A stretch of 64,000 bases of DNA from assembly GCA_964035545.1 (NCBI GenBank), contig OZ037771.1, positions 12,461,133-12,525,132 of the forward strand, given 5' to 3'. The DNA is from Bugula neritina (Eukaryota; Animalia; Bryozoa). The translations under genes were made by a program, and so were the position numbers. How positions within the stretch are numbered: the stretch's first letter is position 1; each line of letters begins with the position of its first letter. Below, piece after piece: positions 1 through 64,000 of the stretch. The notes beneath the pieces are model-generated. The model made no database searches, was not told where the DNA came from, and saw only the letters and a list, made by a program, of their open reading frames with translations.

Positions 1-99
1 CTACTACTACTACTACTACTACTGTTACTACTACTGTTACTACTACTGTTACTACTACTACTGCTACTACTACTGTTACTACTACTACTACTACTACTG

Positions 100-140
<41 letters not shown>

Positions 141-166
141 GTTACTACTACTACTGCTGCTGCTGT

Positions 167-203
<37 letters not shown>

Positions 204-324
204 GCTACTACTGCTACTACTGCTACTACTACTACTGTTACTACTACTGTTACTACTACTGTTACTACTACTACTGCTACTACTACTGCTACTACTACTA
301 CTACTACTACTGCTACTACTACTG

Positions 325-365
<41 letters not shown>

Positions 366-394
366 GTTACTACTACTACTGCTGCTGCTGCTGT

Positions 395-437
<43 letters not shown>

Positions 438-483
438 GCTACTACTACTACTACTGCTACTACTGCTACTACTGCTACTACTG

Positions 484-521
<38 letters not shown>

Positions 522-597
522 GTTACTACTACTGTTACTACTACTGTTACTACTACTACTGCTACTACTACTGTTACTACTACTACTACTACTACTG

Positions 598-650
<53 letters not shown>

Positions 651-676
651 GTTACTACTACTACTGCTGCTGCTGT

Positions 677-725
<49 letters not shown>

Positions 726-774
726 GCTACTACTACTGCTACTGCTACTACTGCTACTACTACTGCTACTACTG

Positions 775-815
<41 letters not shown>

Positions 816-912
816 GCTACTACTGCTACTACTGCTACTACTACTGCTACTACTACTACTACTACTGTTACTACTACTACTGCTGCTGCTGTTACTACTA
901 CTACTACTACTG

Positions 913-947
<35 letters not shown>

Positions 948-996
948 GTTACTACTACTACTGCTGCTGCTGTTACTACTACTACTGCTACTACTG

Positions 997-1034
<38 letters not shown>

Positions 1035-1062
1035 GCTACTACTGCTACTACTGCTACTACTG

Positions 1063-1094
<32 letters not shown>

Positions 1095-1170
1095 GTTACT
1101 ACTACTGTTACTACTACTACTGCTACTACTACTGCTACTACTACTACTACTACTACTGCTACTACTACTG

Positions 1171-1217
<47 letters not shown>

Positions 1218-1246
1218 GTTACTACTACTACTGCTGCTGCTGCTGT

Positions 1247-1280
<34 letters not shown>

Positions 1281-1335
1281 GCTACTACTACTACTACTGC
1301 TACTACTGCTACTACTGCTACTACTGCTACTACTG

Positions 1336-1367
<32 letters not shown>

Positions 1368-1404
1368 GCTACTACTGCTACTACTGCTACTACTGCTACT
1401 ACTG

Positions 1405-1470
<66 letters not shown>
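1..1470. repeat. (CTA)n microsatellite with CTG/GTT variant triplets, runs off the window start
   Basis: Directly visible; the triplet register is kept over the whole tract. Confidence 0.98.
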
Positions 1471-1685
1471 TTAGTTCTACTACCACTTTATCTGCTACCT
1501 ACTATGTTTTCTACCGCTCAGGTTAGTCTTACTGGAAGATACTTGTGTTATAGATTTATGAGTTCAAACTTAATGAAGGGGCCTACTTATCATCATGCTG
1601 CATTAAAACCTGACTTGAAAGCATCTCTTGAAATTGTTTTAGGAAAACTGTGTTATATATTTATATTCACTTTCTGTATCCTTAG

Positions 1686-4600
1686 GGCTGGAAGTGTATG
1701 AATTCCCAGCAGATTGTCTAGCTACGGAGTTGTCATATCATTTCTCATGTCCTCCATTTTTTGCAAAATGTCAAACTCCACTCAACAAAATGTGGAATCC
1801 AACGTCTTCCACATTTGTCTTAGAATTTTCTTCTTCAGGTTCGTAGATTTTATTCATTAAGCTATATGGTTATCAGAATCTTTTCCGCACCATATATATG
1901 CTTTGTATCCTCATAATGCAGTGAATTGTGATCAAATATTTCAATGTCATTGCTAAAGTACAAATATTATCTCAATGAATTTTGATGCCCTCTCCTGAAC
2001 AGCAATGCCGTATGCAACATATACATACATTATCTAACTCAACGATGCACCAAAAACTTCCCCTGAAAAGCAGTGTTATAAACAATGCTTGCTTAGTTCA
2101 TCTGACTTAGCGTTGTGCCAAACTACGTGACATCATTGACCTAATAAATATAGTCTGATCTGTAGACGCTGAGAAGATCATGAAGAAGCCAACACAGCTA
2201 CTGGAGGTCGATGACCCGGGGTCAAAGATTTTGATCAGTCATTGGGAGGCACGCAGATCCACCCAGGTTCTGGTGTCCTCAGAACATGAGCTCAGTCTAC
2301 GCATGGTTAGAAACTACTTCAAGGGTTTCGGAGAGATTGACGAGTGTGTACATCAGCCTCTGTATGTCGTCGAAGATTATCGGATTATTGTTACCTTCAA
2401 ACAGGCTGAAGGTACGTCTATATTCATAAGCATATACAACATATATCTATCACTTAACTCCTCTCTCTGGAAGATGTGTGTGAGTCATTGTTGGCTTGTT
2501 GGTCTTATATTAGTCATCACTTCTCATCAAAGGGTACACAACTTTTCTTTCCTCTTATTGTAGGTTTGAGCATCTTATTTATATCACTTTAAGGCTTAGA
2601 TAACCTTTTATCTGGAAATGTTAATTTTAAAACCTACCAAAAATGCTTTTTGGTCGTTTTCAACAAATTTTTAAATCACAAAAGTTTAGAGATGAAACTT
2701 CCATTGGCTTACAGGCTCCACTTCTTAGTGTTTTTCTATTTCCCAACATTTGCTTCCTGTTATTGCCGGAAATAGTAAAATGCACAATGATTATTCTAAA
2801 AGTCAATAGTTTTGTTTACATGCTGGTCTCTTTTATACTTTGGCACTATTTATTATGACTCAGAGTTGATCAGGTGTGTTCAACAGGTGAGCTGTGCATA
2901 CCAAATGCATGCAATAATTTTTGGCATAGTTACAAACTATACCTTATATTGCTGTCACCAGTATAATACTATGTATTATATTCTCCCAATAGTGGTATTG
3001 AGTTATGAATAGTTATTAAATATTTTTTATATAAAAAGACTAAAGATAATGTTTTCTCTACATAGACTGATATTTCTGTCTCTTTTCTGTCTGTTAGTTG
3101 CAGTAAAGGTTGCAGCTCAATCTAGCCATCAGATCGGTCCAGCAGTTACTGTGAAGACATTGCTCTTGAAGGATGATGATTACTGTGAAAGAGGTAGACA
3201 ACTCTCATTAGTCAATATCTGTACTAGAATTCCCAGTAGAAAACTCTCAGGGGTTTATAGTCACTATCCCTGTGAAAACCCTCAATTAAAAAGATTTTTA
3301 AAGCAGGCTAAGTACATATGTCTATTGTGGCACAGGAGCAATTATGACTGGATGCTCTTCCTAACATCAACAATGGCCTAACTGGAGACCTAACCTTTGA
3401 CCTACTGATAATATTTTATCATTTTACATGCATCTATTCTAATAAGCTCTGCTACCGTTTATATAGTCTCTCCAGATGAACCCTCCAGCCCAAGTGGGAC
3501 TTCTTTTTCCCTCAACTTTGACTTTGACAGCGTGTCTAGCATCATACCTGCATACAAGCCTTCCAAGGTTGAGGGTGGTCAGCCTAACCATTCCATACCG
3601 CCACTCTCTGGACCTCGGGCTAATGTCTATGAAGAGTTCAACGTTGAAGGAAATCCGCTAACTCTAGGAGGAGGTACTCAGCCTACGCAGGCTCAGGATG
3701 CGTCCAGTGAGTGTGACTACACATGTATAGTGTGACTACACATGTATAGTGTGACTACACATGTATAGTGTGACTACACATGTATAGTGTGACTACACAT
3801 GTGTAGTGTGACTATACATATGTAGTGTGACTACACATATATAGTGTGACTACACATATATAGTGTGACTACACATGTATAGTGTGACTATACATGTATA
3901 GTGTGACTACACATGTATAGTGTGACTACACATGTATAGTGTGACTACACATGTATAGTGTGACTATACATGTATAGTGTGACTATACATATATAGTGTG
4001 ACTACACATGTATAGTGTGACTACACATGTATAGTGTTGTATAGTGTGTGTAGGCAGTAGTATAGGATACGACCACATCACATGATATTTCCACATACCT
4101 ACTTCTTTCTACCAATTGGACTCTAGCCTACTATTTACACTCAGTACAAAGGGCACCACGTCCGGTCTAAAGTTGTTCAATTTGCTCTAACTTTCCTAAA
4201 ACCGCGCTGTCAAATAATTTTTGTTAATGAGTATATTTTAATATCCGTTATTTGCTGTTTGTGGTTCATGTAAATTTTATTATTATATTTAAATTTATAT
4301 AACGGTCTTTTGTTGCATAGTTATATGTTGCTAGCTTGTGCAGTGAATTCATTACAGGAAAATAAACTATCGTTTTCCACACTTGCTTTAACTATGTTTT
4401 AATAAAAATTTGTAACTATAAAAATAAACTATAACCCCTTGTTAAGAATGGGATGTTTTCTGTTTCTATAGTTTATTAATTTGCAATTCAAATTTATATT
4501 TGTCTTATTCTGTAGATGAAAGTCACATATACGAGACAATTTCTATTCTAAGCACAGAACCACCTTTATCTGATGTCAAGGAAGCGCCTGCATCAGCCAA

Positions 4601-7337
4601 TCAACAAGCACCTGCTCAGCCTGTCTCTCCACCCCCTGTACAGCATGCTCTGATCCCTATACCCCTTGTGCCACCTGTCAGTCTACAATGCTGTATCCAA
4701 GTCAACAACTGTGTGGTCAGATTGGTGAGAGGAGACTTGAGCAAACATGCAGCTGAAGTTTTAATTCATAGTAGAGGTACTCTATCATCTATACTCAGTA
4801 CTATATGATATCTCTTATTATCAGTTGAGAAGACCTGTGTCTCTCTCACTCACTCACTCACTCACTCTCACTCACTCTCTCACTCACTCACTCACTCACT
4901 CACTCACTCACTCACTCACTCACTCACTCACTCTCTCACTCACTCTCTCACTCCACTCACTCACTCACTCTCTCACTCACTCACTCACTCACTCACTCAC
5001 TCTCACTCACTCACTCACTCACTCACTCACTCACTCACTCACTCACTCACTCACTCACTCACTCACTCACTCACTCACTCACTCTCTCACTCACTCACTC
5101 ACTCACTCACACACTCATCCACTCACGTAAGTTTATAGTCACCATCCCTGTGAGAAAACCCTGGTAGAAAAGGTTCTTGTTAAATCGGGCTAAGGACTTA
5201 TTATAAGGCACAGGAGCAATTATGACTGGATGCTTTTCCTAACATCACCAATGGCCTTTGTCAGGGTTCGAACCCATGATCTCAGGGTCACTAAGCAAAT
5301 GCTCTAACCCTTAGACCACGACTGCTCCCTGAGAAGACCTGTGTTTAAAGGGATGTAATTTGGCTGAGTTAGTGATGAGTTGGCCCTGCATTGAAGCCAT
5401 TCGTCAAGTTTTTCGTTTTGTGATGCCCTTCTCGACTAGTTTCAGTGAAGCTGCAGAGAGCCCGGTACTCTTTAGCCATGGTATAGATGTTTCTAGGGAG
5501 GGGGGGGTGTATAGACCCCTCTAACAGTTTCCTTGTGATTTCCTCATTGCTGGAATCTAGTTGTGGTGATAGCGTATGTATCTATTCTAGGTTCAGTGGC
5601 TGACATGCTGTACAGAAAGTGCAATACTGCAAACACATTCTCTAAGTTAATTCAAACTGTGAACTGTAAGTATGACCTCTTCATTAATAGTGACTTATAG
5701 GTGCTTTAGTTATCTGTTTTACTTCGTCAGAGGTTTATGTCGCCATCTTTAAGTGTGTAGTCTAAAAATGTACTAAAAATATCTTAGGAATGTATTATTT
5801 TGTTGAGTCAAGTTAATCTCCATTTGTTTATCATTATTGTTAATATACTGAATAGCTGCTTGAAACATGTCATATAATAAATAGAAACAGTTACGTTCTG
5901 TATCAGTGATTAAGGAAACTCAGCCAATCAAATTCATCGTACCATTTAACTTAAAAAAGATACTTGTCTAGGTTATAATGGCAATTGCTTCTAATTGGAT
6001 GGAATTTACATGGTCGAGTTCAAAAGTCTTATATGGGTCGTACCTACTCAACAAGAACTTTGTTACATTTTATTATGTAGAGTTGTCACACTATGACTGC
6101 CTATGCCATATAATTTCACTAAAGTATGTTTTATATAAAAATATGCAGCTACAGACTTTTCTATTGGGTGATTTCTTGTTTGCAGTGCAGCCTACCGGCT
6201 CTATAGCAATCAGCACGGCCCCGAATCTACCTGCCAGGTACCTGTTCTGTTTCCGTCTGGTAAACGGAGACGGTGGTGTCAGTCAGTTGAAGTACGTGAA
6301 GGCGTGTCTGCAGCAGTGCAGTAAAATGAGAGTAAGATCTGCAGCATTTCCTGCCCTGGGCACAGGTAGGCCAATCAGAAAGCAGCTCTACTTATTAGTT
6401 GTGTTTCAGAGACGTCTTCCATGTATTTGTTGTTTTAAATATTTCAACGAAGATTTTTGAAGTATAGCTGAAATATTTGCCACTAAAGGCCTATTTGAGT
6501 CTATTATCACAGGCTGTGCATCTTTCTTGAGGCAACATTCAATTATCTTTTGCTAACTTCAATTGCAACAGATTTTTGCCCAAAGTAAAAAGACAGTGCT
6601 GTTTTGTTCATATAATATTAGTTAATGATTTGGTATACCGACTGCAATAAATTATTCACACCAGCTATCCCCTCAGACACACTTTGCCGTAACGTCAAAT
6701 GTCAGCAATTTTTGACAATGCTCAGGCTGACCATACGATGTGGTACGTCAGGGTCATGCACTGCTTGATTAAAAACACGTCGGTCTTCTATTTGAAAAGG
6801 AGGCATTCGCATCACTCATGGCCTATAATTGTCCAATGAAGTGTCATAAATCTTACCCAATAGCAGACTTTGAGAACTTCAGCCCGAACATTTTAAAAAT
6901 GGCTGACATTACGGAAAAGTTTATCTGAGGGGTGTGCGATGCACACAACTTTAGCAGAAATGTGAGGGGAGAAAAATATGTTTTAGAGTTGTTTTATTAA
7001 CACATTAGAGAAGTGAAAACTGAAAACACATACTTCTTATTAGTATTAGATTTACCATTATGATGCAGGTAACTATGGGATGTCTGCAAAATTGATGTCT
7101 ACGGTTCTCATCAAAGGTATAGTAGAGTACATGAGTGGCCAATCTCACAGCTCTCTAGAGATCATTGACATAGTGATCTATGACCAGCACCTTCTGGACG
7201 ACTATTCCACCAGTATGAAAAAGGCAACGACTACGTCAGTGCTTAGAGACTCTGGTCGATTCATCTCTCGAACTCCAATGGCTGTCGTGGAAAATGTATA
7301 TCAAGTACCGAAGAAGACTAATTCACCACAAAACTGA
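1686..7337 (+). CDS. RRM-like x2 + Pro/Tyr linker + degenerate macrodomain protein (PARP9/14-like, no PARP catalytic domain), copy A; 5' exon(s) missing
   Basis: Phase-consistent exons 1686-1838, 2166-2411, 3098-3193, 3476-3706, 4516-4776, 5591-5665, 6186-6365, 7069-7337(stop). RRM-like 'VRNYFKGFGEIDEC...IIVTFKQAE'; macro motifs 'VRLVRGDL', 'SAAFPALGTGNYG', 'SLEIIDIVIYD'. Exon lengths 153/96/75/180 match copy B exactly. Confidence 0.85.
3254..3381 (-). mobile_element. SINE family 1, 3' fragment
   Basis: Shares the body 'gcacaggagcaattatgactggatgctcttcctaacatca' with full copies. Confidence 0.75.
3711..4037. repeat. 19-bp minisatellite (gtgtgactacacatgtata), ~17 copies, starting just after a splice donor
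   Basis: Directly visible. Confidence 0.95.
4841..5127. repeat. (TCAC)n microsatellite forming the expanded 3' tail of the adjacent SINE
   Basis: Enclosed with the SINE by the 15-bp direct repeat tgagaagacctgtgt (4826-4840, 5330-5344). Confidence 0.9.
5128..5330 (-). mobile_element. tRNA(Thr)-derived SINE family 1
   Basis: On the minus strand: A-box-like tggtctaaggg, B-box ggttcgaaccc, shared body, 15-bp TSD. Confidence 0.88.
6669..6932. mobile_element. MITE-like element with imperfect ~29-bp TIRs
   Basis: cccctcagacacactttgccgtaacgtca ... tgacattacggaaaagtttatctgagggg. Confidence 0.7.
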
Positions 7338-8084
7338 CCATCAATTTGATTTTCTGTATTTTCTTGTACTTTTAAATTAAAAACCTACACTCGGTTGATT
7401 TATACTACGCTCTTGATTTTGTTATCCGGTTTATTAAGTATATTTTTATTACAATTGAATTTATATATCAATTCTATCTAAAAGCTTATGGTGTTTAAAG
7501 TATTTTTCGTGTTGTCATTCAAAATAATTTGTTTTTCAAATAATTCTGAAATTAACAACCTATGATTGGCTAATTGTAAATGGCCTTTTTAAATGTAAGA
7601 GATGGCTGCCGCTGTAGGTCAAAGATTATGCATGGCTTGTTTTAGAAAAACAAACCATTTTAAATCTCTTATTTAAAATTGATATTTTTTTTAATTGAGT
7701 ATGTGCAATATACTGCAAAGTGATATTTATATTTTAGTACCTATATACACGTTTAATTTTACTACATTGAATTAATGATTCCACTATGTTGTACCCAATT
7801 GACTTTCACCAGTTTGAAATTATATTGTTGTCAACGGTTGATATTTTGCACCTATATTCATAATAATATATATTTGTATAAAACTAAGTGTAATCGATAT
7901 TCTGTTGATTTGAAAGAAGATTTTTCCCAAATACTGACCTTGCCTTGACAGTATTTCACTTGAAAACACTTGTTCTTTCCAGTCTTCTAGTTTCTTCCCC
8001 TTCTGTATTTGGTTTCCTAGGTAGACTTTAGAATTTGAGTATTATCAATTTATTCAACATTTTGACTTAAAGAAAGTATACTAT

Positions 8085-8330
8085 GCTTACATAATTTAAG
8101 AGCACTCCTGCATTAATTCGTTGGACTTTACATGGCCAATTTCAGAAGGAATAAGTGGGTCATATTTGATAAACAGAAACTTCTGTTATGTAGAGTTGTC
8201 ACACCATGACTCGATCAGTAGCTTGTCATTATGTGAAAAGATGCAGCTGCACCGTATTCTAGTATTATGCCATGTATATTGTTTGAGGTACAACTTATCA
8301 GCTCTATAATATATAGCAATCACACCCCTC
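8085..8330 (+). pseudogene. Decayed duplicate of the intron and start of the macrodomain exon (copy of ~5950-6215)
   Basis: Shared blocks such as 'tttacatgg', 'ttatgtagagttgtcacac', 'atgcagct', 'gctctata...tagcaatca'; frame broken. Confidence 0.65.
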
Positions 8331-8576
8331 CTATATATACACTTTCTATCAACCAGTTAAATTTAGCTCTACTCATTCATAATATAATGAAAACCAGCAT
8401 TTCTGTTTATTTCTGGTGATCATGATTTCACACTTTTGAACAAGAAATAGCTATTTTAACACTTGGTATTTACAATTAGATTAGTTACAGTTTTCTCTGC
8501 TGTTGCATGACAGCATGCAGTTTTAATTCTTATTGTGAAGGTTGATTTTTCAGCTTTACACTTGTAAAATAATTTT

Positions 8577-8648
8577 GCCACAACTGGTATTCGAACCCGA
8601 GACCTCTGGCTTGCAAGCAAGTGTGATAACCATTACACTATGGAGACA
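8577..8648 (-). mobile_element. tRNA-like head of SINE family 2, or a pseudo-tRNA
   Basis: Reverse complement gtctccatagtgtaatggttatcacac...gggttcgaatacc has A/B boxes; similar heads at 35650-35935. Confidence 0.55.
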
Positions 8649-9085
8649 TTGGGTAAACTCAACCCTACAACACTTATATTCTAATTATAAGCTGAAGTTA
8701 CCTCGCAGCCAAGTCAAGACACAAGTCCCAGAGCTAAACTTAAGGCTACAATATAGCATTACTTGGTGAGTTGAACAAAAAAATAGAAACTTTCTCAGGC
8801 ATTATTTACTTCATTATTACAGCTCTCACAGATAGATAAAGAGCAAATAAAAGGTTTCTGAAATGCTTACAATAACTTTATTCAAAATCTGCTTATAGAC
8901 AGACAGACAGACAGACAGACAGACTATTTACTGAAATAGACTGTCTATTTTACTGAAATACAATATTTGTCAAACTTCAAGAGTATAAAAACAGTTGCAG
9001 TACAAACTTACTTGTCATGAAACATAAATATATTTCATTTAAATGTGAAATTTGTTATATTAAGATTGAAAATATTATATGCAAG

Positions 9086-12000
9086 TTAAAACTTGATATA
9101 AGTATATTTCTTTACAATAGAGACAATTTCTACATAGCTCGAGCTCCAGGGGACTTTACTGGAGTGCGGAGGGGCAGTTGAGCTTTGAGTAGATTTGCTC
9201 TTCGCTGGTAGTGTAGTTGGTAAGATCTCAGCTGAAACTGCTGTAAAAGGTTAAACATCAATAATTGATTAATTCTATAAAAAATAATAAATTAGATTTT
9301 AAATGGTTTTACCAGAAAATTCAAGGAATCAGTAAATATATATTTTGGGAAGCTTATATAGTTTATTTAAAATTACAGTCTGTGTTGAAACATCAGAAAG
9401 TACAGTTAGGCAAAAACATGTAATTATATGTGTTACAAGTAACGAACAATTAGCTTCATTCATTCATTCATTCATTACTTGTGTTTTAACTGGAAGTACA
9501 TATTCATAAATATATAATTTTCACCAAAATTGCAACACTTTACTACCTTAAGTATAATATAAAATTTGCAGGCATTTAATGTATGTTGATATATTTGTTT
9601 GGCAATGCACACAAAATTTAAGCATTGTTGTTTTTCTATATTGAGTTGTTAGTGTCAAAATATTCATGGCCGTTCCTAAGTTTAGTAGAGTTTAGGGGAA
9701 TTTTGCTATAGATCATTTAAGATAGTCTGGCTTCATTTTAAAATGTCTTTCGATGCATAGTACTGCAATGTATGTATATATAGTGCCTTCTTTGATATTT
9801 CAAAGGGCTATATATATAGTCACAATAGTTGGGTTACATAGTTACAGAAAATTTCTATTTAATCACTAACTTAGTATAATTTTATACAGCCTTGGTCTAG
9901 GGGTTAGAGCGTTTGCCTAGTAAACACGAAGTCATGGGTGCAAACCCTGACAAAGGCCATTGGTGATGTAAGGAAGAGCATCCAGTCATAATTGCTCCTG
10001 TGCCTCATTTTAAATAAGTCCTTAGTCCGCTCTAACAAAAACCCTTTCTATCAGGGGTTTCTCACAGGGATAGTGACTATAAACCTGCATGAGTTTTTTT
10101 TTAGTATAATTTTATGCATTGCAAATTTGAATGTTAAAAACAGGTCAAAAATAATAATATCATAATTGAATCAAATACACAGCCTCATCAACAAACTAAT
10201 AAATGTTTGCAACTGAAATCCAATCGCTGAACTGGAAAAACTAAACTTATTCATTGAGAATAGTTTTTTGTTTTTTTCCCAATTTCCAGGACTTTGTAAG
10301 GCGCCAAATAAGGTTATTTATGAAATTTACTTACTTTTTAAGTGGGGAAATTTTAAAACCAACAACAACAAAAATCTAAGTACATATAAATTTAATAAAA
10401 TACAGATAAATTGACAGCCTAATTGGTAAAACCATTGAATACAATTATTTATATAAACATAAAAAGTTTTCAAAATATAAAGAGATCTTGCATATAAAAA
10501 CACAATAGAATGATACAGCTTATATTTGAATGAATTGTTAATGGTGTAAGAGAGTGAGGGATATGGGATAAACATGCATGAACAAACTGAATTTTGATTA
10601 TGGAATAAAATGTTGTAAATTGCCACAACAAGTTGCAAAAAGCTTCTTTTGTTAAAGTCAAGCATAGATTTAGGAACTGAGATATGAATTCATGCATTTC
10701 CCTTTCAGTTATTTAATTTGACCAGCAAATTGTAAGTTTATGCTGTGCATTTCTCACATATTATAGTTTTACCTGGTTTGGTAGAGCTCAATGGCACTGT
10801 AGATGGAGTTGTTGTAGATGTTGCAGTAGAGGTTGTTGGCATAGGTGCTGCGATTGGCTGAGAAGTTATAGTTTGAGTTGGTTCAGGGAAACCTGAGAAT
10901 GATTTGAATTTTATTTTACAAAAAGAGAGATTGTAAGTGTGTTGACTCCCAAAATATTAGAAATGAGACTAAAAACATTGCAAAATTGCAGAGTTACAAT
11001 CTTAATATAATACTGATTCACTTAATCAATTAACATACATGATATTATGCTAGTTCAATAACTTGTTAACTGCAATAATAGTCTCGGAATGTTTATATTA
11101 GGAGCAAAATTAGCTCAAGATAGTTAAAGCAGTTTTGAATTAAGTCATAAAAATATAATTCTAACAGAAACTTCTTAAATCTTAGCAAATTATTTTTTGA
11201 AAGATGAAGTTTGGTGTGTTTAATTTTGGTGCTGCCATGCAGTATTTTGTGCTTGTTGTACTGCAGTTTTTTATGAAAACATGTTTACAAATTGCATGCT
11301 TAGATTACTATTAACCACGGTTTTTATAAACACCTGATTTATATTTAGATGATTTTTAAAATATAATCAGTTTTGTTAAGAAATGCCGTATTTTAAAGTT
11401 AAGAATTTTTTCACAGAGATTATGAACCAATGTGTGGTATGACCCTGAAGCTCTCTTTGTCCTATGAGATATTGTATGAAAGTGTCCTTGCCTTGAACGC
11501 ATCTGTATACAGAAGCTATCTTTGACCTAAAGGATAGTTGCGATGCACCTCCAGGAGAAGGCAACTTTTATTACTTGAAGACTCGCTATACAATTATAAC
11601 TGGGATATCATGAATAAACAGTGTATTCGTGAGTTGATCTTTTAACGAGCTGCATCCTTGGCATTTATCACACTACTTTATGTTGTGCACTTTTCAGATG
11701 GTATAGTTTTACCTGTTGTGGTAGAGCTCAATGGCACTGTAGATGGAGTTGTGGTAGGTGTTGCGGTAGAGGTTGTTGGTGCATGTGTTGTGATTGGCTG
11801 AGAAGCGGTAGTTTGATTTGGTTTAGAGAAACCTGTCGGCATATATAATCAATTGAGTTAAATATTTTAAAAGAAAGGACTGTAGATGTGTTATAATGGA
11901 CCTTCACAATATCAAAGATGACCAAAAAGATTCCAACAATGCAGACACTAAGAGGCTGGCTATTTACACATGCCTATTTCTGAACACTTAGAATTTTATT

Positions 12001-15000
12001 GCAGTTTAAAGAACATAATGTAATGAGCAAATACTGAGTGTCAGACTAAACTTGCACTTATTTCTAAAGATACACCATATTTTAAGATTTATAAATCCCC
12101 AATGGTTAAAGCTATGTGAATTAGACTTAATTATCATACTATTCTGTAGCATGGTTGTATGAGTTTGGTTGTTGGTAACAGCAAATGTATTTAAATTGGT
12201 GGTTCTTTGATATGTGGTGTTTGATGGTATGGTGGCTGTTGTTGTAGGTATATCTGTAGTGATTGTAGTTGACGACTCTGGTGTAGTAGTAAACATTTCT
12301 GTTGATGTTGTGGGATGTGTTGCTTTGTTCACTTTCAGATCTGAATAGAATATAAACACTTCATAATGCAGTGTTTGTCCCCTATATAGCTGTATACTAC
12401 AGTATTTGGTTTTTATAGAATTCTCTTTGAGCTTCATTATTGGTTAATTCTCTGCTGCAAAACTTAGGTTTGAAGGCTGTTTTCTCAGTAAAAGTTATTG
12501 TGCAATGCAAGTTGATTTATCTATAATGTATATCAGCTATAGTACATAGATAGATAGATATATGACAAGCAAATAAATATCATACCGCTAAATGTTACAT
12601 CAACTGCATGGATAAAAATCAGTACAGGAAATGTGTTTGCTGTGAGAAAGTAGATTCTATAAATACTCAACACTGACTGTAATCTGATGCTGAGCAAAGT
12701 GTCCAGCACTCACCACATCCAACAAACTTTATGTCATCAACAGCAATATATGAGTGCATGTCTAATCCACTGACTCCTTCAAATACCACCTGGAAATAGT
12801 GTCATGTTGTGATAGAATTGTGGGTTTGAATGTAGCTAGTTGCCTTGCATGCTCGTTATGAAGAACAGGTCGAGAAATTGAGTATAAATTACGGTAGCTT
12901 TATTGTGTAGAATAATATAATAGGTCTGCATCCAGCGAGCTCCAGTAGTAGACTGAACTACTCTGGAACTCGCTGGCTTTTATATACAAGCAAGACAAAG
13001 ACATTCCTTTGTTGCCGAGATCGGAGACCCGAAGTGCCGAATATCGGCACCTCGAGAATCCGAAATGCCGAATTGTCATCTCGGCACTTCGGTAGTCCGA
13101 TATGCCGATTCTCAGCATATCGGTGTTTCGGAAGACCGAAGTGCCAATCTCGGCAACCAAGGACACACACACACATAGTATAAATCCATAACAATGTTAC
13201 ACTCACTTTGGGACATTTTCTCAATGTCACAAGCATTTTCACATGCATTGCATTTTTCCTAACGACACTCTTAGATTTTTATACACTAAAAATGTTACAT
13301 TTTGGTTTATATTACTTTTGTTGTCGGACTACTTAAAAGCTCTTGGCAATGTTTTTATTGATAGAAATTTGACGTAACAAACATAGTTTTCGACGTGTGC
13401 GAGCACAAAAAACATGCGACAAAGTCTAATTTGTACAGGTATCATCAAACCTTACATACGATTATAGTGAAGTTTGAGCAGGCAGTTTACCCAATATAAC
13501 AAACAGATTAGTTGTGTGTGTGTGTAGCTGAGCAGAATAACTTGAGCTGTTTATTATCAAGAGATACGTGATAATTTACATGATATACAAAACATACACT
13601 TGGTGCATTATGTGTCATTGCTATATATAAACTTATTCAATGTACCTGAAAGTCTCTTTGCGTATGAGTGCTTATGTCAATGTCGGCCTTGTACCATCTG
13701 TCATCACTTGGAGCTCGTAAATGGAACACAGGTTTACCAAGGTTGTCCAGGTTACTGGTTACGTACACTTTAAAGTTCTCTATAATTTATTGTTTAACAT
13801 TGAGTGACATAACTAATAGTAAGCTGCACAACATTCGTTGTCTATGGAGGACGTCAATATTTTATTAGCGAAACTCTGTTAGGCTTAATGGATACATAAT
13901 AATATCAATTGGTTGTTATTGAACCCATTTAACAAATTATTTCCATATAATTTACGAATTTGGATTGGTGCAATCTTTCAACTATTACCAATGTAAAGTG
14001 TTTTGTCATATTTGTGTCAACTGCATGTTATTAGAATTTTTGATTCGAAAATTTTAATTGCAATTCATTAATGTTTTAAACAATATGTAAAGTGAAATAA
14101 AACTGATGTCAAAGATGAACATTTTGATTCATGACAAAACCAGTGTTCCGCTTTCAATTGTAGCCAACACCTTTTATACTAATCTGAACCATGACCTATT
14201 TTCTTTTTACTATTATGATTACAAGATAACAAATTTGTAATAAAATTCCTGCGTTAACTTTGTACAGGCTGACAATAAAAAGAATACGTTTATTGATATT
14301 GGGCAATCACAAATACTAGTTCAATATAATGCTTTTCTTAATTCATTATTTTATACTTTACTACTTACGACAATTGAAGCCACACACTTTGGCGCAGTTT
14401 CTTTTCATGTAACTTGCAAAATTTACGCAGGTAGTCTCTTTGGTCTGCTCCCACGCGTTGCATGCTGCATCACCTTGATCATTCTTGCAATTAACTAAAC
14501 AGTAAACAGGCATGCGTATTTAGTCATATCTAAGAACAATTATGCACTATCAATAATAAAATAAAATATGCATTTATATGAAACAAATGGTGATTGATAC
14601 GAGGAGATATATTCCAAAAACTGCTAGCAAGTTGTTACTTTTTTATTCATAGAATAATTTAAGATTCTATTAGTCTATGTTTATTTTTGAATTTAAAAGA
14701 GTGCAACTCAAAGTTTTTGGATCTGATGAATTTCATTTAACAAAAACCAAGGTAGAGTGAATGACATGCAAATACAATATGAAGTTTGAGCAATGATTCA
14801 ATAGTAGCCAGGGTTGTGCTTATGGCTGATAAATTAGATGACCGGATATTTTGAAATCATCTTCTTTTAAGAAAAGACAACTTCATATGGATTGACCATG
14901 TAACCAGCGCAATAATTTATTTGATGTATAGAAACATGGAGAGCTACAAGCCTTCCTTCAGACTCAATTTTATGCTTTTCACACACATTATACTCATGTA

Positions 15001-18000
15001 ATATAGACACGTAGTCTTTGTCTTGGCTCTACAGTAAAATGCTTGACATCTTACAAAGCTTGGTGCACATAGTGTGAAGGGTTTCTGTGATTATAATTTA
15101 TAAAGCATTATGCCCAATGCTGTGTATTGATTAACTAAGGCAGCAGCCATAGTCTGGTTCAAAGTTGGAGTCCTGTTTAGTATGACTGAGGTCATTGCCA
15201 TCAGTGATGACAGGAAAAGCATGTGGTCATATAATATCTTTCTACATACAGAGGAAAATAGTTTCTAATTGAATACAATATACTTACAGAAAGTAGGGAG
15301 CAGCCGTGGTCTAGAGGTTAGAATGTTTGCTTAGTGAACATGAAGTCATGGGTTCAATCCCGGACAAAAAACATTGGTGATGTTAAGAAGAGCATCATGT
15401 CATAATTACTCTTGTGCCTCAGCTAAATAAGTTCTTAGGCTGATTTAACAAAAAAAGCCTCCCACGATCAGGGGTTTTCTCACAAAGATGGTGACTATAA
15501 ACTTGCGTAAGTTTATATACTTACAGAAAGTAGGGGAATAAGTATTGTACTTGAAGGTAAGATGACAGTTTGGGCTGATAGTAAATTGGTCTATTATTGG
15601 AGATGTAAAAGTAGCCTTTTCAGTTTTTCCTCGTTGTGTAACAGACATGACAGCAAAACTTCCTGAAAAAGCCAACCATGAAAAGCATACATGTTTCAGA
15701 CAAGATCTATAACAGGTGTAGAGCAATGTATGTGAGGGAGGTAAGGATTTTACCAGTAGAAGAGTTAGAAGCATCAACTGATGGTCCAGTTCCTAAACTT
15801 GGGTTTCCATCGCTACCAATATCCCAGTTCCAGTAGTATGACTGACTGGTCCAACCACACGGAGAGCCTTGCTCAAAGTCACAATCATACATGTCTGTAA
15901 GATAGAGAAACCTAGTAGTTTGGAGTCAGTTAAAGAGGTAGGTGCAGCAATGGGGAAGTTTTTCTACTACTGCTTTTAAATGCAGCTACATGATACAATT
16001 GGTTAAGGTTAATAATCAAGTAAAAGATTTTAAAGAAGTGAGAAACGTGACTGAGCTACTAAGAAAACATAGTAACCATAGTAACCATAGTAACCATAGT
16101 AACCACTATTAACAACTTCCCATTAACAACGTCCATTATACACTCTTTCAATCAACTGGTGTTACTTATAGTGTAAGATTCTCTCAATAGATCATGTAAA
16201 GAAGTTGATAACAGAGAAAAACTTTAACTTGATAGTTTTTGTTAGAGTTGGGTCACATTAGATGAATTTTCTTGTACAAACCAAAAGAGGTGAACTTTGA
16301 TGTGAGAGTTATAACCAATCATACACAATACACAGCCAGCTAAAGAGGAATTTTACTAGCTAACAATATTTGCATTTAAATTTAGTGCTCCGCTACACCG
16401 CTTTTGTTTACAGAGTTACGTCTGCTGCGGTGCAGGTCTATTGAGAGTGTAATTAATAAAAGTGCTTTGAAAATGGAAAACTATAAATTGCTAAAAATTA
16501 AAAGTGAAAGCAAAAACTGGGCTTTCTAAGAGTAATTAGTTCCAATCGGACCAAATTTGCAGATACTTTCCAAATTGGCTATCAAGCATGTTCGCTGCAT
16601 TATTTCGTATTCGTGGATTTTTTTCAATGTGTCCGATGCAACCTCAAACTTATAGAATTTGTACTCTGGTAAAATTCTACTAGTCTGTAAATTAGGTGAA
16701 TAGGTAAAGGTGGCACATTTGTGAGACATGCCGAGGAGTGTTGTCTAAGTAAATCAATGCAAAGACAAACTAAACTTTGAAGTTATCTTTGAAACTTTTC
16801 CACGTAGCCACAAAAGTCTGTAGAGGGCCTATCACTTTCAACATAAATGTTCGAAACCACACTATAATGTGACTCAGTTAGAGTAATAAAACGGATGGCT
16901 GAATAAACCCTACAAATTGCCTACGGAGAAATACCATTATCATGTGTCACCTGAGTCTATACTGTGCACTTTTCAGATGGTATAGTTTTACCTGGTTTGG
17001 TAGAGCTCAATGGCACTGTAGATAGAACTGTTGCAGATGTTACATTAGAGGTTGTTGGTGCTGGTGTTGTGATTGGCTCAGAAGTGGTAGTTTGATTTGG
17101 TTCAGAGAAACCTGTCGGCATATATGATAATTGAGTTGTATTTTGAAAGAAAATACTGTGTAGATGTGTTATAATGGAGTTCTAAAATATCGGAGAAAAT
17201 GATTCTAGCAATGCAGACACATAATGTTAAAATATTAGGATTTTTCAAGTTTAAACATAAGATACTGACTCACGCCTATATCTATTTCTGAACATTTCAG
17301 AATTCATTGTAGGTTAAAGAACGTAATTAGGTAATACTGATTGCATGGCAGACTAAACATGTTCTTATTTCTAAAGATACACCTTATTTGAGATTGTAAT
17401 ATTGTGGTTAAAGCTGCAGGACATAGAATTAAGAATCATACTATTCTGCAGCATGGTTGTATGGGTTTGGTTGTTGGTAACAGCGAATGTATTCAAATTA
17501 GTGGTTCTTTGATATGTGGTGTTTGATGGTATGGTGGCTGTTGTTGTAGGTATATCTGTAGTGATTGTAGTAGGTGACTCTGGTGTAATAGTAAACATTT
17601 TTGTTGATGTTGTGAGAAGTGTTGTTTTGTGTATTTGCAGATCTTGCATATAGGTAATATAAACACTTTATAATGCAGTATTTGTCTCCTATATAGCTCT
17701 ATACTAGAACGTATTTGGTTTTTATAGAATTCTCTTTGAGCTTCATTATTTATTAATTCTTTACTGCAAAGCATGACTTTCAAGACTGTTATCTCAGTAA
17801 AAATTATTGTGAACTGTTAACTTTTTTGTGTTCGCTATGCCAATAAAGACATATAAGTATGCATAGCAAGCTAACACATATATGATCCTATTAAATGTTA
17901 CATTAATAGATAAAGGTACAAAACAGCACAGAAAATATCTTTGATGTAGGCAAGTTTCTTCTAAAACTGACAACACAGCAAAATAATTTTTTGAAAGATT

Positions 18001-21000
18001 TTTGAGTCACAAGAAAAAGCTGCAGAAGATTTATTACTTTCACTATGCAACACCAATTCGGAACTGAAATACTGCTATGTTTAAGTAAGCTGATAAACCT
18101 TTCATTTATTTAGTTAGAGCAGTAAAACTAATAGCCAAATCAATGAACAAGAATTAGGCGCACGGTTCTTTCATTAGAGTGTTATCACTTGAGCTTACTC
18201 TGTGCACTTCTTGGATGGTATACTCTTACCTGGTGTTGCAGAGCTCAATTGTACCTTTGTAGTAGATGTTGCAGTAGAGGTTGTTGGTGGAGACATTATG
18301 ATTGACTGAGATGTTGTAGTTTGATTTGGTTCGGGAAAATCTGAAGGCATTGAAAATTGATTGTTATTGTATTTAGAAACAAGAGATACTTTAAGGGTTG
18401 TACACTCAACCTCTAAAACATCAGAGATGAGAAAAAAATTTCAATTTTATATACTTACAATATTAACATACTATGAAGCCTAATTGCGGGTTTAAAACTT
18501 GTTTGTTCATATATTTCAATAAGAGTTAGTTAAGAACTTACAAAATAATGCATGGTCTTTTGAATCAAGTCACAAAAACAGAATGTTTTTGATAACATAA
18601 ATTTTATACTGTAAATTTTTTGTGTTTGATTTTAGTGCTGCAACACAGTACTTTGAGCTGGCAAATGTTTCTTACATGCAGAGATGCACTAATAGGGGTT
18701 ATCTTCTCTTTGTTATATTATATATTGTATAAAAGTGCAATTGATGCAGAGGTCTCTGTACGCAGTTGCTTGCCTCATTTTCCCTAAGTAATCACACTTT
18801 ATTCAAATTTCCTGCCCCATAGCAATATTTTAGTTTAGTTTAGTTTTGCAATAGCTAAGCTTTCTATTTTATTTAATCTCACAAGCTGACAATGTTCTAG
18901 TGTGCTACGAGTTATTATAGCCATAGCTTAGCAGCTCTAAAATGGTAGAGTTAGGTGCAGGCAATAATGCCTGTGAATTCTAAACTAGAAATGTAGCAAA
19001 AGAAATTCTGTTCAACACGCACCCCAAATCAAAAATTAATAAGAAAGTTACAGAGCTTAGGCTATCTCAAATTTTTTCACTATTGCTCCTAAATAAAATT
19101 GTAAATTGTTACTAATTGACAATTACTACTAGTTTTAGTGCATTTAAATTTGTTCAGTTTATTTTAAGTGAACATAAATAAAAATGCAATAAAAAACAGA
19201 GGAAAAACATTAATATTTTTAATAAAGAGATAGTGTATTCAAATCAGTTACCCAGCAAATGTTTTGAGAAAGAATCTTTAAAAAATCTTTGCCTAGTTAC
19301 ATTTTATGTATTAATAAATTGTTCATGTATATCTTGCTTATCAGCTAAATTTAAAGTCCAGGTATAGTGCACTTAAGCACACAGTTTCATAATAAATATT
19401 ACGAATACGTGTTCTGAATTCAGATATTTTTGCATCTGCAATGTTGTAAAACTGATGCTATAGTTCTTGCTAACTTGGACTTTTGACATTTATTATAGTA
19501 GTTTATAGAAGATATATGGTAGTTCCATTTGTTTTCTTATCCAACAGCATGCATAGCCTGTGTTTTACACATTTAAGGCAGAGAAGTAATCAACTTTTGT
19601 TCTACAGCAGCTAAGACTAGCAAACAATGAAATCAGTAATACTATGTCTCAGCACTGGCGCTGAGCCAAACAAAACTTAATCAGCAGGTGAGTCACCACT
19701 CGAATAAATTAAAGAGCTGTAGGCACAAAATCTATTCTAAAACCAAGATCTGTTTGAGCATGTTATACTATCTTCAAGTTATATTTAACTGATAACCAAG
19801 ATATATGTGAACAATTTAGTATACTGCATAAATGTAACGTTTCACTGATACTTCAAGAGTACACTTGTTATCATTATACCAATATAAGCTGTATTACTTT
19901 TTTTATCAAACTAACTGCATTTACTATCATTATTATACTGCTACTATATGTACTTACTACAGCCAGTGAAGTAGATGTTATCTACAGCAATATATGAGTA
20001 TGTATCCCAGGTAGTAATAGCCTCTATGGTGATCTAAAAAGAATAGGATGCAGCAAGGTTATATATGCATTCGTTTCCTGCAATAATGTAGATCTACTAA
20101 TCTTATAAAATATTATTTTCCCTAAATAATCTCTCAAAAGGTTTATAGCAAAGGTGCTTGTTGAAAGTTGGAACTTACTTGCCTCAAAACAAACCAACAA
20201 TAAAGCTCAGTTTGTGATATTATCACAGAAGTGGTGTGACCAGATGATCTGTTAGCATTTACTAATTACCATGCTAAGCCCGCAAATGATTTCAAAAGGC
20301 TAGGCTAGTGTTCTTATGCTCTAGAATCTAGAGTCTAGATTCTAGATTCTAGATTCTAGATTCTAAAACAATGTGTAGCTGATCAACAGCAGTATTATAG
20401 TAGACCGAAAATGATTAATAAAATTATTTGACCTAATTCAAACACTGCACAGAGTTAATTCAAGCTACTGGAAATCTACAATTGTTCTATAAGCAGCTCC
20501 GAGTTGGAGGTGAATAACGATGTTAGTTTGAGGGTCTCAAGTTTGGAGTTATGTCCCCAACTCCAAGCTTGACACCCCAAACTGAAACATCCTCCCACCA
20601 TTCGAAGCTGCTTATCATAGAACAATTCAGTTGTAACCTGAAAGCCAAAGAATTTCAAAATTTACGCTATACTAGTAACTTCAAGACAAAAAGCTAAGCC
20701 CAACAGGGTGTGGCTATATAGGACAATTATAAGCTAACTTCCTTGTTCTGAAGTAACCTAACATTCTAGGGAGAGTAGAGGGCAATAGCCCAAACTATTA
20801 GTTCCCAAAGTGTTGTATTAGTCACCAACTTCAGACTTCAGGTCCCATAATTATAAACAATACAAACACAAATATTATAATATACATAATTGTATAAATG
20901 CTATGTATATTTCTTTAACAGCTAGATAATAATAAACGTTAAATAATATGTTGACATGTGTAAGTGTGAACAATGTTGTTAGCAATTTTTCTCACTGATC

Positions 21001-24000
21001 ATCAACAAACATATAATCGAAAGTCATAGTCAAAATAAGTGCAGCTAGCTTGTTTTAAACTATAAATAACTCAAACTAATTTATTTGGTTCCTATATTTT
21101 TAAATTTAGAATGATACATAATCAAAGAAATATATCGCAACCTAAATCATATTTAATTTCTTCTGTATTTCAATAAATATTATAGTATCCAAAAATTGTA
21201 GAAAGTATGACACCAGTCAAGCTACTATACTATAGATCAATTTACCTCCATATTCTGTCCTGTATACCTTTCAGGTATGACAACTGTTTCATCTGTCCAC
21301 GTATCACCGTAAACAACGTTAATCGCGAACTCCTCCTCCTCCTTACCCACGGGACCATCGACCTTCACCTTTAACTTAGCTGCAAACATGCCGTAGTTTC
21401 AAGTCCAATCTCATAGTTTAGTATATTTATTTCACTTTTTATTGCTGAATGTTCATGATTCATTAATACATTTATAGTATTGGCATCTTCATTTTGCTTA
21501 AATTTTCTATTATAAATTATATATACACTAGACAAACTTATTATTCGAATAGAAAAATCTATAGTTGAATAAAAGCTGCAAGTAAGAGTTTTACTAAAAA
21601 TGTATTATTAAATTTGTTTCAATGAAAAAATGTTGTTTTAAATTCTCTTATTTTTGAAAGAACCAAATATTATTTGCTACTAAAACAACACATGCGTTTA
21701 GGGCTACTTTTTTGTACTGTATTACATTACTCTGCTTTACAATTGGCAGACATATAGTTAAATTAGAATAGAGAGTTCTGTTATAGACGAAGGCAGATAC
21801 CTTTGCAAGTTGGTGATCTGGGAATGTCATATACTTCTAAAAATAAACTTGCAAAGATACTGCATACTTAATGTATTTGTATTTATTTGGTGTTCAGGAA
21901 ACTACATGATATGAACACAAATTACGTCAAACACGGTTCTTGCTTATAATAGGTCAAGTCAGGGACTTTTCAAGTAAAAAACGGATGATACAGCACTTGC
22001 ATAGAATAATATATGCAGCTATACAAGTAGCAACACTTACAGCATTGAATTCCACAAACTTTGGCACAGTTTGTTTTCATGTATCCGTAAAACTGATGGC
22101 CAGGAACGCACATGGTAGCCCGGTTTTGAGGTGTGTCTAACCGTTGACATATTAAGTCTCCTTTCTGATTAATACAAAATCCTGTGTTAAGAAAAAAGGC
22201 AATTTTGCTCATATATTTGCTCACATCAATAGAGTACATAAACTGTGGATATCATAGAAAAAGCCAAAAAGGTACCAAGCAGTTTAAAGAAAAGCTATAA
22301 TATATTGAATAATATAAACTATAGAACATAAACTTATCATAGTGTAACATTATCATTTCAATTAGCTTTAATTAAAGAATTCCTGACACATGCTCTATTT
22401 ATGCAGTAGTAAAATATATTCATATAATTCCTAGCTAACATCTACAGACTGTTTGATGGTTGCATGCTCAAACAGTTTGGCATTATAAGAAAGTCTATGA
22501 TCGCGTTGTAGAAGTTTCTGAAGTCCATGTTCTACTATAAAGCTATAAATATTAAATATTGCTAAGTTTTAATGCATGCTATTCTTAGTTGCTGATTGAA
22601 ACACACAGCTTAATCACTCAAATGGCTCGCAAAATCAAAGTTTAAACTTTCAATATTTTAATACTGCGTAAATAAACTGTGTAATTGATTTCTTATATTA
22701 ATAATTCCTCTAGAATTAATTATTATTACAAACTTATTTGTAGGCTCACAAATAAAATAGTAGCAATATCAAAGTTTATTCCTATAAGATATTACAAATA
22801 TATCATTTATATACTTTTATACTTTCTTTAATATATCTAGGCAAGCAATGCATATATAGGTATATATATAATATGCAATCACTAATGCTCGTAGCTAATG
22901 ACCTATAGGACATAAATTTTAAATAAGTCAGTTTGCAACATAATACTCTTGTTTGTAATGAAATACCTAGGCTGAACATATATTATAAGTATAATAGTTA
23001 CTTAATGTATAATGTATAATGTTCTATTTTAATACAAACTTGGATATCCTGTAAAAATGCTATAGGAAAAATGAAGCTGGCAATTAGAGCTCATTGCTGA
23101 ACTAGCCATTGGTGGAGAGATCAAGGACATTTTTGCTTCTGTTTTCTCTTTTAAAATGGCAACATTGGCAAAATGACCTAAAAATACAGAAATGTTAGTA
23201 TAATGATATAATTTATTATAAGTGCCTATAAAAGGAAAAAAATAAAGCTGCATATGTGTGCGTGTGTGCGTGTGTGCGTGTGTGCGTGTGTGTGTGTGAG
23301 CCTACTTGAACTTGAAGTGATATAGGTATAACCTGAGATCTAGTGAGTGAATGTATTATGAGAAATAAGATAACTCCAATAACAAAAAGCTGGATAGCTG
23401 AGTGGTTATACATTGTAACTTTTACATCAATAATAACTGGTTTTAGGAGAGCTTTGATATGCACATGGGTCATTTTACTCAATTTATTTACAATTTAGCT
23501 GCTAATGAACATGGGTCTTTGCTCAAAACTAGTAAAAAATCAATAAATACATTTAAATAACCAAAGTTATTTTTTAATTTTGCTTGACTTTTCATGTTTT
23601 TTCCTAATTAATCAGCTATGTTTGATTGAGGACCATCACGGTTTTTTCCGTAACAGTCCACAATCCAAATTATTAATTAAGTAAAATGACCCACATTCTG
23701 CTTGCATTATTACCCACATTATACTCTGCACAACTTACAAGCAGCTATGATATAAATGTTCTAATTACAACATCTCGCTGGTGAAATAAATTTTGTTTAC
23801 CAGTGGATTGGCCTGAAGCATCCGTTGGAGGTCCAGTAGCACGTGACGGCACACCCCCTTGTCTTCGCTTCCACTGGAAATCCCCATATGAGCTGTGTGA
23901 TGTCCAGTTACAGAAACTGGTTTCAAAATCACAGTCATAGACACTGATTGCTTTGCTTCCTGCAACGTGATAGTTTACTTATTAGTATAACTTATTAATT

Positions 24001-24999
24001 ATTATTATATAACTTATTCTTATAGCTTATTAGTATATAACTTATTATATAACTTATTCTTATAGCTTATTATAGTATATAACTTGTTATTTTATAACTT
24101 GTTATTATATAACTTATTATTATAACTTATTAGTATATAACTTATTAGTATATAACTTATTAGTATATAACTTATTAGTATATAACTTATTAGTATATAA
24201 CTTATTAGTATATAACTTATTAGTATATAACTTATTAGTATAACTTATTAGTATGTAACTTATTAGTATAACTTATTAGTATATAACTTATTAGTATAGC
24301 TTACTAGTGTAATTTATTAAAAGCTGCTCAAAATACTAATAGGTCTGTTGCATATAAGAGCTTCAATTTGCACTTTTGAATTGTACCTTTTCTTGTAGCT
24401 CACCTTAGAACAGCATATTATATCGCACTAAAACTCTTATATGAAATGCAACAGCTAGTGCACATTGAAGTTAAGCTATATTCATAGTGAAAAAAGTGCT
24501 GAATTTTCATTTTCAAAATAAATATTACATTTTAAAAAATAGCACATATTATACCATTCATTAGCTAAATGAGCTTCTAAGCTGAAAATTACTCTTTAAA
24601 ACAAACTATTATAGCACTTATAACAACCGTTTTGAAAAATTCTTCAATATAAATTTCAGAAAATGTTATTTACATGATCTAGTACCAATTTAATAAAATG
24701 TTCAATAGTAAATTACTATCATTTTTTGCAACTGTCTTTATGTTAAACTAGAAATAAAAATTAAACTTCAATGATGTTTGTAGAATCCGTAGGACATACA
24801 AATAAAGCTATGTTTGTTGAATCACTTGAAAGCTAGCTGTACAGCTTGTTGATCACAACTCTGTTGGCATAAAGAAGTAAAAATACAAAAATTACATAAC
24901 TGTCTATAGAATCGATAGTAATTGAGATGAAAATATTAAAAAAAGCTTACCTCCTATAAACAAAACAACTGCGAAGAAAAAAGCCGTGGTGAAATGCAT
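9086..24999 (-). CDS. Secreted protein: signal peptide, [MAM with nested ShKT], mucin, [MAM with nested ShKT], mucin
   Basis: Exons 24999-24951 (MHFTTAFFFAVVLFIG), 23959-23801, 23177-23040, 22181-22041 (ShKT), 21379-21246, 20033-19958, 18340-18230, 17642-17442, 17111-16992, 15894-15754, 15662-15525, 14494-14369 (ShKT), 13779-13646, 12789-12714, 12340-12140, 11832-11713, 10892-10773, 9240-9086. All phases compatible. MAM motifs CDFE..CxW, TGPxxD, LISP, CxLxFxY, IAVDDI/IAVDNI. The 3' end is less certain. Confidence 0.85.
9886..10100 (+). mobile_element. tRNA(Thr)-derived SINE family 1
   Basis: tggtctagggg A box, ctAGTaa anticodon-like loop, shared body; TSD ttagtataattttat (9871-9885, 10101-10115). 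Confidence 0.88.
13005..13163. repeat. GC-rich fold-back element built from gccga/tcggc units (MITE-like)
   Basis: tcctttgttgccgagat ... atctcggcaaccaagga inverted ends, with internal inverted motifs. Confidence 0.65.
14369..14494 (-). CDS. ShKT domain exon 2 (inside MAM domain 2)
   Basis: FNCKNDQGDAACNAWEQTKETTCVNFASYMKRNCAKVCGFNC; six Cys with the ShK C-terminal pattern MxxxCxxxCGxxC; 126 nt, phase 1-1. Confidence 0.85.
15296..15514 (+). mobile_element. tRNA(Thr)-derived SINE family 1 inserted at a splice donor
   Basis: gggagcagccgtggtctagagg head; flanking direct repeat atatacttacagaaagtaggg (15278-15298, 15515-15535). Confidence 0.88.
22041..22181 (-). CDS. ShKT domain exon 1 (inside MAM domain 1)
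   Basis: FCINQKGDLICQRLDTPQNRATMCVPGHQFYGYMKTNCAKVCGIQC; 141 nt, phase 1-1. Confidence 0.85.
23975..24310. repeat. AT-rich 14-16-bp minisatellite (tataacttattag[ta]) next to a splice acceptor
   Basis: Directly visible. Confidence 0.9.
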
Positions 25000-26661
25000 G
25001 ATGTATGCCAGACGGATAGCTAATGCTTCAACAAGAAGCAAGAAAACAGAAATATGCACAAGTGAAGTGCTAGGGATACAAAGGAATTAGTTGATGTGGC
25101 TACTATCAAACCTTATCGCTTGTTGAAAGTGATAGGATGTACATTAAGGAACTGTCTAGCACTTAAATACGTGCATGCAATCTTATACATGATCAAACAA
25201 TCAATTATGTAGTTTTCTTTATATGCATTAAAATAAAATTCAGTGCGTTTATAAAATGCAGAAAGCTTTTAGAAATTGTCGGCTAAATTTTGAAAAAAAA
25301 AAACAAATCCATTTGCAGATAAAGTTTACATTAGTAGTTTAAAATCCTTCTTTCTTCAATATTGCAACCATGCACACAACACACAAGTCACAACCCATAC
25401 ACATATTTATATGAATATTTTACACCCCATTAATTTTATAGGTTTATATAAAGTCATTTTGTTGTCATTGCGTGATATAATATGTTGCATTATACTTTCC
25501 AAATACCAAGCTTGCTTGCCCAATAGTATTTTACTCAATAACACAAATTAGTATAGATTTGTTTGTGCTAGAAATCAGACTCAAAGCAGTATTTATAATT
25601 TAGCTTTAGTTTTCAGTGCAATTCATTTGTCTAAGAGAGATACAGTTCTTTATTTTACTACAACTCGAATTATTTACATATTTAATCTCATCAATTCTTT
25701 TTCAGATGTCCAATAGTTCTCTTGATAGCAAAAGCTAAAGGGAAATACAGCAGCTGCTAATAATGCTGCTGAGGTCAATAATTTAACCTACTTAGTCATT
25801 TCTCAGCAAGAGAGTGTAAACATCAGAAAGAAGAAGCATTTAAACTTCAAACAATTAATATTTTCACATTGAATTTGTTGTTTGAGAGCTATACCATGCA
25901 AAGCTAAATTTGCTGGTCTCTCAGCATGGGCATATTTTCCAGTTCAGTTTCAAGCATGTCATAACAAACTTCTTTAAATTTGAGGTTTTTTTTCTAAAAT
26001 TTAAATTGACATTATAGGCTATATTTCGCCTTTAAAAGCCATGTAATATTAGCTAGCTGGTAACTTGCTTGAATGCAAAAGTGGCTGTACTGTATTATGT
26101 AACTAGCAGTGCTGTTGGACATATTAAACTTGTAGCCAATCTTTTCAAAAGTATTAGCTTTTAGGGAAATTATTTTTTCTCTTTAAATATAGATATGTAA
26201 GATCAAGTAATATTCTGATATGGTAACTAATTTTCTTTTTGAAATCTTCAACATAGCAAATAATATCATTCACTATATTAATAAAAATGAAGTACATGCA
26301 TATCAACACTGTATATAATATATTGATTTCTCATCACTATTATGACAGCTGAAGGGTATGAAAGCACTTTTTCTGTTTATTCATGTGTAGATGGATATTA
26401 AGTTTTATCATAATTTATTATTTTACTATTATTAAATTTTAGTATTGCTTTTGAAAAGATAACATAGTATTAGGTAAAAATATAGGTTTTTAAGACCATT
26501 GTTAGTTACATATCTTCAGCTTGAAACAAAAAATTCCATCCTCATTATCTCTTGATATCAACAATGGAGACCTTGAGACATACAATGCGTTACAAGTATG
26601 ACTTACTACTTCAATAACATAATCTGTTAAGAAGCTTTCTACAAGGGCTGGACATATCAGC

Positions 26662-42680
<16,019 letters not shown>

Positions 42681-42709
42681 CCAATCACAAGACACTTAAT
42701 TAGTGCTGC

Positions 42710-42815
42710 ATGTAGTCATACTGTATGTGTATGTATAGCCATACTGTATGTATATGTATAGTCATACTATATGTGTATGTATAGTCATACTGTATGTGTA
42801 TGTATAGTCATACTG
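42710..42815. repeat. 24-bp tandem repeat (tagtcatactgtatgtgtatgta-like), ~4 copies, in the 3' UTR region
   Basis: Directly visible. Confidence 0.85.
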
Positions 42816-43894
42816 TTAATTGGTGATACTATGAGGATATCCAGCTCTTTCACTAATTGAAAGTTGTATATATTTTACAACAAACAAAATATAAAAATTT
42901 ACCAAAAATGGTAAATTTTAATTTTATTTAGCAAGCAATTTCATCACTACAAAGTTTACTGCCTAATGTGTTATATTTTAAAAGCAGCATGGAATCTGTC
43001 ACATAATCTAGTCCGACGTACTTAATTTAATAAACTTCATAATTAGACAAAACACATTGTGAATCATATCTGCTGTGAGTGAACTGTAAAATAAGCCGAG
43101 TAAAGCAAACAAAAACATAGTTCTTGCCTTTATCAACTTAATTACAGGAATTACTTAATACTGAGTGTTATTTCATTATTTGAAAATAGTTGGATATTAT
43201 ATAGATTATTATTAGTATTATATATGAGCACATTAACTTAAAACACTATTCTTACCTGATTGACTCAATAAATAAAACATTACAGAAAAAATCTGATAAA
43301 GATTTAACACTCATCTATATTGTACTTGATAACATTTGTACTTCAGAATGCATTTAGTTGAATAGTTACACTGCCTGTACATACAATATGCACATAGTGA
43401 CTGAAGGTGGAGAATATTTTTCAAGTTGAAATATGCATAAAAGTTTGCAATAATTATTCTGAACAAATTAGCACTCGAATCATCTAGTAACACATGTACA
43501 ACCCTCTGCAGTAGCTATGAATACTAAGGCTATGCTGTTTGTGTCTTGGGTTAAGGGGACGGGTGGTGACGTACCAAGGATTGTTTTAGATTGTTTCACT
43601 AGAAAACAGGTTTTATGGGATTATGCTCTCAATGATTTAATAGGTTAATGCAAAGTAAGCATTAAATTTTGTATCAATAACATTATTTTATGCAAAAATT
43701 CCAAAACAAAAAGCAACTCATGTCAGAAAACACAAGTTGATTTATAATTTAAACTACAAATATTATCCATGTTCTTAGAAAAGCAGTTGTATACTTGCTC
43801 TATCATAAAGGGAAGAAATCCTACTTGATATTTTCCTAAATTTAAGACAGGAGTTGATTTTGAAATGATAACAATATATTGTTACTAGCAACAA

Positions 43895-44107
43895 CAAAAA
43901 ACTTACGCAAGTTTATAGTCGCTATCCTTGTGAGAAACCCCTGATGTAAAAGGTTTTTGTCAAATCGAGCTAAGGACTTATTTAAATGAGGCGCAAGAGC
44001 AATTATAGCTGGATGCTCTTCCTAACATCATCGATGGCCTTTGTCGGGGTTCAAACCCATGACCTTGTGTTTACTAGGCAAACGCTCTAACCCCTAAATC
44101 ACGGTTG
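43895..44107 (-). mobile_element. tRNA(Thr)-derived SINE family 1
   Basis: Reverse complement matches the family head and body. Confidence 0.85.
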
Positions 44108-46414
44108 TTAGCAATAGCAGGTTGTCAAAGATGGAATCAGGTTAGATATGTGGAAGTAAAACGTTAAGTTTAAATTTTAATCTTTTTACAGATGAGAAGC
44201 TTTTCCAACACATGAAAGATTTTGTGATAAAAAATATAATTAATGAGTCATGCGAAGTACACGTAGTTTACTGTTCTTTGAGTTCTGTGTGTAGCATGAT
44301 TCATCAGTGATCTGAGGATAGACTTCTAAGTCTTAACAATAAATTAATTTTGACAGAAATCTCCTCTCCTAAGAGATGAGGTACTTAATGCCATAATACT
44401 TTGGCCTGAACAATCATATGTGTGTAAGTCATGGCACTTGATTTAGTGAAACATTAAAAATTGTCAGAATGTCAAATTGGCAAGTCAAATATTTTGTTTG
44501 TAAAAACAAACTTGAACAATTTTTTCTAAGTGTTTTTTGTATTGTTTTTTTATAAATTGTTCAGTACTGTTTAAAAATTTCTTAGTTGTATTGTTTTTCA
44601 ATAATCACCATAAACATCAGCTTTCCTTATGTAGTACATGAGAACTTATTATTGTTAAACCTGTTTGAGATGCTCACCTTGGCTGTAATACATAATATTA
44701 ACCTATATTGAGTCACTGTACACTTAAATTGTTTTAGAAGCAAAAACAAAAAACGTAGAAATGCTTAGCCTACGTGTCTCACGCTATATCCTCCACTTTC
44801 AGAATTTAATTTAAGTAGTTTCCTTGAATGTCCAACATTAACAGCCAGATAGTCTGGTGGCGTATGCTGTACAGGTATGCTCTTCCTGGTGTGATGTTTA
44901 ACACTCTGCACAACCCTGTGGCTGATATTCAGGGCTGATACTTAAAAAAGACTGTGTTCCAGATTGTAAAGATCACAGAAGAAAGTATAGTGTTGATTAA
45001 CAAGGACAATTAAATAATTTGGGCTAATAAAATTTGCTAATTACCGCACCTAAATACCCTGAGATGTTTGAGGTTATTGTCATTATAATCCAAGTATATT
45101 TTTAAGGTTTAAAACTAAAATAGAAACAATGACAAAGCCTACGTCATACAGGTGTTACAGCCCGTTTCCATGGTGATTAATTGTTATAGGGAAATGAAAG
45201 CAGTTTATCTAGACACGGGTGTTGTGAACTCACAAATAGCTTGATTGATAACCTAATTATGCTGGCTGTAATATCGTAGCATAAAAACATTATATGCTTC
45301 CTCAATATATGACAAACCTGCAGTCACACATTCACTCAAGCATGACATGTTGATTCGTTTATCTTGAAAATATTCACAATAAATTTACGCAGACGTTCAG
45401 TTGCTTCTACTATGCCACATCATACTGTTGGTGCTTCTATTAGCAGTTGCAATCACTTTTAAAGACCACCACTACTGTTGTACTATTACTAGTTATTGGT
45501 GACTACCACTACTCATACTGCTTTACTATTACTAGTTATTAGTGACTATCACTATTACTAAACTATTACTTAGTACACTAGTAGCACTAGTTAATAGTGC
45601 TCTTACTATTGGATGTTCTACAGCAGCCTATACTCTCCCTAGCTGTCATTAGGTTAACTACAACTCATAGACTTAGAACTAGAAGATTCAGTTTCTAATG
45701 CTGTCGGGCTATATCTGATCTTAGCATTAGAATTAGTATTCACAACCTATAGTTCCGATGAAAGGCAAAAGGTATGTACCATTATTATCCTTCAACATAA
45801 TTTGTAACAGCATTTACTTGGCAAGCTTTACATCACCATCTAGGTACATGCGCCATCATCATTTAAGAAAGATCCGTAGCCCAACTTCTTTAATTTTTAA
45901 TGCATATTTTCATTTAGGGTGTGAGACATATTGTGAGAACTTCGTCTGCGGTAATTGTTATATGGAGCAATAGCTTTTCTCAATTTTACCATTACTGCAC
46001 CTATCAAAGCAGCTGAGTCAACTTGTTTTGTTTTGGCTGTCCATCATGAAGCTTACTCATATGTGTTTAGTACATGAGAATTAAGATGTAATGTAGTTTC
46101 TCCTCTTTAAACTGTAAATGGTGGATTACTGATCAATGAATTGAGGTGCAGAGTTTAAATTTTTTAAATAGCGTTAGGTTAGTTATATCAGATATGTGTA
46201 GTATAAAATGTTGTCTGCCTCCACAATGCGGCAATCACACTCCAAACCCATACTCTAAACTAGAATTTGTGAGCTAAAGCTATACTAAAATATGCATCAC
46301 TGCGCACCACATTTTTAGCACAGTTTTTTGACTAAGTTCGAGTAACACTAAATTTGAAGAAAGCACAGAACAAGCAAAATATAAATACTCAGAAGTGATT
46401 GTTATAATTGTAGA

Positions 46415-49400
46415 ATGGATAGAGGTATGAGAACTGGCCTGTCAGTTGAAACCTCACTGGATATGGGAGAAGACACTGCAGATAGTATATGTGAGTATTA
46501 GTACTCAATCAAGTGTCATGACGTGTTATTGTAATTCATACACTCTGCTCATTATCAGATAAACATTCAACCTGTCAACTGTTGCCACATACTAATTATA
46601 TACATTATTGAGGATAACTTATTGTTAGATGCCTATGTTGCATCAGCTGCTTATAAAACAATAAGTTGAAGGCTTTGAGAAAAGCTAGGCATATGATTCA
46701 GTGTTGAATTCGTTTTGAGTTGTTTATTAACAACTTTTATTATCATAGCATGGCAGTTCTGTTGAAGTCATTGTTCTGGGCCAATGCTATGAGGCTCCAT
46801 GTATATAACAATATACAGCATGGATTATCTCAAATCTCTATCACTGCGTTTCCATTATCGCATTATGCGAATGGATTTTCTCATTCGCTCTATGGAAACA
46901 GTTGCATCGAAGCAATACCGCAGCCGGAAGTTACACCGAACGGTTCCTTCGATGAAAAATTTCCTCCGCATTGTGCGCATGATGGAAATGGTTCCTTCGG
47001 TTAAATCGAATGAAACCTTTTGTGTCGGAGGCAGAGATCAGCATTTGTGGCGGCTAGTTACATAGTTACGCGATGTCAACAATAATTATAAGTTACAACC
47101 TACGCTAAAGTGTACTTCGGCTCTTAAAAATTCAAATTATTTTATTTATCCTAGCTGCTATTATTTAAAATAATTACTAATCATCCTAAATTTATAAAAA
47201 AAATTCGTAAGTCAACGCTTTTCTGAGCTAAAAATAAGTTGACAGCTATTTTCATTTTGAAAATTTAAATTACTTTTAAGCTTTAGTTATCTTCACGAAA
47301 TACTTAATGCTTTCATTGGTTTATGCTTTTTTATTTTAAATAAACTGACTCAAAGTTTGTGTATTCACTTGATTTAATCTATCAAAAATATAGAGACAGA
47401 ATTGAAAAAATGTCGTTGTGCATGAACTCAAACTCAAAGTTGGCCATATTAATTATCATTTTAGTTCAGCCGTCACAAATATAAAAAGAAGATAATTTCG
47501 TACGAATTGCATAGGAACTTGTGGTTTTTCCTTCGATGTAATCCGTACGGGCATCCTGTACGCATTCATTCGCCTTCATGGAAACGCAGTGTATAGCTAA
47601 AAGCTTTTATTATATCTGCTGTGTGCAGCCATGCGTGGGTGTGCTATAAGGAAAATCTAAGAACATGATGAGTCATGCTGTTGGAGTATATTCTAACATT
47701 TAGAACACAAAGCTACACAAAACGTAACTTTGCAATATGTTGCAGTAGGAATAAAAATTTTGCCTTCTATAACATCGAACTATTTTCTTATAAAAATATG
47801 TGCAAATGAAATAAAAAGAGCACATTACAACTTTTCTAAAGATGTAAAAGAATTAATACGAAGGTTTAAGGCCTAATAATCATGTAGTAGCTGTTGTGGG
47901 TAAAAGGCAAAAGAAACATCTCTTGAGATTGGTCTAAGAAAACTGTATTATCTAGTTATACTCTCCATATGTATTTGTAGGGCTAGAAGTGTATGAATTC
48001 CCAGCAGATTGTGTAGCTACAGAGTTGTCTTACCATTTCTCATGTATTCCTTACTCTGCTGAGTGCAGAACTCCTCTCAACAGGATGTGGAACCCCAGAT
48101 CCTCAACATTTGTTCTAGAATTTTCCTCATCAGGTTTGCAACTCATACTTCATACATAATCTGTTGTAGGACAACCAATTGTCTATAGGAGTTGTCTTCT
48201 ATTGAAGAATTTATTTTTGGAGTGGTACACTCAATAAGTTGGATATTAAATAGTCAAATTATCAGATTCCTTGAGAAGTTTTAGGAAGCTTTGTAAATTC
48301 TGCTTTTTCGTTATATCAGCAAACCTTGCACTTATAATATTGTATTTTGAGTATCATTGCTTATGATCTACTATAATTTGCAGATGCTCAAAAAATCATG
48401 ACTAATCCAACGCAATTCCTGGACGAAGATGACTTGACGTCTGCTATCAAAGTGAATCAGCTGCAGGTGCGCAGATCCGCTCAGGTTCTGGTGACTTGTG
48501 AGCACGAGATCAGTTCCCGGATGGTAAAGAACTACTTCAAGAGGTTTGGGGAGGTTGAGACGTGCTATCAGCAACAGTACGCCATCTTGTTTGGAGATTA
48601 CCGAGCTATTCTTACCTTCAGGAGTCAGTCAGGTAAACTGCTGAGCTCTGAGATCTCAATATACTTAAAAAATAAATAGTATAAATCGACTGAGAGATTA
48701 AAGATAAGTTTTGGCAATCTTCCAAGATGCTAAAAATTGTTGTAATTTTTTTCTAAAAGGCAGTTGATGATGACTTGATGGTAAATGACATAATAATATA
48801 AGCTTTTCATTGTTTTCCCATGAGAAAAAAATTTTAGATTCTACTAATTAAATAAAACTAATAACAGACATCTTTTTAATACTGAAATATTCAGTACTAG
48901 CAGTATATAACAATATTAAATATAATATACAATATTGATTATGATATTATTACATTGACTCTTTTTTGTTTTCCAGCTGCGGAACAGGTGGTCAGTATAA
49001 ATCAGCACCAAATAGCTCCATCATTCTCCGTGAAAACTCAGCTTCTACAGGATGACATTCAGCGATGTGCAGGTAACTTTTGTGAGCAGATAATCTGTGT
49101 GCAGGTAATTTGTGTGCGGGTAATTACCAATATATGTATTATCATTTAACTTCATATCTACTCATTAAATTATTACATTTTTAAAATAATTGTACACTGG
49201 AGTCAACTAATGGTAAATATGGAGAAGGAGATGGGTTGGAATAATTAACATTTAGCTCTATGACTGTAACATTTCAAGCCAGCACAGTTGTTGGTATCTA
49301 GAATGCAAAGGTCATGGCATGAAAATACGTGTTATTCTCTGCTGTTAAACTTAGTGTCCTAGTGTCACTCTTTTACTGACACGGATGAAATCATGTCACT

Positions 49401-52400
49401 GTATTTCTGCAATATGTACTAGTAGTAATAGTGGCAGTAGTTACTAGTACTGGTAGTTAATAGTACTGGTATAGTTATTAGTACTGGTAGTTATTAGTAG
49501 TTTTAGTTACTAGTGGTGATAGTTACTATGCAGTACTGGTAGTTACTAGTGGCGATAGTGGTCACAGTGCTAGTAGTTGTAGCAGCAGCCGTTATTAGTA
49601 AATCAGTGTCATAATGTGTAACTCAACAATTGTTTCAGATGAACCAACCAGCCCCACTGGCACCTCCTACTCTCTCAGCTTTGACATGGACAGTGTCTCT
49701 AGCATTCTACCGGCGTATAAACCAATCAAGGCAATTCCAGAACTTCCAGCAACACTTTCTGAAAATCCTCTCACATTGACCTCCACGCAACAACCGCATG
49801 ACTCATTGAACTCTAGTCTCACATCTGGATATCAAAGTAATACAATATGACTTAATTTATAATATAGTAGTAATATATAGTAATATAATGGGAATCAATT
49901 CTTTACAAGATATCAAGTTATAACGACTGTTAACTACGAAAGTTATATGCTGAGGTGTATTGTAGGCTTTAGGGTGTTTTGCTTTACAGCTGCAAGATAT
50001 AAAGCATTGTTTTTAGGTACTTGGGAATATATTTAGCTCAAGTTTATAACTTTTAATTAGCCGTTTAATTTTGATTTCTTATTGCTTTGCCTCACACGTA
50101 AAAACTGTTTTATGCTATCAGTAATAAGTAGAACTTATGCTATAGGAAAAATCTACAAGTCTGTCCCTGCCTCAACAAAAGGATACGTCATGGGACTGAC
50201 TTACTTCAATAGTGTTTATCAAGTTGTTTATCATGTTGTTATCCAAGTTGTTTATCATTTTGTTATCCAAGTTGTTTACTATGTTGTTATCCAATTTGTT
50301 ATTCATGTTTCTATCATAATAAATAATAAAATAAGTGAAACTTGCAAATAATGAAGATAACATATTATGCAGAGCGAACTCTGTAGCCATTTTACAAGTC
50401 TGCAAATACGTATATGTATATGTAAATCTATCATATATTAATTGATATAAAACTCAGAATTATGTACTTTATTTTGTTCTGACGAGGAGACAAATCCTAA
50501 TACAGCCAGTATAAACTGCTGTAAACATATTACTTACATTGCAGACATGGCGAGTATACACGTTTATGAGACTGTGCCAAGTTTGCCTACTGAATACTAT
50601 AACCAGCCTCTGCCTTACCAACCTACTCAGCAATCACCTGATGTGCCACAGCAAGCACCTGCTCCATCCACCACACAGGTGCCCCCACCACCTGATCATT
50701 ACGCACCACCCCCACCTTTACCACCTTTAAATATTGAAGAAGTGCCACCTGTGGTCCCAGGCCAACTATCTGCTCCATCTGTTCCATCTCCTCCAGCGCA
50801 CCAAGCACCTGTTCCACCATTTCAGCAAGCACCTGCTCTAGTCATGACACATTTGACGGTTCCATCAACTCAGAGAGCACCTGCTTTATCTGTTCAAAAA
50901 GCACCTGCTACAAGTGTTCCTCCACCACCCGCACATCAAGCTCCTGTGCCACCCATCCCAGTCCCAACTGTCAGTTTGCAAAGCTGTGTTCAAGTGAAGA
51001 ACTGCATTATAAGATTGGTTAAGGGAGACCTTAGTAATCATGCTGCCGATGTCTTAGTTCACAGCAGTGGTGAGTATTGTTATCACGCTGCCAATGTGTT
51101 GGTCTACAGCAGCATAAGTGTTGAGAAATACTTGGTGCTTTTTAGAAGAAACTTTTTTAATGCTGAGTGAATGGCAGCTAAGATTAATTTAGCAACTTTT
51201 TTCCAAATTGACTTTTTTTCTTTAGTTTTCTTACACTTTGCATAGTGTTGTTTGTGCATTGAATATTCGCTAACCAAAATCGATCAAATTATTTTTTCTG
51301 AATACAGGTGCAACATCCCAAGCTCTCTATATGAAATGCAATACAATGACATCTTCAGTTGAGATTATTCAGACTATTGAAGGTAAACCTTTAGTAATCA
51401 TTGACACTAATAACTAGTCAATTCATAGTTGTGAATCTTTAAAGCTGTTATAGCTGTAGAGTTCAGGGACTACAGGACTACAGTGTATCGTAATAGTGAC
51501 AGTCATAGCAAGTATTGGTATCACAAAGATTTGTTTGCCAAACCCAAATATCAAATTAAAACTTGCTAATAAAAGTTAAAACTACAAATATCCATCTCTA
51601 CATTAACAGGCAATGTTAATGAGAGATTACGCTATTTGTATACTACACTTCTATTAGAATCAGAAGCCTAATTTTGCATCATAAAATATACTTTAAATTT
51701 ATTAGTAAGACCAATTTAAACCCAAGCTGCTAGGTTTCAATCCCATATAGCTTTGAACTTTTAATATCTATTGGCTATCTAAAACCTAAAAAGTGTAAAT
51801 ATGCTTCAACGAAATTTTTCATAATATCATTACTTTCATTATACGTTATGAAAAGTTGACATGTAGACTTTTACATTGTTATATAGTAAGACGCTCTGAG
51901 AGTATCACCATCACCACTGCTCCTAATCTAGCAGCTAAGTTCCTCATTGGTTTCAAGCTATGTCACTCTAATGTCAAGGAAAGTCAGCGTAAATTAGTTA
52001 CAGCCTCTCTTCAACACTGTGAAAAGCTGAAAGTACGGTCCATTGCTTTCCCTGCACTTGGTATAGGTATGTATGAACAATCAGCTTATACTTTTGCATT
52101 AATGTGAAAACCGATATAATATATGATACTATTCCAATTGCTTTGAACTTGTATTAGTGTGCAGTTTTAAAAAACTTTTTTATTTAGCTTTTAATTTAGT
52201 TTTTTATAAAATGAAGCTTTGAAGGTGCAGCACTCTTAGCCAATTAATGGGTTTTCCAGTAACCTAGAATGTTCGAAGTTCCTCTCCTAACAACTGAAAA
52301 GTTATTTATCTAAGTTTCATTTCACTAGACTACAAATATGGCCATATAAATGCTATATAGATTGTCATAGCGATTGTATACATGTTGTCATGGTGATAGT

Positions 52401-52685
52401 ATATATGTTGTTATGGCAATAGTATACATGTTGTTATCACACTTTTATGATGTATTTTGTACAGGTTGTCTCGGAGAATCTGCAAAAACCATGGCTCCAG
52501 TATTGATGAACTCTATAATTGAGTATTTAGTGAATAATGCACAAACTGCATTAGAGATCATTGACATTGTGATATACACAGATAATGCTCTCCACGACTA
52601 CGTTGAAGCCATGACTCATCACACAAGAGCTCGCTCACCTACGAAGCCTAATGGAATAGTCCAGAAAGTTCTGAGATTGTTCTAG
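46415..52685 (+). CDS. RRM-like x2 + Pro-rich/Tyr linker + degenerate macrodomain protein, copy B
   Basis: Exons 46415-46490 (putative ATG), 47981-48133, 48384-48632, 48977-49072, 49639-49836, 50545-51069, 51308-51382, 51887-52066, 52465-52685(stop); all phase 1; motifs 'VKNYFKRFGEVETC', 'IRLVKGDL', 'SIAFPALGIGCLG', 'LEIIDIVIY'. Confidence 0.87.
46842..47591. mobile_element. Non-autonomous DNA transposon with 14-bp TIRs
   Basis: tat|cactgcgtttccat ... atggaaacgcagtg|tat. Confidence 0.65.
50213..50312. repeat. 12/24-bp tandem repeat (gtttatcaagtt-like)
   Basis: Directly visible. Confidence 0.8.
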
Positions 52686-53028
52686 GTGCTGTTAGGTTCC
52701 TTGCTAATTTATTGTACAAGTATTATTATGTCAGAATCTTACTGTGAATTTTAGTCACTACTCAAAATTTTATATGTTTTCAATTGTTTTTGCTTTTATC
52801 AAGGTTAATGTAGATTTTTGGATATCTTCATGATTGCTGGGGTTCAATATTTTAGCATTTATTTAAAACTTCAACAATGAATCACACTTTATCTTTTAAA
52901 AAAGTTAAATTCATTTTTATTGGTATATTTTATTAAAACTATGCATTTCAAAGCTTTTAGCAGGCTAATTTTTAGGCATGTTTTTGTGTACGGTACTTTT
53001 ATTGCTTACAAGTTTTTAAAATCTTTAT

Positions 53029-55365
53029 TCAGCCAATAATAGACTGGCTTTTATAAAACTTCTGACTTTTCTCGCAGACAAATGCGTGTATTTGGTCACA
53101 CCAGTCATCATCCATCTGCATGTTGCCTTTACCAAAGCACCTGTAACCACCGTATATGTTCAGACAGTCTCCTACGTTCTTCTTGTACCCGTATCCACTT
53201 GGCTCTCCTGGTGCCCAATCAAAATCTACCATTTCTTGAGAAATATTCATCTCGCTGTCCATCCAGTACCATGTGCCATTTATCCTTCTCCCTCCAAACC
53301 ACATGTGAGGAATCACTCTCAAATCTAAGGACAGCCATATTATTAAATTAAATACGATACTTTTCAGTAGTTTTAACTACTAACTATATAAGTGAGTTTT
53401 ACTCACGAAACACTATAATTAAACCATGATAGTGTATAACTTTGACTTTATCACCAATAAATTTTATTTTGCAACCATCTCACAATGTGTTCAAACGCTG
53501 GTGTGCGTAGAATTTCAGTTAATATAGCATAAAATATTCTATACCATTTTGCCTAATAAGTGTATGTCATACAAAACTCACACAAGTTTATAGTTGCTAT
53601 CCCTGTGAGAACCCCTGATGGGAGGGATATTTTTGTTAAATCAAGCTAAGGACTTATTCAGATAAGGCACAGGAGCAATTATGACTGGATGCTCCTCCTA
53701 ACATCACCAATGGCTTTTGTCCGGTTCGAACCCATGACTTCGTGTTTACTAGGCAAACGCTCTAACCTCTAGACCACTGCTGCTCCCTGCATGTATAATG
53801 TCATACAAAACTATCGGTGATAAAATGTTTGATCATGCATATAGTGTCTGTGTGCAGATAATTCAACCCGCTGTAACTGCTGTATATGATATGTCTTCAG
53901 GACAACCCAAACCAGGATATACTGCAACTTACACTTTTGGATAGAAGAAACTGATGGTTCTACCAAACTATAATATATCAAATAATACGTGCATGTAAAT
54001 TCTAGCCAGAGCAATGTTGTGCGTATTCTAACCTAATAAATATAACATACTTATAACATGAGCAGAAAAACTGTTTACATGGTTGATTGGTGCGCCTTCC
54101 TTTCATAAACTTCAGCTCCTCTAAGGTATCAAGAGTTGCTAAAGAAGCTTCTTCACCTTTACAGATCTCTTGAGCTTCTCCCCAAGTCTTCCTTTCGTCA
54201 AGAAAGAACTTGTAGCAGGTGCCGAAAGGTGTCCATACCCATCCATTAGCCTTGTCACATGTTCCTACAATATTATACACCCCTTGTCACATGTTCCTAC
54301 AATATTATACACCCCTTGTCACATGTTCCTACAATATTATATACCCCTTGTCACATGCTCCTACAATATTATACACCCCTTGTCACATGTTCCTACAATA
54401 TTATACACCCCTTGTCACATGTTCCTACAATATTATACACCCCTTGTCACATGTTCCTACAATATTATACATCCCTTGTCACATGTTCCTACAATATTAT
54501 ACACCCCTTGTCACATGTTCCTACAATATTATACACCCCTTGTCACATGTTCCTACAATATTATACCCCCCTTGTCACATGTTCCTACAATATTATACAC
54601 CCCTTGTCACATGTTCCTACAATATTATACACCCCTTGTCACATGTTCCTACAATATTATACACCCCTTGTCACATGTTCCTACAATATTATACACCCCT
54701 TGTCACATGTTCCTACAATATTATACACCCCTTGTCACATGTTCCTACAATATTATATACCCCTTGTCACATGTTCCTACAATATTATACACCCCTTGTC
54801 ACATGTTTCTACAATATTATACCCCCCTTGTCACATGTTCCTACAATATTATACACCCCTTGTCACATGTTCCTACAATATTATACACCCCTTGTCACAT
54901 GTTTCTACAATATTATACACCCTATGTCACATGCTCCTATAATATTATACACCCTATGTCACATGTTCCTGCTATAATATTATACATCTTATGTCACATG
55001 CTCCTGCTATATTATGCACTCTTTGTCACACGCTCCTACTATATTATAAATGATATGTCATTGAGCTGATTTGAATGTTCAAAGTTTAGATTTTCAAGCT
55101 AGCCCAGTGATAAGGCTGTGTGTTGCAGCAGCTAAGAATAGTATGCAATAAAAGTTAACAATAGTTACTTCAGAAATGTCATCAGCATGAACACAGAATT
55201 TCTTCTAAAACAAAATTGTTTGAGAATACAACCCTAAACATTTTGTAAATGATAATCTAAAGCATATTTTAATATTTTAAGGTCAACACTTTAAATGTTA
55301 CCTGCTGCAGCGACATGAAGTAAAACTGCTGTCGTCAGCAGACCCAAGTAGAAGCCCAGCTGCAT
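53029..55365 (-). CDS. Secreted single-domain C-type lectin 1 (EPS/MDD)
   Basis: Exons 55365-55302 (signal peptide MQLGFYLGLLTTAVLLHVAAA), 54264-54079 (C..GW...CYKF...W.EAQEIC...LA), 53324-53029 (WFGG, W..GEPS, C, MDDDWC, FVCE). Confidence 0.92.
53579..53788 (-). mobile_element. tRNA(Thr)-derived SINE family 1
   Basis: Full head and body; atgtcatacaaaact repeated on both sides. Confidence 0.88.
54250..55045. repeat. 32-bp minisatellite (ccccttgtcacatgttcctacaatattataca), ~24 copies, containing the lectin exon-2 acceptor
   Basis: Minus-strand unit is tgtataatattgtag|GAACATGTGACAAGGGG. Confidence 0.95.
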
Positions 55366-55830
55366 GGTTTAAGTGCAAATACTTTCAGTGAAAATGCTAT
55401 ACCTTTAGTTCTTCACAACTTACAGGGTGACTTATTTACTCTCTCCAACTGGATGATTGATGTTTTCTTGGCAAAACATCTTAGATAAATTTTAATGGAT
55501 AACATCTGTTATGTCACACATAGACTTCGAATGTACAATGTAAGTGTTAAAAAAGGTGTTTTAGTGCTGAGAAAAAATATTATATAATGCAATTAGAGGC
55601 CTACAAGCCTACTGTAGATACAATACAATATAATATAAATAATATATAATATAAATATCACTTAAATATAAATATATGAGTAATAGACAAATACTGGTTT
55701 TTAAGGTAATTTGACAGAATGAGAATACAGTTTGCATAAAAGTAATCAAACACCAATTAAAATTAAACAATTTTCTGAATATACAAAATCGCAATTCATA
55801 TCTGTCGTAGCTGCATAATCATATATTGTA

Positions 55831-57125
55831 GGGGTAACTGGGGGCACAACGGGTCGAGTTTTGCATTTGTTGCTCTCATTCGTCTGTTTTTCAAGTTACT
55901 AGTTCAATAATCTTTATTCTTAATGCTGCATCTGTTATCTATTAGAGGTACCAGTTTGTTGTTTCTATCTCTCTCACAACTTTCAGAATAATGAAATTTT
56001 CATGACGGAAAATTGGCCCATTGTGCCCCGGTACCGGGGTACAATGGGCCACTGGGTGGGACACAACAAATAAATTGAAACTTTGCGTATTTTGTTGCAT
56101 CTGATCTTTATCTATTTGATATTACAAATAAATAAAGATACTCTTTCAGATCTACAGCAAAATTCATGTTTTAGCTGTACAGTTTGTGCCACTATGAATA
56201 GCAGAGGAAGGCAAAATCAAACGCACATCACTCGGTTCTACAGTTCCATTATCATTACTGTTTAGAACTAAAAATGTTTTTTATTTTCACTTCAGAGGAA
56301 CTTTTATCAGAAAAAAAACTTTAGTAACATGTACTATAAAATTTTGAGTGGACTTTTTTCTCTGAACTGTAGCTAAGATGCATGGCTGAGGTTTGTGACT
56401 GAAGTACGGAAGGGAGAGGGGGGAGCAAATGAGCAAATCACAATTTATTTTAGTCAAATACATGTATATTCCCTCAATGGTGTAATATGTAATGAATATC
56501 ATGACTCTCTACTAGTAGCAACAGCAGAGTGTTTTGTATTATGTATAAAATTGCAAAGCTATAACCTCACCAGATGTATATATTAGGGAAGCTTCACCTT
56601 GTAGTTTTGTAGTCTTACCATGATGTCTTTGATATTTTACAAAAAAGGTCAGAAATGGCTATATCTATAGATTTTAGTAACATTTCAACCAACTTTTTGG
56701 GTAAACAAACTAATAACAGTGATCAGGGTGCAATAATCAGGTGGCCCATTGTGCCCCGTGTGGCCAAATTGAAAATAAATGTGCCTCAAGGAAAATTTAT
56801 TTTAGAGTTTGCTGTTATACTAGTTAAGCAATGTAGAGACAAGCAATGGCAACAATATTAGTAAAATATAGGCTTCTTGCCTTTGAGTGTAAAAAGTTAT
56901 AAAGCTTTAACGACATCCTAAAAGATTTACAAAAAGTAGGTAGGAATAGTTGTTTACTTGCCTTTTTAACACGTATGTTCAGCAAGTGTTGAAACTACAA
57001 AGGCTGAATAATTATGTCAATATCTTTTTATGAAAAAAAATCACAACTCTAGGTCAATAAGTTCTCTCACAATTTGGCCGGCTTTTTGTACCCCTAAGAC
57101 CGTTGTGCCCCCCCCCCCTTACTCC
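55831..57125. mobile_element. ~1.3-kb non-autonomous Tc1/mariner (pogo-like) element
   Basis: ta|ggggtaactgggggcacaacgg ... ccgttgtgccccc..cttactcc|ta; TA flanks; internal ggcccattgtgccccg repeats (~56015, ~56743). Confidence 0.7.
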
Positions 57126-57779
57126 TATTGTAGCATTTAGTAGCTATTAAGCTATTGGAGAAAAAGCTATGAAAAGCTTTCAGCTAAATAGTTAATGTTT
57201 GCTGTATATAATAAATTTTCACTCTCTCTGTGCATATCCAACTATAAAGTTCTCATGTCCTACACTCACAATAAAACACAATTCTGCACATATGTGATTA
57301 TTACATGCTGATATAATACTAACTTAAAGTATGGTCTGATGAAAAGTGAATAGTCATTGCATGGTTCAAGGCAATCTCCTACCAACATACTATTGTTGTT
57401 GCAAAACAAAAATGCCTATATTGATAAAGTATTTACAGGAATGGTCAAAATAGTTTTCTTGTTGTACTAAACTGTCAACATCTGTTTCATTACAATACTG
57501 CATTTAGCTAAACTCTTTCCATGGTTTTAAAACTTCATTGAGTCAGTCATTTTGGGTTTGGTTAATGTATTCGATTGGTTAACTAGAAGTCTAGCTAGCT
57601 AGAGAAATATGCATATGATATTTTATGTGCTTATTTGTTTGCTTTTTTATGTTTTGTATTTAATAATTAAAATTATAACAATATCTTACTCTAACCATTT
57701 ATTATCAACACCAGAAATCCATAGCAAGATATTACTACAGTAATACATTTTCATTTAATGGATCAATCCAAGAATCTTT

Positions 57780-59653
57780 TTAACCAACCACAACATCATT
57801 CACAGATTTTTCACACGCGTAGGCGTGTTTCTGATCACACCAATCATCATCCATCTGACCATTGCTGTAGATATTTATACACTCAGCAATGTTTCTCCGA
57901 TACCCGTAACCATTTGGCTCCCCTTTCCTCCAATCAAAATATGAGATTTTCCCCACTGCATCTGTGCTCTTATCTATCCAAAACCAGGTTCCTTCATACT
58001 TTCTTCCGCCAAACCACATGTACCTCACTTTTCTTAACACTAAACGATAATTGTGATCAGAAAATATAATAATTGCATAAAAAAGCCATTTTTGTGTTCT
58101 TTTAAAACATAATATATGAATAGTTATAATTGCATATAAATTACTATCAATAAAATGGTTTTGTTAGTAGTTTTATAAGCAATAGTTTTAAACATTATCA
58201 ATAATACTTTTGATAATAAAACATCACTAATAATTATAACGGTACTTGTAGTTATATAATATGCTTTAAGAGAGCACAAAACTGCTCTTTGGTTAAGAAT
58301 TAGAATTTAAGTATTCCATCTTTTTGAGTGATATATTGAAGTTTCCTCATATGTATAACTTCACCATCAGAGTGATATAGTGATGAGGCCAAATATTTGT
58401 GTTTAGCATCAATATTCTGATTTAAAAATTCTCAAAGTTTTTACAATTAAAACCAGAATTTATTTTGGTATTTTTACATCAAATGCCTGAAAAGTTTTGC
58501 ATGTATGAAATTAATGTAGATTTTGCTTCACAGGTAATTACTGCATCCATAGTTAAAGTGATTGTCAACTTTGTTGGTCATCACTTTTGTTTCTTGCATG
58601 GGTAGATTTGGTCGTTAACTGGAATGACTTTTTAAATGAGCTAAAGGTCTTGAGTGAACACAATGCATGATTCACCATTTCAAGCAGAAGGAGGAAAGAA
58701 TTGTTGCTGAATCGTGATTGGTTCACCTGAATATTGCTGCGTTGTGATTGGTTCACCTGAATGTTGCTGCATTGTGATTGGCTCACCTGAATGTTGCTGC
58801 ATTGTGATTGGCTCACCTGAATGTTGCTGCATTGTGATTGGCTCACCTGAATGTTGCTGCATTGTGATTGGCTCACCTGAATTAGTGCGAAATTGCTTCA
58901 TGATCTCATATTTAGCTTTAGTCTCCATGATAGCCAAAGCTCCACCCAGCTGTTTGCAAGCACTCTGGGCATCATCCCACGTCACCCTTGCTTGAGGGAA
59001 GAACTTGTAACATGTATCAGAAGGATTCCAGCTCCAACCAGGTTCACAGCTTCCTTTAAAATTACATATTAATTTGTAGAGACTGCTTCAAATGATCACT
59101 CGTCTTAATAAAGTTATGTAATACCTACTCCATATAAAAGTATACTAGTCTTACAGTAACAGTTTTTAACTACCATATAGAGAACACATATATGATAGCT
59201 AAAATGTGGTAATAGCTGCTACATATCTCTGGCATATATATAGGATGGTATAAATTTAATTAGGCTATGAAGTTGAAAACACAATTGCATTTAATTCCCA
59301 CTATAATTATATTAATTGTATTATCTGTACCCTATTATTCTATATTACAGTCCAATTAGTGTTTTAATTTAGTTCAATTAACTAACATAATTAATTACAA
59401 TTAAGTGACTCTTATTTAGTTGTGCTAATCGTATAGACTATAGTGTACTACTATAAAAAATTACAGCATATTGTATTACATAACCATCAAGTTGAGCCAT
59501 TAACTTAACGTCATGTAGTTATTCTCTCTCTTAGAAAGCAATCCTATCCTATTCCAAGAGCCCACAAGCCATTTAAAACCTACCTGCTGTGGCAGCAGCT
59601 AAAAATGCTGTCGCTACCGACAGGAAGAGAAGAGAAAAGCTGCCAACTATCAT
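57780..59653 (-). CDS. Secreted single-domain C-type lectin 2 (EPN/MDD)
   Basis: Exons 59653-59584 (signal peptide), 59053-58877, 58039-57780; CTLD cysteine pattern, WFGG, GEPN. Confidence 0.92.
58706..58880. repeat. 30-bp tandem repeat, 6 copies, containing the lectin 2 exon-2 donor
   Basis: Minus-strand unit TCAG|gtgagccaatcacaatgcagcaacat, which reads SGEPITMQQH in frame. Confidence 0.93.
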
Positions 59654-60386
59654 AGCTCTCAATACTGCAGTGAGTCGCACTGGGTATAATTGCATAGAAA
59701 AACCCAGCTTATCTAACTCTATCAGTCAGTATGCCTCTAAGCATGACGTTCTTTGGTGTGTCTTGTGTTTAGAAAACAGGTGTTTAGCTTCTCATAAATT
59801 ACTAAGTCAATGCGAGAGGTAATCAGAATAAAGATTGAAAGTAAAAGTTGAAGAATTTGAGCTAGATTATTTGCAGCATGAGCTGATTAGAAAAGCAAGT
59901 AGTAACCTACCTTGCACACGATACTATATAATATATAAATATGTCTGCACAATGCAGTGTCGTTGTGATTTTAACCCTACCTTATATGGGCATATTATAA
60001 TTCTCAATTGTTGCTTGTAGTATTTAACTTTTGCTCACTCATTTGTAATGCTTTATGTTTGAAAGTTTATTATGCTGCAATATTTTTTCTGCCTTAAAAA
60101 GCTCTGTTTTTACTCATTATGGTTGCCATACAAAGGAAACTTTATGGTATGTTTTACTACAACGGAGAATGCTGCTTGGATGGTCCATCCGCATTATATA
60201 ATGCAATTGTATGATTTATTCTATTTGATTTATGTTATTAATACAATTACAATAATAGTGGCTGCAATACTTATTTAGTTGAACTAATTATTATATATTA
60301 TTATTATATGGTATTGCAGTGTGTTTGGTTATATTTTTTGCATTAACTTATTTATTTTGTGAATTTGTTTGAAATCATTTTAACCA

Positions 60387-61851
60387 TCAGCCAACTACAA
60401 CTTTATTTGTTATGTCTGGGACAACGTCCTCCTCCCTCTCGCATGCAAACTCTAGCTTAGTTTCACAGTCTACGTCATTCATCAGCCCATCCTTTCCATA
60501 CAGACTTAAACACTCCCCGTCAGCTTCATCGTGCCCAACTCCATCTGGTTCTCCATCCGACCAATGAAAATCAGCCATGTGTTGAACAATCTCTAAATCA
60601 TGTACCATCCAGTACCAAACGCCATAAAACTTTCGGCCTCCAAACCACATGTCAGGAGTGCCTGTCAATTCTACAAACGAGCCGAGAAAATTCACTTGTT
60701 GAAGCTTTACAGTTCAATAACTAAATTTGCATTTAGTGAGAATTAATATAATATACATATTACATTTTAATATGATATTATATTGCATTTTTGTAATATA
60801 ATTTTATACGTTGGTGCACTTATTAATTATAATCTTATACTGCATTGTTGTAATATAATATAACATAGTGCATAGTTGTACATATAATACTAATACTATT
60901 GCAATATCACATATTATTGTACTATAGGGACACTGTATGACTCATACCAGAGCTAGTTCGGAGTTGTGTCATATTGGTCAGCTCATCAACTGTCTCTAAT
61001 AGAGCCAAAGATCCTCCATCCTTTTCGCAGACCTTCTGCGCTCCCTCCCAACTCTCTTTCTGGGCAGTGAAGAACTTATAGCATGTGTCAAACTGACTAG
61101 ACATCCATCCACTTTCTGATTCACATTTTGCTGTGCCTGTAAAACTAGTATGTGGCATGACAATGTTACCATTATAAGGAGTAACAATGTTACCATTATG
61201 AGGTGCAACAATGTTACCATTATGAGGTGCAACAATGTTACCATTTATGAGATAATAAACTTTTTCAATATGAGTAAAGTTTTCTTTATTTAAATTGCTC
61301 TTAATTAGCAATAATTGCTATTTACAAATTGTATAAAAGTTGTCTTATATTAGCAAAACCGTGCCATTATATAGTCAGGTTACATATAAAAGCTACATGA
61401 ATGGTATATAAAGTATACTAGTTTTAAATATATATATCATTTGATAAAACTTTTATAAGTTACACTGAACATCAAGCATGTATACTTGTAATTTTGTAAT
61501 TTTATACTTTTTGTATATACAAGGCATATTATAATATATAATAAATATATATATATATATATATACGCACGAGCACATGTGCTCGTGCGTATATATATAT
61601 ATATATATTATATTAAATAATTTATACTGTAAATTATTTTACATGAATCACTCAACATTAATGTAATATAAATTCAAAGTTGTATAAAATCACATATGTG
61701 ACTCGCTTATATAAGTTATTTGTATTATTCAGGCTAATTATTTACACAAATAAAGCAAATTATTATAATAAATCCTTATTTACTAACCTAACCCGATGAG
61801 GCCAGCCAAGATTAGCAGCACCAAAGTTTTCGACTGACTACTGTACACCAT
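60387..61851 (-). CDS. Secreted single-domain C-type lectin 3 (EPD/MND)
   Basis: Exons 61851-61788 (signal peptide), 61136-60948, 60670-60387. Confidence 0.9.
61158..61245. repeat. 24-bp tandem repeat (~3.5 copies) just upstream of the lectin 3 exon-2 acceptor
   Basis: acaatgttaccattatgaggtgca. Confidence 0.85.
61545..61608. repeat. Perfect palindrome: (TA)n-cgcacgagcacatgtgctcgtgcg-(TA)n
   Basis: Directly visible. Confidence 0.9.
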
Positions 61852-62280
61852 ACTGTAAGTAACTTTGCTTCATACTCATAGCCAGGAAACTTAAAAGGTT
61901 GTGATAAGAAAGGGGCATGTGCCCTACCTTCTATAGTATATTGCAGTAGAACTCCCTAAACATACATGCAGTGACATGTGACACATATCTCATGATATCA
62001 TATTGATAACTTTACATCCCTACAACTTACATCATGGACATCAGCTAGGGAATCTAACAAGTTTTACTGCAATATTGAATATTCATTAGTTATATATCTA
62101 TCAACATATTGCAAACCAAAAGTTTCTTATGATCTGTTGTAAAAATTTGCTTGCTTGAAAAAGACTTTTTGTGCATTACTTAGTTTTCATTTTTTATAGT
62201 GTAGGCAAATTTTGTAATTGCTCGTCTTATTTTGAATAAAACAATTATTGTTTAAATTATTAGCCAATTATATAATCAAT

Positions 62281-62282
<2 letters not shown>

Positions 62283-62350
<68 letters not shown>
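62283..62350. repeat. (TA)n microsatellite
   Basis: Directly visible. Confidence 0.97.
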
Positions 62351-62353
<3 letters not shown>

Positions 62354-63097
62354 ACTAATTCTATAGCCAGCATTATTTTCTGTAGTTGTTACTGCATGAG
62401 TGCTTACCACAAAACTTTCCTATTTATAGTGACACATATATAGATATGTTATATGATGCATGGTAATATTGACAACTTATCAAAGGTGCAATAACGACTC
62501 ATTACACAGCAAATAATATACATGGACAAGCTAGTCTTATATAAAAGATATTTTAATGGCGTTGGCTTTTAAAGATTTTGACTTAATGGTTGAACCCTCA
62601 ACTTTGCTATAAAATGACAAAGATATTATTTACATAAAAATTACTATTCTTCTTAAAACTATGGCCAAATTACAAATAGTGTTTGAAAGATTTTACATAA
62701 TTATAGACATGTGTATACGTACATTTTAAATATTTTATTGATAAACAAAACTATCCTGATATTTTCAACAACAGCTTGCATTTTATTACGAATTGCCATA
62801 AAAACACACAGTTTCGGCAAATATATGATGCATTTTACAATATGACTTAATGATACACATTCACAAATCAATAAACACCAATCATAAATAAACAAAGACA
62901 ACAAATGATATATATTCAATTCGAAATATGCATTTGTAGTGTTGAGTTTAGGTAGTAATCTATTGCAGTAATTATCTATACAACACAACAGCATTGACAA
63001 AATACGCAAGTACAATATGAAGTTACTGTTTACTTAGACTTGGTGTAAACCCATGGTAGTAAACCAAGTGGTAAACCCATGCAGCTAATTATCACGT

Positions 63098-63333
63098 TTA
63101 ATAACCATGAATTTCAATCTCATGAAGACCTAAGCTTGTTTTAGCATTAAACAGAATCTGAGCAAAGCGGCCACTGATTGGTTGATCACATGTAATCCGA
63201 GTGTAGTATCTGTTGAGATAACCATCAACATATTTACACAGAACTTCTCTGTTAGATCCAGTAAACTCTATATCTTCCTCTACCATAGCAACTGTTACTT
63301 CTGTGTTCTCCGATTTCTTGCTGGAAAGTGTAG
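63098..63333 (-). CDS. Terminal exon of an F-type lectin / galactose-binding-like domain protein (rest upstream)
   Basis: Acceptor ttttcag at 63334; 'LCKYVDG...ITCDQPISGRFAQILF...LGLHEIEIHGY*' resembles the fucolectin C-terminal C...GRYV.I...L.LCEVEV.G pattern. Confidence 0.7.
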
Positions 63334-64000
63334 CTGAAAATACATAACTCTTATAAACTAAATTTCAATTTGCATCACATTACAAATCTCTCAACACTAT
63401 GCCAAGATTTTAAATGACAGAAATTATTGTATTGTAAAAATTGCTTGTCTACATTATTTAGCCAAACAAAAACAATTTGACATAACTAGAAACGCCTTAA
63501 AAATTTATTTCTAAATATTTATTTAATATTTAGGTACTCTTTTGCCAGAGGCTAAATACTATATTCATATAAGAGAAAATCTATCCTAATTTAGTATAAT
63601 ATATTAGAATGAAACTCACACAAAGAAAACTCTTAATAAATACCTACAACAACCACATTAATATAGTAATTATGATAATAGAATTTAAACTTGTTAATAA
63701 AAGGTTTTGCATTTTACAAATCCTTTTTAAAGTAAACTATCAAAGCAGTTTGTAAATTTTTGTTGAGGCTGCCGTGTATAATATTTATTAAAGGGAAATT
63801 GTATTTAAATTATTAAAATATGATTGAGAAGTATGTCAGAAAAATATCATACTTTAAAAAAGGTTGCTGCTGGTAATTATGGTTATTATCAAAGCTAAAA
63901 CTTGAGTATAGTACATGTTTTATCAACAAAACTGCATAATACAATTGAATTTACATTTAAAACGATTTAAAATGTTGACAGCCCAGACACAGTGCACATC

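Follow-up and report, generated by a model that had tools for sequence, protein, structure and literature searches.

The window, a stretch of 64,000 nucleotides of Bugula neritina genomic DNA, carries on its minus strand a gene with two MAM domains, each broken by a phase 1-1 exon encoding six cysteines. The putative first coding exon (24951–24999) provides an ATG followed by a stretch, MHFTTAFFFAVVLFIGG, which by eye is hydrophobic and resembles a signal peptide; it ends in phase 1 and lies within a block conserved in a paralogous gene on contig C2. The first MAM domain (unit A) consists of exon 1 (23801–23959, 159 nt, phase 1-1), with the pattern CDFE...C.W...GP..D, exon 2 (23040–23177, 138 nt, phase 1-1), ending in NCQLHFSYSIFTGYP, exon 4 (21246–21379, 134 nt), starting with (S)KLKVKV, and exon 5 (19958–20033, 76 nt), reading ITIEA...YIAVDNIYFTGC and matched by tblastn with its unit B equivalent. 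Between exons 2 and 4 lies the six-cysteine exon (22041–22181, 141 nt, phase 1-1). In unit B, exon 1 (15754–15894, 141 nt, phase 1-1) and exon 2 (15525–15662, 138 nt, phase 1-1), which ends in NCHLTFKYNTYSPTF, are followed by the six-cysteine exon (14369–14494, 126 nt, phase 1-1), exon 4 (13646–13779, 134 nt), starting with (Q)NFKVYV, and exon 5 (12714–12789, 76 nt), reading VVFEG...YIAVDDIKFVGC. Re-reading both units on the minus strand returned the coordinates, lengths and phases of the initial annotation, and with them its observations that both domains are split at the same point and that the flanking exons (138, 134 and 76 nt) are of equal length in the two units. The AG...GT borders around all exons of units A and B were read directly from the sequence.

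The two units are joined and followed by repeated linker exons, six of which were placed, all phase 1-1 and 49–69% Ser/Thr/Pro. Downstream of unit A are X1 (18230–18340, 111 nt, 61% Ser/Thr/Pro), the Thr-rich Y1 (17442–17579, 138 nt, 49%) and Z1 (16992–17111, 120 nt, 62%), all three conserved in the paralogue. Downstream of unit B are the Thr-rich Y2 (12140–12277, 138 nt), assigned by composition, Z2 (11713–11832, 120 nt, 69%) and Z3 (10773–10892, 120 nt, 67%), the most 3' exon placed. A composition of this kind may correspond to the mucin stalk proposed earlier, which would be O-glycosylated. The gene appears to encode a secreted, modular protein, composed of a signal peptide, MAM-A, a Ser/Thr/Pro-rich linker, MAM-B and more linker.

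Each exon was scored alone against the Pfam MAM profile (PF00629, cut-off 26.4 bits). Exon 1 of unit A passes the cut-off by itself, with 28.6 bits over profile positions 1–39. In unit B, exon 1 (21.6 bits, positions 1–39), exon 4 (13.1 bits, 89–130) and exon 5 (13.8 bits, 131–152) each fall on the expected collinear segment, with the break at about 88/89. Four conserved cysteines and the motifs CDFE, C.W, C.L.F.Y and IAxDDI...C occur in order in both units, and are shared with the canonical MAM domains of neuropilin-1 (5l73), meprin (4gwm, 7uab), PTPRM and PTPRK (2v5y, 8a1f) and enteropeptidase (8zi4). Unlike the MAM domains of the window, these have no extra domain after the CLxFxY strand, where their loop is 3–5 residues long. 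An HMM of 140 states was built from 20 uninterrupted MAM domains of this genome; it placed exons 2, 4 and 5 of unit A at states 45–68, 77–112 (from the first exon residue) and 120–139, and exons 2 and 4 of unit B at 39–71 and 78–117. Overall, exon 2 covers states 36–71 plus four spare residues and so reaches to about state 75, while exon 4 begins at 77; the two halves of the domain therefore abut, and no segment was lost at the insertion. Searched singly against the PDB, profiles of exons 2 and 4 gave chance matches only.

The insertion site follows the 'CxLxFxY...G' strand and precedes the 'xLxV' strand, as the initial annotation had placed it (before an LKV or FKV strand). To locate it in three dimensions, an uninterrupted MAM paralogue from the same genome (L011) was modelled (pLDDT 79.8); the model matches the solved MAM domains of 5l73, meprins and PTPRK. 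Mapped onto it, the site falls at the turn end of a hairpin formed by strands 81–90 and 94–103, and in such a model each inserted module sits at the tip of a MAM beta-hairpin.

The inserted exons had been read as ShKT domains, and a Pfam search had been expected to find split MAM matches around ShK matches. Scored exon by exon, the MAM matches are collinear around the break; the inserts score 14.6 (unit A) and 16.8 bits (unit B) against ShK (PF01549), below the cut-off of 20.9. Aligned with 10 canonical ShKT domains of the same genome, all above the cut-off, they are 29–46% identical and the six cysteine columns are invariant. Their Cys1–Cys2 loop is three residues longer and the Cys2–Cys3 loop two or more, and Cys5 and Cys6 are separated by three residues instead of two. 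Because of the low Pfam scores, the longer loops and the Cys5–Cys6 spacing, we label them divergent ShKT-fold modules. An AF2 model of the 41 residues of the unit B exon (pLDDT 86.7) has four short helices. When it was compared by VIA-align with 48,161 PDB representatives, only nine reached a Z-score of 2 or more, and eight of these are ShKT peptides (7l2g, 2k72, 6dri, 2mcr, 2lg4, 8sed, 6ckf and 7od2), superimposing with root mean square differences of 1.5–2.5 Å over 34–38 residues; the best is 7l2g (Z 4.8, 1.5 Å, 37 residues). Z-scores of at most 4.8 are low, as expected for 41 residues. A Foldseek search with the same model returned no match. The alignment and the model together identify the inserts as divergent members of the ShKT fold. 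A Lys/Tyr pair near Cys4 was considered as a mark of potassium-channel blockers and rejected, 'YMK' being common in ordinary ShKT domains of this genome.

The sub-threshold Pfam scores could also be read to mean that the six-cysteine exons come from a separate transcript lying within introns of the MAM gene, or are open frames that arose by chance, the more so as the only public sequencing run with the locus is a DNA run and the exon joins are known from genomic sequence. We consider this very improbable. The exons have neither a start nor a stop codon of their own; acceptor and donor are in the sole phase that fits the MAM flanks, in four copies and a fifth from a sibling lineage; and purifying selection acts in the frame set by the MAM exons.

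The four copies come from the window gene (contig C7) and its paralogue on another chromosome-scale contig (G000:C2:17796901-17807428), in which all 10 exons recur with identical borders. Between the two genes, only the exon blocks still align; the introns do not. Unit B is also retained, with identical splice sites, in a DNA contig of the sibling lineage. The presence of the nested arrangement four times in the genome (two units in each of two paralogous genes) and once in the sibling lineage argues that the pattern is not due to chance. The inserted exons of units A and B are 91% and 93% identical in protein sequence to those of the paralogue, with dN/dS ratios of 0.079 and 0.077. Pooled, they give a dN/dS of 0.078 (Nei-Gojobori; dS 0.56, Fisher p 8e-10), compared with 0.157 for the pooled MAM exons; they are the most constrained exons between the paralogues, with less non-synonymous change than the MAM exons (p 0.016).

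Evidence of decay was also considered. In this genome, large tandem arrays contain at least 155 matches to MAM exons, some of them interrupted by stop codons, and in a huge family with such fast turnover the locus might be decaying or non-functional, its nested architecture having arisen by accident in evolution and serving no purpose today. In the sibling lineage, exon 2 of unit B on contig L008 carries an insertion of 4 nt, which shifts the frame; dN/dS ratios against this lineage, based on few changes, are higher (0.26 for the unit B insert and 0.44 for MAM-B), and expressed sequence was found neither among public runs nor in a library of 1.84 billion proteins. In the window gene and its C2 paralogue, on the other hand, none of the 20 exons has lost its open frame or its splice sites, dN/dS ranges from 0.08 to 0.27 at dS values of about 0.3–1.5, and the 24 ShKT cysteines are all present, while the frameshift is known from a single metagenome contig. 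The sibling-lineage gene may be relaxing or dying, or the contig may contain an error; that the locus is decaying or without function we regard as improbable.

The initial annotation further proposed that the reading frame would be kept whether the inserted exons are included or skipped. For unit A this holds: skipping joins A to CT and restores an ordinary threonine codon (ACT) in both paralogues. For unit B it does not, as skipping joins T to AG and creates a stop codon, TAG in the window gene and the sibling lineage and TAA in the C2 paralogue; the unit B insert is therefore needed for the full protein. Public sequencing runs were searched for RNA and none was found; the contigs of the sole run holding the locus (run X1), being from DNA, span the introns without splice joints. 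The symmetry of the two exons, the threonine codon restored in unit A and the presence of the homologous intron, without an insert, in other MAM genes would all suit regulated cassettes, from which both MAM-only proteins and proteins with the nested module are made. Such regulation seems unlikely to us, given that skipping in any of the three copies of unit B would give a product that is cut short or degraded, that the splice sites look ordinary and that a dN/dS as low as theirs suggests regular translation of the exons. Inclusion of the insert appears obligatory in unit B and is probably constitutive in unit A.

How the modules came to be there can be traced in the introns. The inserted exons are symmetric (phase 1-1) and, at 141 and 126 nt, multiples of three. 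In two MAM paralogues without the ShKT module, L038 and L041, exactly the homologous glycine codon is interrupted by a phase-1 intron, which lies nine residues past a conserved phenylalanine and is followed by x-L-x-V. We had considered whether this intron is common to all MAM genes of the genome, and rejected the idea: in most paralogues the intron is absent or lies a few residues away, either two upstream or about seven downstream. An empty phase-1 intron in the same codon points to classical exon shuffling. In a first step, a symmetric phase 1-1 ShKT exon would have entered a pre-existing phase-1 MAM intron splitting the Gly codon of 'IG|SL'; tandem duplication of the resulting unit, with its linker, would then have produced units A and B, and a later duplication of the whole gene the copies on C7 and C2. 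Within the genome, the inserts of units A and B are related only to one another; they occupy the same codon and phase, and the insertion must therefore predate the duplication of the units, as had been supposed from the exon lengths. A shuffling origin followed by unit and gene duplication is largely borne out by these exon and intron positions.

The nested arrangement was sought elsewhere with a profile of the four inserted exons, run against 1.84 billion protein representatives. Only five matches had E-values below 1e-3. One is a 50-residue open reading frame from genomic DNA of the sibling lineage, containing the same exon; two are ordinary multi-ShKT proteins (E about 1e-6), in keeping with the ShKT identity of the inserts; two further matches, to repetitive proteins, we take as noise. 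Among these representatives there was neither a transcript-derived or annotated protein with the nested exon nor a spliced orthologue. A MAM alignment that included the window exons retrieved 46 MAM proteins of 72–274 amino acids, long proteins lying outside this range, and none of the 46 contained PF01549. The literature on MAM with ShKT, and on domain insertion in MAM, yielded side-by-side architectures only. On these searches, the architecture is new; the domains and the mechanism were already known.

The closest known combinations are astacin metallopeptidases such as Hydra HMP2 and other ShKT-astacins, a review of which also lists such proteins for B. neritina (PMC9848320, PMC4460706). 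Like the window gene, these combine MAM and ShKT as extracellular modules in one secreted invertebrate protein; unlike it, they carry them in tandem after the protease domain, whereas the window gene has no astacin domain and its ShKT modules are inside MAM, at profile position 88/89. The surface-coat mucins Tc-MUC-1 to -5 of Toxocara canis have a signal peptide, a Ser/Thr-rich mucin core and two ShKT (SXC) domains, which are non-toxic and thought to be protein-binding units (PMC9477421). They are similar in being secreted mucin-type proteins that present ShKT modules, but theirs are free-standing and terminal, there is no MAM domain and the phylum is unrelated.

Domains nested in other domains include the integrin alpha-I (vWA) domain in a beta-propeller and the PA domain in subtilase and M28 proteases, and in cattle antibodies a cysteine-rich 'knob' is carried on the hairpin of an ultralong CDR-H3. 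In general, the guest is compact, has adjacent termini and is placed in a surface loop or hairpin of the host, as in the window gene. The domains involved here are different, and an exon-level trace has been kept, in the form of the symmetric guest exon and the empty-site introns of paralogues. The disulfides of ShKT domains are Cys1–Cys6, Cys2–Cys4 and Cys3–Cys5, and in known structures the first of these holds the ends of the module side by side. Ahead of Cys1 the inserted exons encode one or two residues, and they stop exactly at Cys6; since these adjacent ends coincide with the exon limits, the module may plug into the hairpin turn and leave the MAM sandwich unbroken. It would then form a rigid, disulfide-locked knob projecting from a domain whose better-known roles are in adhesion and oligomerisation. 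Extracellular binding or recognition is the most likely function to propose for it, while a role as a channel-blocking toxin is neither supported nor excluded. Taking all observations together, they are probably best explained by a real gene for a secreted glycoprotein, in which a divergent ShKT module of shuffling origin is nested at the hairpin tip of each MAM domain and would project as a knob.

More tentatively, the MAM hairpin could be a natural display scaffold, presenting the ShKT knob on a beta-sandwich and a glycosylated stalk much as the cattle knob is presented, in a recognition or defence molecule of a colonial marine animal. If this is true, the binding tip could evolve separately from its scaffold, and MAM(ShKT) would add a nested architecture not catalogued before, for which the shuffling event can be read at exon level. 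Exon shuffling is usually invoked for domains strung end to end; documented cases of a domain inside a domain are few, and it is rare to have, within one genome, both the state before (paralogues in which this intron is empty) and the state after. The significance would be smaller should the gene prove unexpressed. The ShKT module makes a good guest because its ends are tied by the Cys1–Cys6 bond, and the MAM hairpin appears to tolerate the graft, which may be of use in protein engineering for the display of loop-grafted knottins or ShK peptides. For bryozoan biology, the gene is a candidate for encoding a secreted protein involved in recognition or adhesion.

The gene lies on the minus strand of a window at C7:12461133-12525132, which is AT-rich animal DNA (GC about 0.33) within a 216-Mb assembly of 321 contigs. 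In translation, its first coding exon (24999-24951) reads MHFTTAFFFAVVLFIGG, and the exon has a phase-1 end. Two units of five exons, A and B, each encode a MAM domain with a six-cysteine ShKT exon nested inside it, which confirms the observation made in the initial annotation. Unit A comprises A1 (23959-23801, phase 1-1), A2 (23177-23040, 138 nt, phase 1-1), the ShKT-A exon A3 (22181-22041, 141 nt, phase 1-1), A4 (21379-21246, 134 nt) and A5 (20033-19958, 76 nt). Unit B comprises B1 (15894-15754, phase 1-1), B2 (15662-15525, 138 nt, phase 1-1), the ShKT-B exon B3 (14494-14369, 126 nt, phase 1-1), B4 (13779-13646, 134 nt) and B5 (12789-12714, 76 nt). AG and GT borders are present at all exons of both units, the lengths of 138, 134 and 76 nt are common to the two, and the coordinates and lengths first annotated are exact on reading the sequence. 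The proposed mucin-like linker is also supported in composition, by six Ser/Thr/Pro-rich exons (111, 138 and 120 nt; 49-69% S+T+P), all phase 1-1. Upstream of A1, in the intron that follows the signal-peptide exon, is a tandem 15-nt repeat (24095-24275), one frame of which reads as repeated 'YTNKL'. At 1-1500, the window holds about 1.5 kb of nearly pure trinucleotide repeat, with strong GC skew, reading on the minus strand as poly-Ser in which Asn is interspersed.

The inserted exon encodes a divergent ShKT module. Scored exon by exon, as were the MAM profiles, the nested exons give weak Pfam ShK scores of 14.6 and 16.8 bits, below the cut-off of 20.9; at least 54 canonical matches in the genome lie above it. 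Compared with ten canonical ShKTs of the same genome, to which they are 29-46% identical, the nested modules share all six cysteine columns and the Y-M and N-C motifs, but have longer first loops, and their Cys5 and Cys6 stand one residue further apart. All 24 ShKT cysteines are retained in the four copies (two units in this gene and two in a paralogue on contig C2). A profile of these four exons, run against a library of 1.84 billion proteins, finds ordinary multi-ShKT proteins at E ~1e-6. Exon B3 gives a helical AF2 model, with a pLDDT of 86.7. Foldseek gave no match with the ShKT model; an exhaustive VIA-align search of 48,161 PDB representatives gave nine chains at Z ≥2, eight of them ShKT peptides (Nak1, 7l2g; the MMP23 toxin domain, 2k72; Acan1, BmK1, aurelin, ShKT-Ts1, OspTx2a and AeTX-K), superposing with an rmsd of 1.5-2.5 Å across 34-38 residues. 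The Z scores are low, as expected for a model of 41 residues, and their specificity for ShKT peptides is telling.

Around the inserted exon, the MAM domain is complete, with no segment missing. Exon A1 alone passes the Pfam MAM cut-off (28.6 versus 26.4 bits), and exons 1, 4 and 5 cover Pfam positions 1-39, 89-130 and 131-152, respectively. In a 140-state model built from 20 of this genome's uninterrupted MAM open frames, exon 2 occupies states 36-71 plus four spare residues, while exon 4, from its first residue, continues from state 77 onward. The coverage is thus collinear exon by exon and split by the extra exon, and the nested position holds. The ShKT exon lies between '...C-x-L-x-F-x-Y-x-x-x-x-G-x-x' and 'x-L-x-V-x-V' of the MAM domain. 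In a model of the uninterrupted paralogue L011 (pLDDT 79.8, pTM 0.79), whose best structural matches are the solved MAM domains of neuropilin-1 (5l73), enteropeptidase, meprins and PTPRK/PTPRM, the two motifs form neighbouring antiparallel strands, 81-90 and 94-103, with a three-residue turn between them. Judged from this model, the insertion point is homologous to the turn end of that hairpin.

The MAM family in this genome is very large (at least 155 exon-level matches), with tandem arrays on contigs C4, C1, C7, C2 and C3. Arrays are found at C4:5384000-5493000 (the biggest), C4:1733000-1758000, C4:19840000-19854000, C1:33306000-33314000, C1:35345000-35368000 and C7:15163000-15170000; intron positions within the domain vary, and some copies contain stop codons. 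Some 70 kb away from the largest of these MAM arrays, canonical ShKT exons form a tandem array of their own (C4:5307900-5314200). Most MAM units cross the insertion point in a single uninterrupted exon, and in some an intron falls about seven residues downstream of it. In the ShKT-less paralogues, a phase-1 intron falls two residues upstream of the point in L037 and L039; in L038 and L041 it splits precisely the homologous codon, which codes for the Gly of 'I/M-G|S/T-L', stands nine residues past the conserved Phe and precedes x-L-x-V. This last intron represents the empty site. By the classical rule of exon shuffling, a symmetric exon entering an intron of matching phase keeps the frame; the symmetric phase-1 ShKT exon would have dropped into such a phase-1 MAM intron with the frame kept. 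The same rule is followed elsewhere in the gene, by the signal exon, MAM exons 1 and 2 and the linker exons, and several canonical ShKT exons, in the subset looked at, likewise end in phase 1, one residue past Cys6.

The paralogue (C2:17796901-17807428) has ten exons matching in borders and phases. The alignment survives in exon blocks only (69-92% nucleotide identity), and since the introns no longer align, the duplication of the gene is old (dS 0.3-1.5). The ShKT exons are the best conserved in protein sequence, at 91% and 93% identity, versus 73-89% in the MAM exons. Pooled, the ShKT exons have a dN/dS of 0.078 (9 non-synonymous and 19 synonymous changes; Fisher p 8e-10) and the MAM exons 0.157, non-synonymous change being lower in the former (p 0.016). 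These comparisons indicate that the nested exons are genuinely coding and subject to selection. These four are the only nested-type modules in the genome; therefore, the inserts of A and B are most closely related to one another, and a single insertion pre-dated the duplication of the units, as had been proposed.

The best library match of the nested-exon profile, P0001, is a 50-aa open reading frame predicted from genomic DNA; its sources are two JGI data sets and one SRA run. The JGI contigs match the window at 84-92% identity, in introns as well as exons, and probably come from a sibling lineage of this bryozoan. One of them, L008 (JGI 3300002729), carries all five unit-B exons with splice sites as in the window. 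Its exon B2 (L008:225-400) has a 4-nt insertion (CATG) relative to both paralogues, shifting the frame, and dN/dS against L008 is higher (0.26 for ShKT-B, 0.44 for MAM-B), on few changes. The frameshift reflects either an assembly error or a gene that is decaying, or already a pseudogene, in the sibling lineage. The intron between B4 and B5 contains a 385-bp stretch (12809-13193) full of short inverted 'cggcacttcgg'-type repeats and absent from L008, which is likely a foldback or MITE-like element of recent insertion.

The ShKT exons had also been suggested to be skippable in frame. Joining the flanking exons of unit A creates a threonine codon (A + CT, ACT) in both paralogues and keeps the frame. 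In unit B, the same join creates a stop in all three copies: TAG (T + AG) in the window and the sibling lineage and TAA (T + AA) in the paralogue. An optional exon is therefore possible for unit A alone, leaving the earlier interpretation partly supported: nesting, mucin-like linker composition and single ancient insertion stand, and in-frame skipping fails for unit B. Lying 9 nt into the intron after B2 is a 216-bp interspersed repeat (15299-15514; feature 15278-15535). The perfect 21-nt direct repeat on either side of it duplicates the last 11 nt of B2 and the GT donor, so that a second donor copy lies 237 nt downstream. The element occurs in the sibling-lineage contig as well; about 3,300 candidate genome matches were seen at first look, and 39 other scored copies are 82-84% identical to this one.

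Among sequencing runs searched for the locus, the one match was DNA and no RNA run was found; alleles in this run differ in exons A2 and A4 but not in the ShKT exon. The nested-exon profile retrieved no annotated or transcript-derived protein with a nested ShKT exon from the 1.84-billion library. None of the short MAM proteins retrieved by MAM alignment also had PF01549, a weak test as the search was length-limited, and full-text literature searches found MAM and ShKT side by side only. That the nesting is not catalogued, judged from these literature and library searches, is absence of evidence, not proof. Within this scope, the architecture appears to be new: its domains and the mechanism behind it are known, and the exon-level traces of the event are unusually clear.

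The two ends of the ShKT module are brought together, in known structures, by a Cys1-Cys6 bond. As the nested exon starts one or two residues ahead of Cys1 and stops at Cys6, the module could take the place of a hairpin turn, from which it would project as a rigid knob from the MAM domain. A 'YMK' near Cys4 is common to ordinary ShKTs of this genome, and for that reason we make no claim of channel blocking. MAM domains have known roles in adhesion and oligomerisation. ShKT modules of mucins and proteases are thought to act as binding units (PMC9477421, PMC9848320). Taken together, these roles suggest that the protein may be a secreted, putatively glycosylated recognition or adhesion molecule.
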